Origin: an uncultured Bacilli bacterium
Lineage (GTDB): Bacteria > Bacillota_I > Bacilli_A > RF39 > UBA660
DNA length: 54,405 nucleotides
Reading direction: 5' to 3'
Assembly: GCA_947628965.1 (NCBI GenBank)
Contig: CANRBV010000004.1
Location: 1 to 54,405 of the forward strand
Part shown: piece after piece, positions 1-54,405 of the stretch
How positions within the stretch are numbered: position 1 is the stretch's first letter
Layout: every line of letters starts with the position of its first letter
Notes under the pieces: model-generated
What the model was told of the DNA's origin: nothing
Seen by the model: the letters and a program-made list of their open reading frames with translations, nothing else
Databases searched by the model: none
Position numbers and translations under genes: made by a program

Positions 1-132
1 CGTCCTTGACTAAATTTGATGAAAGACTAAGTTTCACTTCTTTGTCTTTGAACGCAATTTACTTTTTCAATTGAATTTTTTCTTAAAATAATAATTTTAC
101 TATTTACATTTTAAATAAAAAAGTGTAATATA

Positions 133-166
133 ATGGTAGACAGTGGTATATTGTGGAAGAAAGTGG
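133..166 (+). promoter_or_regulatory. MraZ-binding direct repeats (ATGG/GTGG x4, 10-bp period) just downstream of a -10 box
   Basis: atgg 133, gtgg 143, 153, 163 at exact 10-bp spacing before mraZ; TATAAT at 129-134; matches known GTGG-type MraZ operators. Confidence 0.75.
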
Positions 167-175
167 GGGATAAAC

Positions 176-610
176 ATGTTTATGGGTGAATATCATCATA
201 ATATTGATGATAAATCAAGACTTGTGTTACCTTCTAAGTTTCGGAACACCTTAGGAGAAGAGTTTATCGTAACACGAGGCTTAGAAAAGTGTTTGTATGT
301 TTATCCTAAAAAAGAATGGGAAAGAATAGAAGCACAATTAAAAACTCTACCTTTTACCAAAAAAGATGCCCGTACAATTGTTAGATTCCTCTTTTCTGGT
401 GCCACTGAGTGTGAGTTTGACCGTCAAGGTAGAACTTGCCTTACCTCCCCACTCATTAGTTACGCCGGTTTAACCAAAGAATGTGTGGTAATCGGCGCTA
501 ACGATCGTGTGGAAATATGGGACGAAGCAGCTTGGAATGAATTTATGAATACTAATAGTGACAAACTATCCGATATTGCGGAAAACTTATTTATGGATGT
601 GAATTTTTAA
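176..610 (+). CDS. mraZ: MraZ transcriptional regulator
   Basis: MFMGEYHHNIDDKSRLVLP and DRQGR motifs; start moved to ATG176 after GGGGA SD; first gene of dcw cluster. Confidence 0.97.
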   Translation: MFMGEYHHNIDDKSRLVLPSKFRNTLGEEFIVTRGLEKCLYVYPKKEWERIEAQLKTLPFTKKDARTIVRFLFSGATECEFDRQGRTCLTSPLISYAGLTKECVVIGANDRVEIWDEAAWNEFMNTNSDKLSDIAENLFMDVNF

Positions 611-1539
611 TGTTACATTATAGTGTCTTATTAAAAGAAGCAATTGAAAACTTAAATATTAAAGAAGACGGTATCTATGTAGATGCAACACTTGGATATG
701 CGGGTCATAGTAAATGTATTCTAAAAAAATTAAAAAAAGGCCATTTATTTGCTTTTGATAAAGATTTAGATGCTTTAACTTATTCGAAACAAGAACTACA
801 ACTTTTAGGAAAAAACTTTACTCTAATACATGATAATTTTGAAAATATGAAGAAATGTTTGGAAGAAAAGGGAATAAAGAAAGTAGATGGAATTCTTTTC
901 GATTTAGGAGTTTCAAGTCCTCAAATTGATGAAAAAACACGAGGCTTTTCCTTTATGCAAGATGGACCACTTGATATGCGTATGGATAAAAATCAAAAAC
1001 TTAGTGCTAAAGAAGTTGTAAATGAATACTCGCAAGAAGATTTATTAGAACTCTTTTATTCTTACGGAGAGGAAGCAAGAAGCAAACAAATAGTGGAAAA
1101 GATTATTCAAACTCGTAAAGAAAAAGAAATAACTAGGACAATGGAACTTGTAAATTTAATAGAACAAGCGGTTGGAGCAAAATATTTTTATACCCATCAT
1201 CCCGAAAGACAAATATTTCAAGCCATTCGTATTGAAGTAAATAATGAATTAAATGGTTTAGAAAAAATTTTACCAGATGCGATTTCTCTTTTAAAAAAAG
1301 GTGGTCGAATTTGTGTCATTACATTCCATTCTTTAGAAGATCGCATTGTAAAAAGAATTTTTAAAAAATATAGTGAAGTAGATGAAATGGTTAAAGGCTT
1401 ACCCGAAATACCAGAGTGTTTTAAACCAATAATAAAAATAGTAAGCAAAAAACCCATTCTTCCTACAAAAGAAGAAATCAAAGAAAATCCTCGAAGTAAA
1501 AGTGCAAAACTTCGTGTTATAGAAAAGGTGATAGAATGA
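610..1539 (+). CDS. rsmH: 16S rRNA m4C1402 methyltransferase
   Basis: HYSVLL, DATLGYAGH, DLGVSSPQ, FHSLEDRIVK, NPRSKSAKLR motifs. Confidence 0.98.
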   Translation: MLHYSVLLKEAIENLNIKEDGIYVDATLGYAGHSKCILKKLKKGHLFAFDKDLDALTYSKQELQLLGKNFTLIHDNFENMKKCLEEKGIKKVDGILFDLGVSSPQIDEKTRGFSFMQDGPLDMRMDKNQKLSAKEVVNEYSQEDLLELFYSYGEEARSKQIVEKIIQTRKEKEITRTMELVNLIEQAVGAKYFYTHHPERQIFQAIRIEVNNELNGLEKILPDAISLLKKGGRICVITFHSLEDRIVKRIFKKYSEVDEMVKGLPEIPECFKPIIKIVSKKPILPTKEEIKENPRSKSAKLRVIEKVIE

Positions 1540-1838
1540 AAAAAAGAAATGGAAAAAGTTATTATTTTGTTAAAGGAGAAAAACTTATTTATGCTGTGAT
1601 TTTTTTGCTTTTAATTGCAGTGCCTATTTCAAATGTCTTTACGAAAGCACTTTTATCTGAGTCGAATATAGAAGTTGAACAATTAAAAAATAAAATTAAT
1701 AATCAAGAAAATCTTAATGAAAGTTTAAGTATGCAAATTGATGAATTAGCTTCTTTAGATAAAATACAAGAACTTGCAAAAGAAATCGGTTTAAATTATA
1801 ATTATGATAATGTAAAAGTAATTAATAATAATCGTTAG
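1536..1838 (+). CDS. ftsL: Cell division protein FtsL
   Basis: Basic N-terminus, one TM helix, coiled coil; position between rsmH and pbpB. Confidence 0.85.
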   Translation: MKKRNGKSYYFVKGEKLIYAVIFLLLIAVPISNVFTKALLSESNIEVEQLKNKINNQENLNESLSMQIDELASLDKIQELAKEIGLNYNYDNVKVINNNR

Positions 1839-1848
1839 GAGAATCGAT

Positions 1849-3954
1849 ATGAAAAGAAACAATAGTCTAAAATTTAATGCAAAATTAACCATACTATTTG
1901 TTTCTTTTTTATTTATCATTATTGGTATAAAACTTATTTATGTAGCAACAAGCAAAAATGTAGATGGAATTGATTTACAAGTTTTTGCTAGCAATCGAAA
2001 TACAGAAAAAAAGATAACATATGCTTCACGCGGTTCTATTTATTATAGCAATGGTTCGGTTCTTGCCGAAGATGTAAATTCCTATACTCTTATTGCATAT
2101 TTGGAAAAAAAGAGAACAACGGATGAAAAAAATCCACAACATGTGGTAGATAAAGAAAGAACAGCAAAAGAATTAAGTACGATATTAAATATTGAAGAAG
2201 CGGAAATATTAAAAAAATTAAATTACGAAAATCGCTATCAGGTAGAATTAAAAAGAGGGATAACCGAAGTAGAAAAAAATAACATTTTGGCTCTTAATTT
2301 GCCTGGCCTTGATTTTATTAACGGAGTGAAAAGATACTATCCAAATAGTCGCTATGCTTCCTATATTCTTGGGTATGCCAAAGCAAATGATTTTGGTGAA
2401 ATTAATGGAGAAATGGGTCTTGAGTTATATTATAATGATACTTTAAAAGGAAAGAATGGTTATATTGAATATCAAAAGGATGCCTATGGTTATCAAATTC
2501 CTAATACTCCTTGGGATGAGGTAAAAAGCGAAAGTGGAAATAGTTTATATTTAACATTAAATTCGGATATTCAGCATTTATTAGAAAATTCTATAAGTGA
2601 GTTAGAAAAAGAATATAGTTTCGACTGGGCAAGTGTAAGTTTGATGAATGCCAAAACGGGAGAAATTTTAGGAAGTGCTAGTAGTCCTAATTTTGATTTA
2701 AATACGAGAAATGATTTGAAAAGTTACTTGAATCCTTTAGTCTCTTATCAATATGAACCAGGATCTGTTATGAAAATATTTTCTTTTATGGATGCAATTG
2801 AGAGTGGAAAATATGATGGGAAAAAAACTTATAAATCTGGGTCAACAACTTTAAGTGATGGAACGACTATTCGCGATTATAATAACGGAAAAGGATGGGG
2901 AGAAATCGACTTTGATACTGGATTTGCTCATTCAAGTAACGTTGCCGCGACTCTTTTAGCAAAAGAATTAGGCGCTGATAATCTAAGAACTTTTTATGAT
3001 ACATTAGGATTTGGGAAAAAAACAGGAATTGAACTTCCAAATGAAGTAGAAGGAAAAAATGTTTTTCAATACGAAAGTGAAGTTGCAACTGCTGCGTTTG
3101 GACAAGGAATTACTGTGACCCCTATTCAAATGCTTCAAGCCCTTAGTACACTTGCTAATGATGGAGTCATGGTAAAACCCTATCTCGTTTCTAAAATAGT
3201 GGATGAAAATGGAAATATTGTTGAAGAATATGGCCGTACGGAATTAGCAAAAGTTGCTAGTAAAGAAACAATTCAAAAAATGAAAGATTTGATGTATAGT
3301 GTCGTTTATGGAGTAGAAACAACAAATCATTTATTTGCTCCCGATAATGTGACTTTAATTGGTAAAACAGGTACAGCTCAAATTGCAAGCCCTACAGGAG
3401 GATATTTAGATGGAGAATACGATTACTTAAAAAGTTTTGCTGGCTTATTTCCCTATGAAGATCCAAAATATGTAATTTATATTTCGATAAATCAATTTGT
3501 TGGAGGTACGGCTGATGTTGCTAAAATTGTCCATAATATAGTTGAAGAAGCTGCTAAAAGTTTAAATATTGTTGAAATCGAAAGTGATGAAGATAAAACT
3601 AAAATTATTACATTATCAAATTATATTTCTAATGAAGTTACCACAACAGTAGAAAAATTGAAATTACTTGGCTTAAATCCTATTGTTATAGGGGATGGGA
3701 AATATATTACCAATCAATATCCTATAAAAGGAAAAAATGTTTTAATTGGATCAAAAATCTTTTTATTGACAAGTTCAACCAACTATAAAATGCCCAATGC
3801 TATAGGCTGGAGTACAAATGAAATTGTGACATTTTGCAATTTGATTGGTTTACCTTATGAACTTTCGGGTTATGGTAAAGTAATTAACTTAAGTATTGCC
3901 CCAGATAGTGTAATTGATAAAACGATTCCTTTAGAAATCTTTTTAGGAAATTAA
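1849..3954 (+). CDS. pbpB: Class B penicillin-binding protein (PBP2B/FtsI-like) with PASTA domains
   Basis: RGSIY, EPGSVMK (SxxK), SSN, KTGTAQ motifs; dcw position. Confidence 0.88.
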   Translation: MKRNNSLKFNAKLTILFVSFLFIIIGIKLIYVATSKNVDGIDLQVFASNRNTEKKITYASRGSIYYSNGSVLAEDVNSYTLIAYLEKKRTTDEKNPQHVVDKERTAKELSTILNIEEAEILKKLNYENRYQVELKRGITEVEKNNILALNLPGLDFINGVKRYYPNSRYASYILGYAKANDFGEINGEMGLELYYNDTLKGKNGYIEYQKDAYGYQIPNTPWDEVKSESGNSLYLTLNSDIQHLLENSISELEKEYSFDWASVSLMNAKTGEILGSASSPNFDLNTRNDLKSYLNPLVSYQYEPGSVMKIFSFMDAIESGKYDGKKTYKSGSTTLSDGTTIRDYNNGKGWGEIDFDTGFAHSSNVAATLLAKELGADNLRTFYDTLGFGKKTGIELPNEVEGKNVFQYESEVATAAFGQGITVTPIQMLQALSTLANDGVMVKPYLVSKIVDENGNIVEEYGRTELAKVASKETIQKMKDLMYSVVYGVETTNHLFAPDNVTLIGKTGTAQIASPTGGYLDGEYDYLKSFAGLFPYEDPKYVIYISINQFVGGTADVAKIVHNIVEEAAKSLNIVEIESDEDKTKIITLSNYISNEVTTTVEKLKLLGLNPIVIGDGKYITNQYPIKGKNVLIGSKIFLLTSSTNYKMPNAIGWSTNEIVTFCNLIGLPYELSGYGKVINLSIAPDSVIDKTIPLEIFLGN

Positions 3955-4007
3955 TTTGCAGTTTTTATGAACTTAAGGTATAATTATAAAATAAAAGAGG
4001 TGTTTTC

Positions 4008-6263
4008 ATGAACATAGATATTTATAATAAAAAAGTAGCCCAATTTCAATTAGAAGTAAATGAATTAGAAAAAAGAATAATTCATGATGCTATTCCCCTG
4101 GCAAATATTTTTGATTTTAATACTTTAAAAAAAGAAGTAGAAATTCTTTTAAATGAATATACTTCTATTTATGAAAGCATAGCAAATTTGGTAAATCGCC
4201 AACAATTATTAGAATATTTAGAGACCGAAAATAATTTCTTAACTTTATTAGTTTCAATGTTAAATCATTTAAATCATTATCATAACGTGATCGGATTTGT
4301 AGAAAACGCTCAAATTGAAAGAGAATGGATAGATGTAAAAAAAGTCCTTTCCTTTAATTATGCAAAGAGTACGATTTATAAAAAATTAGCTGAAAAACTT
4401 AAAAGTTTTACGACACCTTCAAAAGAGCCTACCCCAAAAGATAACCAAGAATTTTTTGAATTAAAAGACCAATTGACTATATTAGAATCATCTAAAGATA
4501 TGGATGAAGCTTTTAATCGAATCGAAGAACTTGGAAATAGCGAAGCAAGTTTACAAGAAAAAAATGACGAAATCGAAAAATTAAAAAAATTAGGGAAAGA
4601 AACGATCGCTTCATTGGAACATTTCTTTGAAATGGAAGAAATAGAATACGAAGAGGATGCAAAGATAAATATAGAAACAATCGCTAAAGATCAATTACAA
4701 GTTGATGAAGAATATTTAAATACTCTTTCTTATCTTCCTGATAAAATTGAATACATTAAAAAAATTATCTCTAATATTGAAAAAATGCCAGGCAAAAAAG
4801 TATCATTAAAATATAAGGAAACCAAAAAAAGAATTTCTTCAAAATATCAATCTAAATGGTTGAAATGCCAATCTTTATTAAATAAATATGTAAATGAAAT
4901 GCAAGAAGATATAAACGAAATGACTCCTTCTACAGAGGAAACTATATACTTAAAAAAAGAATATTCTTATTTATATGAAGACTATAAAATGGCCGAAAAA
5001 GAATTATTTACTCTTGTACAAAATGCTAAAAATGAAGATAGCCAAAATCTTATTGCTGTAGCTTCTTTTAATAAAGAACCTCTTTATATTTCAAAAAATG
5101 ATTTAGAAAAATTTAATCAAATTTTTGTTTTATATAAAAAGTATCAAAATCGATTAAATCGTTTTGCTTTAGAAAATCATTTTGATATAATAGATACTAA
5201 AGATAAGTTAGAAACGATAGAAGAAGCAGAACTTAAAATTTATAAAGAAATCAAATCTTTAGAAAAGCAAAGTACTTCTTTTGAAAGCAAAGAGAAAATA
5301 AAAACTTTGAAAGAAAAATTAACTCGCTTTAATAAAGGAAAAAAATTAGCTCTATTTGCTAATTTAAAAATGAAGTTAAAAAGTCTTACAAACGATGATA
5401 AGAAACAAGAAGTTTTATTATCAATTGCTGAAAATCCTGAAAAATTAATAGAATCAGAGGATTATACAAAAGAAGAAAAGAAAACAATTTTAGAAAAGAT
5501 AATGAAATGTTTAAAAGTTTCTGATAAGGAACAAAAAGAAACTTTATTAGAAAGACAATTGTTAAAAATAAAAAAATGCTTTCATATTCTTCCTAAAAAA
5601 GAGAAGCATGTTCATAAAATAATGAAAGTAAGAGAAGCTAAGAATAAACAAGCATTAGCAGGTGCTCTTTCTGCTATGGTTATTGGAACTGCTATTTTAG
5701 GAATTTCCTCTTTGACAAATACAACACTTTTAGATGCCAATCCTATTGAAAATGAAATAAGTAATGATGATTCCGTTTGGGAAACAAAGGAAGACTATCA
5801 ATATTTTAATATTATTGAAATGGATAATAAAACCAATACATCAGCAAAAGAAGTCAGTGTTGATACTATTGAAGAAAAAAATCTCATTCAAAAGGACCTA
5901 TTAGAAGAAGATAAGAATCCGCATGATTTTGGCGATACTTTCACTACGACAGGAATAATATATAAAAATCAAAATGATATGGCAAATGAGGAAAAGGAAG
6001 TAAAAACCTATTTTGATGCTTTAAGTACTAGAAAAATAGGTGGAATTGTTTATGATTATAATGGCGAAAAAATCACTATTTTTGATACAGATACGGATGC
6101 AGAAGCTAAAAAAACGGCTTTAGAAAAAAATGGTGCTAAACAAATTGGTTATGTCGGCAGAAATAAAAATGCCAATTATAAAGGTTATGAAGGCTTCTTT
6201 AATGAAAATGATGTTAATTTCTCTAATGAGGAAGAAGAAATTATTTTAGGAGGAGGGCGCTAA
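4008..6263 (+). CDS. Hypothetical 751-aa coiled-coil protein with a late TM segment and C-terminal domain
   Basis: Long ORF with GAGGTG SD; E/K-rich helical body; hydrophobic ALAGALSAMVIGTAILGISSL. Confidence 0.75.
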   Translation: MNIDIYNKKVAQFQLEVNELEKRIIHDAIPLANIFDFNTLKKEVEILLNEYTSIYESIANLVNRQQLLEYLETENNFLTLLVSMLNHLNHYHNVIGFVENAQIEREWIDVKKVLSFNYAKSTIYKKLAEKLKSFTTPSKEPTPKDNQEFFELKDQLTILESSKDMDEAFNRIEELGNSEASLQEKNDEIEKLKKLGKETIASLEHFFEMEEIEYEEDAKINIETIAKDQLQVDEEYLNTLSYLPDKIEYIKKIISNIEKMPGKKVSLKYKETKKRISSKYQSKWLKCQSLLNKYVNEMQEDINEMTPSTEETIYLKKEYSYLYEDYKMAEKELFTLVQNAKNEDSQNLIAVASFNKEPLYISKNDLEKFNQIFVLYKKYQNRLNRFALENHFDIIDTKDKLETIEEAELKIYKEIKSLEKQSTSFESKEKIKTLKEKLTRFNKGKKLALFANLKMKLKSLTNDDKKQEVLLSIAENPEKLIESEDYTKEEKKTILEKIMKCLKVSDKEQKETLLERQLLKIKKCFHILPKKEKHVHKIMKVREAKNKQALAGALSAMVIGTAILGISSLTNTTLLDANPIENEISNDDSVWETKEDYQYFNIIEMDNKTNTSAKEVSVDTIEEKNLIQKDLLEEDKNPHDFGDTFTTTGIIYKNQNDMANEEKEVKTYFDALSTRKIGGIVYDYNGEKITIFDTDTDAEAKKTALEKNGAKQIGYVGRNKNANYKGYEGFFNENDVNFSNEEEEIILGGGR

Positions 6264-6550
6264 TGGAAAAATTAGAATTATATAAAATTTTAACGATTGA
6301 GTGTGAAGATGGAAAAAATCATGATTATACAATAGCCAATATGACAGATTATAATGAAAGTACTTATTTATATTTAATCGAAGTTGATGAAAATGAAAAT
6401 CTCATTGAGCAGAATCAAATGATTGTTAAATTAGTATTGGATAATAAAGAACAAGCTGTAGAAAAAGTAACCGATAATGAAGAACTAAAGGAAATTTCAA
6501 GAATCTTTTTTGAATTATTTAAAGAAAATCTAGAAGAAGAAAACGATTAG
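6263..6550 (+). CDS. DUF1292-like small acidic protein
   Basis: Small acidic protein; YLYLIEVDE and VEKVTDNEELKEI pattern; GGAGG SD. Confidence 0.6.
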   Translation: MEKLELYKILTIECEDGKNHDYTIANMTDYNESTYLYLIEVDENENLIEQNQMIVKLVLDNKEQAVEKVTDNEELKEISRIFFELFKENLEEEND

Positions 6551-6631
6551 GAAATACTAATTGTTTTTTTTAAATTATATTAATAATTTGTTTTCTTTAG
6601 AAATAAAATAGTAAAAAGGAGAGCCTGGGTT

Positions 6632-8539
6632 ATGTTTTTTAATCGATTACATATTCGAATGCGTATTGTATTAGTAGTAGTGTGTATCCTTTTAGTTTTA
6701 ATTATTTTTAAAGTATTTTATATTCAAGTATTTCAATATAATAAGTTAAGTACTTTAGCTGAATCTCTATGGAGTCGAAAACTTCCAATTACGGCTGATC
6801 GAGGAGAAATAAGAGATAGAAATGGCAAAGTTTTAGCAACAAATATAACAACAACTTCTTTAGTGGTTATTCCAAATCAAATTAAAAATAAAGAAGAAGT
6901 TGCTACAAAGTTGGCTGAAATTTTAAATGTAGATTATGAGGAAATTTATCGCCATATTAGTAAAAAAACTTCCATCGAAAGAGTTCATCCAGAAGGAAGG
7001 CAACTGTCTTATGAAGTTGCTGAACAAATTAACAATTTAAATTATGATGGGGTATATTTAGTTAAAGAAAGTAAAAGATACTATCCGTATGGTAATGTAT
7101 TGTCCCATGTTCTTGGTTATGTTGGGATTGATAATCAAGGGCTTTCAGGAATCGAGTTAAATTACGATGAATATTTAACAGGAGAAGATGGAGCAATTAA
7201 ATATTTTTCCGATGGTAAGGGGAATCGTCTTTCTTTAACCGAAATTTATGAAGAACCTCAAAATGGTATTAATGTTGATTTAACAATTGATATTGATTTA
7301 CAACTTTCTATAGAAAATGAACTCGATAATGTCGTTGCTAAATATAATCCTGATCAAGCCCTCATTTTAGCAATGAATCCTAAAACGGGGGAAATTCTTG
7401 CTATGTCTAGTCGACCTAATTTTAATCCCAATTCCTATCAAACAGCTTCAACAGAAGTAATCAATCGAAATTTACCTATATGGATGACTTATGAACCAGG
7501 GTCTACTTTTAAAGTTATTACGCTTGCAGCTTCTTTACAAGAACAAACCATTAATCTATTTAAAGATAATTATTATGATAGTGGGTCTATTGCTGTAGAA
7601 AATGCTCGAATTAAATGCTGGAAAGCAGGAGGCCATGGTGCAGAAACATTTTTACAAGTTGTTGAAAACTCTTGCAACCCAGGGTTTGTGGTAATGGGAC
7701 AGAAGCTAGGGGCAGAACGATTATTAAATTATATTAAAAATTTTGGCTTTGGTAAAAAAACGGGAATTGATTTAAATGGAGAAGCAAGTGGTATTTTATT
7801 TTCATTAGAACAGATGGGCCCAGTAGAACTTGCAACAACTAGTTTTGGACAAGGAATAAGTGTAACTCCCATTCAACAAGTACGTGCTGTCTCTGCTGCT
7901 ATTAACGGAGGAATTTTACATACTCCTTACATTGTATCCAAAATGACCGAACCAGAAACGAATAGTGTCATTAAATTATTTAACCCTGATGAAGGAGTTC
8001 GGGTTATTAGTGAGGATACGAGTAAAATGGTAAGATATGCTTTAGAAAGTGTTGTTGCCAATGGTTCTGGAAAAAACGCTTATATTGAAAACTATCGAAT
8101 TGGGGGAAAAACAGGAACGGCTCAAAAAGTAAAAGATGGGGCTTATATGGTAGGAAATTATATTTTATCTTTTATGGGATTTATGCCAGCGGATGACCCA
8201 GAAATTGTTGTATATGTTGCAATCGATAATCCAAAGGGCGTTACACAATATGGTGGCGTTGTTTCTGCACCTATTGCCAAAAATGTTTTTAAAACGGCGA
8301 TAGAACTTTATGGATATGCTAAAACGAATGAAGGAATGCCAAGAGAATATACTTGGTTAGATAAAAAATATAAAATGCTTCCCGATGTGGTTGGAATGAA
8401 TTTAAAAGATGCTAAAACAACACTTAAAGATTTTCAAGTCATTACAAGTGGTAGTGGAGATAAAGTGATTTATCAAAGTCCAGAAGGAAACTATTATGCT
8501 GAAGAAGGAAGTAAAATCTCTCTGTTATTGTCTAACTAG
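6632..8539 (+). CDS. spoVD: Stage V sporulation protein D (spore PBP)
   Basis: RGEIRDRNG, EPGSTFK, SCN, KTGTAQK; second class B PBP following pbpB as in Bacillus. Confidence 0.9.
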   Translation: MFFNRLHIRMRIVLVVVCILLVLIIFKVFYIQVFQYNKLSTLAESLWSRKLPITADRGEIRDRNGKVLATNITTTSLVVIPNQIKNKEEVATKLAEILNVDYEEIYRHISKKTSIERVHPEGRQLSYEVAEQINNLNYDGVYLVKESKRYYPYGNVLSHVLGYVGIDNQGLSGIELNYDEYLTGEDGAIKYFSDGKGNRLSLTEIYEEPQNGINVDLTIDIDLQLSIENELDNVVAKYNPDQALILAMNPKTGEILAMSSRPNFNPNSYQTASTEVINRNLPIWMTYEPGSTFKVITLAASLQEQTINLFKDNYYDSGSIAVENARIKCWKAGGHGAETFLQVVENSCNPGFVVMGQKLGAERLLNYIKNFGFGKKTGIDLNGEASGILFSLEQMGPVELATTSFGQGISVTPIQQVRAVSAAINGGILHTPYIVSKMTEPETNSVIKLFNPDEGVRVISEDTSKMVRYALESVVANGSGKNAYIENYRIGGKTGTAQKVKDGAYMVGNYILSFMGFMPADDPEIVVYVAIDNPKGVTQYGGVVSAPIAKNVFKTAIELYGYAKTNEGMPREYTWLDKKYKMLPDVVGMNLKDAKTTLKDFQVITSGSGDKVIYQSPEGNYYAEEGSKISLLLSN

Positions 8540-8612
8540 TGTCAATTTTAGTAGGTGATATAATTTGTTTTAAGAAAAATATTGTATAATTTGATTACGA
8601 GGTGAATTTCAT

Positions 8613-9605
8613 ATGTTAATATTAGCAAAAACAGCCATGGCTATAATGCTTGGTTTTGTAATCTCAATGCTTTTTGGTTTCTTTTTTGTTCGATTTGCCC
8701 GTTGTAAAAAATTAGGTCAAAACGTAAGTCATACGATTGGAGAGCGTCATTTAAAAAAGAATGGAACACCTACAATGGGAGGAATTATTTTTATATTTCC
8801 AGTTTTGCTTTCATTATTTTTACTTTATATTCGTGGAAGTATTTCGATTAATTCCAATTTATTAATTTTAGTTTTTGTTTTTGTAGCCTATGCTATATTG
8901 GGTTTTATTGATGATTATTTAAAAATAAAGTTTAAAAATAATGTAGGAATCAGTATTACGACAAAGTTCTTAATTCAAATGGGTATTGCTTTAGTTTTTT
9001 TCTATATTTTTATGAAAAATGGTGGAGAACCTGTTTTATGGATTACTTCTCTTAATATAAGTATTCCTATGGGATGGTTGTTTGGTATCTTTATTCTTTT
9101 TGTTTTAGTAGGAACAAGTAATGCTGTTAACATTACCGATGGTTTAGATGGTTTAGCGGGAGGCCTATCTGCTATTGCCTTTTTAGCTTTTGGTATTATC
9201 TCATGGAATACTGGTTGGATGGAAGGTTATGAAGAGGTTGCCATTTTTTGTTTTTTACTTGTAGGAAGTTTACTAGGTTTCTTGCTTTATAATTCTCATC
9301 CAGCTAAAATATTTATGGGAGATTTAGGAAGTCTTGCTTTAGGGGGTGCCTTAGCAACCGTTGCTATTATAACAAGACATGAACTTTCTTTAGTTCTGGT
9401 TGGTGGGGTGTTTGTCGTCGAAACCTTATCTAGTTTTATTCAAATAATTGCTATTAAAAAATTTCATAAAAAAGTGTTTAAAATGGCCCCATTACATCAT
9501 CATTTTGAACAACTGGGATGGCAAGAAACCGATATTGTTAAATTTTTCTGGGTAATTGGATTTTTACTTGCGATGGCTGCAATTACTTATGGTGTGTGGA
9601 TTTAA
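8613..9605 (+). CDS. mraY: Phospho-N-acetylmuramoyl-pentapeptide transferase
   Basis: KNGTPTMGG, DDYLK, NAVNITDGLDGL, FMGDLGS, APLHHHFE. Confidence 0.98.
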   Translation: MLILAKTAMAIMLGFVISMLFGFFFVRFARCKKLGQNVSHTIGERHLKKNGTPTMGGIIFIFPVLLSLFLLYIRGSISINSNLLILVFVFVAYAILGFIDDYLKIKFKNNVGISITTKFLIQMGIALVFFYIFMKNGGEPVLWITSLNISIPMGWLFGIFILFVLVGTSNAVNITDGLDGLAGGLSAIAFLAFGIISWNTGWMEGYEEVAIFCFLLVGSLLGFLLYNSHPAKIFMGDLGSLALGGALATVAIITRHELSLVLVGGVFVVETLSSFIQIIAIKKFHKKVFKMAPLHHHFEQLGWQETDIVKFFWVIGFLLAMAAITYGVWI

Positions 9606-9669
9606 ATCCATTTTTTTCTTTTTTATTACTTTTCTTTTTAGTAAAAATCAGTATAATAGTAAGTAGTGA

Positions 9670-11472
9670 TTGTTTATGGAACAAAAAAAAATACGTAATT
9701 TTTCAATTATAGCCCATATTGATCATGGGAAAAGTACGCTTGCGGATCGAATGCTTGAAATAACGCATGCGATTGATAAAAGAGAAATGGTTGAGCAAGT
9801 CTTAGATAATATGGATTTAGAAAGAGAAAGAGGCATTACAATTAAACTAAACGCTGTACGTTTAAATTATAATTATCAAGGGAAGGAGTACATTTTAAAT
9901 TTAATTGATACTCCAGGACATGTTGATTTTTCTTATGAAGTCTCTAGAAGTTTGGCAGCTTGTGAAGGGGCTATTTTAGTTGTAGATGCTGCCCAAGGGA
10001 TTGAAGCTCAAACTCTAGCCAATCTTTATTTAGCAATGCAAAATGATTTAACCATTATTCCTGTCATTAATAAAATCGATTTACCAAATGCAAATATTAT
10101 AAAAGTAAAAGAAGAATTAATAAAAGTTTTTGGTTTTAAAGAAGAAGAAATTTTGCTTTGTAGTGGTAAAACTGGTGTAGGAGTAAAGGAAATATTAAAC
10201 GCCGTAATAGAAAGAATTGCTCCTCCAAAAAATCATATTACTGAACCATTGCGTGCTCTAATATTTGATTCTTATTTTGATCCTTATAAAGGAATTGTTG
10301 CTTTAGTAAAAGTAGTGGATGGTTCGCTACATATTAAAGATACGATTAAAATGATGGCGAGTGGAAAATTATTTGAAGTTACTGAACTTGGAGTACATAC
10401 GCCTAAAGAAAAAAAATTGTCTACTTTAGAAAGTGGAGAAGTAGGATATGTCTGTGCAAGTATTAAAGATATAACGAGTGTTGAAGTAGGGGATACGATA
10501 ACTTTAAATGAAAATAGTGCACTTTCTCCTCTTACAGGTTACAAAAAAATGAAACCTATGGTTTATTCTGGAATATTTCCCATTGAACCAAATAAATATG
10601 AAAGTCTAAAAGAAGCGATTGAAAAATTAAAATTAAATGATGCAGCTCTTACCTTTGAACCAGAAACATCTAGTGCTTTAGGATTTGGCTTTCGAATGGG
10701 TTTTTTAGGGCTTTTACATATGGATATTATCATGAGTCGTTTAGAAAGAGAATTTCATTTAGATATTATTGCGACGAGTCCAAATGTTATTTACAAAGTA
10801 TACAAAACCGATGGGGAGATTTTAGAAATAGATTCCCCAAATAAAATGCCCGATAATACTTATATTTCTAAAATAGAAGAGCCTTATATTTTTACTAATA
10901 TCATTGTTCCTAATGAGTATATCGGGGCTATTATGGAATTATGTCAAAATAAAAGAGGAATTTATAAATCTATAGAATATATAGAAGATACACGCGCAAA
11001 TATTCACTATGAAATTCCTTTATCTGAAATTGTCTATGATTTTTTTGATAAATTAAAAAGTACGACGAAAGGGTATGCTTCTTTTGATTATGAACTATGT
11101 GGTTATAAAGAAAGCAAGTTAGTGAAAATGAATGTTTTGTTAAATGGTGAAGTTGTCGATGCCCTATCCATTATTGTTCATAAAGATTTTGCGTATACAA
11201 GAGGTAGACAAATAGTGGATAAGCTAAAAAAACTAATTCCTCGCCAAATGTTTCAGGTTCCAATTCAAGCAAGTATTGGTTCTAAAATCATTGCAAGGGA
11301 AAACATTAGTGCTATCAAAAAAAATGTTTTGGCAAAATGTTATGGAGGAGATGTTTCACGCAAACGAAAATTATTAGAAAAGCAAAAAGAAGGAAAAAAG
11401 AAGATGAAAATGCTCGGTAGTGTTGAAGTACCAAAAGAAGCCTTTTTAGAAATTTTAAAAGAAGAAAGTTAG
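9670..11472 (+). CDS. lepA: Elongation factor 4
   Basis: [46 protein letters not shown]; ATG9676 is an alternative start. Confidence 0.99.
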
Positions 11473-11481
11473 GTGTAAAAC

Positions 11482-12549
11482 ATGATAAATATTGAAGATT
11501 ACCCAAAGTATATTGATATCATTGAAGAAAAAATAATGATGGGAGAATTTAATTCCCAAATTGCTAAAGAGTTGCATATTTCTAGAAATGTACTACCAAA
11601 AATAATAAGAAGTTTAAATGACCCTTCTTCTTCAATTTATAATGTAGAACGCTATAATAAAATTTTACAAAAGCAAGACGAACTACTACGCAAATCGCAT
11701 TTAGATAATGACTACTTTATAAATGGACAATCTTTAGGAATTTTAAAAAAGCTTTTAGCAGGTGAAATAGACTTACGTATGGCAGCTAAAGAAAGAAGAA
11801 CTTTTGTAGTTCAATTTCTTTTAGAACTTAGTAATAATAAAGTAGCCAGTTATTATGAGGCGATTCAAAAATTTTTAAAACCATATGGATTTGCAAAAGA
11901 AGATAATCAAAAGGAAGTTAAAAAACCATTTAGTGAATATCCAAATAATTTTAAAAAAGAAATGCTTTTGCTTGCTCTAACTTATCGCGTATCTTTTAAA
12001 TCTATGGCAAAATTATTAAATACAACTGTTTTAGATATTGCTAAAGGATTTATGTCGGTTATGGATTTTAATGTTTCTGATATGTTATTTCTAGATACCA
12101 TTGGAAATGATTTAAATACGGAATTAAATGCTTATGAAAATGCTAAAAACTATTTACTTAGAAGAAATGCTCTTGTTCGTTATTTAAATACTTCTATAAA
12201 TCATAATGATCAAGAAAAAAAAGAGTTTATCAAAGAAAAAATTAGAAATCTTCAACATGAAATTGACGATTCTAAAATTGAAAAAATACTTAATAAAGGG
12301 AAAAAATCCTATACTATAGAAGAGAAAGATACGATTGCACGATATACTGTCAAATATTACTTAAGCTTAATGTCTGCTTCAAATATTTTACATATGGAGG
12401 CCAAAAAGATAAAAGAATATATATTTGATTTAGCAGAACGTGATGCAATTTTTTCGGGATCTTTGGATTTTTATTGTAAAATATATAAAGAAATGCAAAG
12501 GAAAATTAAGTTGGAAATCGAGGAAAACGATGTTAAAAGATCAATTTGA
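11482..12549 (+). CDS. Hypothetical protein with possible HTH-like segments
   Basis: Long ORF with AGGTG SD; NSQIAKELHISR and SFKSMAKLLNTT resemble HTH recognition helices. Confidence 0.65.
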   Translation: MINIEDYPKYIDIIEEKIMMGEFNSQIAKELHISRNVLPKIIRSLNDPSSSIYNVERYNKILQKQDELLRKSHLDNDYFINGQSLGILKKLLAGEIDLRMAAKERRTFVVQFLLELSNNKVASYYEAIQKFLKPYGFAKEDNQKEVKKPFSEYPNNFKKEMLLLALTYRVSFKSMAKLLNTTVLDIAKGFMSVMDFNVSDMLFLDTIGNDLNTELNAYENAKNYLLRRNALVRYLNTSINHNDQEKKEFIKEKIRNLQHEIDDSKIEKILNKGKKSYTIEEKDTIARYTVKYYLSLMSASNILHMEAKKIKEYIFDLAERDAIFSGSLDFYCKIYKEMQRKIKLEIEENDVKRSI

Positions 12550-12727
12550 TGCAATAATAGAAGAAGCGAAAAAAGTAAAAACATTACAAAAATTAAATGT
12601 TATATTTTTTGAATTGTTAGAAAAACAAGCTACAATTAATGAAATAGAAATGGTACTTAATGAAATTAACTTGTCTCAAGATGTTTTAAAAGAAGTTGAG
12701 GAAGATAGCTATGGAAGAAAATCGTAA
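12530..12727 (+). CDS. Small hypothetical protein (65 aa)
   Basis: GAGGA SD before ATG12530; overlaps both neighbours, consistent with translational coupling. Confidence 0.5.
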   Translation: MLKDQFDAIIEEAKKVKTLQKLNVIFFELLEKQATINEIEMVLNEINLSQDVLKEVEEDSYGRKS

Positions 12728-13802
12728 AAGTGTTTATATTCATATTCCTTTTTGTAAAAGTATATGTTCTTATTGTGATTTTTGTAAAGTTCTTTATTGT
12801 GAAAAATGGATTTCTACCTATTTAGATTGCTTAGAAGAAGAAATAAAGGATTTTTATCTTGGAGAAGAAATTGAAACTATCTATATTGGAGGAGGAACTC
12901 CTTCTTGTTTATCTAAAAAACATTTAGTACGTTTAATAAAAATCCTAAAAATTTTTAAAACCTCTAACTTACAAGAATTTACTTTTGAATGCAATGTAAA
13001 GGATCTAAGTGAAGATTTATTAGTTTTTCTAAAAGAAAATAATGTAAATCGTTTAAGTATTGGTGTTGAATCTTTTCATCCTGAAAAATTAAAATATATG
13101 GGAAGAAATCATGATTATAATGAAGTAAAAGCTAAAATAAATTTATGTAAAAAGTATTTTACTAATATTAATATTGATTTCATTTATGGATTTCATTTTG
13201 AAACAAAACAAATCGTTAAAAGAGAATTAAAGCAAATTCTTTCATTAAAACCAACACATATTAGTACTTATAGTTTAATGATAGAAGAAAATACACTTCT
13301 CAGTATAAATCAATATAAACGTTTGGAAGACGATCAGGATGCTCTTTTATATTCTTTTATTAAAAAGTTTTTAAAGAAAAAAGGCTATCTTCATTATGAA
13401 GTAAGTAATTTTGCTTTAAAGGGATATGAAAGTAAACACAATCTTACTTATTGGCATAATCTAGAATATTATGGCTTTGGTTTAGGAGCTTCTGGTTATA
13501 TTGATAGAGTAAGGTATACAAATACTCGTTCTTTAACAAAATACTTAAATGGAAATAAAATCGGCGAAAGAGAACTTTTAACAAAGGAAGGAATAAGAGA
13601 TTATCATTTAATGTTAGGATTTCGTCTTACCAATGGGTTTAATATTCAAGAATTTGAAAAATTATATCATGTAAAATTAGAAGAGGTTTATCCAATTAAA
13701 CCCTTATTAAAAAATGGTGATTTAAGAATAAAAAAAGGCAATATTTTTATAAATTCGGACAAACTATATATTATGAATGAGATTTTACTCAAAATGATTT
13801 AG
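12711..13802 (+). CDS. hemW: Radical SAM heme chaperone HemW/HemN-like
   Basis: YIHIPFCKSICSYCDF (CxxxCxxC), GGGTPS, HYEVSNF; start moved to ATG12711 (GAGGA SD). Confidence 0.93.
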   Translation: MEENRKSVYIHIPFCKSICSYCDFCKVLYCEKWISTYLDCLEEEIKDFYLGEEIETIYIGGGTPSCLSKKHLVRLIKILKIFKTSNLQEFTFECNVKDLSEDLLVFLKENNVNRLSIGVESFHPEKLKYMGRNHDYNEVKAKINLCKKYFTNINIDFIYGFHFETKQIVKRELKQILSLKPTHISTYSLMIEENTLLSINQYKRLEDDQDALLYSFIKKFLKKKGYLHYEVSNFALKGYESKHNLTYWHNLEYYGFGLGASGYIDRVRYTNTRSLTKYLNGNKIGERELLTKEGIRDYHLMLGFRLTNGFNIQEFEKLYHVKLEEVYPIKPLLKNGDLRIKKGNIFINSDKLYIMNEILLKMI

Positions 13803-13811
13803 AGGTGCTTT

Positions 13812-14267
13812 ATGAAAAAATTAGTCTTTTTTTTGTTTTTTCTATTTTTTCCTCTTTTTGTGTCAGCAAGTGATTTAAAATTAAATCATTTAGTGATAGA
13901 AAATGGGGAATTGTCTTTACCTTTTGATCCTTTAAATACAAGTTATACAATTTCTTTAGAAAAAGATATTGATAAAATAAATTTTGTTTATGAAGTTGAT
14001 AATGATATAGAAGTTACTATTGAAAATAATCAGGATTTACAAAACAATTCCGTAGTGGTTCTTTCTTTAACGAATAAAGAAGACACAATTTTTTATACCT
14101 TTCAAATTTTAAAAGAGGAAGAAGAAAGTACAAATATGGTCTTTTTAGAAGAAAAAGAAGAGGAAAATACAAATTTTATGATGCAATATAAAAATAGTAT
14201 TATTCCCATAAGTTGTTTTATACTTATTTTAATTTCATATAAAATTTTATTTTTTCATAAAAAATAA
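13812..14267 (+). CDS. Secreted/membrane protein with cadherin-like beta-sandwich domain
   Basis: Signal peptide, LSLPFDPLNTSYTI motif, C-terminal TM with basic tail. Confidence 0.6.
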   Translation: MKKLVFFLFFLFFPLFVSASDLKLNHLVIENGELSLPFDPLNTSYTISLEKDIDKINFVYEVDNDIEVTIENNQDLQNNSVVVLSLTNKEDTIFYTFQILKEEEESTNMVFLEEKEEENTNFMMQYKNSIIPISCFILILISYKILFFHKK

Positions 14268-14299
14268 AGCATCTAATATAATCTATTAGGTGATTTTTT

Positions 14300-14905
14300 T
14301 TGAAATTTATTGCTCATCGCGGTTTAAGAAATGAACAAATAAAAGAAAATACGTTAGAAGCTTTTCAAAATGCAATAAAAAATGAAAAAATAGATGGTTT
14401 TGAGTTAGACATTCGTAAAACTTTCGATCATCAATTCGTTGTCAATCATAATGCCTTTATAAAGGAAGACTTAATTAAAAATAAAACTTATAAATATTTA
14501 AAAAAGAAATATCATCTACCGCTTCTTAGGGAAGTTTTGGCTCTTAATACTACTAAAATAATATTGATAGAAATAAAAGATAATACAATTTGCTATGATA
14601 AATTAAGCAAAATATTAAATGCTTTTTCGGATAAAAAAATATATGTGATGAGTTTTCATAATAAAGTAATTGCAGAATTAAAAAAACGCGGTTTCAAACA
14701 AAAATTGGGAATTTTAAATTATGTTTTCAATAGCGAAGAAGAGTATTCCTATGATTTTATTTGTCTTTTAAACAATTTAACTACGCAAAAATTAGTGGAG
14801 GAATATCATAAAAAAGGTATAGAAGTATTTTTATATGGTGTTCTAAATGAGAAAAAGGATTTAAAAATAGAGGATGTTTACTATATTGTAGATAAAATAG
14901 ACTAA
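14300..14905 (+). CDS. Glycerophosphodiester phosphodiesterase family protein
   Basis: IAHRG, ENTLEAF, ELDIR..D..VV.H, IEIK; TTG start. Confidence 0.88.
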   Translation: MKFIAHRGLRNEQIKENTLEAFQNAIKNEKIDGFELDIRKTFDHQFVVNHNAFIKEDLIKNKTYKYLKKKYHLPLLREVLALNTTKIILIEIKDNTICYDKLSKILNAFSDKKIYVMSFHNKVIAELKKRGFKQKLGILNYVFNSEEEYSYDFICLLNNLTTQKLVEEYHKKGIEVFLYGVLNEKKDLKIEDVYYIVDKID

Positions 14906-14942
14906 GTTTTAAATTCTATATTCCATAGAAAATGGGGTTATT

Positions 14943-15917
14943 ATGGGAGATAAAAGAATCATAGATTCTTTATTAAAGGATTATCCAAATTTAAAATGCA
15001 ATTATGTTTATCGAAGAGAAGTACTTTTTGTCTCTCAAGTTTTATCATTAAAGTATTGGCAATATGAAAAATTTAAACCATTATTAACTTCTACAATATG
15101 GAAAAGTAACTATAATGAAATAAAGAAAATTCTTGAAATGAAAGAATGGGAAGAGGAAAAGTTTCAAAACCTATTAACCTCTAATATATGGGGGCGTAAT
15201 TGTGAAGAAGTAAAAAAGATCCTTGAAATGAAAAAGTGGCAAGAAAAAAAGTTTCAAGCCTTACTAACATCTTCAATATGGAGTTGTAATTATAATGAAA
15301 TAAAAAAGATTCTTGAAATGAAAGAATGGGAAGATAAAAAATTTCAAGTCCTATTAACTTCTAACATATGGAATAGTAACTATAGAGAAATAAAGAATAT
15401 CCTTAAAATGAAAGAATGGAAAGAAGAAAAGTTTCAACCGCTATTAACACCTAATCTATGGAGTAGTAATTGTCAAGAAATAAAAAAGATCCTTGAAATG
15501 AAAGAATGGAAAGAAGAAAAGTTTCAAGTCTTACTAACATCTTCCATATGGAGTTGTAATTATGAAGATATAAGGGAAAAATTAAATTTACCTTATTGGA
15601 ATAATTCTCTTTATAGGCATTTGTTAACTCCGACAATCTTTGTTATAAAAACTGATTATATTATCAAAAATATAGAAATTGCTGAAAAATATGGAATAGA
15701 AGGTTTTATTAAAATTTGCACATTAAGAAAAAATCCAATTGATTTTGAAAATTTAATTGTCTATTTACTAAAAAATCGTATCCCTCTCATTCTTGATAAT
15801 AAACTCAATCCTATTTTAAATGCCTTAACCTTACGATTAAAAAAAATCTATCAGATAGATTTAAAAAGTTTAAGAAAGGAAAATACTTATGTTCGAAGTA
15901 GAGGATGCTTTAAATAA
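14943..15917 (+). CDS. Tandem-repeat protein (30-aa units)
   Basis: About 6.5 copies of EIKKILEMKEWxEEKFQxLLTSxIWxxNxx. Confidence 0.85.
   Translation: MGDKRIIDSLLKDYPNLKCNYVYRREVLFVSQVLSLKYWQYEKFKPLLTSTIWKSNYNEIKKILEMKEWEEEKFQNLLTSNIWGRNCEEVKKILEMKKWQEKKFQALLTSSIWSCNYNEIKKILEMKEWEDKKFQVLLTSNIWNSNYREIKNILKMKEWKEEKFQPLLTPNLWSSNCQEIKKILEMKEWKEEKFQVLLTSSIWSCNYEDIREKLNLPYWNNSLYRHLLTPTIFVIKTDYIIKNIEIAEKYGIEGFIKICTLRKNPIDFENLIVYLLKNRIPLILDNKLNPILNALTLRLKKIYQIDLKSLRKENTYVRSRGCFK
15051..15640 (+). repeat. 90-bp coding tandem repeat
   Basis: Unit starts at 15111, 15201, 15291, 15381, 15471, 15561, plus an N-terminal partial unit. Confidence 0.95.
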
Positions 15918-16161
15918 ATTTGAAACTAGTATTTTAAAGTCTATTGATAAAGAAAATATGAAAAAAATTCTTATTTTTTTAAAAGAACAACAAGTCGACT
16001 ATATAGAAGATATTTTAAATGAATATATCGATCTTTTTTTAATCGATTATAAAGATTTTATAAAAAGAATAGAGAAATTAAATCAAAAGTATGAGGGACA
16101 ATTTTGGGTAAAAGCAAAAGAAAATGCAAGTTTATTAGAAGAACTTTTATATGAAATTTAG
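15889..16161 (+). CDS. Small hypothetical protein
   Basis: 90-aa ORF with AAGGA SD, overlapping the preceding stop. Confidence 0.7.
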   Translation: MFEVEDALNKFETSILKSIDKENMKKILIFLKEQQVDYIEDILNEYIDLFLIDYKDFIKRIEKLNQKYEGQFWVKAKENASLLEELLYEI

Positions 16162-16265
16162 TTTAAGGAATTATTGAAAGAAAAAAGTCTAGTTTTTTCT
16201 TTTACCCCTATAAGAAATTGAAATCTTATGCTATAATAAAATTTATAGAATAAGGATGTGGGAAA

Positions 16266-18431
16266 ATGCCAAATGAAGAAAATCAAGAATTCGAAACAAC
16301 AAGAGAGTTAGAAACAATAAGTGATTTAAATAATCAAATTATTGAAGTAGAAGAAGCAAATAAAGAAGTAGATAATGCTACCCTTAAAAGTGAAATAAAT
16401 GCCGATACCTTTTTTACTCCACCCACAAAAGTAACATTAAAAGATAAAATAAAAAATTGGTGGAAAAAATTAAATAAAAAACAAAAAATAATGGTGCTAA
16501 GTGGAATTATAGTATTTATTTTCGCTATTGTACTTGGTGTAGTTCTTCTAATTAAAAATTTAACAAAAGAAGAAGAGTATGTCGAACCTCCTGAAGTTAT
16601 TGTTCAAGAAGAAAATTATCGTTATGAAAATGGGGTATTAATTTTCTTAAATAATAAAAAGGAGGAAATAGGTCGTTATACATGTGAAAATCAAAATGAA
16701 AATTTATGTTTTGTCACATATTATAGTACCGAAGATTTATTTGATGTAGAACAAAAAATCTATGAAAATAACGAAAAAGTAAAAAGCCGTAGTTCTATAA
16801 TTTTAGATACATATGTCTTTATTAATGATAATCCTAAAAGCGAAGATACTAAAATAAGACTTTATAACATGAAAGAAAATAGGATAGAAAATGTATATCA
16901 ATTAGTTAAGAAAGTGGATGCAAATAAAACGATTGTTAAAAATGAAGAAGGTCTTTATGGAGTCATTGAACTAAATGCAGATTCCATTTTAACAAAAATT
17001 GATTTTATATATCCTTATTTAGGATTTATTCCAAATGAAAAAAATTATTATGTAGCATTACAAAATGAACAAAATTTAATAATAGATGAAAATGGTAAAA
17101 ACGTTAGTAAAGCAATTAACGATAGTATTGAAAATTTTACAGAAACCTATATTAAAGCTCTAAATAATGAAGGCAAGTATGTTGTTTACAATTACAATAA
17201 TCAAAAAATATTTGATGAAAGTTACGATTATGTTGCACTTTATAATGACTATGCTGTTTTAATTAATGATAACAAAATGTATCTAAAGTTTTATGATCAA
17301 AATAAATTAAATGAAGAGGCTATTCTATTAAAGAATAAAAATTATGTAAAAACAAGCGTATATGATACAAACAATGTTTTAAAAGAAACAAGAGAATCTT
17401 TCTATCTTGAAGAAAATAATGGAATTATTTCGATTACGATTTTTGATGGAAATAGTAGCAGTATCGAAGTCGTGAACAAAAATGAAGGAAACTTAAGTAA
17501 AAATCTACGAAATATGAATTATTTTAATGGTAAGATTTATATTTATAGTGATACGGCTAAAGAAACTTTATTAGGAAGTTATACCTGTGCCAATAAAAAT
17601 AATGTGGGTAGTAAAGATAAAACATTAAATAATTGTAAACTTGCCGAAGATACAATTTATGAAGATAATGATTATGAAACTCCAGGAAAAACAGGGGTTA
17701 TACCACTATTTAATGAACGTTTTATCTTTATTAGTGATAACCCAGAATTAGTAAATGAAAATAGTAAGACGATTGTTTTATATGATTTAAAGAAAAATAC
17801 AAGTTTAGGAAAATATCGTTCTGTAAATACTTATTCTTATACTGGAACGGAGGATATCACTTTCTCAACTGTTACGGACTTACAAGTGGTAGCTGAAAAT
17901 CAAAATGGCAATTTTGGAGTAATTAAAATCAATTTAACAGAAGTTACAGGGCATATTGGTTTTAATTATAGCTCTATAGAACGTTTGAAAGATTATTATG
18001 TTGCTAAAGATGCTAATGGATATTTATTAATTTCTAAAAGCAATGGTGCCAGTGTTACAAGTGCTATTCTCTATAAAATTAGAAATTATACAAAAGAGTA
18101 TGTCAAAGTAAAAAATGATGGTAAGTATTATATATATGATTATCAAGGAAAACAAATTAATACAGCTGAAAATGAATTTAAATATATTGAACTATACGAT
18201 GATTACTTTGCAGGTGTAGATAGTAATAATCAATTAGGGGTGTATACCTATCTTCATCCAGAAAAAAATATTTTAAGTGGCAATGAACAGATTCAATTAA
18301 ATATAACTAATTATTATGGAAATGGAGTTCTTGCTTTTAAAATAAATGGAACAGAAGTATTAATTGGAAATAGTGATAAAACTTATATTCCAGCTTCTCA
18401 AACGATTGTTTTACCAGAAAAAGAAAATTAA
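16266..18431 (+). CDS. Membrane-anchored protein with a beta-rich WG-repeat-like ectodomain
   Basis: Acidic N-terminus, single TM helix, repeated G(LY/NF)GVI and Y.YI elements. Confidence 0.7.
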   Translation: MPNEENQEFETTRELETISDLNNQIIEVEEANKEVDNATLKSEINADTFFTPPTKVTLKDKIKNWWKKLNKKQKIMVLSGIIVFIFAIVLGVVLLIKNLTKEEEYVEPPEVIVQEENYRYENGVLIFLNNKKEEIGRYTCENQNENLCFVTYYSTEDLFDVEQKIYENNEKVKSRSSIILDTYVFINDNPKSEDTKIRLYNMKENRIENVYQLVKKVDANKTIVKNEEGLYGVIELNADSILTKIDFIYPYLGFIPNEKNYYVALQNEQNLIIDENGKNVSKAINDSIENFTETYIKALNNEGKYVVYNYNNQKIFDESYDYVALYNDYAVLINDNKMYLKFYDQNKLNEEAILLKNKNYVKTSVYDTNNVLKETRESFYLEENNGIISITIFDGNSSSIEVVNKNEGNLSKNLRNMNYFNGKIYIYSDTAKETLLGSYTCANKNNVGSKDKTLNNCKLAEDTIYEDNDYETPGKTGVIPLFNERFIFISDNPELVNENSKTIVLYDLKKNTSLGKYRSVNTYSYTGTEDITFSTVTDLQVVAENQNGNFGVIKINLTEVTGHIGFNYSSIERLKDYYVAKDANGYLLISKSNGASVTSAILYKIRNYTKEYVKVKNDGKYYIYDYQGKQINTAENEFKYIELYDDYFAGVDSNNQLGVYTYLHPEKNILSGNEQIQLNITNYYGNGVLAFKINGTEVLIGNSDKTYIPASQTIVLPEKEN

Positions 18432-18445
18432 AAGGTGGTGTTAAA

Positions 18446-19393
18446 GTGCAAAATAAAAAAATATCACTTATAGTTATAATTGTTTTGTTAATCCTTTTTT
18501 TACCAATCACCATTTTTGCGACAACTATGCACTATATTGATAGGAATAAAGAAGTAGAAAATAAAAATCATGATTTTTATTCAGATGGAAAATTATATTT
18601 CTATAATAAAGATACTCTTTTAGGAAAGTATACTTGTCAAAGTACCGATTATTGCGATTATGCTGTATCTAGAAATAGCAGTACCTATTCCTTAAAAGAA
18701 CCAAAGGTTAGTGGAAGTAAAAAACAATCTTTAATTTATAATCGCTATGCAATTTTAATGGACACTGCAACTACAAATCTTTTAGATGCAAATATGATTT
18801 TATATGATGTTATTAATGAAGAGATTTACGCTAATTATAAAGAAATTAAAAATTATGGAGTTGGAATTGAAAATAATTATTACATTGCTCAAAATGAAGA
18901 GGATTTATGGGGTGTATTAGAAATTACGGATGAAGTAAAAGAAATTATTCCTTTTCAATACGATTATATAGGACTTAGAGATATAAAAAATGCAGAAGGA
19001 AAAATCAAATCCGATTGTTTTGCTGTTTATGAAAATAATACTTGGTATTTAATTGATTCACAAAATAATAAGTTGAGTGATGCCTTTACGGATAGTTTTG
19101 TAAATTATAATGATTATTATGTAATTACTACGAATACTACACAAATGAATCTTTTAACTTATAATGGTATTAATCGATTATTTGGTTCTTATCCGTATTT
19201 GGATTTTTGGGATAAATATATTGCCGTTGTTGATAATTCTTCCAATTTTTATTTATATGATCTTGATTCAAATAAAGAAGTATCAAAGCGTCATGTCTTA
19301 ACGAATATTCAAGATTTGTCCTATAAAATTGAAAATGATTTTATTCGAATTTATTTTGGTGAAGAATTAATAGAAAATGTTGCAATAAAGTAG
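18446..19393 (+). CDS. Secreted/membrane protein, shorter relative of the upstream gene
   Basis: N-terminal TM; shares GKYTC and WGV..IIPFQYDYI motifs; GTG start. Confidence 0.7.
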   Translation: MQNKKISLIVIIVLLILFLPITIFATTMHYIDRNKEVENKNHDFYSDGKLYFYNKDTLLGKYTCQSTDYCDYAVSRNSSTYSLKEPKVSGSKKQSLIYNRYAILMDTATTNLLDANMILYDVINEEIYANYKEIKNYGVGIENNYYIAQNEEDLWGVLEITDEVKEIIPFQYDYIGLRDIKNAEGKIKSDCFAVYENNTWYLIDSQNNKLSDAFTDSFVNYNDYYVITTNTTQMNLLTYNGINRLFGSYPYLDFWDKYIAVVDNSSNFYLYDLDSNKEVSKRHVLTNIQDLSYKIENDFIRIYFGEELIENVAIK

Positions 19394-19641
19394 AAAAAAG
19401 AGTAGAATAAAGAAAAACCAAGAAACTGAGGAGTACATAACTGGATTTTTTAGAGAGTTTATGGGTGCTGAAAATAAACAAAGAAAGTTATGGAAGGTAG
19501 CAGTGGAGTTGAAATTCTAAAAATAACTTTAGGAATTTTCGCAATCTTAGCGTTAAAAAGAAAATGAAGGGTATACATATTGTATAAAATAAGGTGGTAC
19601 CGCGGGGAAATCTCGTCCTTATAACAAAGGAGGAGATTTTT
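19394..19641 (+). promoter_or_regulatory. Valine T-box riboswitch
   Basis: AGAGA and GCTG stem I boxes; specifier GTA (Val) at 19497-19499; T-box AAGGTGGTACCGCG at 19591-19604; terminator aaatctcgtcctt/aaggaggagatttttt; valS downstream. Confidence 0.95.
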
Positions 19642-19642
19642 T

Positions 19643-20398
19643 ATGTTAAATTATGAAATAGTTTTAAAAAAATTTATGGAATATGTAAATACTTTTGATA
19701 CGAAAGACGCGGGGATTGCTATGAAAATTTCTCATAGTATCCATACGGCAGATTTAGCAGGAAAACTTGCAAAACGTTTGGAACTAGAAGAAGAACAAAT
19801 TGTATTTTGCAAAGTTTTAGGATTGCTTCATGATATTGGACGCTTTTTTCAATACCAAAAAAATAAATCCTATAATGATTATTTAACCAAATTTGACCAT
19901 GCCTTATATGGAGTAAATTATTTATTTCAAGAAAATCATATTAAAGATTTTGCGATTCCCAATAAGTACTATAAAATTTTAGAAAAAGCTATTTTTAACC
20001 ATAATAAATTAAAAATTGAAAGCAATTTAACCGAAGAAGAATTATTTTTTACAAAATTTATTCGAGATGTTGATAAAATTGATATTTTTAGACAAGAAGC
20101 GACTTCTTTTGAATGGCAATATAATAAGACCATGTCTCGAAAAGTGCGAACTGTTTTTTATAAACATCAATTAATTGATAGTAAAGATTTAGTTTCTAAA
20201 ACGGATTCTTTAATTATGCAACTGGCTTTCACCTACGATATTAATTTTCAAGAATCTTTTGAATTACTTTTAGATACAGATAATTTAGAATTATTCTTGA
20301 GTGTTGTGGAAGTGGATAAGGAATTAGAAAGTGAATTTGAAAATGTAAAAAAAGAACTTCGTACATTTATAAAAGAAAGGATGAACACATTATGTTAG
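19643..20398 (+). CDS. HD-domain phosphohydrolase
   Basis: H..(SHS), [19 protein letters not shown] motifs. Confidence 0.9.
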
Positions 20399-22917
20399 AT
20401 AAAAAATATGATCATAAAACAGTAGAAGAAAATAAGTATGACTATTGGAAAAAAATGGGTTATTTTAATAGTGGGGATAAAAGTAAAATCCCTTATACGA
20501 TTGTAATACCTCCTCCAAATGTTACTGGAAAGCTTCATTTAGGACATGCTTGGGATACAACGCTACAAGATATTTTAATTCGTTATAAAAGAATGCAAGG
20601 GTATGATTGTTTGTGGCTTCCTGGAATGGATCATGCAGGAATTGCAACCCAAGCCAAGGTGGATAAAAAATTAAAAGAGATGGGAATAAACCCAAGAGAA
20701 ATGAAAAGAGAGGATTGGCTTCAAAAAGCTTGGGAATGGAAAGAAGAGTATGCAGCTAGTATTCACGAACAATGGGCTAGACTTGGCCTTTCTCTTGATT
20801 ACAATAAAGAACGTTTTACTTTGGATGATGGCTTATCTAAGGCCGTTCGCAAAGTATTTGTTGATTTATATAATAAGGGTTTAATTTATCGTGGAGAACG
20901 TATTATTAACTGGGATCCTCTTGCTAAAACAGCTTTATCCAAAGAAGAGGTTATTATGAAAGAGGATAAAGGAGCTTTCTATCACTTGAAATACTTTATT
21001 GAAGGAAGTAATACGGAATATTTGCGTGTAGCAACTACAAGACCAGAAACTTTATTTGGGGATACAGCGGTTGCAGTAAATCCGAGTGATGAACGCTATA
21101 AAAAATATATTGGTAAAAATGTTGTTCTACCAATTGTTAATCGTTTAATTCCCGTTATTGGAGATATTCATGCTGACCCAAAATTTGGTACAGGTGTTGT
21201 TAAAATTACTCCTGCCCATGATCCAAATGATTTTGAGGTAGGACTACGTCACAACCTAGAAAAAATAATTGTAATTAATCCTGATGGCACTATGAATGAG
21301 CATGCTGGGGTTTATAACGGAATGGATCGTTTTGTTTGTCGCGAAGCCTTAGTAAAAGATTTACAAGAACAAGATCTATTAATCGAAATTGAACCCATTA
21401 CCCATAGTGTAGGGCATTCAGAAAGAACGGATGTAGTCGTTGAGCCTTATCTTTCTAAACAATGGTTTGTTAAAATGCGCCCGCTTGCCAATCGCGTTTT
21501 AGAAAATCAAAAGAATAAAGAAACCAAAGTTCGTTTTGTTCCCGCAAGATATGAAAAAATTATGAATCACTGGATGGAAATAACGTATGATTGGTGTATC
21601 TCAAGACAATTATGGTGGGGACATCAAATTCCTGCTTGGTATAAGGGTGAAGAAGTCTATGTTGGCATGGAAGCTCCTGAAGGAGAAGGTTGGATACAAG
21701 ATCCAGATGTATTAGATACTTGGTTTAGTAGTGCCTTATGGCCATTTAGTACGCTTGGTTGGCCAGAAATGACAGAAGACTTTAAACGCTATTACCCAAC
21801 GGATTGTTTGGTTACGGGTTATGATATTATTCCTTTTTGGGTCAATCGTATGACATTTCAAGGTTTAGAGTTTACTGGAAAAAGGCCTTTTAAAGATGTA
21901 TTAATACATGGACTTATTCGTGACAAATTGGGACGTAAATTTTCTAAATCTTTAGGTAATGGAGTAGATCCTATGGATATGTGTGAAATTTATGGAGCAG
22001 ATACTTTAAGATTTTATCTTTCAACAACAGCAAGTAACGGAACTGATATTCGTTTTGATGAAGAAAAAATGAAATCCACTTGGAACTTTATTAATAAGTT
22101 GTGGAATGCCTCTCGTTTTGTTCTTATGAATATCGAAGATTTAACAGAAGAAAACTATACTTTAGAAAACTTGAAAAAAGAAGATAAATGGATTTTATCA
22201 AAGCTAAATAAAACCATTAAAGAGGTTACTAAATTTATGGATAAATATGAATTTAATAATGCAGGAGCTTCTATCTATGACTTTATTTGGAATACATTCT
22301 GTGATAAATACATTGAGGTTTCAAAATTTAATTTAAATGATTTTACAACGAAATCCGTTTTATTAGAGGTGTTATCTTCAACATTAAAAATGCTTCATCC
22401 TTTTATGCCTTATGTAACCGATGAAATCTATAATTTACTTCCTATAAAAGAAGAAAATATTATGATTAGCACGTATCCTGTTTATAAAAAAGAATGGATT
22501 TTTAAAAAAGAGGACGAAGAAATAGAAGATGCTTTCTTATTTATCAAAAACTATCGAAATATCAAAGCAGAAAATAATATTACGAAAGATTTTAAAATTC
22601 GATTTAATAATGATAAAGATTATACTTTAATTATTAAAATGTTAAAGTTAGAAGACCATATTATTAAAGATAATTTAGATATTTCTTCTTATATGGTAAA
22701 ATCAAATACTTATGAAGCTACTATTTATTTTGAAAAAGTTATGAGTGAAAGTGAATTAGAAAGTCTTGCAAAAGAAAAAGAAAAACTTATGGCGAGTATC
22801 GAACGAAGGAAAAAACTTTTAGCCAATGAAAACTATGTAGCAAAAGCACCAAAAGAATTGGTAGAGGAAGAAAAACAAAAATTGAAACTAGAAGAAGAAA
22901 AATTAGCTATGTTATAA
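20392..22917 (+). CDS. valS: Valine--tRNA ligase
   Basis: [13 protein letters not shown] (HIGH), KFSKS (KMSKS variant), [12 protein letters not shown]-terminal coiled coil. Confidence 0.99.
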
Positions 22918-22992
22918 AAAGCCCTAGCGACTTTTTTTCTTACAAAACATGAAAAATAAGATATAATATACAAAAAGAAATGAGGTATTAAT

Positions 22993-24330
22993 ATGACATA
23001 TCAAGAAATGCAACAAATTTTATTAAAAATAAAAAAATACCACTTAACAAATTTATTTGCAAATAAAGATGCTTTATGTACTTGGCTTGGTAGTTTAAAC
23101 CCCAAACAAATTCAAAACTTTTTAAGTATTGATTTAGAAAAAATAAATTTAAATAAAACTAACTTTTTAATTGATTTAGATTTATTAAATACCGATTATT
23201 ATAAGCAAGGTGTGAAACTTATATTTAATGTCAAATCTGATAAAATAGCTGAATATTTATGCCGTGTTGCTACAGATTCTGATTCATTAGCAAGCAAACA
23301 TCATAGACAAGATATGAAATTAATAGCAAATACTAAATCAGATAAAATAGCGAAATGTTTAAGTCTTGTTGCCAAAAATCTAAAATCATTAGCCAGTGAA
23401 CATCATAGAGAAGATATGAAATTAATAGCTAACGCTAAATCAGATGAAGTAACTAAATATTTATGCTATGTTGCTACATATTCTAATTCATTAGCTAGTG
23501 AATATCATAGTGAAGATATGAAATTAATTGCAAACGCAAGAACAGGATATATAGCATATAATTTATATGAGGTTGCTATAAATGTACACTCGTTAGCAAG
23601 CAAACATCATAGAGAAGATATGAAATTAATAGCTAACGCTAAATCAGGTATTATTGCCGAATGTTTACGTTATGTTGTCACAAATTCAAGTGAACATTAT
23701 AGTGAAGATATGAATTTAATTGCTAACGTTAAAATAGCTGGAATAGCAGTATACTTAAGTATTGTTGCCATAGATCCAAATTCAATAGCAAACGAATATC
23801 ATAGTGAAGATATGAACTTAATTGCAAATGCAAAAACAGAGTATATAGCAGATTGTTTACATGAAGTTGCTATAAATGTATATTCATTATCAAGTGATTA
23901 TCACCAAGACGATATGCAATTAATTTCTAATGCGGTGTCTGATAAAATAGCAGCCTGTTTAAAGGATGTTGCTACATATTCTAATTCATTAGCAAGTGAA
24001 TATCATAATACTGATATGAACTTAATTGCTAATGCTAAAACAGCTCAAATAGCCGAATGCTTATGTATAGTTGCAAAAGATGCAAATTCATTAGCAAATG
24101 CATATCATAGGGAATGTATGGAACAAATTGCCAATGCTGAATCTTATGAAGAAGCAAGAAAATTGACAGAAGCTTTATGCCCATATATAAAGGAGAATTC
24201 TAATTTAGCTTCTACTTTAGAATTAAGTCTAGATCAAACAATTCTTCTTTCTCTTACAAAGTTAGAAGAAATAGAATGTATAGATCAAGAAATAGAAACG
24301 AATGAAATCGAAAGAATTTTAAAAATTTAG
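22993..24330 (+). CDS. Tandem-repeat protein (34-aa helical units)
   Basis: About 10 copies of SLASxxHxEDMxLIANAKxxxIAxxLxxVAxxxx. Confidence 0.88.
   Translation: MTYQEMQQILLKIKKYHLTNLFANKDALCTWLGSLNPKQIQNFLSIDLEKINLNKTNFLIDLDLLNTDYYKQGVKLIFNVKSDKIAEYLCRVATDSDSLASKHHRQDMKLIANTKSDKIAKCLSLVAKNLKSLASEHHREDMKLIANAKSDEVTKYLCYVATYSNSLASEYHSEDMKLIANARTGYIAYNLYEVAINVHSLASKHHREDMKLIANAKSGIIAECLRYVVTNSSEHYSEDMNLIANVKIAGIAVYLSIVAIDPNSIANEYHSEDMNLIANAKTEYIADCLHEVAINVYSLSSDYHQDDMQLISNAVSDKIAACLKDVATYSNSLASEYHNTDMNLIANAKTAQIAECLCIVAKDANSLANAYHRECMEQIANAESYEEARKLTEALCPYIKENSNLASTLELSLDQTILLSLTKLEEIECIDQEIETNEIERILKI
23182..24189 (+). repeat. 102-bp coding tandem repeat
   Basis: Unit starts at 23284, 23386, 23488, 23590, then 23782 (two units with a 12-bp deletion), 23884, 23986, 24088. 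Confidence 0.92.
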
Positions 24331-24372
24331 CCTTTTATGGCTTTTTCTTTTTTTACAAAAAATTTTAAAAAA

Positions 24373-24446
24373 TTAGCACTCATATATTGACAAGTGCTAA
24401 ACATAATATTATAATGAGATTAGCAATTGGGTAATACCAGTGCTAA
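24373..24446 (+). promoter_or_regulatory. Tandem CIRCE operators around a consensus sigmaA promoter
   Basis: TTAGCACTC-N10-AAGTGCTAA at 24373-24400 overlapping TTGACA 24387; TATAAT 24410 (17-bp spacer); TTAGCAATT-N9-CAGTGCTAA at 24420-24446. Confidence 0.92.
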
Positions 24447-24460
24447 AAGAAGGTGAAAAA

Positions 24461-25483
24461 ATGGACGAAAGACAAAATAGGTTATTAAAGGCTATTGTGG
24501 AATCGTACATTAAAACAGTAAAACCAATTGGTTCTAAATCCTTATGTAAAAAGTTTAATTGTTCAAGTGCAACGATTCGGAATGAAATGGCTGTACTAGA
24601 AAATTTAGGACTTATTGAGAAAAACCATATTTCATCGGGAAGGATACCAAGTGAAGCTGGGTATAAATATTATGTAGAACACTTAATGAAACCTAAAGAA
24701 CTTACTGGAGAAGATGTTTTAAAATTGCAAACCATTTTTAAAAATAATGAACTTGAATTAAGTGATACAATTAATAAAACTGTGGAGATCATAAGTGAGC
24801 TTACACATTATACCAGTATTGTACTTGGAAAAAGCAGCAATGAAAATACTTTAAAGCAAGTCAATATTATTCCTATAAGTGATCATAAAATTGTTGCGGT
24901 TGTCTGTACCGATAAAGGAATTGTAGAAAATAAACAATTTATGTTAGATAATGAAGCAGAAATTAATGAAATAGTAAAAACTTGTGACATTGTCAATAAA
25001 ATGTTAGTAGGTACGCCGATTAATGATGTTGCAAGAAGACTTGAATTTGAAATTAAACCGATTATAAGTCGACAAATTAAGCAGTACGAAGCAGTATATA
25101 ATATATTTGCTGATGCATTTAATGATTTTATTAATAAACGAGGGAATGTTCATTTTGGTGGCAAGACAATGATTTTTGATGAACCAGAATACAACGATGC
25201 GAACGAAATAAAACGTTTAGCTAGTAAATTTGAAAATCAAGATTTCATTAAGAAAATAGAAGAAGAAGATAGCAGTGGTGATATTAAAGTCTATATTGGC
25301 GAAGAGAATGAATTTGATCCCAATGTAACGATTATTAAAAGTACTTACAAGTTAAATGGAGAAGAAGGAACCATTGCAATTGTTGGTCCAAAAAGAATGG
25401 AATATGATCGAGTTGTGGGGCTTTTAAGTTATTTACAAAAAGCCTTAAATGATGTAGATAAGAAAGGTGACGAAAATGAATAA
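24461..25483 (+). CDS. hrcA: Heat-inducible transcription repressor HrcA
   Basis: RQ..LLKAIVESYI, PIGSK, SSATIRNEM, SSGRIPS, VGPKRMEY; ATG24461 follows AGGTG SD. Confidence 0.97.
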   Translation: MDERQNRLLKAIVESYIKTVKPIGSKSLCKKFNCSSATIRNEMAVLENLGLIEKNHISSGRIPSEAGYKYYVEHLMKPKELTGEDVLKLQTIFKNNELELSDTINKTVEIISELTHYTSIVLGKSSNENTLKQVNIIPISDHKIVAVVCTDKGIVENKQFMLDNEAEINEIVKTCDIVNKMLVGTPINDVARRLEFEIKPIISRQIKQYEAVYNIFADAFNDFINKRGNVHFGGKTMIFDEPEYNDANEIKRLASKFENQDFIKKIEEEDSSGDIKVYIGEENEFDPNVTIIKSTYKLNGEEGTIAIVGPKRMEYDRVVGLLSYLQKALNDVDKKGDENE

Positions 25484-26015
25484 AGATGAAAAAGTACAGC
25501 CTGAAGAAATGGTAAAGAATGAGACTAAAAAGGAAGAAAAGGGGAAAAAGAATAAAAGTAATAAAGAAATAGAAAGGTTAAAAAATGAAAATTTGGCTCT
25601 GAATGAAAAAATCTTACGTATTAGTGCAGATGCTCAAAACATGAAAAAAAGACTTGAAGAAGAAATTTCAAGATTACAAAAATATGAAGGATTAGAACTT
25701 GCAAAAGAATTGCTTCCTACAATTGATAATTTTGAAAGAGCCATTTTGTTAGATGATACAAATCTTAATGATGAGTTATCAAAATTCTTAAGTGGTTTTA
25801 AAATGATTTATGCAAATTTAGTAAATTTGTTAAATCAAAAAGAAATCAAAGAAATTGAATGTTTAGGTAAAGAATTTGATCCAACTGTTATGGATGCGGT
25901 ATTAACATCCAAAGAAGAGGGAATACCTAAAAATCAAGTAATTGAGGTCCTACAAAAAGGATATATGTATAAAGATAAATTACTTAGACCTGCCATGGTC
26001 AAAGTAAGTGAATAA
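25476..26015 (+). CDS. grpE: Nucleotide exchange factor GrpE
   Basis: ADAQN.KKR, FDP..MDAV, QKGYMYKDKLLRPAMVKV; start ATG25476 or GTG25467. Confidence 0.96.
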   Translation: MNKDEKVQPEEMVKNETKKEEKGKKNKSNKEIERLKNENLALNEKILRISADAQNMKKRLEEEISRLQKYEGLELAKELLPTIDNFERAILLDDTNLNDELSKFLSGFKMIYANLVNLLNQKEIKEIECLGKEFDPTVMDAVLTSKEEGIPKNQVIEVLQKGYMYKDKLLRPAMVKVSE

Positions 26016-26034
26016 GAAAAGGAAAGGTGAATAA

Positions 26035-27855
<1,821 letters not shown>

Positions 27856-27857
27856 TT

Positions 27858-27887
27858 GGGTAAGTTCTAGTTTTCTAGAACTTATCT
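27858..27887 (+). terminator. Stem-loop after dnaK (partial terminator or mRNA stabiliser)
   Basis: taagttctag-tttt-ctagaactta perfect 10-bp stem; no strong U tail. Confidence 0.6.
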
Positions 27888-27906
27888 TCATGGAAAGGAA
27901 ATACGC

Positions 27907-29700
27907 ATGTCTAAACCTAGAAAAGATTTTAGTGATCAATTAAAATGGAATGTTAAAGATTTATATTCCTCTGATGAAGAATTTTTAAAAGAATCTAATA
28001 ATCTAGAAAAAGATTTAGAAAAATATTTAGATTTTAAAGGACATATATTAGATACTAGTACTACTTTATATGAATTTTTAAAATTTAATACTTCTTTGGA
28101 TAAAAGATTGGAAAAAATATTTATTTACGCTCATATTCAAAATGATCAAGATACAACAAACACATACTATCAATCTATGTATGGGAGTGTTGCAAAATTG
28201 CATGAAAAATATGTAGCAGCAACATCTTTTATTGTTCCAGAAATTCTAAAAAAGGAATATAAAGTCATTGAAAATTATATTTTAGAAAATCCTAAATTAA
28301 AAGAGTATGAACGTACTTTAAAAGAAACATTTAAATTTAAAAAGTATACTTTAAGTGATGCAGAAGAAAAAATAATATCAAATTTTGTTGGTCCTTTTAG
28401 AACTCCAGATGAAGTTTATTCTGTTTTAACTGATGCCGATATGAAGTTTGGTAAAATCAAAAATGAAAAAGGAATATATGAAGAATTAACAGAAAAGAAT
28501 TATCATGAATTTATGGAAAGTTCCAAAAGAAATGTTCGAAAACAAGCTTTTACGAAACTTTTAGAGACATATGGTCATTTTAAAAATACCTATGCAACTT
28601 TATTAATGAGTGAGGTAAAGAATAACAATAAAATGGCTAGCGTTAGAGGCTATAAAAGTGCTTTAAATGCTTCCTTATATCCTGATGAGATTCCAGAAGA
28701 AATCTATACCAATTTAATTCAAACTGTCAAACAAAATATAAAACCTTTATCTAAGTTTTGGAAACTTAAAAAAGAGGCATTAGGAGTAAAGACTCTTCAT
28801 ATATATGATACTTATGCTCCTATAACGAAAGAAATAAAACATAAGTATACAAAATCGGATGCTGAGAATTTATTAATGGATGCTCTTTCAGTTTTAGGCA
28901 GTACTTATATAACAGATTTAAAGAAAGCCTTTCATGAAGGATGGATCGATTTTCCCCCTAATGATGGCAAAAGAAATGGGGCTTATTGTACTGCTTGTTA
29001 TAGTGTTCATCCTTATGTATTATTAAGTTTCGATGGCTCATTTAATAGTGTTTCTACGCTAGCTCATGAGCTTGGGCATGCAATGCATTACTATTATGCT
29101 TGTAAAAATCAATCTTTTCAAGACTATGCGTATTCTATTTTTGTTGCTGAAGTAGCAAGCCAAGTGAATCAAATCTTATTAAGTAAATATTTAATTTCCA
29201 AAACCAAGGATGTTGAAGAAAAGAAATATTTAATTGATGATTTAATTCAAGATTTTAAATCGACGATTTATCGTCAAACCATGTTTGCAGAATTTGAAAA
29301 ATTAATTCATGAAAAGGATAGCGAAGGAATAATTCTTACTCATGAAGAGTTATGTAGTCTTTATTACAAATTAAACAAAGAATATTATGGTAAAAATATT
29401 ACAATTGATGATGACATAAAATATGAGTGGGAAAGAATTCCGCATTTCTATATGAACTTTTATGTTTATCAATATGCAACTGCCTATGCAGCAGCGATTA
29501 AAATTGCTATGGATATTTTAAATCATAAAGAAAATGCCCAAGAAAATTATCTAAAATTTTTAAGTCTTGGTTGTACAAAAAATCCAATTGAATCTTTAAA
29601 AGTCGCTGGTGTTGATATGTCTAAAAAAGAACCAATTGAAGAGGCATTTCACTATTTTTCTGAGTTAGTAAATGACCTGGAATCGTTATATAAAAATTAG
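27907..29700 (+). CDS. pepF: Oligoendopeptidase F (M3B)
   Basis: [25 protein letters not shown] (HExxH), FVAEVAS, IPHFY..FYVYQYA. Confidence 0.96.
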
Positions 29701-29711
29701 AGGTGAAGATT

Positions 29712-30845
29712 ATGAATAAAAAAGATTATTATGAGGTTTTGGGCGTAAGTAAAGATGCCTCCGATGAAGAAATAAAAAGAGCCTTTCGTCGTCTTGCTAA
29801 ACAATACCATCCAGATGTTAATAAAAGCCCTGATGCCGAAGCAAAATTTAAAGAAATAGGAGAAGCCTATGCTATTCTTTCTGATCCAGAAAAACGTCGT
29901 CAATATGACCAATATGGCCATGCTGCCTTTGAAAATGGCGGGGCAGGATTTAGTGGCTTTGATATCAATGATATTGATTTGAGTTCCATATTTGAAGATT
30001 TATTTGGTTCTTCCTTTGGTGGAGGTTTTGGCTCTAATTTTGGATTTAACTTTGGTGGAGAAAATAGAAGAAATTCTCCTGTGAAAGGAAAAGATCGCTT
30101 AGTTACTTTAAATTTAACTTTTGAAGAAGCTGTTTTTGGATGTAAAAAAAGTATTCATTTGGATTTAAACGAATCTTGCGAAAATTGTCATGGCAAAGGT
30201 GGATTTAATGAAAAGAAATGTTCAAAATGTAATGGTCGTGGAGTCGTTGTAATGGAACAAAAATCAATGTTTGGTATTTTCCAAACCCAAACGACATGTC
30301 CTGATTGTGGCGGAAGTGGCGTTACTTTTGAACGTATTTGCTCAGAGTGTCATGGTACTGGATATCTAAAACAGAATAAAGAAATTGTTGTAAGTGTACC
30401 AGAGGGTGTTGATACTGGATATCAATTGCGTATTACAGGAAAAGGAGAAGCTGGAAAAAATGGTGGACCTAATGGTGATATTTATATTGAATTTAATGTA
30501 AAAAAACATGATTTCTTTGAAAGACATGAGGAAGATATTTATTTGGAAGTGCCTATAACAATTGTTGAAGCTGCACTTGGTTGTAAAAAAGAAATTCCAA
30601 CATTAGAAAATTCAGTTATGTTAGAAATTAAACCTGGAGCCTCTACAGGAGACAAATTACGCTTAAAAGGAAAAGGAATTAAAATACCAAACTCTTTACG
30701 TAAAGGAGATTTATATGTTATTTTAAATGTGGTTACCCCAACAAAATTAAATCGTAAACAAAAAAGTTTGTTAGAAGAACTTCGTGATACAGGATTAGAA
30801 GATGAAACGATTTTTAAAAATTTTCAAAAAAATTTAAAAAAATAA
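29712..30845 (+). CDS. dnaJ: Chaperone DnaJ
   Basis: [13 protein letters not shown] region, four CxxCxGxG zinc motifs; start after GAGGTG. Confidence 0.98.
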
Positions 30846-30876
30846 AAAAATATACTAATTTTTTAAAATTTAGCTC

Positions 30877-30913
30877 AAAAAAGACAAATTTGTTCTAATA
30901 ATTTGTCTTTTTC
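30877..30913. terminator. Intrinsic terminator after dnaJ (same hairpin at 40333-40369)
   Basis: aaaaaagacaaatt-loop-aatttgtcttttt. Confidence 0.85.
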
Positions 30914-31042
30914 TATGGAAATTTTGGTTAAAACTTTATTAAATATATATTTGCTTTTCTATTTTTTCTTTGCTATATTGACCATACGAGTATTAAATTA
31001 TGGTGTTTGCCACCAATTTTTAAAAGAAACGAGGTGGCCACG

Positions 31043-31126
31043 ATGACAAAAAAAGATTTTTTAATTGCAGCATTGATCGTGATAATTATTTTATTAATCG
31101 TATTCTTGATAATTAACGTTTGTTAA
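31043..31126 (+). CDS. 27-aa hydrophobic peptide MTKKDFLIAALIVIIILLIVFLIINVC, candidate type I toxin (copy 1)
   Basis: TTGCTT(30951)-17-TATATT(30974) promoter; GAGGTG SD paired with upstream GCCACC; single-TM peptide. Confidence 0.7.
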   Translation: MTKKDFLIAALIVIIILLIVFLIINVC

Positions 31127-31150
31127 ATTAGTGGTTTTGGTTGATAAGGT

Positions 31151-31222
31151 AAAAAAAACACCATTTCCAATAAGGAATGATGTTTGCAAAAAACAGGCAA
31201 GCACTAAATTTAGTACTCGCAT
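31151..31222 (-). ncRNA. Candidate antisense antitoxin sRNA (copy 1)
   Basis: Minus-strand TTGCAT(31257-31252)-17-TATAAT(31234-31229); ends in a hairpin plus U-run (plus-strand A8 at 31151-31158); ends are approximate. Confidence 0.55.
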
Positions 31223-31320
31223 AATTAAATTATACTATAAAATATAAATAAATGCAAATTGAATTGAAAGTAAAGGAAAAAAAGAGTAAAATTTAAATTA
31301 AGATATGGAGGAAATAAAAT

Positions 31321-31389
31321 ATGAATTATTTTAAAGAGAACCTCCCAACCAAGACAAATAGAGGTTTCGAGGGAAAAGTAGACTTTTAA
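31321..31389 (+). CDS. 22-aa orphan leader ORF MNYFKENLPTKTNRGFEGKVDF
   Basis: GGAGG SD; TTGAAA(31264)-17-TAAAAT promoter; same 5' coding sequence as 38192 and 40774 but without poly-G. Confidence 0.5.
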   Translation: MNYFKENLPTKTNRGFEGKVDF

Positions 31390-31438
31390 TCCGACTACCT
31401 AAAATGGTTAAAAAATTTAATAAAAGGAATTTAGTGTT

Positions 31439-31881
31439 ATGAAGAAATTTTTAATTTTAATTTTAGGGTTTGCATTATTACTATTTATAAGTACTAGGAT
31501 AGAAAAAAACTTAATTAATCAAAAAAAGAAGAAGAAGCTAAATATGCAGCTTTTAATATTGAATCCCTTAAAAATACTGGAACGAAACTGCATATTTGTT
31601 CTATTGCTGATAATTTAAAAGATTGTCCTAAAGAATATTTGATTAAAAGTATTGATTCTATTGAGACTATCCATTCTTTTTTTGATTTGGTTTTAGCTGG
31701 TGAACGTTATAGTGGTACTGTAGCAGGCGTAGGTCCTAGTTATAAAATTGTTATGTTTGATTCTAATGATCAAATAAGCGCGGTAGCCTATTTTTATCCA
31801 GGATTAGATTTTTATGTAAATGGTAAATCTTATTGTTTTATAAAAGTTGATAGAGAGGCAATATTAGATTTAATTAGTTAG
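31439..31881 (+). pseudogene. Secreted/membrane protein split by a one-base frameshift at an A7 run (147 aa if joined)
   Basis: MKKFLILILGFALLLF signal-like start in one frame; body continues in the -1 frame from 31528 into ORF 31639-31881. Confidence 0.6.
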
Positions 31882-32015
31882 CTTGTGTATTTTAAAAATT
31901 AAATTAAACTTATAGACAAATAGGTAAGGAATTACTTATTTGTTTTTTTAAATTTTTAAATTCTTTTAGCGATTTAAGAAAAATGTGATAAAATGATAAA
32001 AGAAGGTGTAAAAAA

Positions 32016-32666
32016 GTGGCAAAACAAGTAGTGAATCTTTTAAAATATGAACAAGAATTATATAAAAAGAATATTACATTAATAGCAGGCGTAGATGAAG
32101 TTGGCCGTGGACCACTTGTAGGTCCAGTAGTTGCTGCTGCTGTTATCCTTCCTAAAAATTATAAATGTGAAGGCCTTACCGATTCTAAACAATTGAGTGA
32201 GAAAAAAAGAGAAAAGTATTACGAAATAATAAAAAGAGATGCGCTTGCTATTGGAGTAGGAGAAATCTCTGCCAAAAAAATAGATGAAGTAAATATTTAT
32301 GAAGCCAGTAAACTTGCAATGTATGAAGCCTTAAAGCATTTAAAAATACAACCCGAGCACGTTTTAATTGATGCGATGAAATTAGATTTAGATGTTCCAT
32401 CAACCAGTATTATTCATGGAGATGCCCTATCTTTATCTATCGCTGCTGCAAGTGTTATAGCTAAAGTTTCCAGAGATCGAATGATGATGGAATTACACGT
32501 TAAACATCCTGAATATCATTTTGATAAACACAAAGGTTATCCAACCAAATTACACTTAGAATGTTTAAAAAAATATGGTCCACTTGAAAATTACCGATTT
32601 ACATATAAGCCAGTTCGTGATTTAATTAAGAAAGGTGAAGAAGAAAATGAAGAAGTATTTCAATAA
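32016..32666 (+). CDS. rnhB: Ribonuclease HII
   Basis: AGVDEVGRGPLVGPV, DSKQL, IDA, HGD..S.SIAAAS..AKV.RD, KGYPT. Confidence 0.97.
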   Translation: MAKQVVNLLKYEQELYKKNITLIAGVDEVGRGPLVGPVVAAAVILPKNYKCEGLTDSKQLSEKKREKYYEIIKRDALAIGVGEISAKKIDEVNIYEASKLAMYEALKHLKIQPEHVLIDAMKLDLDVPSTSIIHGDALSLSIAAASVIAKVSRDRMMMELHVKHPEYHFDKHKGYPTKLHLECLKKYGPLENYRFTYKPVRDLIKKGEEENEEVFQ

Positions 32667-34704
32667 TATTGTTGTTAAAAATTACATTTCTTTTTTAGTT
32701 CCTTTATTTATAATAGAGGTTTTATTTCGTATTTTAGAGGGAATGCCGATATTTGATTGGGCAGTCTTAAGAATCTTTATCAGTTCTAATATTCTTTCCT
32801 TATTTGTAAGTATTCTAACGAGTTTTATGAAAGAAAAAATAGGAAATATCTTTAGTGGGATTGTTTTGTTTATAATAGCCATTTATACCACTTTACAAGC
32901 AGGGTTCCAAAATTTTTTAGGGGTCTATATCTCACTCGGAACTAGTAGTCAACTAGGTGCGGTTAAAGAGTATATTGGAGATTATTTTTCTTCTTTTAAT
33001 CCTCTTTTTTGGACGATTTTCATTCCTTTTGTTCTTTATCTTATTTATAAAATATTTATTGAAAATAAAATATTTCGAATTGAAAAAAATAAATTTCAAA
33101 AAAGAATAAATAGGAAAATAGCAGGTATTTTTACTGTAGTTCTTTTTTTGCTTGCTGGAATTTATAATATAACTTTATTTGCTTCCTTTATGCAAAATGA
33201 TTTACAATTAGAAAGTACCAAATATTTGTTTAAAAAGCCAGACAATCCCAATATTAGTGTTAATCAATTTGGAACAAGTGTTTTTGGTCTTTTAGATGTA
33301 AAAACAACTCTTTTTAAAAATACTGAAGAAGAACTTATTTTATTTGATGATCAAATTAAAGATCAAGAAATTACGGATAATTCTCGTATAATAGATGATA
33401 CTGCTTGGAAAAATCTTGCAGATAATACAACAAATAGTACTTATAAAACTTTGAATAGCTATTTTATGAATAGAACAATTACGGATAAGAATGAATATAC
33501 AGGAATGTTTGAAGGTAAAAATGTTATTATTATCATGATGGAAAGTGTTGGCAATATGATTGTAAATAGAGAGTACTATCCAACATTTTATAAATTGTAT
33601 AGTGAAGGCTTTAGTTTTTCCAATAATTATTCTCCAAGAAATTCTTGTGCAACAGGAAATAATGAAATGAGTGGAATGATAAGTTTATTTAGTATTTATA
33701 GAACTTGTACAGCAAATAAATATCAACATAATAAATATGATGAAAGCATTTTTGGCTTGTTTAATAATGCTGGATATACAACGAGTTCTTTCCATGATTA
33801 CACAGAAGCTTATTACTATCGTTCTACAATTCATAAAAATATGGGAAGTGGTGCTTACTATGGGGTACAAGATTTAAAAATTCCTTATAACTGGGTATAT
33901 GAAGAGTGGCCAAGTGATGTACTTTTAATGGAAAGAGCTATGGAACATATTGATACAACAAAACCTTTTATGGCATGGATGACAACCGTTACATCTCATC
34001 AACCTTATTATGTCTCAAGTGAATTTGGAGATAAATATTTAAGTATGTTTAAAGATACCAATTATTCGATGGGAACAAAGCGTTATCTTTCTAAATTAGT
34101 AGAATTTGATCATGCTTTAGCAAGACTTTTGGAACTATTAGAAGAAAAGGGTATTTTAGATGACACTGTTTTGGTATTATTTGGAGATCATTATCCATAT
34201 GGACTACATGATAGTGATGTTGTAAGTGTCTTGCCAGATGCTTTGGAAAGAAATAATATTGAAAAAACCCCATTTGTTATATATAATAGTGGAATGGAAG
34301 GCAAGAATTTTAAAGAATATACATCCTATATAAACATTGTACCAACAATTGCTAACCTATTTAATTTAAATTATGATCCTAGATTATATATTGGAGAAGA
34401 TATTTTAAATCCAGAATATGCAACATCTTATAAAAATAGAGTAATATTTGCAGATGGCTCTTGGGAAACAAGTATAGGTTCTTATAATGCTACTACTGGA
34501 AAAATGACTTATTTCGGCGATGAACAATATACGAACGATGAAATTATTGCATACAATAAAGAAATTAATAATATGATAAAAATGAGTAATTTAGCAATTA
34601 CATCAAATTACTTTGAATATTTAAGTGATGGACTAAAAAAATACTATTTGGATACATTAAATCCAACTACAAATGAGGAAGAAAATACAAGTACAGAACA
34701 ATAG
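32647..34704 (+). CDS. LTA synthase family (LtaS-like) membrane sulfatase
   Basis: Five N-terminal TM helices, IIMMES, ATGNNE, FHDY, FGDHYPY. Confidence 0.88.
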   Translation: MKKYFNNIVVKNYISFLVPLFIIEVLFRILEGMPIFDWAVLRIFISSNILSLFVSILTSFMKEKIGNIFSGIVLFIIAIYTTLQAGFQNFLGVYISLGTSSQLGAVKEYIGDYFSSFNPLFWTIFIPFVLYLIYKIFIENKIFRIEKNKFQKRINRKIAGIFTVVLFLLAGIYNITLFASFMQNDLQLESTKYLFKKPDNPNISVNQFGTSVFGLLDVKTTLFKNTEEELILFDDQIKDQEITDNSRIIDDTAWKNLADNTTNSTYKTLNSYFMNRTITDKNEYTGMFEGKNVIIIMMESVGNMIVNREYYPTFYKLYSEGFSFSNNYSPRNSCATGNNEMSGMISLFSIYRTCTANKYQHNKYDESIFGLFNNAGYTTSSFHDYTEAYYYRSTIHKNMGSGAYYGVQDLKIPYNWVYEEWPSDVLLMERAMEHIDTTKPFMAWMTTVTSHQPYYVSSEFGDKYLSMFKDTNYSMGTKRYLSKLVEFDHALARLLELLEEKGILDDTVLVLFGDHYPYGLHDSDVVSVLPDALERNNIEKTPFVIYNSGMEGKNFKEYTSYINIVPTIANLFNLNYDPRLYIGEDILNPEYATSYKNRVIFADGSWETSIGSYNATTGKMTYFGDEQYTNDEIIAYNKEINNMIKMSNLAITSNYFEYLSDGLKKYYLDTLNPTTNEEENTSTEQ

Positions 34705-34715
34705 AAAGGAAAAAT

Positions 34716-36737
34716 ATGAAAAAATTAGTCATTGTTGAGTCTCCAGCAAAGAGTAAAACAATTGAAAAATACTTAGGTAGTGATTATAAAGTTGTTTCAA
34801 GCAAAGGACACATTCGCGACTTAGCAACAAGTGGAAAATTTGGTTTAGGTGTTGATGTAGATCACGATTTTAAACCCAATTATATTCCTATAAAAGGAAA
34901 AATGAAAGATATTAATGCTTTGAAAAAAGATGTCAAAAATTCCAGCTTTGTTTATTTAGCAACTGACCCAGACCGAGAAGGGGAAGCTATTTCTTGGCAT
35001 TTAAAAGATACATTAGATATTGAGGATAACTATAGTCGTGTCGTTTTTAACGAAATAACAAAGGATGTTGTAATCGATGCTATGAAGCATCCTCGTAAAA
35101 TAGATGAAAATTTAGTAAAAAGTCAAGAAACAAGAAGAATTTTAGATCGTATTATCGGATTTCGATTAAGTAAATTAATGCAATCTAAAACAGGTGGAAA
35201 AAGTGCTGGTCGAGTGCAAAGTGTAGCATTAAAATTGATTGTTGATCGTGAACGTGAAATTGAGGCCTTTATTCCTGAAGAATATTGGACAATTACTGCT
35301 GATTTTAAAGATTTTACAGCTGATTTAGAGAAATATCATGGTAAAAAAGTAGAGATTAAAAGTGAAATAGAAGCTAGTGAAATTCTTGATAAGCTATCCA
35401 AATCTTTTAAATTAGAAGATATTAAGGAAAGTGATACTTCTAAAAGTGCTAAGCCTGTTTTTAAAACAAGTACCATGCAAAGAATGGCAGCGAATCGTAT
35501 TAATTTTGCTCCATCCAAAACAATGCGTATTGCCCAAAAGCTTTATGAAGGAATTGATATTGGTAGTGAAACAGTTGGTTTAATAACTTATATGCGTACT
35601 GATTCTGAAAGAATTTCCAGCTCTTTTGTTTCGGAAACTTATGAATATATTAAAAAAAATTATGGCCCAGAATATATTGGAAGTGTTAAGGTAGGTAAAA
35701 AAGATAAAACAATGCAAGATGCCCATGAAGGTATAAGGCCTACAAGCATTTATCGTACACCTGAAAGTGTAAAAAAGTATTTAACAAATGATGAATATAA
35801 GTTATATAATTTAATTTATATTCGTGCCTTATCTTCTTTAATGGCGAATGCAAAATTTAAAACTACTACGATTATTTTAGAAAATAACGGCTATACTTTT
35901 AAAACAACAGGCAGTGTGCTTACTTTTGAAGGATATTTAAAAATCTATGCTAGTTTTGAAGAGCAAACCGATACTCTTCTGCCTGATTTTCAAAGTTATA
36001 AAAGTAGTACTATTATTGCCAATCGTATTTTAAAGGAACAACACTTTACAAAACCACTTCCAAGATATACGGAAAGCAGTTTAATTAAAGAAATGGAAAA
36101 TTTAGGAATAGGAAGACCAAGTACTTATTCAACTATTTTATCTACGATTAAGGATCGTGGATATGTTACCATTTTAGATAAAAAAATGATTCCAACAGAT
36201 ATTGGTGTAGAAACAACCGATAAATTACAAGAATTCTTTAGTGATATTGTCAATGTTGAATATACAAGTGCTATGGAAACTGATTTAGACAAAATTGCTG
36301 ATGAAGAAAAAGATAATATTAAAGTTTTACATGAATTTTATAATAAATTTGAACCATGTGTAGAGGAAGCATTTGCCAAAATGGAAAAGAAAGAAGCTGA
36401 AAAGACTGGTGAAGTTTGCCCTGAATGTGGCAATGATTTAGTAATTCGTAATGGAAAATACGGAAAATTTACCGCTTGTTCAAATTATCCAGATTGTAAA
36501 TATATTAAAAAAGAAGAAAAAGTGATTACTGAACTTTGCGATTGCCCAAAATGTGATGGAAAAATAGTTGAAAAAAGAACCCGAAAAGGAAAATTTTTCT
36601 ATGGTTGTTCAAATTATCCAAAATGCGATTTTGCTTCTTGGTATAAACCAACTGGTGAAATATGTCCAAATTGTAATTGGCCACTTGTTGAAAAGAAGAA
36701 TAAAATTGCTTGTTCAAACTGTGATTTCGAAAAATAA
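34716..36737 (+). CDS. topA: DNA topoisomerase I
   Basis: LVIVESPAK, ATDPDREGE, SAGRVQS, LITYMRTD, C-terminal C4 zinc ribbons. Confidence 0.99.
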   Translation: MKKLVIVESPAKSKTIEKYLGSDYKVVSSKGHIRDLATSGKFGLGVDVDHDFKPNYIPIKGKMKDINALKKDVKNSSFVYLATDPDREGEAISWHLKDTLDIEDNYSRVVFNEITKDVVIDAMKHPRKIDENLVKSQETRRILDRIIGFRLSKLMQSKTGGKSAGRVQSVALKLIVDREREIEAFIPEEYWTITADFKDFTADLEKYHGKKVEIKSEIEASEILDKLSKSFKLEDIKESDTSKSAKPVFKTSTMQRMAANRINFAPSKTMRIAQKLYEGIDIGSETVGLITYMRTDSERISSSFVSETYEYIKKNYGPEYIGSVKVGKKDKTMQDAHEGIRPTSIYRTPESVKKYLTNDEYKLYNLIYIRALSSLMANAKFKTTTIILENNGYTFKTTGSVLTFEGYLKIYASFEEQTDTLLPDFQSYKSSTIIANRILKEQHFTKPLPRYTESSLIKEMENLGIGRPSTYSTILSTIKDRGYVTILDKKMIPTDIGVETTDKLQEFFSDIVNVEYTSAMETDLDKIADEEKDNIKVLHEFYNKFEPCVEEAFAKMEKKEAEKTGEVCPECGNDLVIRNGKYGKFTACSNYPDCKYIKKEEKVITELCDCPKCDGKIVEKRTRKGKFFYGCSNYPKCDFASWYKPTGEICPNCNWPLVEKKNKIACSNCDFEK

Positions 36738-36937
36738 CTATCTAAGAAGAGATAATCTCTCTTTTTTTTAAATTTTACAAATTTTATTAAAATTGGTTTA
36801 AAAAAGATAAATTTTTATTAAAATTTTTCTTTTTTTATAACAAATTTATGTAAAATGAAACTAAATTTGCAAAATTGGTAATTTGCAATCTTTTTTTTTC
36901 TTTGTTATATTCCCGTTTAGAAAGGAGGTAACTTATT

Positions 36938-37282
36938 ATGAATCAGGTTGTTTTGGTTGGTAGACTTTGTTGTGAACCAGAAATTATTGGAGATGATGAA
37001 AGAAAAAGAAGTATTATAACCATAGCTGTAAATCGTCCTTTTAAAAATATGGATGGTATTTACGAAACAGATTTTATTCGTTGTGTTTTGTGGAATAATA
37101 TTGCTCTAAATACTTTTGAGTATTGTCATACAGGAGATGTCATTGGTATAAAGGGAAGACTTCAAACAAGCAGTTATGAAGATGAACAAAAAAATAAAAA
37201 ATCTGTTATGGATGTCATCGCTGAAAAAGTTACTTTTTTATCTTCAAATAATAAAAATTCGGAAAAAGAAAGAAAAGAATAA
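36938..37282 (+). CDS. ssb: Short single-stranded DNA-binding protein (SsbB-like, no acidic tail)
   Basis: MNQVVLVGRL, IAVNRPFKN, DFIRCVLW, GRLQTSSY; lacks the C-terminal DDxPF tail. Confidence 0.9.
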   Translation: MNQVVLVGRLCCEPEIIGDDERKRSIITIAVNRPFKNMDGIYETDFIRCVLWNNIALNTFEYCHTGDVIGIKGRLQTSSYEDEQKNKKSVMDVIAEKVTFLSSNNKNSEKERKE

Positions 37283-37297
37283 CATATATTTAACTAG

Positions 37298-38101
37298 GTG
37301 ATTTTTTTGAAGAAGATATATAAAACTTTAGGACTAGTAGCAATTACTCTTTTTAGTTTTTATTATACGGAAAAAATTGCAATTTTAATGCAAAATAAAA
37401 GTCCCATTATGCAAAGCATTAATGAAATTGAAGACAACTATAAAGTTGAAGCTGTTAATGCAACCATAGAGGAAAATTATGTTATTCCTGGCATTATGGG
37501 ACGAATGATTAATAAATCAAAAAGTTATGTTAATATGAAAGCTTTTGGCTTATTTAATGAATATTATTTGATTTTTGATAATATTAAACCCGATATATCT
37601 TTAGAAGATAATAAAGATAAAATTATTAAAAAAGGAAATAAAGAAAAGAAAGCAGTTGCTTTTTTATTAGAGGATGGAAGTGAGCAAATTAAGAATTACC
37701 TCAAAGAAAATAAAATACCTGCTAGTCTTTTAATACAAGAAAATACTTATCAAAATAATAATTATTTTGAACAAATTAATAATGATAAGGAAAAATATAA
37801 AAATGTAGAGAGTTTATTAAATAAAAATAATCAAAATAAAAATATTTGTTATATAAAAAATTTAGGTAAAGATTTATGCCAAAAAGAAAAAAAATATTTA
37901 ATAGAGGAAACAATGACTTTGAATAGTAATAATTTAATAGAAGCTAAAAAAAGAGTAGAAAGTGGAGCAATTTTCTATATTCAAAAAAATGTCAATCTAG
38001 AACATTTGAAACTTTTAATAAAAGAAATTGAATTTAAAGGTTTAAAAATTATAACTGTAAGTGATTTAATAAGTGAAAAGGAAATGCAATATAAAAATTA
38101 A
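37298..38101 (+). CDS. Degenerate polysaccharide deacetylase-like membrane protein
   Basis: N-terminal TM; KAVAFLL, ESGAIF, IEFKGLKIITVSDLI resemble NodB-fold ends; catalytic motifs not evident. Confidence 0.55.
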   Translation: MIFLKKIYKTLGLVAITLFSFYYTEKIAILMQNKSPIMQSINEIEDNYKVEAVNATIEENYVIPGIMGRMINKSKSYVNMKAFGLFNEYYLIFDNIKPDISLEDNKDKIIKKGNKEKKAVAFLLEDGSEQIKNYLKENKIPASLLIQENTYQNNNYFEQINNDKEKYKNVESLLNKNNQNKNICYIKNLGKDLCQKEKKYLIEETMTLNSNNLIEAKKRVESGAIFYIQKNVNLEHLKLLIKEIEFKGLKIITVSDLISEKEMQYKN

Positions 38102-38134
38102 AAGGGGAAATAATTTTCTTCTTTTTTTCATGTC

Positions 38135-38163
38135 TTGAAAATATTATTATTTTTTTGTACAAT
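38135..38163 (+). promoter_or_regulatory. sigmaA-type promoter of surface protein gene A
   Basis: TTGAAA(38135)-17-TACAAT(38158); GAGGAGG SD before ATG38192. Confidence 0.65.
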
Positions 38164-38191
38164 AAAAGCAACAATAGAGGAGGATAAAAAC

Positions 38192-40290
38192 ATGAATCGT
38201 TTTAAAGAGAACCTCCCAACCAAGACAAATAGAGGTCTCGGGGGGGGGGTATATTAGAAAGTAAAAGAAAGAAACCCAGAGACCAAATAAAATGGTTAGT
38301 CCTTGGAATCGTCATAATAGGACTAAGTATCCTAGGAACAAGTTATGCTTATTGGAACTATACAGCAAGTCAAAATAAATATAATGAAGTAAGAAGTAGC
38401 TGTTTAAAACTAGCTATGGAAAATGAAAAAGATGCAATTAGTTTAAAAGAAGCTTATCCCTTAACAGATGAAGAAGGAAAAAAATTACAACCCTATACAT
38501 TTACAATACAAAACCTATGTGAAGAAAAAGCAAATTATACAGTAAAAGTAGAGAAATTAAAAAGAAAAGGAAAAGAAGAAACTACAATATTAGATAGTAA
38601 GTATGTAGCAATAGAAGTAAATGAAGGACAAAAAGAGATATTAGGGGATTATACAAAAGGAAGAAGTACCTATGAAGGAGAAGAGTACGAATCTATAGAA
38701 GCAAGAGAGATAGTAAAAGGAACAATAGAAGGAAAAGGAACAAAGGAATATAAAATAAGATTGTGGATGGATGAAAGTGTAGAAGCAACAGAAGAAACAA
38801 TGAATAAAAGTTTTATAAGTAAGATAGTAGTGGATGGAAATCTAAATGAGTTAGCAGAATATAACGAACCTATCTTACATGGAACAGATCCAGTATTAAA
38901 AGAAGAACTAGTACCAGTCGTAATAGATGATACAGGAAAAGTCACGAAAGCCAATACTAAAGAAGAGTGGTACAACTATGAAGAAAAAAGATGGGCAAAT
39001 GCGGTAATACTTACAAATAATAAAACAGCTGATAATTATAAAGAAGGAGAACAAATACTAGAAAGTGACATAGAAAGTTATTTTGTATGGATACCAAGAT
39101 ACAATTATAAATTATTTAATACAACGAATTTTACCTATACAGCATCAACTGAAGGAGAAGTAGCAAGTCCACAAATAATAGAGGTAAGGTTTGGAACAAA
39201 AGAAACAAATGATAAAAATAAAAATGAATGCACAACACCAGGAGAATCAGGTAATATTGGAAACTGCAACAATGGCGATTGGATGACGCATCCAGCATTT
39301 CTAGCATTTCCTAATACGAAAGGTTTATGGGTCGGCAAATTTGAGACAGGATATAAGGGAGCAACCAGTACAACTACTGCTCAACATAATATAAATAACT
39401 CAAAACAAGTTATTATAAAACCAAATGTGTACAGTTGGAGAAGTATACAAGTATCAAATGCCTATCAAACTTCCTTTGGATATAAACGAGAATTAGAAAG
39501 TCATATGATGAAGAATACAGAGTGGGGAGCAGTAGCTTATTTACAACAAAGTTTGTATGGTTCTCATGAAAGTGTCAGAATTAATAACAATCGTGCTTAT
39601 TTAACAGGATATGCTGCAGTGAATAAACCAACTTGTGGATATACAGCAACAAATGAAACATGCAATAAATATGAAGAGGTGAATCTAGGGACAGGAATGA
39701 ATGCTCAAGATGGAACTTATACCTTAAATTATTTTAACTCAAAAAGTGTTTCTGCAAGTACTACTGGAAACTATTACGGTATTTATGATATGAGCGGAGG
39801 ATCAGTTGAATACATGATGGCTGTGATGGTAGATGAAAATGGCAAACCATCAAGTGGAAGGAATAGTCTTTATAATAGTGGATTCAATGGAACATTAACA
39901 TGTCCCAATTGCGCAGAAGGAACATTAAAACCAGATGGTACAACTGAGGTAAAAGATGGAATAGATTTTCCAAGGGAATCGAAATATTATGATACTTATA
40001 AATATTCGAAGAGTGCTAATGATTATACAAACGGAATCTTAGGAGATGCATCAAGTGAAATGGGCCCATTTAAAAATGCGGTTTATACTCCAACAAATGG
40101 TGAAGAAGCTCAAACAAGACATATTAGCGGGTGGTATGACGAAGATATATTACCTATTATTTATGGATTTCCATGGATCATGCGAGGTTTAGGTACTTCT
40201 CATGGTATTGGTGCAGGAATCTTTTCTTTGGATCGTGCTTATGGAAATTTGAGTAACGTTCGCAGTTTCCGTATTGTTCTTGCACTTTAA
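38192..40290 (+). CDS. Surface protein A: SipW-class signal plus C-terminal FGE-sulfatase/CLec-like domain; frameshifted at G10 (699 aa if G11)
   Basis: Leader frame stops at TAG after GGGVY; -1 frame from 38251 gives ...WLVLGIVIIGLSILGTSYAYW and is open into ORF 38416; GIYDMSGG and FRIVLAL motifs. Confidence 0.85.
38240..38249 (+). repeat. Poly-G (G10) contingency tract
   Basis: Ten consecutive G in an AT-rich genome, starting at codon 17 of gene A. Confidence 0.9.
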
Positions 40291-40498
40291 TTTAAAAAAT
40301 GAAAAAAATACCAATTTTTTAAAATTTAGTTCAAAAAAGACAAATTTGTTCTAATAATTTGTCTTTTTCTATGGAAATTTTGGTTAAAACTTTATTAAAT
40401 ATATATTTGCTTTTCTATTTTTTCTTTGCTATATTGACCATACGAGTATTAAATTATGGTGTTTGCCACCAATTTTTAAAAGAAACGAGGTGGCCACG

Positions 40499-40582
40499 AT
40501 GACAAAAAAAGATTTTTTAATTGCAGCATTGATCGTGATAATTATTTTATTAATCGTATTCTTGATAATTAACGTTTGTTAA
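40499..40582 (+). CDS. 27-aa hydrophobic peptide, candidate type I toxin (copy 2, identical)
   Basis: Same as 31043-31126; promoter TTGCTT 40407 / TATATT 40430. Confidence 0.7.
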   Translation: MTKKDFLIAALIVIIILLIVFLIINVC

Positions 40583-40606
40583 ATTAGTGGTTTTGGTTGA
40601 TAAGGT

Positions 40607-40677
40607 AAGAAAAAACACCATTTCCAATAAGGAATGATGTTTGCCAAACGGGCAAGCACTAAATTTAGTACTCGCAT
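40607..40677 (-). ncRNA. Candidate antisense antitoxin sRNA (copy 2)
   Basis: Minus-strand TTGCAT(40712-40707)-17-TATAAT(40689-40684); same hairpins; ends are approximate. Confidence 0.55.
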
Positions 40678-40773
40678 AATTAAATTATACTATAAAATAT
40701 AAATAAATGCAAATTGGATTGAAAGTAAAGGAAAAAAAGAGTAAAATGAAATTAAGATATGGAGGATTAAAAC

Positions 40774-42695
40774 ATGAATCATTTTAAAGAGAACCTCCCA
40801 ACCAAGACTAGTAGGCGTCTCGGGGGGGGGGTATATTAGAAAGTAAAAGAAAGAAACCCAGAGACCAAATAAAATGGTTAGTCCTTGGAATCGCCATAAT
40901 AGGATTAAGTATTTTAGGAACAAGTTATGCTTATTGGAACTATACAACACATCAAGAAGGAATAAATGAAATCCAAACTTCTTGTATTAAATTAGCATTA
41001 GAAAATGAATTAAATAGTATCACAATAGAAAATGCATATCCTTTAAAGGATGAAGAAGGAGAAAAATTAACGCCTTATAAATTTACAATAAAAAATGTAT
41101 GCAAAACAACAGTGAATTACACAATAAAAATAGAACAATTAAAACCAAATAACGAAGAAGAAACAAATCAAATAGAAAGTAAGTATATAGCAATAGAAGT
41201 AAATGAAGGACAAAAAGAGATATTAGGGGATTATACAAAAGGAAGAAGTACCTATGAAGGAGAAGAGTACGAATCTATAGAAGCAAGAGAGATAGTAAAA
41301 GGAACATTAAAAGGAGAAGAAAGTAGAAACTATGCTATAAAACTATGGATGGATGAAAATGTAACATTAGAAGATAATGTAGTAAATAAAAAGTTTATAG
41401 GTAAAGTTGTAGTAGATGGAAATCTAAATGAGTTAGCAGAATATAACGAACCCATCTTACATGGAACGAATCCAGTACTAAAAGAAGAATTAGTGCCAGT
41501 CGTAATAGATGATAAAGGAAATGTAACAAAAGCCAATACCAAAGAAGAGTGGTACAACTATGAAGAAAAAAGATGGGCAAATGCAATCATCTTAGCAAAT
41601 GGAAGTTCTGAAGATTATAAAGAAGGAGAACAAATACCAGAAGAGGATATAGAAAGTTATTTTGTATGGATACCCAGATATAATTATAAACTTTTTGATA
41701 TGGGAGAATATACTAGTGTAACGGATGCAATAACAAACAAAGGACCCACAACAGCAATTCAAATAAGATTTGGAACAAGCGATACAACCGATACAAAAAA
41801 AGAATGTGCAACGCCAAAAGTGTCAGGGGAAAGTGGAGATTGTGCAGTAGGGAAGTGGATGACGCATCCAGCATTTTTAGCTTTTGAAAACACCAAAGGA
41901 TTATGGGTAGGCAAATTTGAAACAGGATATAATCAAAGTGAAGATGGTTCATTAAAAGATACAACAAGTTGGACTAAAGAAAATGCAGTACAAAAGGTTA
42001 GTGATCCTGAAAAAATTATCATCAAGCCAAATTTGTATAGTTGGAGTGGAATGGTCATAGCAAATGCCTACCAAACAAGTTTTAATTATAAACGAGATTT
42101 AGAAAGTCATATGATGAAGAATACAGAGTGGGGAGCTGTAGCTTACCTTACCAATTCTTTATATGGAAGATGTACGAAAGTAAATGGGCAAGCTACTTGT
42201 ACAGAAGTAACACAAAATCGAAATAGTGAGTCTTTAACAGGCTATACATATGAAAGCGGTAAATATCCAAATTCAACGGGAGCAAGTACAACCGCTAATC
42301 GTTCAGGAATCTATGATATGAGTGGGGGAAATTGGGAAAGCGTTATGGGAATTATGGCGAATGCAAATGGTACTTTGCAATTCAATACAGAGAGTGGATT
42401 TACAAACGAAAATTTTCCAACCGAGGAGAAATATTATGATAAATATTTGTATAATTCACATCTCCAAATTTATAATAAAAGAATCCTTGGAGATGCAACT
42501 GGAGAATTGGGACCTTTTTCAAGTAAGAATGGTACGATAAGTTCAATGTATAGTGATTATGCTTGGTTTGTTTGTTATAATGGCATTTTCTTTCGCCGTG
42601 GTGGACATGTTAGTACTGGATCTAATGATGGACTTTTTGCCTTTTATTATATGAATGGTAATATGGGTGTTTTTCGTATTGTTCTTGCCTTATAA
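40774..42695 (+). CDS. Surface protein B, paralogue of A; frameshifted at G10 (640 aa if G11)
   Basis: GGAGG SD; MNHFKENLPTKTSRRLGGGVY-stop; -1 frame from 40833 is open into ORF 41112; TSYAYW signal, GIYDMSGGNWE, FRIVLAL. Confidence 0.85.
40822..40831 (+). repeat. Poly-G (G10) contingency tract
   Basis: Ten G starting at codon 17 of gene B. Confidence 0.9.
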
Positions 42696-42773
42696 AAGGT
42701 CTATTTATGTTAAAAATTTTAAAATAAAATGAGTAAAAAAAAATAAAAATTCATAGAGCGAAGTTTTATTTTT

Positions 42774-43391
42774 TTAAAATTTTCTATAAAGACCAATGGC
42801 TTTTCCTAAAATTGTACAATCATTTAATATAATCGGGGCCATGGTATCATTTTCAGGCTGTAAGCGAATATGATCCTTTTCTTTGTAGAAGGTTTTTAAT
42901 GTAACTTCATTATCAAAAGTCATCGCTACAACTATATCACCATTTCTTGCTACTTTTTGTTTTTGGACAATGACATAATCTCCATCAAATATACCTTTGT
43001 TTATCATAGATTCACCACTAACATGAAGAGCAAAGACAGTTTCTTTTTTAGGAACTAAAGATGCAGGAATATTAAAAAATTCGTTTGGTTGTTCTATTGC
43101 TTCAATAGGACTACCTGCTGTTATTTTTCCTAGCAATGGAATTTTAATAACATCTTCGTCTTTTTCTAAATATTCATTTTCAACAAGAACTTCTATTGTT
43201 CTAAATTTGTTATTGCTTGTTTTAATGACACCAGCGCTCTCTAATTTTTTTATGTGAGCATGGACAGTTGCTGGGCTTGATAATCCAAGACCTTCACATA
43301 TTTCGCGAATAGAAGGTGGAAATCCATGCATTGCCGTGTATTTTTTAATAAAAGTTAAGACTTCAGTTTGTTTTAGTGTTAATTCTTTCAT
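42774..43391 (-). CDS. lexA: SOS repressor LexA
   Basis: GFPPSIREI, SSPATVH, AG cleavage site, GESM (Ser), TLK (Lys). Confidence 0.98.
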   Translation of the reverse strand: MKELTLKQTEVLTFIKKYTAMHGFPPSIREICEGLGLSSPATVHAHIKKLESAGVIKTSNNKFRTIEVLVENEYLEKDEDVIKIPLLGKITAGSPIEAIEQPNEFFNIPASLVPKKETVFALHVSGESMINKGIFDGDYVIVQKQKVARNGDIVVAMTFDNEVTLKTFYKEKDHIRLQPENDTMAPIILNDCTILGKAIGLYRKF

Positions 43392-43414
43392 AAAAGTTTT
43401 TCCTTTCCATTTTT

Positions 43415-43492
43415 ATATTAACACTTTATGTGTAAAAAGTCAAACAAATGTTCACAATTCTTCTTGACACGAACAAATATACGTGTTAATCT
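43415..43492. promoter_or_regulatory. Divergent lexA / SOS-operon promoters with SOS (Cheo) boxes
   Basis: Minus TTGACT(43443-43438)-17-TAATAT; plus TTGACA(43464)-17-TAATCT; AAACAAATGTTC at 43442-43453 and CGAACAAATATACG at 43470-43483 resemble GAAC-N4-GTTC. Confidence 0.8.
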
Positions 43493-43515
43493 TAAAACAG
43501 AAAGAAGGAATGTAT

Positions 43516-43662
43516 ATGAAAAAAATATGGACAAAATATTGTGGAGCTATTTTGCTCTACTCGGTGGTCTTTTTTGGTATCATTGCCATCAATATCAGAT
43601 ATAAATTTTTGAATGAACAAAATATAGAAAGGGATTGCTCAATTGTAGCAATTGGAGATTAA
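43516..43662 (+). CDS. 48-aa single-pass membrane protein in the yneA position (candidate SOS division inhibitor)
   Basis: AAGGA SD; MKKIWTKYCGAILLYSVVFFGIIAINIRYKFLNEQNIERDCSIVAIGD; missed by the ORF track. Confidence 0.7.
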   Translation: MKKIWTKYCGAILLYSVVFFGIIAINIRYKFLNEQNIERDCSIVAIGD

Positions 43663-43663
43663 T

Positions 43664-43987
43664 ATGCAAGAACAACTTATATACTCCTTATCACGTGGGG
43701 ACAATTTAGATTATATTCAAAAATATGTTTTAGAAAAAGAAAAAGGAACTAAAGTTATTCAAAAAGATATTTCTAATGAAATGTTTCATTTATTTTTTGG
43801 TATTATGGAATTAGGAAAAGAAGTAAGAAATGCTTTAAAAAATGATACCTATTTAGATACCGAACTGAAAATAGCGGATATATTCCTCATCTTAATTGCT
43901 CTATGCAATAATTTGAATATCAATTTATTTGATGCTTTAATAAAAAAAGAACAATTTTTAAATGGAAAAATGGCAAAATGGTTTTAA
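43664..43987 (+). CDS. MazG-like nucleotide pyrophosphatase fold protein, degenerate
   Basis: ELGKEVR and ELKIADIFLILIALCNNLNINL..A...KE pattern; GGAG SD before ATG43664. Confidence 0.65.
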   Translation: MQEQLIYSLSRGDNLDYIQKYVLEKEKGTKVIQKDISNEMFHLFFGIMELGKEVRNALKNDTYLDTELKIADIFLILIALCNNLNINLFDALIKKEQFLNGKMAKWF

Positions 43988-44034
43988 TTTTTGCCATTTT
44001 TTGTTATACTTAACAAAGAATAGGTAGGGATAGT

Positions 44035-46029
44035 ATGATAGAAAATGATATAAATTCGGTAAATGAAATTAAAGCCCTTGCACTTGATATGATTAGCAAT
44101 GCAAAAAGTGGCTATCCTGGGATTGCTTTATCTGCAGCACCCATATTGTATACTTTATATGCAAAACATTTAAATTTTAATCCAGAAAATCCAGGTTGGT
44201 TAAATCGAGATCGTTTTGTTCTTGCTTCTGGTCATGCTACGAGTGTTCTTTATGCAACATTACATATTTGTGGATTTCCTATAACAAAGGAAGATTTGAA
44301 ACAATATCGCAATATTGATTCTAACTTGCCTGGATATCCTGATAAGGAACTAACCCCTGGAATTGATGTTTCTATCGGAAGTGCTGGTTTAGGTATTAGT
44401 AATGGAGTTGGACTTGCTCTTGCTGAAAGATATCTTAGAAATATTGTAAAAAGTGAAGAGGAAGAACAAGCTTTAATCGATTATCGTACCTATGTATTTT
44501 GTAGTGATATTGATTTAATGGAAGGGGTAAGTTACGAAGCTACTTCTTTTGCTGGAGCCCAAAAACTAGATAAGTTTATGCTTTTATGCGATATTTCTGG
44601 AATTACAAATGATGGTGAAGTTAAAAATAATTTTATCGAAGACTTAGAAATGCGCTTTGAATCTATCGGTTTTTATGTGGGAACTGTAAAGGATGGTAGT
44701 AATTTAAAACTTATTGATAAAGCAATCACCAATGCGAAAAAAAGTAAAAAACCATCCGTAGTATTCTTTAAAACAATTATAGGTAAAGATTCTCGTAATG
44801 AAAATAAAAGTGTTTCTTTTGAAGGACCATTAAGTGACGATGATGTTTTTGCGATAAAAAGAAAATTAAATGTTACAGTTGCTCCTTTTGAAGTTAGAAA
44901 GGATTCAGTTGTCTATATTCGTTCTTTAATTAATAATCGTGTCAGAGAAAAATATAGTCTTTACATCAATTCTTTTAATAAAATAAAGTCTTCGGCAAAC
45001 GACCGATTACTAAAATTATTGCAACTATTAGTAAATAAAGAATTTAATATCCCTTTTGAAAGTTTAAATTTTAAAGTAAATGATTCCTATAATGAAAATC
45101 TTTTAATGACAAATCATAAAATTTTAAATATGGTTGCTTCGAAAACAGAATTTTTATTTGGAGGAAGTGCAGATGTTGCTTCTACTACTAAAGTCTATAT
45201 TGATCATACGAGTATTCAAAGTCCTGAAAAACCATTAGGAAGAAATATTAATTTTGGTTTAAGAGAAGAAGCCATGGCTGGTATTTTAAATGGTATCTCG
45301 TTAAGTGGTTTAAAAACTTATTGTAGTACTAAATTAATAAATGCGGATCGATTAAAAAGTTCTATGCGCTTGAGTGCTTATATGCAACTACCAATTGTTT
45401 ACTTTTTTACACATGATGGTTTTGGTAACGGAGAAGATGGTCCTACTCAAGAAAGCTTAGAACAACTTGATATGTTAAGAAGTATTCCTAATCTGAAGGT
45501 TTTCCGTCCTAGTGATATTAATGAGGTTTTGGGAATATGGGAATATATCTGTAAAGAAAAGGGTCCTATTTGTGTAATACTTGGAAATAATAAAATGCCT
45601 AAGGTTTTAAATACACATCCTAAATTGACACTAAAAGGCGGTTATATTGTAAAAAAAGAAGAGGTACACTTGGATGGAATTCTAGTTGCAACTGGACGTG
45701 AAGTTTTAGATGCTTTAAATATTGCTGTTGAGCTCAAAAAAGAAAATTTAGATATTCGTGTGGTTACAATGCCTTCTATTGAACTTTTCTTAAAACAAGA
45801 TAAAACTTATCAAGATCAAATATTGCCTAAAACATGTAAAACGATTGTATTGGAACCAAATAGTAAACTTTCTTGGGGCATTTTTGTAAAGGATCCTAAT
45901 GATATAATTGGTTTAAATGATTTTGGTTATAGTGGTCACCAAGAAGAAATTTTAAGAAAAATAGGTTATGATTATGAAAGTTTAAAAATTACAATTGCTA
46001 AACTTTTTCTTAGTAATAGAAAAAATTGA
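44035..46029 (+). CDS. tkt: Transketolase homologue, probably catalytically impaired
   Basis: RDRFVL.SGH, GSAD, FG.RE, THD..G.GEDGPT; lexA-tkt-sirA-yneF synteny; many active-site substitutions. Confidence 0.9.
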   Translation: MIENDINSVNEIKALALDMISNAKSGYPGIALSAAPILYTLYAKHLNFNPENPGWLNRDRFVLASGHATSVLYATLHICGFPITKEDLKQYRNIDSNLPGYPDKELTPGIDVSIGSAGLGISNGVGLALAERYLRNIVKSEEEEQALIDYRTYVFCSDIDLMEGVSYEATSFAGAQKLDKFMLLCDISGITNDGEVKNNFIEDLEMRFESIGFYVGTVKDGSNLKLIDKAITNAKKSKKPSVVFFKTIIGKDSRNENKSVSFEGPLSDDDVFAIKRKLNVTVAPFEVRKDSVVYIRSLINNRVREKYSLYINSFNKIKSSANDRLLKLLQLLVNKEFNIPFESLNFKVNDSYNENLLMTNHKILNMVASKTEFLFGGSADVASTTKVYIDHTSIQSPEKPLGRNINFGLREEAMAGILNGISLSGLKTYCSTKLINADRLKSSMRLSAYMQLPIVYFFTHDGFGNGEDGPTQESLEQLDMLRSIPNLKVFRPSDINEVLGIWEYICKEKGPICVILGNNKMPKVLNTHPKLTLKGGYIVKKEEVHLDGILVATGREVLDALNIAVELKKENLDIRVVTMPSIELFLKQDKTYQDQILPKTCKTIVLEPNSKLSWGIFVKDPNDIIGLNDFGYSGHQEEILRKIGYDYESLKITIAKLFLSNRKN

Positions 46030-46034
46030 CAAAA

Positions 46035-46041
46035 TTCGACA
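46035..46041 (-). promoter_or_regulatory. Spo0A box upstream of sirA
   Basis: TTCGACA = reverse complement of consensus TGTCGAA, at the -35 zone of TATACT (46063). Confidence 0.65.
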
Positions 46042-46084
46042 AAAGATAATAACGTTTTAATCTATACTAAAATTGGTGAAAAAA

Positions 46085-46501
46085 ATGCGTACATTTTATA
46101 TTTTTAAAATTAAAGAGGAATATGCAACCCTTACCAAAAATAATCCTTATCAACTTTTTAGAATGTTAGATTTTATTTATACATTAGATAAAAGTGATGC
46201 AAATAAAGGAGCCGATTTATTTTATAAAGTTGTAGAGCGTTTTAATGAAAAAAATTTAGATATTCATCTATTTAAAAAATATCGAGAAAATTATTTTTAT
46301 ACAAAATATAAAAATGTCCATCAAATAAATAATTTATATAAAAAAGAAGAATCAAAATTGATTGTTAAAAAACATTTTTTACTTTTAAAAAGCACTTTAA
46401 TTAAACCTACGTTTATCGAAGATTTAAAAGAAGAAAATCATCTGTTTTTATGTGATTTTGAAAATAAGGATTATTTTTGGTTGGATAAACTTGCAGTCTA
46501 A
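46085..46501 (+). CDS. sirA: Sporulation inhibitor of replication SirA (YneE)
   Basis: FYIFKIKEEYA N-terminus, FLCDF..KDYFWL C-terminus; tkt-sirA-yneF synteny. Confidence 0.8.
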   Translation: MRTFYIFKIKEEYATLTKNNPYQLFRMLDFIYTLDKSDANKGADLFYKVVERFNEKNLDIHLFKKYRENYFYTKYKNVHQINNLYKKEESKLIVKKHFLLLKSTLIKPTFIEDLKEENHLFLCDFENKDYFWLDKLAV

Positions 46502-46542
46502 AAAAAATTTTAGTAGAATAATATAGAAAAGGAGGAACTTTT

Positions 46543-46752
46543 ATGTTACATGATATTTTATTAATACTTATTGGTTTAATTGTTGGACTTATTCTTGGTT
46601 TTGTTGGTGCGCGTTTTGCTATGAAAAAATATATGCAAAAAAATCCTCCCATTAATGAAAAAATGATTGAAGCAATGATGAGTAGTATGGGTCGAAAACC
46701 GAGTCAAAAACAAGTAAATCAAGTTATGAAACAAATGAGCCGTTATATGTAA
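46543..46752 (+). CDS. yneF: YneF family membrane protein
   Basis: TM helix then KNPPINEKMI..MM..MGRKPSQKQVNQ. Confidence 0.95.
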   Translation: MLHDILLILIGLIVGLILGFVGARFAMKKYMQKNPPINEKMIEAMMSSMGRKPSQKQVNQVMKQMSRYM

Positions 46753-46826
46753 CGTGCTTTTTTAGTAATTGACTAAAAAATTAGAATATGGTATTCTTAT
46801 GAATAGGATAAAAGGTGGTGAAAAAT

Positions 46827-47651
46827 ATGGAATTTCTAAATAAATTATATAGTAATGAATACTTTGGAATTGGTTTATTTGTAGTAATGTCCATACTTGC
46901 TTTTACATTTTTAGTAGTACTATTTTTTGGTAAAAAGGATGAAAAAGCAAGAATAAAAGAAGAAAAATTGTTAAATGAAGAAAAAGAAGAGGAGCCTATA
47001 AAACAAGAGGATTTAGATACAATTACTTTAAATGAAGATGCAATTGCATCAGAACCAAAAGAAGAAAATGACCAAATAGAGATTGAAGAAAATTTTAATA
47101 GACTTGAAAATGAAGAAGACTCTAAAGAAGAATTAGAAACTTTTGAAGAGAAAAAAATAGAAGATATCGATCCATTTGTAACAAGCAATTTGGTTTTAAA
47201 TACGGATTATATTAACGAAGAATCTAATAATCAAGAAACACCAAGTGTAGATGCTACTTCGGATATCTATAATTTAAATAATGTCATGCAAGAAAATCTT
47301 GATTTTATGAATGAAGAAGAATCTATTGAGGATGTTTTAAGTAAGTATGATCAATGGGAAGAACAAACAGAACATGAGGATACTTTAGATATTACAAGAC
47401 CTGTTATTGAAGAAGTAACACCAAGTAATATATTTACAGAAGATGTAGAAACTAATAAGGTCGTTAATGCTCCATTTAGTTCTGTTTATTTAGAAAATGA
47501 AAAAAATGAAGAAGCAGAAGAACCAGAAAAAGAAATAAATTTTAATAGCGATACTAAAGCTTTTGAACTTCCTAAAAGAGTAGATTTACCAAAACGTAAT
47601 GATCAAGATGTTAATGAAAATATCATAACATTCATGAATGAAGATAAATAG
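46827..47651 (+). CDS. Membrane protein with a long acidic disordered tail
   Basis: N-terminal TM helix, E/D-rich remainder, ending in LPKRVDLPKR. Confidence 0.75.
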   Translation: MEFLNKLYSNEYFGIGLFVVMSILAFTFLVVLFFGKKDEKARIKEEKLLNEEKEEEPIKQEDLDTITLNEDAIASEPKEENDQIEIEENFNRLENEEDSKEELETFEEKKIEDIDPFVTSNLVLNTDYINEESNNQETPSVDATSDIYNLNNVMQENLDFMNEEESIEDVLSKYDQWEEQTEHEDTLDITRPVIEEVTPSNIFTEDVETNKVVNAPFSSVYLENEKNEEAEEPEKEINFNSDTKAFELPKRVDLPKRNDQDVNENIITFMNEDK

Positions 47652-47743
47652 TTCAAATTATTTGTAAAAAAATGTAAAGATTCTTTACTTTTTTTTTTTT
47701 GCTCTTTATAATAAAAAACATCAATTGTTGGGAGATGATAGAC

Positions 47744-50065
47744 TTGAAAAATTCTTTACCAGTTTTATTATTAAAGAATCTTCTTCTTCTTCCCAATCAA
47801 GAAGTTAAACTAGAATTAACCAATTCTTTAAGTCAAAGTGTTATCTCATTAGCAAGTAATGAATATAAAAATGAACTGATTGTTTTACCATTAAAAGATC
47901 AAATGGAGGAAAAGCCTGAAATTAGTGATTTGCCTAAAGTAGCTATTGTTACCAAAGTAAAAAGTAAAATAGAATTACCAAATGGCAATTTTAGAGTTAC
48001 TTTAAGAGGATTATTTCGTGCAGAAGTAAAGTCATTAGTAAATAATGACGAAGAAAAAGAAGTTTTAGAGTGCTTTTATGAAAAAATGTCTATTCCAGAA
48101 TATGATGAAATAGAAGCCTTAGCTTTACAACGAAAAATAGAAAAATTAGTTACTCAATATGTTCAAAGTGATGGAGTATCCAATAGTATTTTAAATATTA
48201 TAAAGAATGTAAAAGACTTAAATAAATTAACGGATATTGTAGCTTCTTTTTTACCAATTTCTTTCTCTCGTAAACTTTTTTATATTGAACAGATGAATCC
48301 TGTCGTCCGTGGAGAAGGACTTGTTTTAGATTTGAATTTGGAATTGCAAGTAATGAAACTTGATGAACAAATTGAAGAAAAATTTCAAAATGGTTTAGAA
48401 GAAAGTCAAAAAGAGTTTATTTTAAAAGAAAAATTGCGAGAAATTCAAGAAGAATTAGGACAAACCAATGCTAAGCAAGAGGAAATAGAACAATATCGAG
48501 CCAATTTAAAAAAATTAAATATTCAAAATGATAAAATTGTAACTAAAATTGAGCAAGAAATAAAAAAACTAGAATTAATGAGTGAAACAAGTCCAGAATG
48601 TTCTAATATTCGAAATTATTTAGACTGGATGCTAAGTCTTCCTTGGGAAACTGAGACGATAGATGAAACAAATTTAGATAAAATTAAAATAAATTTAGAC
48701 AAAACGCATTTTGGTCTTGATGAAGTTAAAAATAAAATAATCGAATATATTGCAGCCAAAAAAAGGAATGCCAATGTTAATACTCCAATTCTTTGTTTGG
48801 TAGGTCCTCCTGGAGTTGGAAAAACAACGCTTGCTAAGTCCATTGCTGAAAGTCTTCATCGATCTTTTTATAAAATTAGTGTAGGAGGGTTAAATGAAAG
48901 TTCTATTTTGACGGGTTATCGAAGAACTTATTTAGGATCCAGTCCTGGAAAAATTATTGAAGCTTTGAAAAAATGTAAATCTAAAAATCCAGTTATCTTA
49001 ATTGATGAAGTAGATAAGATGGTAAAAGATTATAAGGGAGATCCTTCTAGTACTTTGTTGGATATTTTAGATAAAGAGCAAAATAAATATTTTATAGATC
49101 ATTATATTGAAGAAGAATTTGACCTATCACATGTTTTGTTTATTTTAACGGCTAATTATAAAGAAGATATTCCCAATGAATTATCGGATCGATTAGAAGT
49201 AATTAATTTAACAAGTTATACATTATCTGAAAAAGTTTTTATTACTAAAAAATATTTAATACCAACTTTATTTGAAGAACATAACCTTTCTTCTAAAAAT
49301 ATAAAATTTACGGATATAGCCATTAGAGAAATTATAGATTCTTATACTTATGAAGCAGGAGTAAGAGACTTATATCGAGTTTTAACCACTTTGGTAAGAA
49401 AGTTAATTGTTCAAAATAAATTAGAGGAGATAAAAATAACCCATGAGATTTTATTGGAACTATTAGGTGTAGGAAAATACGTACAAACTTCTTTAGTCGA
49501 AAAGGGCTATGCGGGAGTTGTTAATGCACTTGCTACTACGAACCATGGGGGAATGGTTACTCCAATAGAAACCTGTTTTTATGATGGAGAGGGAAAAATA
49601 AAAATTACTGGATTAGTGGAAAGAGTAATGGATGAAAGTATAGCTGTTTCTATAAGTTACATATTAAGTCATACTACTTTATTTAATATAAACAAAAATG
49701 ATTTTAAAAATAAAGATATTCATATTCACATATTGGAAGCAGGAATGAAAAAAGATGGACCTAGTGCGGGGGTAAGTATTACTACGGCCTTAATTAGTTT
49801 GGCAATAAATAAAAAAGTACCAAGTTGGATTGCTATGACAGGAGAAATTACTTTATTAGGATTTGTAAATAAAGTAGGAGGAATAAAAGAAAAATTGATA
49901 GGTGCTTATCATGAGGGTATGAAAAAGGTATTTATTCCAAAAGAAAATCATTATGATTTATTGAATGTACCCCAAGAGATATTAGAAAAATTAGAAATTA
50001 TAGAAGTAGAACGATATGAAGAGATTTATAAAGAGATTTTTGAAAAGAAAGAAATCTCAGTTTAA
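47744..50065 (+). CDS. lon: ATP-dependent Lon protease
   Basis: GPPGVGKT, LIDEVDK, DGPSAG (Ser), GGIKEK (Lys); likely start TTG47744 after GGAG. Confidence 0.96.
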   Translation: MKNSLPVLLLKNLLLLPNQEVKLELTNSLSQSVISLASNEYKNELIVLPLKDQMEEKPEISDLPKVAIVTKVKSKIELPNGNFRVTLRGLFRAEVKSLVNNDEEKEVLECFYEKMSIPEYDEIEALALQRKIEKLVTQYVQSDGVSNSILNIIKNVKDLNKLTDIVASFLPISFSRKLFYIEQMNPVVRGEGLVLDLNLELQVMKLDEQIEEKFQNGLEESQKEFILKEKLREIQEELGQTNAKQEEIEQYRANLKKLNIQNDKIVTKIEQEIKKLELMSETSPECSNIRNYLDWMLSLPWETETIDETNLDKIKINLDKTHFGLDEVKNKIIEYIAAKKRNANVNTPILCLVGPPGVGKTTLAKSIAESLHRSFYKISVGGLNESSILTGYRRTYLGSSPGKIIEALKKCKSKNPVILIDEVDKMVKDYKGDPSSTLLDILDKEQNKYFIDHYIEEEFDLSHVLFILTANYKEDIPNELSDRLEVINLTSYTLSEKVFITKKYLIPTLFEEHNLSSKNIKFTDIAIREIIDSYTYEAGVRDLYRVLTTLVRKLIVQNKLEEIKITHEILLELLGVGKYVQTSLVEKGYAGVVNALATTNHGGMVTPIETCFYDGEGKIKITGLVERVMDESIAVSISYILSHTTLFNINKNDFKNKDIHIHILEAGMKKDGPSAGVSITTALISLAINKKVPSWIAMTGEITLLGFVNKVGGIKEKLIGAYHEGMKKVFIPKENHYDLLNVPQEILEKLEIIEVERYEEIYKEIFEKKEISV

Positions 50066-50184
50066 ATTTCTTTTTTTTAAAATTAAAATAAAAGAAAACT
50101 ACCCTAAGGAAATTGTTGGGAAATACTTGTGTTTTTTCTTTTTTTTTTTTATAATAATTTGTAGTAACATAGGAGTATAAAGGT

Positions 50185-51429
50185 ATGAGAAGAATATTAG
50201 CTAGTATGGACATTGGTTCTAATACAATAAAAATTATTGTAGCTGAAATAGTAAAAAGAAAAGTCAATATTTTAGCCGTTTCGGAAACAAATACTAAAGG
50301 ATTCAAAAATGGCCTTGTTGTTAATAAGGATACTTTTGTTTCGGCTTTAAAAGAAACATTAAAAAAAGCAGAAGATATTCTGGGTTTAAAGATCCAAAAG
50401 ATAATTATTACCGTTCCTTCTTTTCATACGAAATTTCTTATTAGTGAAGGAAGTACCACGATTACGAGTGAAGACAAAATAATAAAAGGTAACGATATTA
50501 TAAGAGCAATGCAAGCTTCCGTTTATAATAAAATACCAGAGAATTATGAAATTGTAGATGTTGTTCCAACCAAATTTATAGTTAATGAGCAAGAACCTGT
50601 TTTAAATCCATTGGATAGGACTGCTAATAAGTTGCATGTAAAAACATTAATTACTGTGATTCCAAAAGAAGAGATGATGCCTATTTTAGAATGCTTTTCT
50701 AAAATAGATGTTGAAGTAATAGGAACGAATTTAACTTCGGTAGGCGATTATTATGCTATAAAAAATGATAAAATGGATAACGATGTGGGAGCAATATTAA
50801 ATATTGGAAGTGAAAGTACAACCATTTCTATATTTAATAAAGGCATACTTGTGAATACTTCTGCAATCGAAATTGGTGGACAAAATATCGATAATGATAT
50901 ATCATTTATATATAAGGTAACGAAAAATGATGCTAAAAACATCAAAGAAACGTTAGGACTTGCCCATAAAAGACAGGCCTTAGCAAACAATACCACTGTC
51001 GTTACCAATAAATTAGGAGAAAGCATCACGATTAATCAATATGAGTTAAGTGAAATTATAATGAGTCGATTAGAAGAAATTCTAAATTTAGCAAGAAAAC
51101 AAATTAATTACTTAACAAAAAAGGAAATTCATTATATAATAGTAACGGGTGGCGTAAGTGAGACGGAAGATTTTGCCTTGACTCTTGAAAGTGTTTTTGG
51201 CAAAAGTGCTAAACTTGCTCTTATTCACGAAATTGGAGTACGAAATAATAAATATTCTGCCTGTTTAGGTATTCTTAAAAACTTTGATAATAAGTTGCGA
51301 TTGCGTGGAAATGCTTATTCTATATTTTCAATAGAAGAATTGGAAGAATTAAGTGGTAAACATAAAAAACTAAATATATCGGATAATTCGGTATTAGGAA
51401 AATTATTTGGATATTTTTTTGATAATTAA
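50185..51429 (+). CDS. ftsA: Cell division protein FtsA
   Basis: DIGSNTIK, NIGSEST, TGGVS; C-terminal amphipathic helix VLGKLFGYFFDN; upstream of ftsZ. Confidence 0.95.
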   Translation: MRRILASMDIGSNTIKIIVAEIVKRKVNILAVSETNTKGFKNGLVVNKDTFVSALKETLKKAEDILGLKIQKIIITVPSFHTKFLISEGSTTITSEDKIIKGNDIIRAMQASVYNKIPENYEIVDVVPTKFIVNEQEPVLNPLDRTANKLHVKTLITVIPKEEMMPILECFSKIDVEVIGTNLTSVGDYYAIKNDKMDNDVGAILNIGSESTTISIFNKGILVNTSAIEIGGQNIDNDISFIYKVTKNDAKNIKETLGLAHKRQALANNTTVVTNKLGESITINQYELSEIIMSRLEEILNLARKQINYLTKKEIHYIIVTGGVSETEDFALTLESVFGKSAKLALIHEIGVRNNKYSACLGILKNFDNKLRLRGNAYSIFSIEELEELSGKHKKLNISDNSVLGKLFGYFFDN

Positions 51430-51697
51430 GGAGAATGTATTATGGATGGAGATTAAATATAAAGAATAATTCGGTATTAGGAAAATTATTTGGATATTTT
51501 TTTGATAATTAAGGAGAATGTATTATGGATGGAGATTAAATATAAAGAATAATTCGGTATTAGGAAAATTATTTGGATATTTTTTGATAATTAAGGAGAA
51601 TGTATTATGGATGGAGATTAAATATAAAGAATAATTTGGTATTAGAAAAATTATTTGGATATTTTTTGATAATTAAGGAGAGTGTAACATGGACGGA
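51371..51697 (+). repeat. 83/82-bp tandem repeat (about 3.7 copies) of the ftsA 3' end, RBS and start codon
   Basis: ataatt(c/t)ggtatt anchors at 51383, 51466, 51549, 51631; T-run lengths 7,7,6,6; the last copy supplies the ftsZ ATG. Confidence 0.97.
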
Positions 51698-52774
51698 TTA
51701 GGAACAAATGGACTTAAATTAAATCCAATAGCAAAAATTAAAGTATTTGGTGTTGGTGGAGGCGGATGTAACGCTGTTAATCGAATGGTAGAAGAAGGAG
51801 TACAAGGTGTTGAATTTTATGTTGTGAATACAGATAAGCAAGTTTTAGATGATTCTAAAGCTGAACATAAAATTCAAATTGGAGAAAGTATTACAGGTGG
51901 ACGTGGAGCTGGATCAAATCCTGAAGTAGGTCGCGAAGCGGCATTAGAAAATAAAAGCGAAATTGAAAATGCGATTCGTGGTGCTGATATGGTTTTCATT
52001 GCTTGTGGTTTAGGTGGTGGTACTGGTACGGGTGCTGCGCCAGTTGTTGCAGAAATTGCCCAAGAATTAGGAGCTCTAACGGTTGGAATTGTAACAAAGC
52101 CTTTTCGTTTTGAAGGAACAACAAGAATGGAACATGCTTTAGTTGGTTTAGAAGAATTAAAAAAACATGTTGATACTTTAATCATTATTCCAAATGATCG
52201 ATTAAGAGAAATTATAGATAAAACAACAACTTTTGAAGATGCCTTTAAAGAAGTTGATAATGTCTTACATAGAGGAGTTCAATCTATTTCTGATTTAATA
52301 GCGGTAACAGGTTTAATTAACCTTGATTTTGCCGATGTAAAAACGGTTATGCAAAATTCAGGAACAGCTTTAATTGGTATTGGTATGGGTATTGGTGATA
52401 ATCGTGCAATTGATGCAGCAGAACAAGCCGTATCCAGTGCTCTTTTGGAAACGACCATTGAAGGTGCTACTGATGCGATTGTAAATGTTACAGGTGGATC
52501 CTCTTTAGGTATGTTCGAAGCAGAAGATGCCGTTGAAACTGTCCGTGCTGCTGCTGGAAATGATATTAATATTATTTTTGGAGCAATTAAAAATGAAAAT
52601 TTAACTGATGAAGTTATTGTAACTGTAATTGCAACTGGTTTTGATGGAGCTAAAAAAGATAGAGAAAATCGTGAGGAATTAAATTCACGTGAGCAAAAAA
52701 TGAAAAGAAGCATGGATGATGATGATTCTGAATACGATATTCCTCCATTTTTAAGAAATCACGATAATTTTTAA
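51689..52774 (+). CDS. ftsZ: Cell division protein FtsZ
   Basis: [31 protein letters not shown] tail. Confidence 0.99.
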
Positions 52775-52783
52775 ACAAATACA

Positions 52784-52812
52784 AAAAATGACATAATCTT
52801 ATGTCTTTTTTT
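52784..52812 (+). terminator. Intrinsic terminator after ftsZ
   Basis: gacataa-tc-ttatgtc followed by T8. Confidence 0.7.
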
Positions 52813-52835
52813 TATACAATTTTTTTGGTGATATT

Positions 52836-53621
52836 ATGAAAGTCTATGTAGATATGGTTTTTCTTTTAAACTTTTACTTAGATTTTTTACTTTTAATGAC
52901 AACCTCTGTTACTTTAAAAAGAAATGTAACAATAAAAAGATTACTTTTAGGAACCCTAATAGGAAGTACTTCTATCTTTTTTCTCTTTTTTTCGATATCT
53001 TCCATTTTACTATTGTTTTTTAAATTTTTTATTGCTTTTTTTATGATAATTGCAACCTTTCATTTTAAAGATTTAAAATATACTTTAAATAATTTGAGTT
53101 ACTTTTACATGATTAGTGTAATTTTAGGGGGATTTTTATATTATTTAAATGTTGAATTTTCTTATTCCCATATAGGACTCGTTTTCTTTTCTAAAAAATT
53201 AAATGTAAATGGAGTGTTTTTACTCATAATTTCTCCAATTATTTTATATATCTATTATAGGCAGTCAAAAAAATTTAAATCAATGTATAACTTAATTTAT
53301 GATGTAAATATAATAATACAAAAACAGAAATGGCATTTAAAAGGATTTTTGGATACAGGAAATAAACTTGTAGATCCTATTACCAACAAGCCAATTATTT
53401 TACTTGAAAAAGGTGTAATAGAGGAAAAAAATTTGAAAGTTTATTATGTTCCTTATAATGGATTAGAAGAACATAAACTTTTAAAATGTTTTAAACCTAC
53501 TTCTGTAGAAATTGAAAAAAAGAAATTTAAAAATGTTCTTCTCGGTATAAGCGACAAAAAATTTCATTTAGATGGTGTAGAATGTTTATTAAATAATAAA
53601 ATAATGGAGGATTTATCATGA
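52836..53621 (+). CDS. spoIIGA: Pro-sigmaE processing aspartic protease
   Basis: VYVDMVFLLNF.LD, multiple TM helices, FLDTGN catalytic motif; precedes sigE. Confidence 0.95.
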   Translation: MKVYVDMVFLLNFYLDFLLLMTTSVTLKRNVTIKRLLLGTLIGSTSIFFLFFSISSILLLFFKFFIAFFMIIATFHFKDLKYTLNNLSYFYMISVILGGFLYYLNVEFSYSHIGLVFFSKKLNVNGVFLLIISPIILYIYYRQSKKFKSMYNLIYDVNIIIQKQKWHLKGFLDTGNKLVDPITNKPIILLEKGVIEEKNLKVYYVPYNGLEEHKLLKCFKPTSVEIEKKKFKNVLLGISDKKFHLDGVECLLNNKIMEDLS

Positions 53622-54301
53622 TAAAAAAATTATTATTGTGGTTAAAAATTAAATATGCGAATTGCTTTTTTGTGGGAAGTAGTGATAAGTTACCACCTCC
53701 ACTTAGTAAAGAAGAAGAACTTGCTTTATTAATACGTATGCAAGAAGGTGATGACCATGCAAGAGAACTATTAATTGAACATAATTTACGTTTAGTTGTA
53801 TTTCTAGCCAAAAAATATGAATCAAGTGGCTATGACATTGAAGATTTAGTGAGTATAGGGTCTATTGGATTAATAAAAGGAATTAATACTTACAAAATAG
53901 ATAAAAATATTAAATTAGCAACTTATGCATCCCGCTGTATTGCTAATGAAATTTTAATGTTTTTAAGAAAAAACAAACGAAGAAAAACGGAAATTTCTTT
54001 TGAAGATGCGCTAAATTATGATTCTGAAGGGAATGAACTGCATTTAGAAGATATTCTAGGAACGGATGAAGATATTGTTATAAAAGAATTTGAAAGTTCT
54101 ATGGATAAAAAAATGCTTGCGGATGAAATTAATAAATTAGATGAAAGAGATCGCCAAATCATGATATTAAGATACGGGTTAAACAATACGGAAGAATATA
54201 CGCAAAAAGAAGTAGCAGAAATGTTGGGAATTAGTCAATCTTATATTTCTAGAATTGAAAAAAAAGTTATTAAAAATTTAAAAAATTTATTAAAAATTTA
54301 A
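53618..54301 (+). CDS. sigE: Sporulation sigma factor SigE (pro-form)
   Basis: Pro-sequence then GSSDKLPPPL, LIEHNLRLVV, KLATYASRCI.NEILM, TQKEVA..LGISQSYISRIEK. Confidence 0.95.
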   Translation: MIKKLLLWLKIKYANCFFVGSSDKLPPPLSKEEELALLIRMQEGDDHARELLIEHNLRLVVFLAKKYESSGYDIEDLVSIGSIGLIKGINTYKIDKNIKLATYASRCIANEILMFLRKNKRRKTEISFEDALNYDSEGNELHLEDILGTDEDIVIKEFESSMDKKMLADEINKLDERDRQIMILRYGLNNTEEYTQKEVAEMLGISQSYISRIEKKVIKNLKNLLKI

Positions 54302-54405
54302 AAATACGAAAAAACTTCGTATTTTTTTATTTTATAGGAAAGTTCTAAAAAAACAAAAAAATATCTTGAAGAACAATAGTTTGCTGTTGTATAATGATTT
54401 TACAC

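Follow-up and report, generated by a model that had tools for sequence, protein, structure and literature searches.

The window, a stretch of 54,405 nucleotides from a low-GC (28%) uncultured gut member of the Bacilli, contains a pair of direct repeats at positions 30838-31375 and 40294-40830, spaced 9456 bp from start to start; a repeat search, MAFFT alignment and a whole-genome search all agree on their extent. Copy 1 lies between dnaJ and p147, a gene for a small secreted protein, and copy 2 between genes A and B, two members of a surface-protein family; both copies read on the + strand, and rnhB, an LtaS-like gene and topA are situated in the interval separating them. The repeats placed by an initial annotation at 30857-31365 and 40313-40820 are real, although they extend ~20 bp beyond those coordinates on the left and ~10 bp beyond them on the right. 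In a global alignment the two copies are identical at 515 of 542 columns (95.0%), with 97.6% identity over positions 30838-31260, 99.7% over a core at 30860-31150 (290 of 291 positions), and a longest identical stretch of 278 nt. A gene promoter near the right end is 96.9% identical between the copies, and the segment from its -10 box to the poly-G site (see below) only 81%. The 100-nt flanks on both sides are unrelated (48-52% identity), and the length and identity of the repeat exclude a chance origin. Contigs built from short reads end within copy 1, as they should at a true repeat, and the arrangement recurs in other samples: gene A, copy 2 and gene B are within single contigs (L066, L067 and L124), the right junction of copy 1 is present in contigs L066-L068 and L070, and the junction of dnaJ with copy 1 in L071, L072, L074 and L075. 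Variants specific to copy 1, on both its left (dnaJ) and right (p147) sides, recur in at least four samples.

Two independent repeat families, which differ in copy number and in boundaries, lie next to each other in the repeated segment. Cassette positions 441-536 alone recur across the genome, in 13 leaders of the surface-protein family, and positions 1-440 occur twice. In genome G015 the ends of the left-hand element, which we refer to as the toxin unit, are the same in all pairwise comparisons and extend from -210 to about +220 relative to the toxin ATG, placing the right end of the unit at window ~31260, just before the -35 box of the family promoter. The toxin unit is thus about 423 bp long (30838-31260 in copy 1 and 40294-40715 in copy 2, + strand), with ends matching the several G015 copies, and is followed by the family 5' unit containing the promoter, Shine-Dalgarno sequence (SD) and 16-codon leader (31261-31375 in copy 1). 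Identical ends among G015 copies are a feature of the 423-bp unit, and not of the 538-bp cassette.

At its left end the toxin unit carries a terminator-like hairpin (30878-30912, + strand; -10.9 kcal/mol, z = -4.3) that is kept in the units of relatives; it would end transcription of dnaJ (copy 1) or gene A (copy 2) and would protect the toxin gene against read-through. The predicted toxin promoter, TTGCTT-17-TGCTATATT with an extended -10 (30951-30979, + strand), was read from the sequence and is below the threshold of a consensus scan, although its -35 and TGnTAnnnT elements are kept across 15 modules. A stem in the 5' UTR (GCCACC:GGUGGC, 31009-31038, + strand, z = -2.6) is predicted to sequester the SD GAGGTGG, and among 14 sequences 98.8% of its cells are paired and 2 pairs have changes on both sides. 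The open reading frame that follows (31043-31126, + strand; identical in copy 2 at 40499-40582) encodes a 27-aa hydrophobic peptide, MTKKDFLIAALIVIIILLIVFLIINVC, in which an MTKKD head precedes 22 mostly hydrophobic residues predicted to form a transmembrane segment. Its SD and ATG are conserved in relatives, in which such an ORF is present at no fewer than 42 of 60 loci, the homologues being mostly 21-31 aa in length. Among 17 distinct 22-aa homologues the pairwise differences at codon positions 1, 2 and 3 are 6.5/2.4/10.9, with 933 synonymous and 879 non-synonymous codon differences, and this protein-coding constraint indicates that the small ORF is genuinely coding.

On the opposite strand we predict a convergent antisense sRNA of 72 nt (31151-31222, - strand; 40608-40677 in copy 2) with two hairpins and a U-run (-24.5 kcal/mol, z = -6.7). 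The sRNA model R1 scores the two window copies at 72.7 and 63 bits, and in an alignment of 58 distinct sequences 94.6% of cells are paired and 6 pairs are changed on both sides. A near-consensus promoter for this RNA, TTGCAT-17-TATAAT (31229-31257, - strand), is conserved in relatives. The promoter scan lists it in a register shifted by 1 nt (TTTGCA-18-TATAAT), and promoter-like sites in general show no enrichment over shuffled sequence (9 found, 9.9 expected). A diverged copy (71%) of the left part of the unit, with terminator and promoter, lies at 36770-36911 (+ strand) upstream of an ssb-like gene.

In its anatomy the toxin unit resembles a type I toxin-antitoxin (TA) locus, in which the peptide would be toxic and the RNA would neutralize it. 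Its features recall chromosomal type I loci that have convergent, 3'-overlapping antisense RNAs, such as TxpA/RatA and BsrG/SR4 of B. subtilis and CD2517.1/RCd8 and its relatives in C. difficile: the peptide is very small, hydrophobic and predicted to lie in the membrane, the SD is predicted to be masked by structure in the 5' UTR, and the predicted short sRNA would be convergent and have a strong promoter and a terminator hairpin of its own. Like those loci, the unit is present in multiple copies per genome and is taxonomically restricted (PMC2887945, PMC5961336, PMC5367252). It departs from the described loci in having no sequence or profile match, and in a peptide of 21-27 aa (up to about 31) whose charged cluster (MxKKD) is N-terminal, whereas the polar cluster of most described type I toxins is C-terminal (PMC2887945). 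The polar/aromatic C-terminal cluster that has served as a search criterion (PMC2887945) is absent, and across homologues the peptide ends in a single D/N/G/R residue or INVC. The unit has zero matches in Pfam, nothing better than E = 0.9 in NCBIfam, no match in Rfam at gathering score or at E <= 1, and none in phage and plasmid collections. The described type I families (Fst/Ldr, TxpA/BsrG, Ibs, Hok and others, together with the Rfam antitoxin RNAs) were considered and set aside, with no profile match to any of them. Model R1 finds 82 sRNA matches in 12 of the 31 genomes of the genus, with 1-15 per genome, and only weak ones in 2 of 150 other genomes from the rest of the order. Judged by these searches, this is a lineage-restricted toxin/antisense-like unit that is absent from current profile libraries.

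The family 5' unit includes the promoter TTGAAA-17-TAAAAT (31264-31292), an SD GGAGG (31307-31311) and the leader ATG (31321), spanning 31264-31323 in copy 1 and 40719-40776 in copy 2 (+ strand), with the family -35 box back to back with that of the sRNA and ~7 nt away. All of the components listed in the initial annotation, including the terminator and the 27-aa ORF, are present. Twelve of the 13 family leaders in this genome have a G8-G10 tract ~45 nt after the ATG, within a conserved 16-codon leader ahead of a membrane anchor, and at each of these exactly one of the three tract-length classes opens a frame of 299-733 aa. Leader and tract are kept in three other species (G015, G009 and G044). 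These are predicted to be phase-variable surface-protein genes in which poly-G length sets the reading frame, and most of the paralogues are out of frame in consensus sequence. Gene A (38192-40290, + strand) has G10 at 38240-38249 and is out of frame, and G8 or G11 would open 698/699 aa; gene B (40774-42695, + strand), headed by copy 2, is likewise out of frame with G10 at 40822-40831, and G8 or G11 would open 639/640 aa. Both have G10 in all consensus assemblies seen from other samples. The family comprises about 23 loci and 3% of this genome, with up to 55 matches in one congener and more than 6000 unnamed homologues.

As in the poly-G/C contingency loci of Campylobacter, Neisseria and Helicobacter, a G tract near the coding 5' end sets the frame and there are many paralogues, but the host here is a low-GC uncultured gut member of the Bacilli and the tract lies in a conserved leader before a membrane anchor. 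The vlp, vsp and vsa genes of Mycoplasma are also multigene surface families with conserved promoters and leaders, divergent bodies and recombination-prone arrays. These switch by a promoter poly-A tract or by site-specific inversion and encode lipoproteins, whereas the predicted switch here is a coding-region poly-G tract and the proteins have an N-terminal helix anchor rather than being lipoproteins. Some observations hint at exchange of 5' units: in another sample (L127) the gene B body (99.4% identical) is behind a different 5' unit and next to a different upstream gene, and contig C25 of this genome ends with 77 nt identical to gene B, following a C25-type 5' unit. A dense mosaic patch within gene B (41424-41651) in one strain hints at recombination.

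The two copies differ in what they head. Copy 2 provides gene B with its working 5' end, and copy 1 leads into a family gene stump of 22 codons (MNYFKENLPTKTNRGFEGKVDF, then a stop; 31321-31389, + strand) that has neither poly-G tract nor gene body, with family homology decaying at 31366-31375, the poly-G position. The leader of copy 1 is a mosaic, gene A-like at AAATAGAGGT and like other family members elsewhere, which is another hint of recombination. With one copy heading an intact gene and the other a dead stump, the pair looks like debris of recombination rather than a portable device for expression. The p147 gene downstream of copy 1 (31439-31881, + strand) is frameshifted at an A7 tract (31521-31527); the sister genome G041 and one further sample have A8 there and an intact gene. 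G041 contains neither cassette copy and has zero R1 matches. Its p267 and lexA genes are only about 33 bp apart, such that the gene A-toxin unit-gene B island (38102-42773) is lineage-specific; at the copy 1 site, G041 lacks the segment at 30852-31412 and has instead 3.3 kb with three other genes, in the order dnaJ, the three genes, p147 and rnhB.

We consider it probable that the repeats reflect a recent intrachromosomal duplication of a two-element composite, in which the toxin unit is a passenger and not an expression device. The duplicated composite has presumably been kept alike, or re-homogenized, by gene conversion. Toxin units are 97.6-99.7% identical within this genome and 68-77% identical to copies in other species, so that paralogues are far more alike than orthologues; together with the missing counterpart in the sister lineage and the mosaic leader, this is the pattern of duplication or gene conversion, as the initial annotation had proposed. 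There is precedent for duplication of type I TA loci inside genomes (PMC2887945). Within the unit, the toxin promoter would drive an mRNA for the membrane peptide with its SD locked in the GCCACC:GGUGGC stem, and the convergent sRNA would overlap the region downstream of the peptide ORF and may pair with the toxin mRNA, giving mRNA decay or a translation block. Copy 1 would be what is left of such an arrangement elsewhere in the chromosome, beside dnaJ at a synteny breakpoint specific to the lineage, where the family gene appears to have been lost from the poly-G position on, such that the promoter would now face the 22-codon stump and then p147. The toxin unit would travel as a passenger with family-gene arrays in this clade. 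We infer the transcription of both RNAs, the toxicity of the peptide, the mechanism of truncation and the gene conversion.

Of the other readings, the foremost is that the family 5' units (promoter, leader, poly-G and anchor) serve as handles by which gene bodies are transferred from one expression site to another, the cassette copies being footprints of an active homologous-recombination system. Recombinational antigenic variation would then be superimposed on poly-G switching; the toxin units would come along as cargo and might stabilize the arrays. The hints described above for gene B and the copy 1 leader relate to this reading, which we nonetheless regard as unlikely.

Less likely still is a functionally coupled module, with the toxin unit kept beside contingency-gene arrays for some service to them, either stabilizing the island against recombinational loss or insulating or modulating the downstream phase-variable gene through convergent transcripts and back-to-back promoters. 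The back-to-back -35 boxes fit such a role, 9 of the 60 units in relatives touch a family gene on one side, and in G044 adjacency holds for 5 of 7 units, two of them in the precise arrangement family gene-unit-family gene. Moreover, composites with similar spacing (G015, G009 and G044) account for 5 of the 60, more than the 1-2 roughly expected by chance, which leaves room for some functional coupling. There is also precedent in C. difficile, where type I TA loci co-localize with CRISPR arrays (PMC5961336), and here too the TA-like units lie within a part of the chromosome that is variable and rich in repeats; however, only about 15% of units show the association, and it is confined to one clade. 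Adjacency is zero in G002, G007 and G042 (0 of about 28 units), and the cases clustered in one clade are not independent events, since they probably arose as paralogues of a single array unit. Deletion between the window copies would also leave a toxin unit in place, because recombination between direct repeats leaves one hybrid unit in the chromosome; the earlier suggestion that the TA module penalizes loss is flawed for this reason, and a penalty, if any, would stem from loss of rnhB, the LtaS-like gene and topA.

The initial annotation viewed the whole terminator-TA-promoter-leader block as a portable expression site, moving as one mobile unit and supplying expression signals to different surface genes. 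Although composites in which the leader and poly-G follow the toxin unit about 120 nt later are present in G000, G015, G009 and G044, and toxin units in G015 have sharp common ends, the -35 region at the join differs in the composite of each species. Eleven of the 13 leaders in this genome lack a toxin unit, copy 1 would express only a stump, and a list of downstream genes in relatives reveals no following family gene for 55 of 60 units. With only five preceding a family gene, the idea is unsupported, and we judge it highly improbable. As had been noted, there is no transposase or terminal inverted repeat; no cassette ORF exceeds 47 aa, and the one inverted-repeat pair that was found consists of the internal hairpin of one copy matched to that of the other. 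We see no target-site duplication, and the unit is unmatched in phage and plasmid collections. Of the earlier interpretation, the components, the absence of a transposase or terminal inverted repeat and the recent duplication or gene conversion hold, and the portable cassette and the TA loss penalty do not. An assembly artefact, with one copy a misjoin or collapsed repeat, might be suspected from the contig breaks at the cassette and an identical stretch (278 nt) longer than common k-mer sizes, but misassembly of either copy is largely refuted by the single contigs across copy 2 in three other samples and the copy 1 flank variants in at least four, and is extremely improbable.

We therefore favor duplication of the composite, and the duplication itself is ordinary, with repeated type I TA loci and conserved 5' ends of variable surface-gene families both being familiar; it would be a mistake to view the cassette as a device. 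What the repeat does flag is a toxin/antisense-like unit, restricted in lineage and missing from current profile libraries, and it points to a very large, apparently poly-G-switched surface-protein family in uncultured gut Bacilli with small genomes. If exchange of 5' units does take place, slipped-strand switching would be coupled with recombinational shuffling in these bacteria, a combination that mycoplasmas and Neisseria achieve by different routes.

The window contains a pair of direct repeats, referred to here as the cassette, at positions 30838-31375 (copy 1) and 40294-40830 (copy 2), which were identified by repeat finding, MAFFT and a whole-genome search and are spaced 9456 bp apart. 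Global alignment shows identity at 515 of 542 columns (95.0%), and the near-identical direct repeats around rnhB and topA reported in the initial annotation are thus real. All of the parts that it named are also present, and in copy 1 these are a terminator hairpin (30878-30912; z = -4.3), a small open reading frame (ORF) for a 27-aa peptide (31043-31126), a promoter TTGAAA-17-TAAAAT (31264-31292), a GGAGG Shine-Dalgarno (SD) sequence (31307-31311) and a leader ATG (31321). Identity between the copies is uneven along the cassette: 99.7% from the terminator through the small ORF and 24 nt beyond it (30860-31150), 97.6% over the first 423 bp, 96.9% across the promoter from -35 to -10, and 81% from the -10 box to the cassette end. 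The 100-nt flanks outside the repeat are unrelated (48-52% identity).

The repeat is not an artefact of the assembly (1.23 Mb, 28% GC, 57 contigs, 91% complete). Contigs of the same species from other samples contain gene A, copy 2 and gene B unbroken (L066, L067 and L124), the right junction specific to copy 1 leading into p147 (L066-L068 and L070), and the left junction from dnaJ into copy 1 (L071, L072, L074 and L075). The longest identical run between the copies is 278 nt, and short-read contigs end inside copy 1, as expected for a true repeat of this kind. The exact-protein search for same-species contigs gave no match for gene B or for dnaJ read from its GTG start, and did yield contigs with dnaJ taken from its ATG start.

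The cassette is composed of two repeat families. Within the genome only positions 441-536 of the cassette recur more widely, as 13 promoter/SD/leader copies, and positions 1-440 occur only twice. The first of these families is a toxin unit, five copies of which in the congener G015 share the same ends in all pairwise comparisons, about -210 to +217/+226 from the small-ORF ATG. These ends correspond to window positions 30838 and about 31260, the right end falling in the short interval between the -35 box of the antisense promoter and that of the second family (31264), which consists of the 5' units of poly-G surface-protein genes. The -35 region ATTGAAAGTAAAGG is common to both window copies and is present in no other family member, showing that the duplication took in the promoter. 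Past the -10 box copy 1 is a mosaic, with a stretch that matches gene A (AAATAGAGGT) and, near the ATG, stretches that match other members. We conclude that the cassette arose by recent duplication or conversion of a composite of a type I toxin-antitoxin (TA)-like unit and the 5' end of a poly-G contingency gene, and the recent duplication or gene conversion proposed in the initial annotation is retained for this composite, given the identity of its core and of its first 423 bp.

The small ORF of the toxin unit, MTKKDFLIAALIVIIILLIVFLIINVC, is the same in both copies and is preceded by the SD sequence GAGGTGG. Upstream of it GCCACC (31009-31014) is able to pair with GGUGGC (31033-31038), and among 14 sequences 98.8% of cells in this stem are paired, with two pairs changed on both sides. 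The opposite strand has a near-consensus promoter, TTGCAT-17-TATAAT, followed by a 72-nt element (31151-31222, minus strand) with two hairpins and a U-run (-24.5 kcal/mol, z = -6.7). Paired cells make up 94.6% in 58 distinct sequences of this element and changes on both sides are seen in 6 of 16 pairs, and its pairing conservation is greater than in all 500 shuffles and all slid controls. A covariance model of the element (R1) finds 82 copies in 12 of the 31 genomes of the genus, with 1-15 per genome and exactly two in the genome studied here, those of the cassette; beyond the genus, 150 other genomes of the order yielded only weak matches, in two of them. A hydrophobic small ORF of the type MxKKDFLIxxLLVIIILLIIFD is present in at least 42 of 60 loci, some variants being longer, and the differences among 17 distinct 22-aa versions of the peptide are distributed over codon positions as 6.5/2.4/10.9, the signature of a translated gene. 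The peptide has no match in Pfam or NCBIfam, Rfam has none anywhere in the cassette even at E <= 1, and the toxin unit is unmatched in the phage and plasmid collections. A long-range GCGAG/CUCGC pairing between the 5' and 3' parts of the toxin mRNA was considered and dropped, as the sole variant copy (L040) is non-compensating.

We regard the toxin unit as a putative new, lineage-restricted type I TA-like unit. It resembles convergent 3'-overlapping type I TA loci in overall layout, and its transcription and the toxicity of its peptide are predicted. The peptide is atypical in that the polar cluster is N-terminal, whereas in most described type I toxins it is C-terminal. Duplication within a genome and a narrow host range are both established traits of type I TA loci of this layout (PMC2887945, PMC5367252). 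A third, diverged toxin-like locus is found on contig C19 at about 24100-24300, with SD GGGAGGTGA, ORF MSKKDFLIFFLIIIILLLIVLLFVILK and a downstream CACCTAA...TTAGGTG hairpin; it is missed by R1. The left part of the toxin unit recurs at 71% identity at 36770-36911, between topA and the ssb-like gene, with a terminator hairpin and a TTGCAA/TGTTATATT promoter. This copy seems to serve as the promoter of the ssb-like gene, and the same piece is located upstream of ssb in the sister species G041.

The poly-G family has about 23 loci in the genome, occupying 3% of it, and about half have a poly-G leader. A tract of G8-G10 is located ~45 nt past the ATG in 12 of 13 leaders, and for each tract-bearing leader exactly one of the three length classes gives an open frame of 299-733 aa, with a basic stretch and then a membrane helix downstream of the tract. 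Only two members are in frame in the assembly (on contigs C3 and C8); gene A (38192-40290) and gene B (40774-42695), both transcribed rightwards, have G10 tracts and need G8 or G11. Leader and tract are conserved in the congeners G015, G009 and G044, and congeners have up to 55 family matches, the number in G041. More than 6000 homologues are present in the protein database, none with a named function or a Pfam domain; the gene A and gene B proteins have no Pfam or NCBIfam match, and a PDB sequence search with gene A gave a single, insignificant match. A diversity-generating retroelement as the source of the variable C-termini was ruled out, since the 91%-complete assembly has no reverse transcriptase (PF00078).

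One cassette copy is functional and the other is a relic. Copy 2 provides gene B with an intact 5' region and lies within a 4.7-kb island of gene A, toxin unit and gene B (38102-42773) that is absent from G041 (RnhB 95% identical), where the gap between p267 and lexA is about 33 bp. Copy 1 reads ATG...GGTTTCGAGGGAAAAGTAGACTTTTAA, a stump of 22 codons that lacks both the poly-G tract and a gene body, and its family homology fades exactly at the expected tract position; prolonging the stump to 31411 through the shared AAAATGGTTA was rejected on the weakness of the alignment. Next downstream come p147, rnhB, an LtaS-like gene and topA. At this site 30852-31412 is specific to this genome relative to G041, which has about 3.3 kb there with genes for an XRE-like membrane protein, a 240-aa secreted protein and a protease-like protein. 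Synteny comparison of 30845-32016 with L048, L049, L062-L065 and L076 shows that the dnaJ|rnhB junction is a breakpoint private to these two genomes, as it is replaced by rbgA-rnhB and dnaJ-trmB in other congeners. In the genome studied here contig C2 carries rplS followed by trmB, and contig C25 carries rbgA. The terminator-promoter stretch ahead of rnhB in G041 (L048; compared with 31905-32000) is repeated right after dnaJ, indicating an inserted gene block flanked by a duplicated intergenic segment. The small secreted protein gene p147 (31439-31881) is frameshifted at an A7 tract (31521-31527) in the window and three other assemblies; it is unbroken with A8 in L070 (143 aa) and unbroken in G041 (147 aa). 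This tract could be a second slippery site, or could mark a pseudogene or an error from low coverage.

Were the two copies to recombine, the segment comprising p147, rnhB, the LtaS-like gene, topA, the ssb-like gene, p267 and gene A would be lost or amplified; the contigs available from the samples show no junction of either kind. The proposal that the TA module penalises such a loss does not hold, because recombination would leave one hybrid toxin unit in place. Several contigs hint at ongoing recombination. In L127 (sample ERZ27249483, low coverage; compared with 40741-43684) the gene B body, 99.4% identical beyond 40914, lies behind the 5' unit and upstream gene of contig C25, with no gene A or toxin unit, and C25 itself terminates in 77 nt identical to gene B. 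L124 differs at about 38 positions within 230 nt of gene B (41424-41651) in strains otherwise 99.7% identical, a patch suggestive of gene conversion by another family member. L073, likewise of low coverage, links dnaJ and a toxin unit bearing a third variant of the linker to part of a family gene and to a sigma-factor gene. These cases could reflect gene conversion and 5'-unit swapping, or could be chimeras through identical repeat cores (an assembly-graph chimera for L127 and C25).

Adjacency was surveyed for 60 toxin units in relatives. A family leader with G9-G10 is located about 120-145 nt downstream of five of these and a family gene precedes six, with contact on at least one side in nine; the adjacent cases are concentrated in G015 and G044, and a single one is found in G009. 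No toxin unit adjoins a family gene in G002, G007 or G042. The enrichment over chance is modest (rough expectation 1-2 of 60), and functional coupling of the unit to the family, to which it lends some weight, is improbable. Nor does the cassette behave as the portable expression device first envisaged, as it comprises two repeat families and only five of the 60 units stand ahead of a family leader. The arrangement family gene-unit-family gene seen at copy 2 is also present at two places in G044, and the -35 region at the join varies between species. The toxin unit is mostly independent of the family, and the adjacent cases are most simply explained if it joined an array repeat in one clade and was then copied along with it.

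Follow-up and report, generated by a model that had tools for sequence, protein, structure and literature searches.

A unit of ~530 bp occurs twice (~30846-31373 and ~40302-40826, 98% identity) in a 54,405-nt stretch of DNA from an uncultured Bacilli bacterium of the RF39 lineage (the whole of which we call 'the window'), and each copy carries a short, unannotated open reading frame (ORF) facing a promoter-like site on the opposite strand. The question raised by this locus is whether such a unit is a genetic module in its own right and, if so, of what kind. [quoted passage not shown] Synthesising the comparisons described below, we consider it probable, though well short of certain, that each repeat is an autonomous type I toxin-antitoxin-like module, belonging to a new family and having a layout of the bsrG/SR4 type.

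In copy 1, which is flanked by dnaJ (29703-30845) on one side and by a decayed surface-protein leader remnant on the other, the putative toxin mRNA would be transcribed from a plus-strand promoter at 30951..30979, with a -35 box TTGCTT (30951-30956), a 17-nt spacer and a TG-extended -10 box TATATT (30974-30979), and with a predicted start at ~30986. This promoter is present as the earlier note described it, and a TTGnnn-17-TATAAT counterpart occupies the same alignment columns in other family members; its weak -35 box, matching the consensus at 3/6 positions, explains its absence from the list produced by our consensus scan. The 56-nt leader that lies 3' of TATATT contains GCCACC (31009-31014), able to pair with GGTGGC (31033-31038) in the Shine-Dalgarno (SD) sequence GAGGTGG (31031-31037), and when the 5' UTR is folded alone this predicted helix (31009..31038, plus strand) does form over the SD, with the AUG paired too. 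The ORF itself (31043..31126, plus strand; ATG at 31043, TAA stop at 31124-31126) encodes a peptide of 27 amino acids, MTKKDFLIAALIVIIILLIVFLIINVC, in which a charged N-terminus, MTKKD, is followed by ~20 consecutive hydrophobic residues.

The two ends of this mRNA are also predicted to be held together. In the minimum-energy fold of 30987-31235 (-64.1 kcal/mol, z = -5.6), the first 22 nt (30987..31008, plus strand) bind two sites in the toxin 3' UTR (both within 31156..31219, plus strand): CGAGTATTAAAT (30987-30998) pairs with ATTTAGTACTCG (31208-31219), and the adjoining ATGGTGTTT with AAACACCAT (31156-31164); duplex energies and covariation, discussed below, point the same way. The fold-back originally noticed, between TGGTGTTT (31001-31008) and AAACACCA (31156-31163), turns out to be part of a longer interaction than was claimed.

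On the minus strand, a convergent promoter (31229..31257) consists of TTGCAT (31257-31252), a 17-nt spacer and TATAAT (31234-31229); it scores 10/12 in the scan, which reads it as TTTGCA-18-TATAAT. Promoter, fold and a terminator-like site together predict an antisense RNA of ~72 nt (31151..31222, minus strand), close to the ~70 nt first suggested and complementary to the toxin 3' UTR, with a hairpin at 31220-31197 plus a U-run and a second at 31184-31157 that runs into U8 (31158-31151); its predicted fold has z = -6.0. Together with loci L008, L116, L007 and L102, the window forms a clade with a shortened antisense RNA, devoid of the 5' hairpin and of the A-rich linker (window 31197-31260). 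In this clade the plus-strand 3' hairpin has no U-run to define the end of the toxin mRNA, and transcription may continue into the promoter and leader that lie downstream; in main-group loci (e.g. L014, 1101-1222), by contrast, the toxin mRNA has a clear intrinsic terminator.

Copy 2 repeats this arrangement, with toxin-mRNA and antisense promoters of the same sequence as in copy 1 (40407..40435, plus strand, -35 at 40407-40412 and -10 at 40430-40435; 40684..40712, minus strand, -35 at 40712-40707 and -10 at 40689-40684) and an ORF (40499..40582, plus strand) for an identical 27-aa peptide. The changes that distinguish the second module (40407-40712) from the first fall solely in the antisense-RNA region, where the earlier note had placed most of them: one extra G in an A-run (40609), and a 2-nt deletion with two substitutions (copy 1 31186-31195). 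Through the deletion and substitutions, the predicted antisense RNA of copy 2 (40607..40677, minus strand) has lost the U-run after its first hairpin (GCCCGUUUGGC) and folds at -25.2 kcal/mol (z = -5.1). Each repeat unit opens with an intrinsic terminator (30880-30913 in copy 1; AAAGACAAATT...AATTTGTCTTT followed by a T-run), which ends the dnaJ transcript in copy 1 and a surface-gene transcript in copy 2, such that the duplicated cassette comprises terminator, module, outward promoter and leader. Another repeat in the window, an ~83-bp unit present ~4 times at 51332-51697, covers the end of the ORF at 50185-51429 and the region before the ORF at 51689.

Since the two copies are 98% identical, no selection can be read from the window pair alone. 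For the same reason they hold no independent information against the suggestion that a chance ORF and chance promoter-like hexamers were simply duplicated along with AT-rich intergenic DNA, and promoter-like sites are indeed common here (8 found against 5.2 expected). We therefore turn to relatives, for which one genome per species was scanned with a degenerate DNA pattern, ATGACNAARAARGAYTTYYTNATH, corresponding to the first eight codons, MTKKDF[LF]I. At least 119 stretches in contigs of species-representative genomes matched. Among these are at least 85 modules in at least 82 loci, the window's two copies included, with hydrophobic ORFs of 21-30 aa (at least 72 distinct sequences among the matches listed) and a strong SD upstream, spread over at least about 70 species-level genomes; the rest of the matches fall in unrelated phyla, in long proteins or in junk sequence, and act as internal negatives. 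Such a number of homologous modules, displaying the covariation and coding constraint set out below, refutes an origin by chance, to which we would now attach almost no probability, and shows the Firmicute type I layout that had been recognised in the window (that of txpA/RatA and bsrG/SR4) to be a recurrent one.

The genomes concerned, among the matches listed, are all metagenome-assembled genomes of uncultured gut bacteria (from rabbit, goat, sheep, deer, mouse, chicken and human) labelled as Bacilli, Tenericutes, Mycoplasma sp. CAG:611, Firmicutes CAG:822, Candidatus Coprosoma or Erysipelotrichaceae. Part of them are assigned to the order RF39, to which Ca. Coprosoma, equivalent to GTDB genus CAG-822, belongs (PMC8035907). 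Applied to 2.9 million viral contigs, the same pattern matched five times, in each case outside the family. Several genomes have the module on more than one contig (two or three) or as tandem copies (L035, L076), and one module copy, in L095, is frameshifted. A tRNA gene lies within 150 nt of 15 of the 85 listed modules (L014, L018, L020, L021, L023, L026, L036, L065, L071, L073, L076 and L091 among them), always downstream of the toxin ORF and on the strand of the antisense RNA; the tRNAs are those for Leu, Arg, Thr, Met, Asn and Lys, and the small RNA may thus also receive read-through from tRNA transcription. Conservation across the first eight codons is ascertained by the search pattern rather than measured, except in five neighbouring copies; a peptide HMM recovered such neighbours from outside the pattern's reach (MNKKDFLI, MIKKDFLI, MSKKDILI, MKKKDLLI), and as these had not been selected by the pattern and yet keep the motif, an N-terminus of the form M-x-KKD-[FIL]-LI is conserved.

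That the ORF is a real coding gene, albeit unannotated, is indicated by the pattern of change between its homologues. Of the 862 codons numbered 11-22 in 72 unique homologous ORFs, 814 (94%) have T as their second base, entropy at codon positions 1, 2 and 3 is 1.15, 0.39 and 1.39 bits, respectively (codons 9-21), and near-invariant DNA alignment columns recur at every third base across the hydrophobic stretch. The pN/pS ratio of 0.39 compares with 2.39 for the +2 frame and with 0.46 for the +1 frame, the latter contrast being small; a strong SD lies 6-9 nt 5' of the ATG in nearly all members. These observations bear directly on the idea that the functional unit is RNA only, in other words that a structured element without coding function, or two small RNAs or terminators in convergent orientation, spread as a repeat with an incidental ORF. 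The very strong RNA structure signals on both strands would suit such an element, and T-rich DNA easily gives rise to hydrophobic ORFs, but the period-3 constraint and the T at codon position 2 speak against it, as does the joint retention of ORF length (21-30 aa), of SD spacing and of the N-terminal motif; we judge it improbable.

The structure of the mRNA is likewise under selection, as judged from the sequences. In predicted ensembles of 35 non-redundant mRNAs, the SD is paired with a mean probability of 0.87 and the AUG with 0.86, the equivalents of the anti-SD/SD helix elsewhere in the family including CCTCC-GAAA-GGAGG; and in all 35, 15 or more of the 30 nt at the 5' end (mean 24.5) are engaged in pairs with the 3' UTR, so that both forms of UTR pairing, whose conservation in homologues the earlier note had asked after, are kept. 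A subgroup comprising L028, L051 and L108 departs from this in one respect: in place of an anti-SD upstream, the predicted partner of its SD is a CCUCC motif of the 3' UTR ('AATTCCTCCTTTT'), which would be a relocated element meeting the function of the anti-SD.

The arms of the long-distance interaction change together, in a manner specific to each subgroup, as GGAAUA/UAUUCC, GGAACA/UGUUCC, GAACC/GGUUC and CGAGUA/UACUCG, and further as UUGAGUGC/GCACUCAA, UUGGGUGG/CCACCUAA and UUAGACGC/CGUCUAA. RNAalifold, run on a MAFFT alignment of 5' UTR plus 3' UTR, recovered this pairing in part only, because the subgroups are misaligned; it was assessed instead by folding each sequence and by comparing the energies of cognate and non-cognate duplexes. 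A 5' segment binds its own 3' UTR with a mean energy of -34.1 kcal/mol, as against -18.8 when the 3' UTR is that of another subgroup and -14.3 when the 5' segment is shuffled, and no non-cognate partner beats the cognate 3' UTR in 61 of 66 modules. On the alignment, the long-range helix is 88% canonical (slid controls reach 44% at most), with double-sided changes in 10 of its 11 pairs. The 5' end of the mRNA, on this sequence evidence, co-evolves with its own 3' UTR.

Turning to the opposite strand, a convergent promoter scoring at least 9/12 is found at the homologous position in 60 of 66 members, 52 of the 66 having a TG-extended -10; in most it lies 100-138 nt past the stop codon, with a spacer that is usually 17 nt. 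Within the -10 box T1, A2 and T6 are kept and positions 3-5 vary (TATTAT, TATAAT, TAAAAT, TATGAT). The antisense RNAs predicted from these promoters have three parts, namely a 5' hairpin (28/32 begin with one, its stem differing in sequence between species), a second hairpin, and a terminator hairpin with a U-run beside the toxin stop codon. The last two were found by RNAalifold, with compensatory change in 10 of 14 pairs; standard pairs make up 98.6% of the whole, against 88.6% in shuffles and 28-42% in slid controls, and none of 500 shuffles matches the observed paired fraction, number of compensated pairs or covariation score.

Read on the antisense strand, the 14 consensus pairs include 70 G.U cells and no A.C cells, implying unbroken hairpins in the small RNA and weaker ones in the mRNA, in which these sequences have to unfold before the 5'-3' clamp can form. 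This asymmetry is strong rather than absolute, and in part reflects the choice of consensus pairs. A stricter version, with wobble pairs exclusively on the antisense strand, had to be softened, as extending one stem adds an A.C or bulge position. Considered as a whole, the comparison supports the ORF, SD occlusion, 5'-3' pairing, antisense promoter, hairpins and terminator; the antisense gene, by this measure, is under selection, which is comparative evidence for a gene and is distinct from detection of a transcript.

We propose the following model for how such a module might work, in which the strands of the transcripts, the involvement of RNases and the toxicity of the peptide are inferred by analogy with known systems. 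The plus strand would give rise to an mRNA of ~235 nt for a 27-residue, single-helix membrane peptide. In the nascent mRNA the anti-SD, transcribed a few nucleotides earlier, would capture the SD as soon as it appears, after which the first ~22 nt would pair with the two sites in the message's own 3' UTR, generating a silent but stable mRNA. From the minus strand, the convergent promoter would produce a small RNA, ~72 nt long in the window and ~110-135 nt in the majority of relatives, fully complementary to the toxin 3' UTR and ending at an intrinsic terminator near the toxin stop codon. By pairing with the 3' UTR, this RNA would displace the mRNA 5' end from those very sites and create a long duplex, to be degraded by RNase III and 5'-end-dependent nucleases before any peptide is made. 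Were the small RNA lost, the stable mRNA would eventually be translated, and the peptide could then damage the membrane.

A more ambitious version can be entertained, which we regard as speculative and rather doubtful, whereby the mRNA 5' leader is a condensed, built-in copy of the antisense RNA and the whole is a three-state strand-displacement switch, acting as the dominant addiction-type module of RF39. The first 22 nt of the window mRNA do look like the two ends of the small RNA, 5' and 3', brought together, and leader and small RNA would therefore compete for the same two 3'-UTR sites. The states would be a self-clamped form (stable and silent), a form bound by the small RNA (unclamped and degraded) and a processed form (translated). 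The module would, on this account, be lineage-specific to the uncultured, genome-reduced order RF39, often parked beside tRNA genes, and in the present genome would be carried along with the promoters of phase-variable surface-protein genes.

It is conceivable, on the other hand, that the architecture is as described and the peptide harmless: it would be a small membrane protein conserved for some other role (modulating a membrane complex, for example), with its output tuned by mRNA structure and antisense RNA. The comparative evidence would, in its entirety, suit a small membrane protein under such regulation just as well; the conservation of M-x-KKD-[FIL]-LI is unusual among type I toxins, and the modules sit in housekeeping regions, not in phages. 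Set against this, multi-copy and tandem duplicates, a frameshifted copy and variable neighbours are typical of selfish type I systems and unusual for a housekeeping small protein, and a double lock on translation combined with a dedicated cis-antisense RNA is a signature of toxin control (PMC8594479). We hold the non-toxic alternative to be unlikely, though deserving of serious attention, and continue to favour the toxin-antitoxin reading.

Both copies in the window lie just upstream of a leader that begins MNxFKENLPTKT, within the same ~530-bp repeat. The paralogous genes at 38192-40290 and 40774-42695 share this 16-codon leader (MNxFKENLPTKT...), followed by a G10 tract (38240-38249 and 40822-40831) because of which the long ORFs (listed from 38416 and 41112) are one base out of frame; a single additional G would bring leader and body together, an arrangement that looks like phase variation by strand slippage. 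After module 1 the leader survives a third time, as a remnant (31321-31389) that has lost G tract and gene body. In the source metagenome, depth over the leader region is 120-435, against 11-15 in the flanks, an excess that suggests many such genes.

This proximity, together with the lack of a clear plus-strand terminator here, invites the view that the module is no more than an extended regulatory leader for the phase-variable surface-protein gene that follows it, and was duplicated along with the promoter and leader of that gene. The family argues otherwise: none of 124 fetched loci has the MNxFKENLPTKT leader, and what follows 15 of the 85 listed modules is instead a tRNA gene on the opposite strand. 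Within the window, moreover, a third poly-G gene, at 38192, has no module upstream, and the leader has a separate promoter, TTGAAA-17-TAAAAT (31264-31292). We consider a leader function very improbable; the link between module and poly-G surface-gene leader is peculiar to this genome.

As to expression, none of the RNA runs searched contains the window's own sequence, and a goat locus used as query found no useful RNA run, but five mouse-gut RNA-derived assemblies contain close relatives of the module, on unstranded contigs whose flanks do not match the reference. An apparent module-specific expression in these data (depth 35-2300, against 0-5 in the flanks) was rejected, the contigs having come from relatives with differing flanks; similar depth on conserved pieces of a neighbouring protein gene, and the summing of depths over paralogues, undercut it further. 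What the contigs do establish is presence in RNA libraries; on strand, transcript ends and enrichment over flanking genes they are silent.

Is the family new? The peptides match no toxin family in Pfam or NCBIfam at E<=10, the Fst toxin model included, which bears out the initial impression that they stand outside known families. In Rfam, also at E<=10, the window module has only chance-level matches, as has a main-group module (L014), for which BsrG (RF01412) alone is listed, at 11.8 bits against a gathering threshold of 55; the other antitoxin RNA models gave nothing. The sole gathering-level Rfam match in the window is a T-box leader (RF00230, 136 bits) at 19411-19623, upstream of the gene at 19643. 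A collection of 15 billion proteins, queried for exact matches, contains none of six family peptides, and a full-text literature search found neither 'MTKKDFLI' nor 'type I toxin-antitoxin' with 'RF39' in any indexed paper. A new type I toxin family, first raised as a possibility, is thus the reading best supported by sequence, no known toxin or RNA family matching at E<=10; it is a family invisible in current annotation, as its peptides are too short for gene callers and the six variants are absent from the protein collection.

To our knowledge, descriptions of type I systems are confined almost entirely to cultured Proteobacteria and a handful of Bacillota, and we are aware of no RF39-type gut bacterium, all of them organisms with small genomes, that has ever been grown. 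If our interpretation is correct, a type I family specific to these bacteria would be added. The ~70 natural variants also offer ready material for covariation studies of a 5'-3' mRNA clamp and of the antisense RNA that competes with it. The module could account for very abundant small RNAs in gut metatranscriptomes, and could serve as a compact kill-switch or stability cassette for low-GC hosts.

Finally, we consider the module alongside systems that have been described. The T1TAdb database holds 24 families of type I systems, and gives as hallmarks of those from Gram-positive bacteria SD/anti-SD pairing, a 5'-3' long-distance interaction and an antisense RNA that overlaps on the 3' side (PMC8594479). 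Of the traits that characterise the class in the same source, three can be recognised in the sequence here: an mRNA for a small (<60 aa) hydrophobic peptide, a gene for a cis-antisense RNA, and a lock made of SD and 5'-3' pairing. The module is like bsrG/SR4, txpA/RatA, bsrE/SR5 and yonT/SR6 of Bacillus subtilis in having convergent genes and an antisense RNA with complementarity to the 3' region of a short hydrophobic-peptide mRNA; its SD, too, is held in structure, and the antisense RNA probably acts through duplex-triggered decay. It has, however, no sequence relationship with BsrG, TxpA, BsrE or YonT, in peptide or in RNA. The module's peptide is shorter (21-30 aa), with its charged cluster at the N- rather than the C-terminus, the overlap takes in the 3' UTR and extends to about the stop codon, and the modules are chromosomal, outside prophage-like regions here.

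With hok/Sok (plasmid R1, enterobacteria) and aapA1/IsoA1 (Helicobacter pylori) the module shares a full-length mRNA locked by a 5'-3' interaction and by SD sequestration. In those Gram-negative systems, the peptides of which are unrelated to the module's, the antisense RNA hits the 5' region and the mRNA needs 3'-processing, whereas here the antisense RNA covers the 3'-UTR sites bound by the 5' end. Like fst/RNAII (par, Enterococcus pAD1), the module pairs a small single-helix, toxin-like peptide in Bacillota with convergent RNAs; its peptide differs in having neither a match to the Fst toxin model nor an APxxxG motif. The Fst RNAs interact through 5' repeats that lie outside their overlap. 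[quoted passage not shown]

What the first reader, a model, noticed from the sequence alone, without database searches (positions are those of the whole stretch)
38192..42695. Two paralogous surface-protein genes, each held out of frame by a G10 tract just after a shared 16-codon leader
Seen: the ORF track starts these genes at 38416 and 41112, but both really begin at SD-backed ATGs (38192, 40774) encoding MNxFKENLPTKTxRxL. Each leader is followed by exactly ten G and then GTA TAT TAG. With G11 or G8 the leader fuses to an open frame carrying a TM helix ending in TSYAYW and the full 640-700-aa body. Known: SipW-cognate signal peptides end in similar S/T-x-A-Y-F/W motifs, and poly-G tracts are classical slipped-strand phase-variation switches. 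Inference: this is a two-locus ON/OFF contingency system for secreted lectin-like fibre or adhesin proteins, both OFF in this assembly. Tandem tRNA-Gly -1 slippage (SD-like AGAGGT just upstream in gene A) or transcriptional slippage could also give low-level expression.
Basis: partly seen in the sequence, partly recalled or inferred. Interest (0 to 1): 0.78.

Follow-up and report, generated by a model that had tools for sequence, protein, structure and literature searches.

The report
Poly-G on/off cassette on surface-protein genes
Two neighbouring surface-protein genes of an uncultured rabbit-gut bacterium are each held out of frame by a run of ten G's just after a shared start cassette, and a related genome carries about 41 copies of that cassette, so this is probably a genome-wide random on/off switch for surface proteins rather than a two-gene oddity.

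Summary
Both genes start at an SD-backed ATG (38192 and 40774). A 16-codon leader is followed by exactly ten G's, and the leader frame stops five codons after the tract. G8 or G11 would fuse the leader to an open frame of about 620-680 codons.

The finding is the tip of something larger. The same roughly 150-nt module (promoter, SD, leader MNxFK(E/K)NLPT.., poly-G, stop-rich linker) occurs 41 times in a related rabbit-gut Bacilli MAG, ahead of three N-terminal variants of one protein family. Tract lengths there are G10 in 34 copies, G9 in 3, G11 in 2 and G8 in 1. G9 is in frame in that genome, and raw k-mers support both G9 and G10.

The proteins carry a signal/anchor ending in a SipW-like site (S-Y-A|Y-W), a domain homologous to a sipW-adjacent protein, and a C-type-lectin/FGE-like head.

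The best reading is classical slipped-strand phase variation of the translational-fusion type, with most loci OFF (confidence about 0.62).

One feature is unexplained: an invariant C-rich leader segment (CCTCCCAACC, rare codons) pairs with the G tract. This keeps hairpin-assisted transcriptional slippage alive as a rival.

The parts
38135..38163 (+). Promoter-like site of gene A (TTGAAA-17-TACAAT), part of the conserved cassette
   Evidence: The same position is conserved in 36 aligned cassette copies.
38176..38184 (+). Shine-Dalgarno AGAGGAGGA of gene A
38192..38239 (+). 16-codon leader of gene A (MNRFKENLPTKTNRGL). It contains the invariant AGAACCTCCCAACC at 38208-38221.
38211..38250 (+). 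Predicted hairpin in which the leader's CCUCCC..CC pairs with the G tract (A)
   Evidence: whole 98-nt leader fold (38165-38262) -24.4 kcal/mol, z = -4.0 against shuffles
38240..38249 (+). G10 tract of gene A (OFF; ON would need G8 or G11)
   Evidence: The tract is also G10 in assemblies L044 and L045.
38255..38257 (+). TAG that ends the leader frame at G10. The G9 frame ends at the TAA at 38262-38264.
38248..40290 (+). Body of gene A in the -1 frame. In order: basic tail, TM helix, TSYAYW site (38338-38355), TasA-position-like N-terminal domain, CLec/FGE-like head.
40719..40747 (+). Promoter-like site of gene B (TTGAAA-17-TAAAAT)
40774..40821 (+). 16-codon leader of gene B (MNHFKENLPTKTSRRL), with AGAACCTCCCAACC at 40790-40803
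40793..40832 (+). Predicted hairpin of the C-rich leader segment with the G tract (B)
   Evidence: whole 98-nt leader fold (40747-40844) -23.9 kcal/mol, z = -2.7
40822..40831 (+). G10 tract of gene B (OFF; ON would need G8 or G11)
40837..40839 (+). TAG that ends the leader frame of gene B
40830..42695 (+). Body of gene B, a paralogue 62% identical to A in protein sequence

Best explanation
Genes A and B are two members of a large family of secreted or anchored surface proteins. Each member carries a SipW-type signal, a TasA-position-like N-terminal domain and a C-type-lectin/FGE-like ligand-binding head. Each is driven by the same portable 5' module: its own sigma-70-like promoter, a strong SD, a 16-codon leader, a poly-G tract and a linker with stops in both wrong frames.

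The tract works as a heritable slipped-strand (replication slippage) switch of the translational-fusion type. Only one length class in three joins the leader ATG to the body, and the body has no start codon of its own. In this species G10 is OFF and G11 or G8 is ON.

The tract lies in the cytoplasmic N-tail of a probably cleaved signal peptide, so one Gly more or less should not change the mature protein.

With dozens of independently switching copies and most of them OFF, each cell would display a small random subset of lectin-like surface proteins. This would serve antigenic or receptor variation against host immunity, phages or changing glycans.

Shown:
- the anatomy and the frame logic;
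- the copy number;
- the existence of G8 to G11 alleles and of in-frame alleles among paralogues;
- the protein folds.

Inferred:
- that the length changes at one locus at high, reversible frequency;
- that SipW cleaves the signal;
- the biological role.
For: 1. **Frame logic.**
2. **Both tracts are highly non-random.**
3. **The cassette is widespread and tightly linked to poly-G.**
   - It occurs 41 times in MAG Lapin-021__bin68 and once in bin93.
   - Every G>=8 run in 414 kb of window plus loci lies in a cassette, 44 of 44.
4. **Tract lengths differ among copies.** In bin68 they are G10 in 34 copies, G9 in 3, G11 in 2 and G8 in 1. G9 is in frame there and gives continuous ORFs of 658 and 515 aa from the leader ATG (L039, L013).
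5. **Raw data support both lengths.** Unitigs of the bin68 sample carry G9 (depth 14-18, about single copy) and G10 (depth 45-65) with the same flanks.
6. **The bodies are maintained.** 28 of 33 complete bin68 bodies stay open for at least 400 codons although they are OFF, so they are not decaying pseudogenes.
7. **Wrong frames are closed.** Both wrong frames hit stops within 3-5 codons in all three linker variants.
8. **No uniform miscall fits both species.** The window needs +1/-2 nt and bin68 needs -1/+2 nt, so no uniform sequencing miscall and no single ribosomal frameshift direction can make both species ON.
9. **The products are surface proteins.**
   - More than 5,600 homologues start with M, a basic stretch, a TM helix and (S/T)(Y/F)A|x(W/F).
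   - The AF2 model has pLDDT 84.5, and the best PDB match is the DGR variable protein TaqVP 5vf4, E = 4e-8.
   - The N-terminal 185 aa are homologous (hhalign 96%, E = 2e-9) to the protein encoded after a SipW-type peptidase in bin68.
   - An aromatic P2' residue is the hallmark of the SipW substrate TasA (PMC10269814, abstract seen).
Against: - No length variation was demonstrated at one and the same locus.
  - The window and two further assemblies of the same strain (L044, L045) all show G10 at the tracts they cover (A in both, B in L044).
  - The indels seen in unitigs over the window's tracts are explained by paralogous cassette variants.
- G10 is nearly fixed: 34 of 41 copies in bin68 and 4 of 4 in the window's strain. 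It is OFF in both species. This is more uniform than in the classical poly-G phasomes as I recall them (my recollection, not checked here).
  - It could reflect gene conversion, a mutational optimum or selection for OFF.
  - It is also what a programmed RNA-level mechanism would predict.
- De Bruijn assemblers can homogenise a tract inside a 40-copy repeat.
- No ON gene products with this leader were found in the 5.8-billion-protein collection, apart from bin68's own.
- The invariant C-rich arm has no role in the classical model.
Confidence: 0.62

Rival explanations
1. Programmed transcriptional slippage. The tract is kept at G10, about the length of the RNA:DNA hybrid. The conserved upstream C-rich segment of the nascent RNA pairs with the first G's and peels them off the template, much as a terminator hairpin would. 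RNA polymerase then realigns and makes a fixed minority of G9 and G11 transcripts. Every copy is therefore expressed at a low constitutive level without any DNA change.
For: - CCTCCCAACC is invariant in 44 of 44 cassettes across three genomes, although it is built from rare codons. CTC is 1.5% of Leu codons, ACC 13% of Thr and AAC 12% of Asn, giving a joint probability of about 1e-4.
- It is predicted to pair with the tract in all four copies folded, z = -2.7 to -4.0.
- The tract is followed by a U-rich stretch (UAUAUUA or UUAUUAUUU).
- G10 is nearly fixed and is OFF in both species although the offsets needed are opposite. Slippage in both directions would serve both.
- There is a precedent: a nascent stem-loop 5'-adjacent to the motif enables slippage at T5C5 in Roseiflexus IS630 (PMC5009743).
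Against: - The efficient RNAP slippage described in PMC5009743 is at runs of 9 A/T; the one C-containing motif it describes (T5C5) does not slip without a helper hairpin.
- Here the tract is itself the 3' arm, not a motif downstream of a complete hairpin.
- Alleles of G8, G9 and G11 exist, including in-frame G9 copies at single-copy depth, so the DNA length does change.
- No RNA data exist.
Confidence: 0.17
2. Programmed ribosomal frameshifting on the G run. This would be a -1 slip of tRNA-Gly on G GGG GGG in the window's genes, as the first reader suggested as a side route, and it would supply the full-length proteins.
For: - A G10 run is slippery for tRNA-Gly.
- The body lies in the -1 frame in the window.
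- Gene A has AGAGGT 6 nt upstream of the tract.
Against: - The related genome needs the opposite shift (+1 or -2) with the same G10 and the same cassette.
- The SD-like element is absent from gene B and from all 41 bin68 copies.
- No downstream stimulator is present. The only predicted structure includes the tract itself and lies upstream.
Confidence: 0.05
3. Artefact or decay. Either the true tract is in frame and G10 is a homopolymer miscall or a repeat-collapse consensus, or the genes are pseudogenes.
For: - All assemblies are short-read de Bruijn assemblies of a 40-copy repeat.
- Unitigs break at the tracts.
- One assembly shows a chimeric A/B gene.
Against: - No uniform miscall can put both species in frame.
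- G8, G9, G10 and G11 are distinguished by the same pipeline, and G9 and G10 are both seen in raw k-mers.
- Exact A-specific unitigs spanning G10 exist in three of the four runs of the window's sample; the fourth run has one with a single mismatch.
- Bodies of 400-690 codons remain open in 28 of 33 copies.
- The cassette keeps stops in both wrong frames.
Confidence: 0.08

Closest known systems
Neisseria Opa proteins (CTCTT repeats) and PilC (poly-G), with repeats in the signal-peptide coding region (from my own knowledge of the field; phasome surveys PMC5953494)
   Same: - The repeat lies just after the start codon, inside the part of the protein removed on export.
- Its length sets the reading frame.
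- A multigene family of surface adhesins has a conserved 5' end.
- Each copy switches on its own, and most are OFF.
   Different: - Gram-positive, uncultured gut Bacilli lineage.
- About 40 copies rather than 11-12.
- Each copy has its own near-identical promoter-SD-leader module.
- There is a conserved C-rich complement of the tract.
- The signal is SipW-type rather than Sec/LepB or lipoprotein type.
- The protein family is unrelated.
Campylobacter jejuni poly-G phasome (PMC6321876, PMC8355987)
   Same: - Intragenic G8-G11 tracts in a low-GC genome.
- Dozens of loci per genome.
- Mostly surface-structure genes.
   Different: - As far as I recall (not checked here), Campylobacter tracts sit at various places in unrelated genes, with no shared leader cassette, and their lengths and ON/OFF states are widely spread.
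- Here one cassette is used throughout, and G10 = OFF holds at about 83% of loci.
Streptococcus pyogenes SclB/Scl2 (CAAAA repeats right after the start codon) and Mycoplasma hominis Vaa (poly-A) (from my own knowledge)
   Same: Translational phase variation of a surface adhesin in Firmicutes/Mollicutes through a repeat in the 5' coding region.
   Different: - Those are single loci.
- The repeat type differs.
- They have no conserved multi-copy cassette.
Roseiflexus IS630 stem-loop-dependent transcriptional slippage (PMC5009743)
   Same: A GC-rich nascent-RNA hairpin abuts a short homopolymeric motif, and a 1-nt change in the RNA restores the frame.
   Different: - There the hairpin is complete and lies 5' of a T5C5 motif in a transposase gene.
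- Here the G run is itself one arm.
- No RNA evidence exists for this cassette.
DGR variable proteins with CLec fold (TaqVP, 5vf4)
   Same: The C-terminal domain has the same fold (Foldseek E = 4e-8) and probably serves as a ligand-binding head that the cell diversifies.
   Different: - Diversity here comes from many paralogues plus ON/OFF switching.
- No reverse transcriptase or template repeat lies near the genes.
- There was no Pfam hit.

Membership tests
Simple-sequence-repeat contingency locus (translational type) | Hypermutable repeat tract inside the 5' coding region | tested here: met
   G10 sits at codons 17-20 in both genes.
Simple-sequence-repeat contingency locus (translational type) | Changing the tract length toggles between a truncated peptide and the full-length ORF | tested here: met
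   In-frame G9 alleles in bin68 give ORFs of 658 and 515 aa.
Simple-sequence-repeat contingency locus (translational type) | Tract length differs between cells or strains at the same locus | tested here: inconclusive
   - Lengths G8 to G11 occur among paralogues, and G9 and G10 k-mers share the same flanks in raw data.
- The A locus is G10 in the window and in both other assemblies (L044, L045); the B locus is G10 in the window and in L044.
- The indels in unitigs are explained by paralogues.
Simple-sequence-repeat contingency locus (translational type) | High-frequency reversible switching | not testable with these tools
   This needs a culture, or deep locus-specific sequencing over time.
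SipW-cognate signal peptide (NCBIfam TIGR04088; TasA/camelysin type) | Match to the family model | tested here: not met
   No NCBIfam hit, even at E <= 10, for the N-terminal 220 aa or for the sipW-adjacent homologue.
SipW-cognate signal peptide (NCBIfam TIGR04088; TasA/camelysin type) | Small residues at -3 and -1 and an aromatic residue at P2' at the end of the h-region | tested here: met
   The site reads S-Y-A|Y-W. A39 and W41 are nearly invariant in 56 homologues. The aromatic P2' of TasA is from PMC10269814.
SipW-cognate signal peptide (NCBIfam TIGR04088; TasA/camelysin type) | A SipW (archaeal-type signal peptidase I) gene in the genome | tested here: inconclusive
   - Present in the related MAG at L030:80-931 (TIGR02228, 102.8 bits, cut-off 51.85).
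- It is followed by a homologue of the N-terminal domain.
- None lies in the 54-kb window.
CLec / FGE-sulfatase fold ligand-binding domain | Fold match to solved CLec/FGE-type structures | tested here: met
   Foldseek hit to 5vf4_D, E = 4e-8, probability 1.00, TM (target) 0.42. The model has pLDDT 84.5.
CLec / FGE-sulfatase fold ligand-binding domain | Sequence membership in Pfam FGE-sulfatase (PF03781) or another lectin family | tested here: not met
   No Pfam or NCBIfam family and no PDB sequence hit.
Leader-peptide attenuator switches (S. gallolyticus pil1 type) | The downstream gene has its own start, and a terminator lies between the leader ORF and the gene | tested here: not met
   There is no ATG/GTG/TTG in the body frame before the TM helix, and no terminator-like site at the cassette.
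Hairpin-stimulated transcriptional slippage (Roseiflexus IS630 type) | A nascent-RNA hairpin abuts the slippage motif | tested here: inconclusive
   A hairpin is predicted in four of four copies, but the tract is one of its arms. The outer stem shows no sequence variation, so covariation cannot be tested.
Hairpin-stimulated transcriptional slippage (Roseiflexus IS630 type) | mRNA length heterogeneity from a uniform DNA template | not testable with these tools
   No RNA runs hold the stretch.

The most novel reading that the evidence does not exclude
The cassette may be more than a plain slippery tract. It could be a dedicated, portable 'switch module' in which an invariant C-rich leader segment folds back on the G run. 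That hairpin would either drive programmed transcriptional slippage at a G10 tract, which would be unprecedented for a G run in bacteria as far as I know (from memory, not searched here) and would give every one of about 40 lectin-like surface genes a fixed low stochastic expression. Alternatively, it would set the DNA slippage rate and direction of the tract. Either way, this would be a new cis-element class that an uncultured gut Bacilli lineage installs on whole gene families.
Probability: 0.17. Interest if true: 0.8.

Novelty: new variant of a known kind. Interest (0 to 1): 0.6.

Why it matters
If this reading is right, an uncultured, small-genome gut Bacilli lineage runs one of the larger homopolymer 'phasomes' known to me, at least 41 loci in one MAG. 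As far as I could find, nothing like it has been reported for Gram-positive commensals, although my literature searches were limited.

The lineage uses a single copy-and-paste promoter-leader-poly-G module on a family of lectin-headed, probably SipW-exported surface proteins. That would mean combinatorial surface variation is a normal strategy of gut commensals and not only of mucosal pathogens.

There are practical consequences for annotation. Gene callers mis-start or truncate these genes; examples are 'MKIVVWGGGIL..', 'MLVGIIAG..' and the ORF-track starts at 38416 and 41112.

The conserved C-rich arm offers a directly testable question about whether RNA or DNA structure is used to tune slippage.

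Tried and rejected
1. **Whole-genome tools.** Other cassette copies, sipW and mismatch-repair genes in the window's own genome could therefore not be sought.
2. **Read evidence.**
   - Only Logan contigs exist for the holders, with no raw reads.
   - I first read the -1, -2 and -3 indels at tract B as length variation.
   - I rejected that reading. Those contigs carry 1-3 other differences and match paralogous cassette types such as ..AGTAGCCGTCT+G10 and G10+TCATTAG.
3. **JGI metagenome scan.** The pattern AACCTCCCAACC-N8-24-G7+ gave 36 hits, none of them a cassette.
4. **Search for in-frame gene products with the leader in the 5.8-billion-protein collection.**
   - Nothing was found for the window-type leader.
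   - Only bin68's own protein was found for the bin68-type leader.
5. **RNA-seq runs.** None were available.
6. **Rfam over 36700-44100.** No hit.
7. **'MKIVVWGGGIL' proteins (P0011, P0019).** I first took these for ON alleles with another leader. They are gene-caller GTG starts inside the leader in the body frame, with no SD.
8. **More assemblies of the A locus through the upstream gene.** Only the two already known turned up. L044 is the same strain, 100% identical outside 38300-38600 up to about 40600; the colinear comparison was not evaluated beyond an indel there.
9. **Leader-peptide attenuation and reinitiation.** Rejected, because the body has no start codon and there is no terminator.


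Full report
**1. The observation**

Gene A starts at ATG 38192, eight bases after AGAGGAGGA. It encodes MNRFKENLPTKTNRGL, then runs into ten G's (38240-38249). At that length it reads GGG GGG GGG GTA TAT TAG.

Gene B has the same layout at 40774. Its leader is MNHFKENLPTKTSRRL, with G10 at 40822-40831 and the TAG at 40837-40839.

- The long frames open immediately after a TAG that lies inside each leader (38230-32 and 40812-14).
- They read RSRGGGILESKRKKPRDQIKW, then a hydrophobic helix, then GTSYAYW, and continue for 685 and 626 residues.
- The first canonical start in those frames is at 38416 and 41112. Both lie beyond the helix, so the ORF-track starts are artefacts.
- Only G8 or G11 joins leader and body. 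G9 ends in TAA after eight codons.
- These are the only runs of eight or more G's in a 54-kb window of 29% GC. Shuffles expect 0.13, and 0 of 100 shuffles reached the observed count.

**2. The context**

- The flanks are housekeeping genes: RNase HII, an LtaS-like sulfatase-fold protein, TopA, SSB and a deacetylase-like protein upstream, then A and B, then LexA on the opposite strand and transketolase.
- Each gene has its own promoter-like site, at 38135-38163 and 40719-40747.
- The sample is a rabbit gut metagenome.
- Earlier notes of this scan describe the genome as an uncultured small-genome gut Bacilli lineage. That is a lead only.

**3. The proteins**

- Neither protein hits Pfam or NCBIfam or any PDB sequence.
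- More than 5,600 proteins from gut MAGs ('Bacilli bacterium') are homologous, often several per contig.
- Complete homologues begin with M, a few basic residues, a TM helix and (S/T)(Y/F)A-x-(W/F). A39 and W41 are nearly invariant.
- An AlphaFold model built on 56 sequences has mean pLDDT 84.5. Its best PDB match is TaqVP, the C-type-lectin-fold variable protein of a diversity-generating retroelement (5vf4, E = 4e-8). The C-terminal half is therefore a CLec/FGE-like ligand-binding head.

*The SipW link.*

- The related MAG has an archaeal-type SipW-like signal peptidase (TIGR02228, 102.8 bits, cut-off 51.85).
- After one intervening gene (a 197-aa ORF), it is followed by a 260-aa protein whose signal ends in GSSYALF, and then by a cassette gene.
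- The first roughly 185 residues of family A are homologous to that 260-aa protein (hhalign 96%, E = 2e-9).
- S at -3, A at -1 and an aromatic residue at P2' fit a SipW/TasA-type site (PMC10269814).
- The TIGR04088 model does not hit, so formal membership is not shown.

**4. The finding is one corner of a genome-wide system**

- Homologues P0019 and P0007 come from MAG GCA_947631035.1 (Lapin-021__bin68, rabbit).
- Three loci read there show the same promoter, the same SD (ATGGAGGAG), a leader MNSFKKNLPTxxNSRL, G10, and then TATATTA or a variant.
- A scan of one genome per species for AGAACCTCCCAACC-N8-24-G6+ gave 41 cassettes in that one MAG. It also gave one in Lapin-018__bin93, one on a probably mis-binned contig, and three chance hits.
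- Every run of eight or more G's in the 414 kb examined lies in a cassette, 44 of 44.
- Conservation starts at the -35 hexamer, about 80 nt upstream of the 14-mer, and ends some 30 nt after the tract.
- The bodies share the same lectin-like C-terminal region but carry three different N-terminal signal/domain types (..GTSYAWW....SLYRSFAMYEE....SFSYAYIKYE..). The bin93 copy has another C-terminal domain.
- In the window's own sample the k-mer depth over the cassette is 200-260 against a baseline of 13-15. In the bin68 sample it is 340-470 against 11-27. The window's sample therefore also holds many copies (about 15 cassette equivalents by depth, from this genome and/or close relatives).

**5. 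Tract lengths and states**

- In bin68 the leader has 47 nt before the tract, so G9 or G12 is in frame.
- The lengths there are G10 in 34 copies, G9 in 3, G11 in 2 and G8 in 1.
- Two G9 copies give uninterrupted ORFs of 658 and 515 aa from the leader ATG. This proves that the leader ATG is the functional start of the family.
- Unitigs of that sample contain both G9 (depth 14-18, about single copy) and G10 (depth 45-65) with identical flanks. The assembler did not invent the difference.
- 28 of 33 complete bodies remain open for at least 400 codons. That is incompatible with decay.
- In the window's strain the leader has 48 nt, so G8 or G11 is in frame. A is G10 in the window and in two further assemblies (L044, L045), and B is G10 in the window and in L044. 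L044 is essentially the same strain.
- The two species need opposite corrections. No uniform homopolymer miscall and no single ribosomal frameshift direction can turn both ON.

**6. What could not be shown**

- Only assembled k-mer contigs of the runs are available.
- The indels over the window's tracts belong to contigs with other differences. They match paralogous cassette types.
- Length variation at a single locus therefore remains unproven.
- Exact A-specific unitigs across G10 exist in three of the four runs of the sample (the fourth carries a single mismatch), at depth 5-10 against 13-15 for the flanks. This is uninformative at that depth.
- No RNA run holds the genes.
- JGI metagenomes hold no cassette.
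- The protein collection holds no further in-frame products.

**7. An unexplained conserved element**

- The leader codons AAC CTC CCA ACC are invariant in all cassettes of three genomes. One copy has AGC in place of AAC.
- CTC is 1.5% of Leu codons in the window, ACC 13% of Thr and AAC 12% of Asn, so the joint expectation is about 1e-4.
- RNAfold pairs CCUCCC..CC with the G run in all four copies tested. The whole leaders fold at -24 to -26 kcal/mol, z = -2.7 to -4.0.
- The tract is followed by a U-rich stretch.
- In the classical model this arm has no role.
- It resembles, loosely, the nascent-RNA hairpin that enables transcriptional slippage in Roseiflexus IS630 (PMC5009743).
- Together with the near-fixation of G10 as an OFF length in both species, it keeps an RNA-level mechanism alive.
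- Gene conversion among cassettes would also explain uniform G10. The chimeric A/B gene in L044 hints at such conversion, although it could equally be an assembly chimera.

**8. Verdict**

- The most likely mechanism is a slipped-strand, translational-fusion phase switch, with confidence about 0.62. It is placed in the dispensable N-tail of a cleaved signal peptide and replicated on dozens of lectin-headed surface-protein genes, most of them OFF.
- The rivals are hairpin-assisted transcriptional slippage (0.17), artefact or decay (0.08) and ribosomal frameshifting (0.05).
- The closest known systems are Neisseria Opa and PilC and the Campylobacter poly-G phasome.
- The differences from those systems are:
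  - the lineage;
  - the single portable promoter-leader-tract module;
  - the C-rich complementary arm;
  - the uniform G10 = OFF state.
- I rate it a new variant of a known kind, with interest 0.6.

Noticed in passing
window 40499-40582 (+): A small SD-backed ORF lies between genes A and B. It encodes a 27-aa, very hydrophobic peptide (MTKKDFLIAALIVIIILLIVFLIINVC). It could be a small membrane protein or a type-I-toxin-like peptide.
   Followed up: no
window 40600-40700; L001 9800-9900: The intergenic stretch upstream of gene B (AAAACACCATTTCC..AAGGAATGATG..GGCAAGCACT..) is recognisably conserved upstream of some family-A cassettes in the other species. It has no Rfam match.
   Followed up: partly
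L044 5680-6100 (corresponds to window 38300-38600): Another assembly of the same strain is 100% identical in the flanks. Its gene A, however, carries gene B's sequence for about the first 100 codons after the tract. This is either gene conversion between the paralogues or an assembler mis-threading between two shared repeats.
   Followed up: partly
L030 80-2407: The related MAG has an operon encoding a SipW-like peptidase with a long Lys-rich C-terminal tail, a 197-aa protein and a 260-aa TasA-position protein (signal ..GSSYALF). A cassette gene lies directly downstream.
   Followed up: partly
window 38230 and 38234 (reads): Contigs in the window's sample carry T38230A at high summed depth, which would remove the TAG that closes the body frame upstream of the tract, and G38234A. 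These probably come from paralogous cassettes elsewhere in the genome.
   Followed up: no
window sample, runs X1-X4: The same sample holds cassette types whose leader ends in CT (..AGTAGCCGTCT+G10), as in bin68, beside the CTC type of genes A and B. Both frame offsets may therefore coexist in one genome or community.
   Followed up: partly
L038 (Lapin-018__bin93), cassette on the minus strand (0-based offset 3519 on the reverse complement): A third species carries the cassette with a shorter leader (MKKVNKKNLPTRITL) and a shorter loop (11 nt), with the same CCTCCCAACC and G10. It sits in front of a protein with a different C-terminal domain.
   Followed up: no

What the first reader, a model, noticed from the sequence alone, without database searches (positions are those of the whole stretch)
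51371..51697. Tandem amplification of the ftsA/ftsZ junction creates three decoy MDGD-stop minigenes before ftsZ
Seen: an 83/82-bp unit (last ~19 ftsA codons, TAA, AAGGAG, 8 nt, ATG GAT GGA GAT TAA) occurs about 3.7 times. Copy 1 ends ftsA, and only copy 4 (AAGGAGAGTGTAAC ATG GAC GGA TTA) opens ftsZ. Copies differ (T7,T7,T6,T6, with substitutions in copy 4), which argues against a pure assembly echo. A second frame from ATG51435 encodes MYYGWRLNIKNNSVLGKLFGYFFDN, a free copy of the FtsA membrane-targeting helix, but with poor SD spacing. Known: the FtsA:FtsZ ratio is critical for division, and minigenes can sequester ribosomes and tRNA. Inference: a copy-number-variable rheostat for ftsZ translation.
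Basis: partly seen in the sequence, partly recalled or inferred. Interest (0 to 1): 0.68.

Follow-up and report, generated by a model that had tools for sequence, protein, structure and literature searches.

The report
Variable repeat at ftsA–ftsZ junction
In an uncultured rabbit-gut bacterium the 83-base junction between the cell-division genes ftsA and ftsZ is really present four times head-to-tail, and the copy number differs between samples, but it looks like a tolerated duplication scar and nothing shows that it tunes ftsZ.

Summary
Window 51371-51701 carries four head-to-tail units (83/83/82/83 bp). Each unit holds the ftsA tail, TAA overlapping AAGGAG, 8 nt and an ATG. Unit 1 ends ftsA, unit 4 opens ftsZ, and three ATG-GAT-GGA-GAT-TAA mini-ORFs lie between.

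It is not an assembler echo. In four runs of the source sample, junction-specific 31-mer contigs stand at about 2.6x flank depth, and the T7 and T6 forms sum to about 4.0x. Two independent SPAdes contigs break inside the array and show the unit 1-2 and unit 3-4 joints. A second rabbit sample, holding a strain that differs by SNPs, gives an 83-bp cyclic unitig.

A third sample from another study holds the same species with a single unit and no junction words. All roughly 100 related species examined have a single 12-nt junction, including sisters with 97% and 95% FtsZ identity.

Best reading: a strain-variable tandem repeat (VNTR) made by tandem duplication of the gene junction, with the mini-ORFs as by-products. 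It lengthens the ftsA-ftsZ gap from 12 to 259 nt and adds three full-strength start sites. No promoter, terminator, Rfam family or accessibility change was found. The "rheostat" idea is untested. Similar junction duplications recur in other genomes.

The parts
50185..51429 (+). ftsA (414 aa). Its native C-terminal tail ...NSVLGKLFGYFFDN* lies in unit 1.
   Evidence: ORF. Pfam FtsA 2.5e-20 and SHS2_FTSA 7e-13. The tail is identical in type to 21 congeners.
51371..51453 (+). Unit 1 (83 nt, T7). Holds the last 19 ftsA codons, TAA 51427-29 overlapping SD 51428-33, and mini-ORF 1 at 51442-51456 (MDGD*).
   Evidence: The unit 1 to unit 2 joint is also in the independent SPAdes contig L033.
51454..51536 (+). 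Unit 2 (83 nt, T7). SD 51511-16, mini-ORF 2 at 51525-51539.
   Evidence: T7 contigs stand at about 2.5x flank depth in X1-X4.
51537..51618 (+). Unit 3 (82 nt, T6). SD 51593-98, mini-ORF 3 at 51607-51621.
   Evidence: The T6 contig (44 nt) and the T6-to-GGAGAA contig (40 nt) stand at about 1.5x and 1.1x flank depth.
51619..51701 (+). Unit 4 (T6). Carries its own variants T51637 and A51646, the genus-type GGAGAG plus a spacer of its own (TGTAAC), SD 51675-80 and the true ftsZ ATG at 51689.
   Evidence: The unit 3 to unit 4 joint with both variants is in the independent SPAdes contig L032. The variants are not in Logan contigs, probably because the bubble was popped.
51689..52774 (+). ftsZ (361 aa).
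   Evidence: Pfam Tubulin 8.4e-53 and FtsZ_C 1.3e-25. 79-87% identical to congeners and 97% / 95% identical to the sister species L037 / L038.
51435..51512 (+). Alternative-frame 25-aa ORF ending in a copy of the FtsA tail. Sister ORFs lie at 51518-51634 (38 aa) and 51600-51701 (33 aa). Probably not expressed.
   Evidence: The ATG lies 1 nt after AAGGAG, and the T6 shift changes the later copies, so there is no coding constraint.
51112..51140 (+). Best promoter-like site near the array (TTAACA-17-TATAAT, 11 of 12), inside ftsA and outside the repeat. No promoter-like or terminator-like site lies in the array.
   Evidence: This is a consensus match only.

Best explanation
This is a real, strain-variable tandem repeat (VNTR). 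It arose when the ftsA-3'/SD/ftsZ-5' junction of this species was duplicated head-to-tail. The number of units then changed by slippage or unequal recombination.

Shown:
- Unit 1 keeps the native ftsA end and unit 4 keeps the native ftsZ ribosome-binding site and start, so both essential genes stay intact.
- The three inner joints each carry a full copy of the genus-wide conserved ftsZ initiation region (AAGGAG, 8 nt, ATG), followed by a stop created at the joint itself. The MDGD mini-ORFs are therefore by-products.
- The ftsA-stop to ftsZ-ATG distance grows from 12 nt to 259 nt.

Inferred:
- The first duplication is old. The inner units have about 5 changes of their own, and unit 4 has about 4 substitutions of its own plus the T7-to-T6 loss that it shares with unit 3.
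- Units 1-3 are kept alike by recent expansion or gene conversion.
- The single-unit strain is a collapse product.
- ftsZ now depends on fresh initiation at unit 4 rather than on ribosomes handed over from ftsA. The net effect on FtsZ output is probably small, so the array is tolerated rather than purpose-built.
For: Anatomy.

Reality in the source sample (four runs, independent k=31 contigs):
- The left flank contig ends at 51412 and the right flank contig starts at 51652, exactly where unique words end.
- Flank depth is 10-13.
- The junction 81-mer stands at 35/19/37/32 (pooled 2.6x; 2.5x is expected for this structure).
- The T7 piece stands at 30/22/38/30 and the T6 piece at 20/10/21/20, which together give 4.0x.
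- The T6-to-GGAGAA piece stands at 1.1x.

Other support for reality:
- Independent SPAdes contigs L033 and L032 stop inside the array and show the joints of units 1-2 and units 3-4.
- Second sample S18 gives a 113-nt contig, which equals 83+30 and is therefore a cyclic unitig. Its depth is 6/8.7/4 against flanks of 3-5, and the strain differs by about 9 SNPs in 6.4 kb.

Variability:
- X5 comes from another study and holds the same species (39% of 1005 sampled words).
- One 215-nt contig of X5 runs from the unit-1 left end (TATCGG..CGG..AGG) through T6 into the unit-4 right end and ftsZ.
- X5 has no junction contigs.

Derived state:
- 21 congeners are single-copy.
- 0 of 30 other genus genomes match the doubled-junction pattern.
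- The sister species L037 and L038 and 78 more species are single-copy.

By-product reading:
- The observed joint equals a blunt join of an L038-type ftsZ start to ftsA.
- No promoter, terminator or Rfam family lies in the array.
- SD accessibility is the same in all units and in 1-unit against 4-unit RNA.
- The unit is not interspersed elsewhere in the genome.
Against: - The array seems to have persisted. Paralogous units differ by about 6-10%, yet all three inner SD+ATG sites are intact, and it occurs in at least two strains. That could hint at maintenance by selection, although homogenisation explains it equally well.
- The exact count of 4 rests on one contig plus k-mer depth. No read spans the array, and raw reads were not available.
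- The single-unit call rests on one contig at depth 2.8.
- Unit-4 variants T51637 and A51646 are absent from Logan contigs of the source sample and were seen only in SPAdes assemblies.
- No expression data exist.
Confidence: 0.7

Rival explanations
1. One reading: an adaptive rheostat. The three SD+ATG+stop units capture ribosomes, or uncouple ftsZ from ftsA, so that unit number, changed by slippage, sets the FtsZ:FtsA ratio.
For: - Copy number differs between samples: about 4, at least 2, and 1.
- Every inner unit keeps an intact AAGGAG-8 nt-ATG, identical in spacing to the true site.
- The initiation region that was copied is nearly invariant across the genus.
- The array has lasted long enough for units to diverge.
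- Natural minigenes can alter translation of the next gene in cis (PMC8708949).
Against: - There are no expression data.
- There is no change in predicted accessibility.
- About 100 related species manage with one 12-nt junction.
- Internal initiation in bacteria does not need scanning past upstream sites.
- The published minigene effect is positive, not sequestering.
- Identity of the inner units is what recent expansion or conversion gives without selection.
Confidence: 0.15
2. Assembly artefact: the assembler unrolled a one- or two-copy locus by threading strain variants (T6/T7, SNPs) into a false array.
For: - No single read or Logan contig spans more than about 1.4 units.
- The unit 2 to unit 3 order exists only in the window contig.
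- Unit-4 variants are missing from Logan contigs.
- Congeners with similar ftsA tails are in the same sample (loose ends).
Against: - Joint-specific words (GGAGAT|TAAATATAAAGAATAATT) cannot come from a single-copy locus. They stand at about 2.6x flank depth in four runs.
- They form a cyclic 83-bp unitig in a second sample.
- They occur in two other assemblies.
- Both T6-to-GGAGAA and T6-to-GGAGAG exist beside T7-to-GGAGAA, which needs at least 3 units in one haplotype.
Confidence: 0.04
3. The array encodes something of its own: a free FtsA-type amphipathic membrane peptide (the 25-aa ORF from 51435, reached by ribosomes re-starting 5 nt after the ftsA stop), or an RNA element.
For: - The ORF exists and ends in the exact FtsA tail NSVLGKLFGYFFDN.
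- Its ATG was created by the inner-unit G-to-A change. All relatives have GGAGAG, and the inner units have GGAGAA.
Against: - The ATG is 1 nt from the SD.
- The later copies of this frame are altered by the T6 shift and by S-to-L and G-to-E type changes, so there is no coding constraint.
- There is no Rfam match and no notable fold.
Confidence: 0.04

Closest known systems
Tandem duplication of gene junctions and actively expanding or contracting intergenic tandem repeats, for example Ehrlichia ruminantium (Collins et al. 2005 and Frutos et al. 2006, as cited in PMC10710844). Earlier notes of this scan describe the same thing at ptsH-ptsI, soxB-soxD, ftsI-murE, nrdR-nrdJ, rpsL-rpsG and lambda FII-Z.
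   Same: The unit is the local gene junction itself (3' end of the upstream gene, spacer, 5' start of the downstream gene). The outer half-units keep both genes intact, and the inner joints leave spare start sites and tiny ORFs. Copy number differs between close strains, and relatives are single-copy.
   Different: This case hits the ftsA-ftsZ pair of essential division genes, in a small-genome gut Bacilli lineage. Only one such locus exists in the genome, so there is no genome-wide process.
MIRU-VNTR loci of mycobacteria (summarised in PMC12548453).
   Same: Units of 40-100 bp lie in tandem between co-oriented genes of an operon. Each carries a short ORF in the direction of the flanking genes, and copy number is strain-variable.
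   Different: MIRUs are an interspersed, apparently mobile family, and their ORF overlaps the downstream start (-4 coupling). This unit is home-made, occurs at a single locus, and its last mini-ORF stops 67 nt before ftsZ, so there is no relay.
Natural and synthetic minigenes: the lambda bar type, which causes peptidyl-tRNA drop-off (from general knowledge; background in PMC2490762), and the axe-txe two-codon minigene (PMC8708949).
   Same: A strong SD, an ATG, a few codons and a stop lie upstream of a gene on the same mRNA.
   Different: Toxicity through tRNA sequestration is known only for over-expressed minigenes or Pth-deficient cells. The axe-txe minigene raises downstream expression in cis. 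Nothing was measured here.
Termination-reinitiation coupling at short intercistronic distances (review PMC12548453).
   Same: The ancestral junction, TAA overlapping the SD with 12 nt to the ATG, is invariant in the genus and is a classic coupling layout.
   Different: In this strain the layout couples ftsA to mini-ORF 1 instead, and ftsZ sits 259 nt from the ftsA stop.

Membership tests
Bacterial VNTR / minisatellite | Head-to-tail units of about 10-100 bp with high identity | tested here: met
   TRF gives period 83, 4.0 copies and 95% matches. Units were read out.
Bacterial VNTR / minisatellite | Copy number differs between strains of one species | tested here: met
   About 4 units in sample S1, at least 2 in S18, and 1 in X5 with no junction words. 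Caveat: these are contigs only, and X5 stands at depth 2.8.
Gene-junction tandem duplication (slippage or illegitimate-recombination scar) | The unit is the 3' end of the upstream gene, plus the spacer, plus the 5' start of the downstream gene, and the outer halves stay native | tested here: met
.
Gene-junction tandem duplication (slippage or illegitimate-recombination scar) | Relatives carry the unduplicated junction | tested here: met
   21 of 21 congeners, 0 of 30 other genus genomes with the doubled pattern, and 80 of 80 further species single-copy.
MIRU family | The same unit is interspersed at many loci of the genome | tested here: not met
   Only one match in the window's own genome. 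No other array of this unit appears in the genome-wide TRF run.
MIRU family | The unit ORF overlaps the stop or start of the flanking genes so that ribosomes are relayed | tested here: not met
   The mini-ORF stops (51454-56, 51537-39, 51619-21) lie 68, 67 and 67 nt upstream of the next ATG.
Minigene (bar-like or axe-txe-like) | SD at working distance, a start, at most about 6 codons, and a stop | tested here: met
   AAGGAG, 8 nt, then ATG GAT GGA GAT TAA, three times.
Minigene (bar-like or axe-txe-like) | The mini-ORF is translated and changes expression of the next gene or the tRNA pools | not testable with these tools
   No RNA run holds the locus. It needs Ribo-seq or reporters.
Leader-peptide attenuator or structured RNA regulator | Conserved alternative RNA structures or a terminator linked to the short ORF | tested here: not met
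   No terminator-like site, no Rfam match at E of 1 or below, and SD accessibility of 0.4-0.57 in all units.

The most novel reading that the evidence does not exclude
The array is a maintained, slippage-adjustable module at the heart of the division operon. Unit number would set how far ftsZ initiation is insulated from ftsA translation. The T7/T6 tract inside each unit would be a second switch. In the single-unit strain, T6 sits in the ftsA frame. It gives FtsA an altered membrane-anchor tail ([14 protein letters not shown], 422 aa) and makes ftsA overlap ftsZ by 13 nt. Together the two variables would let a small-genome gut bacterium vary FtsA anchoring and FtsZ:FtsA stoichiometry between lineages.
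Probability: 0.08. Interest if true: 0.6.

Novelty: new member of a known kind. Interest (0 to 1): 0.3.

Why it matters
The array shows that even the tightly conserved ftsA-stop/SD/ftsZ-start junction tolerates insertion of about 250 nt with three full-strength spurious start sites. This junction is invariant in about 100 related species, yet the array persists in natural strains. That makes the locus a natural experiment on how much ftsA-ftsZ translational coupling matters. It is also a practical strain marker for this rabbit-gut lineage. For genome scanning, it is one more case where decoy starts before a gene are the footprint of a junction duplication rather than a designed regulator.

Tried and rejected
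1. Selection against a free membrane-helix peptide. I first thought the joint needed a +GA insertion that killed an in-frame 22-aa MDGLNISDNSVLGKLFGYFFDN ORF. I dropped this after sister species L038 showed an ftsZ start ATGGACGGAG|TA and an ftsA ...AAA|ATTAAATATA. A blunt join of these gives the observed joint with no extra step.

2. A promoter in each unit, which would multiply ftsZ transcription. No site lies in the array.

3. An RNA structure or known RNA family. There is no Rfam hit, and accessibility is unchanged.

4. An interspersed repeat family. The unit occurs at this one locus only.

5. Other public assemblies with the joint. JGI metagenome contigs and GTDB species genomes gave 0 hits.

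6. RNA-seq. No run was found.

7. The right flank of the array in sample S18. Coverage was too low to see it.

8. Literature on ftsA/ftsZ intergenic tandem repeats. Nothing relevant turned up.

Full report
**What is there**

The window comes from a 1.23-Mb, 57-contig, 28.6% G+C metagenome-assembled genome. It belongs to an uncultured Bacilli lineage of the rabbit gut (run labels; record titles of relatives).

Gene order around the finding is lon, ftsA (50185-51429), ftsZ (51689-52774), spoIIGA, sigE-like sigma factor.

Between ftsA and ftsZ, TRF reports one array at 51371-51697, with period 83, 4.0 copies and 95% matches. Read out, the units are 83, 83, 82 and 83 nt. Each unit holds:
- the last about 19 ftsA codons;
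- TAA overlapping AAGGAG;
- 8 nt;
- an ATG.

In units 1-3 the ATG is followed by GAT GGA GAT TAA. In unit 4 it opens ftsZ. Units 1 and 2 have a T7 tract and units 3 and 4 have T6. Unit 4 has 8 substitutions against units 2 and 3.

**Is it real?**

Only Logan contigs (k=31) were available, not raw reads. They are still informative.

In the four runs of the best-holding sample:
- The left flank contig ends at 51412 and the right flank contig starts at 51652. These are exactly the last and first positions with unit-specific words.
- Flank depth is 10-13.
- Short contigs lie between the flanks. The depths below are listed by run:

| Contig | Depth in the four runs | Pooled ratio to flanks |
|---|---|---|
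| 81-mer across the joint | 35/19/37/32 | 2.6x (2.5x expected if unit 4 has its own variants) |
| T7 piece | 30/22/38/30 | 2.5x |
| T6 piece | 20/10/21/20 | 1.5x |
| T6-to-GGAGAA piece | 17/6/15/12 | 1.1x |

T7 plus T6 gives 4.0 units. The T7 value may be slightly inflated by congeners in the same sample that share the conserved ftsA tail (loose ends).

Three further lines of support:
- Two SPAdes contigs from other ENA assemblies stop inside the array. L033 runs from ftsA through unit 1 (T7) and the joint into unit 2 (T7). L032 starts in the T tract of unit 3 and runs through the joint into unit 4, with T51637 and A51646, and on into ftsZ.
- A second sample of the same study (S18) carries a strain with about 9 SNPs in 6.4 kb. 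It yields a 113-nt contig, which equals 83+30, the signature of a cyclic unitig from an 83-bp tandem repeat. Its depth is 6/8.7/4 against flanks of 3-5.
- Joint-specific words cannot arise from a single-copy locus.

An assembler echo is therefore very unlikely. What remains unproven is the exact count and the unit 2 to unit 3 order, which only the window contig shows.

**Is it variable?**

Run X5 comes from a different study. It holds the same species (39% of 1005 sampled words over 9.9 kb) at depth of about 2.8.

One 215-nt contig of X5 gave two consistent placements:
- On unit 4 it fits 51631-51839 with two other letters. Its last 6 letters do not fit.
- On unit 1 it fits 51377-51450 to its very end, with one T missing and 4 other letters. 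These are exactly the four unit-1/unit-4 differences in the SD-to-start stretch.

So the contig reads: native ftsA end (TATCGG..CGG..AGG), T6, GGAGAGTGTAAC, ATGGACGGATTAGG. That is one unit. X5 has no contig on the joints (depth 0 over 51472-51603). At two to three times the flank depth, joint contigs should have been assembled if present.

Copy number thus differs between samples: about 4, at least 2, and 1.

**Where does it come from?**

All 21 congeners read have one junction...GGATATTTTTT(T/C)GATAATTAAGGAGAGTGTnnnATG. The stop overlaps the SD, with 12-13 nt from stop to ATG in nearly all of them (G010/L018 carries a 21-nt insert here). The last 15 nt of ftsA plus the SD are 98-100% conserved, even at third codon positions.

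The wider survey agrees:
- A pattern for a doubled junction matches only the window's genome among 31 genus genomes.
- The two closest species, rabbit MAGs L037 and L038 with 97% and 95% FtsZ identity, are single-copy, as are 78 further species.
- The unit occurs nowhere else in the genome.
- The array is the only high-scoring tandem repeat in the genome whose period is not a multiple of three.

The inner joint GGAG|ATTAAATATA equals a blunt join of an L038-type ftsZ start (ATGGACGGAG|TAGG) to ftsA (...AAA|ATTAAATATATCGG). The TAA that ends the mini-ORF is simply ftsA sequence read in another frame.

Using relatives as outgroups:
- The inner units keep the ancestral spacer TGTATT and T7.
- The inner units have their own changes: GGAGAG to GGAGAA, GAC to GAT, and TCGG to AAGA.
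- Unit 4 has changed TGTATT to TGTAAC and carries two further substitutions. Read in the ftsA frame these would be S-to-L and G-to-E changes, which fits a lack of coding constraint in the non-coding copies.

The first duplication is therefore not recent, while units 1-3 have been homogenised or recently expanded.

The single-unit strain carries unit 4's derived right half together with unit 1's left half and T6. One crossover or slippage event between units 1 and 4 would produce exactly this. I therefore infer that the single-unit strain is a collapse product. This inference rests on one low-depth contig.

**What it does**

Shown from sequence:
- Both genes stay intact.
- The ftsA-stop to ftsZ-ATG distance is 259 nt instead of 12.
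- Three additional, identically spaced SD+ATG sites each end after four codons, 67-68 nt before the next ATG. This is too far for the stop/start relay seen in MIRUs (PMC12548453).

Not found:
- No promoter- or terminator-like sites in the array.
- No Rfam family.
- No difference in predicted SD/start accessibility among units, or between one-unit and four-unit RNAs.
- No RNA run holds the locus.

My best reading (0.7) is a tolerated, strain-variable junction duplication whose mini-ORFs are by-products. Its likely consequence is that ribosomes leaving ftsA are handed to mini-ORF 1, and ftsZ relies on fresh initiation at unit 4.

The rheostat idea (0.15) is compatible with the variability and with the intact inner sites, but it has no direct support. 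The only natural minigene study I found reports a positive cis effect (PMC8708949), so even the sign of any effect is open.

The 25-aa frame from 51435 is unlikely to matter. Its ATG is 1 nt after the SD, and its later copies are broken by T6.

**Comparison and novelty**

Expanding and contracting intergenic tandem repeats are known, for example in Ehrlichia ruminantium (PMC10710844, citing Collins 2005 and Frutos 2006), as are MIRU-VNTRs.

Earlier notes of this scan describe the same architecture at other gene junctions. Those are unchecked leads, and they agree with this reading.

This case is a new member of that kind. It is notable only for hitting the ftsA-ftsZ junction and for the odd T6 single-unit allele. 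That allele would give FtsA a different tail ([14 protein letters not shown], 422 aa) and a 13-nt overlap with ftsZ. Interest is modest.

Noticed in passing
Run X5 contig laid on window 51377-51450 and 51631-51839: The single-unit allele has T6 in the ftsA frame. FtsA would then end [14 protein letters not shown] (422 aa instead of 414), and its stop would lie 13 nt inside ftsZ. This could be a real variant of the membrane-anchor tail or a low-depth (2.8x) homopolymer error.
   Followed up: partly
window 51112-51140 (+): A near-consensus sigma-70-type site (TTAACA-17-TATAAT, 11 of 12) lies inside the 3' part of ftsA, about 300 nt before its stop. It is a candidate internal promoter for ftsZ.
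   Followed up: no
L018 (G010:C76), ftsA-ftsZ junction: One congener has a 21-nt insert with a second SD between the ftsA stop and ftsZ (GATAATTAAGGAGTAGAGATAAGGAGCGTGGATTATGG). This is another small rearrangement of the same junction.
   Followed up: no
window 52836-54301: spoIIGA (Peptidase_U4, 3e-49) and a sigE-like sigma factor follow ftsZ, as in spore-formers. This is unexpected in a 1.2-Mb genome that earlier notes of this scan call RF39-type Bacilli.
   Followed up: no
window 50132-50150: A T-rich homopolymer-like tract (19 nt, 88% T) lies in the lon-ftsA spacer, just upstream of the ftsA start.
   Followed up: no
G000 contig C3:64168-64252 (outside the window): Three copies of GGAATTTTGTGA(A/T)A, spaced about 32 nt apart, lie just upstream of a gene start. 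They look like repeated operator sites.
   Followed up: no
window 15067-15573 and 23233-24109: Long in-frame tandem repeats (periods 90/180 and 102/204/294) lie in coding sequence. The second was already noted by another reader as 34-aa helical repeats.
   Followed up: no
Logan contigs of X1-X4 at window 51477-51512: The source sample also holds a congener with a single-copy junction (...AGGAGAGTGCAGAAATGAACGGTTTAGAAA). Words from the conserved ftsA tail are therefore shared between species and inflate depth there.
   Followed up: partly
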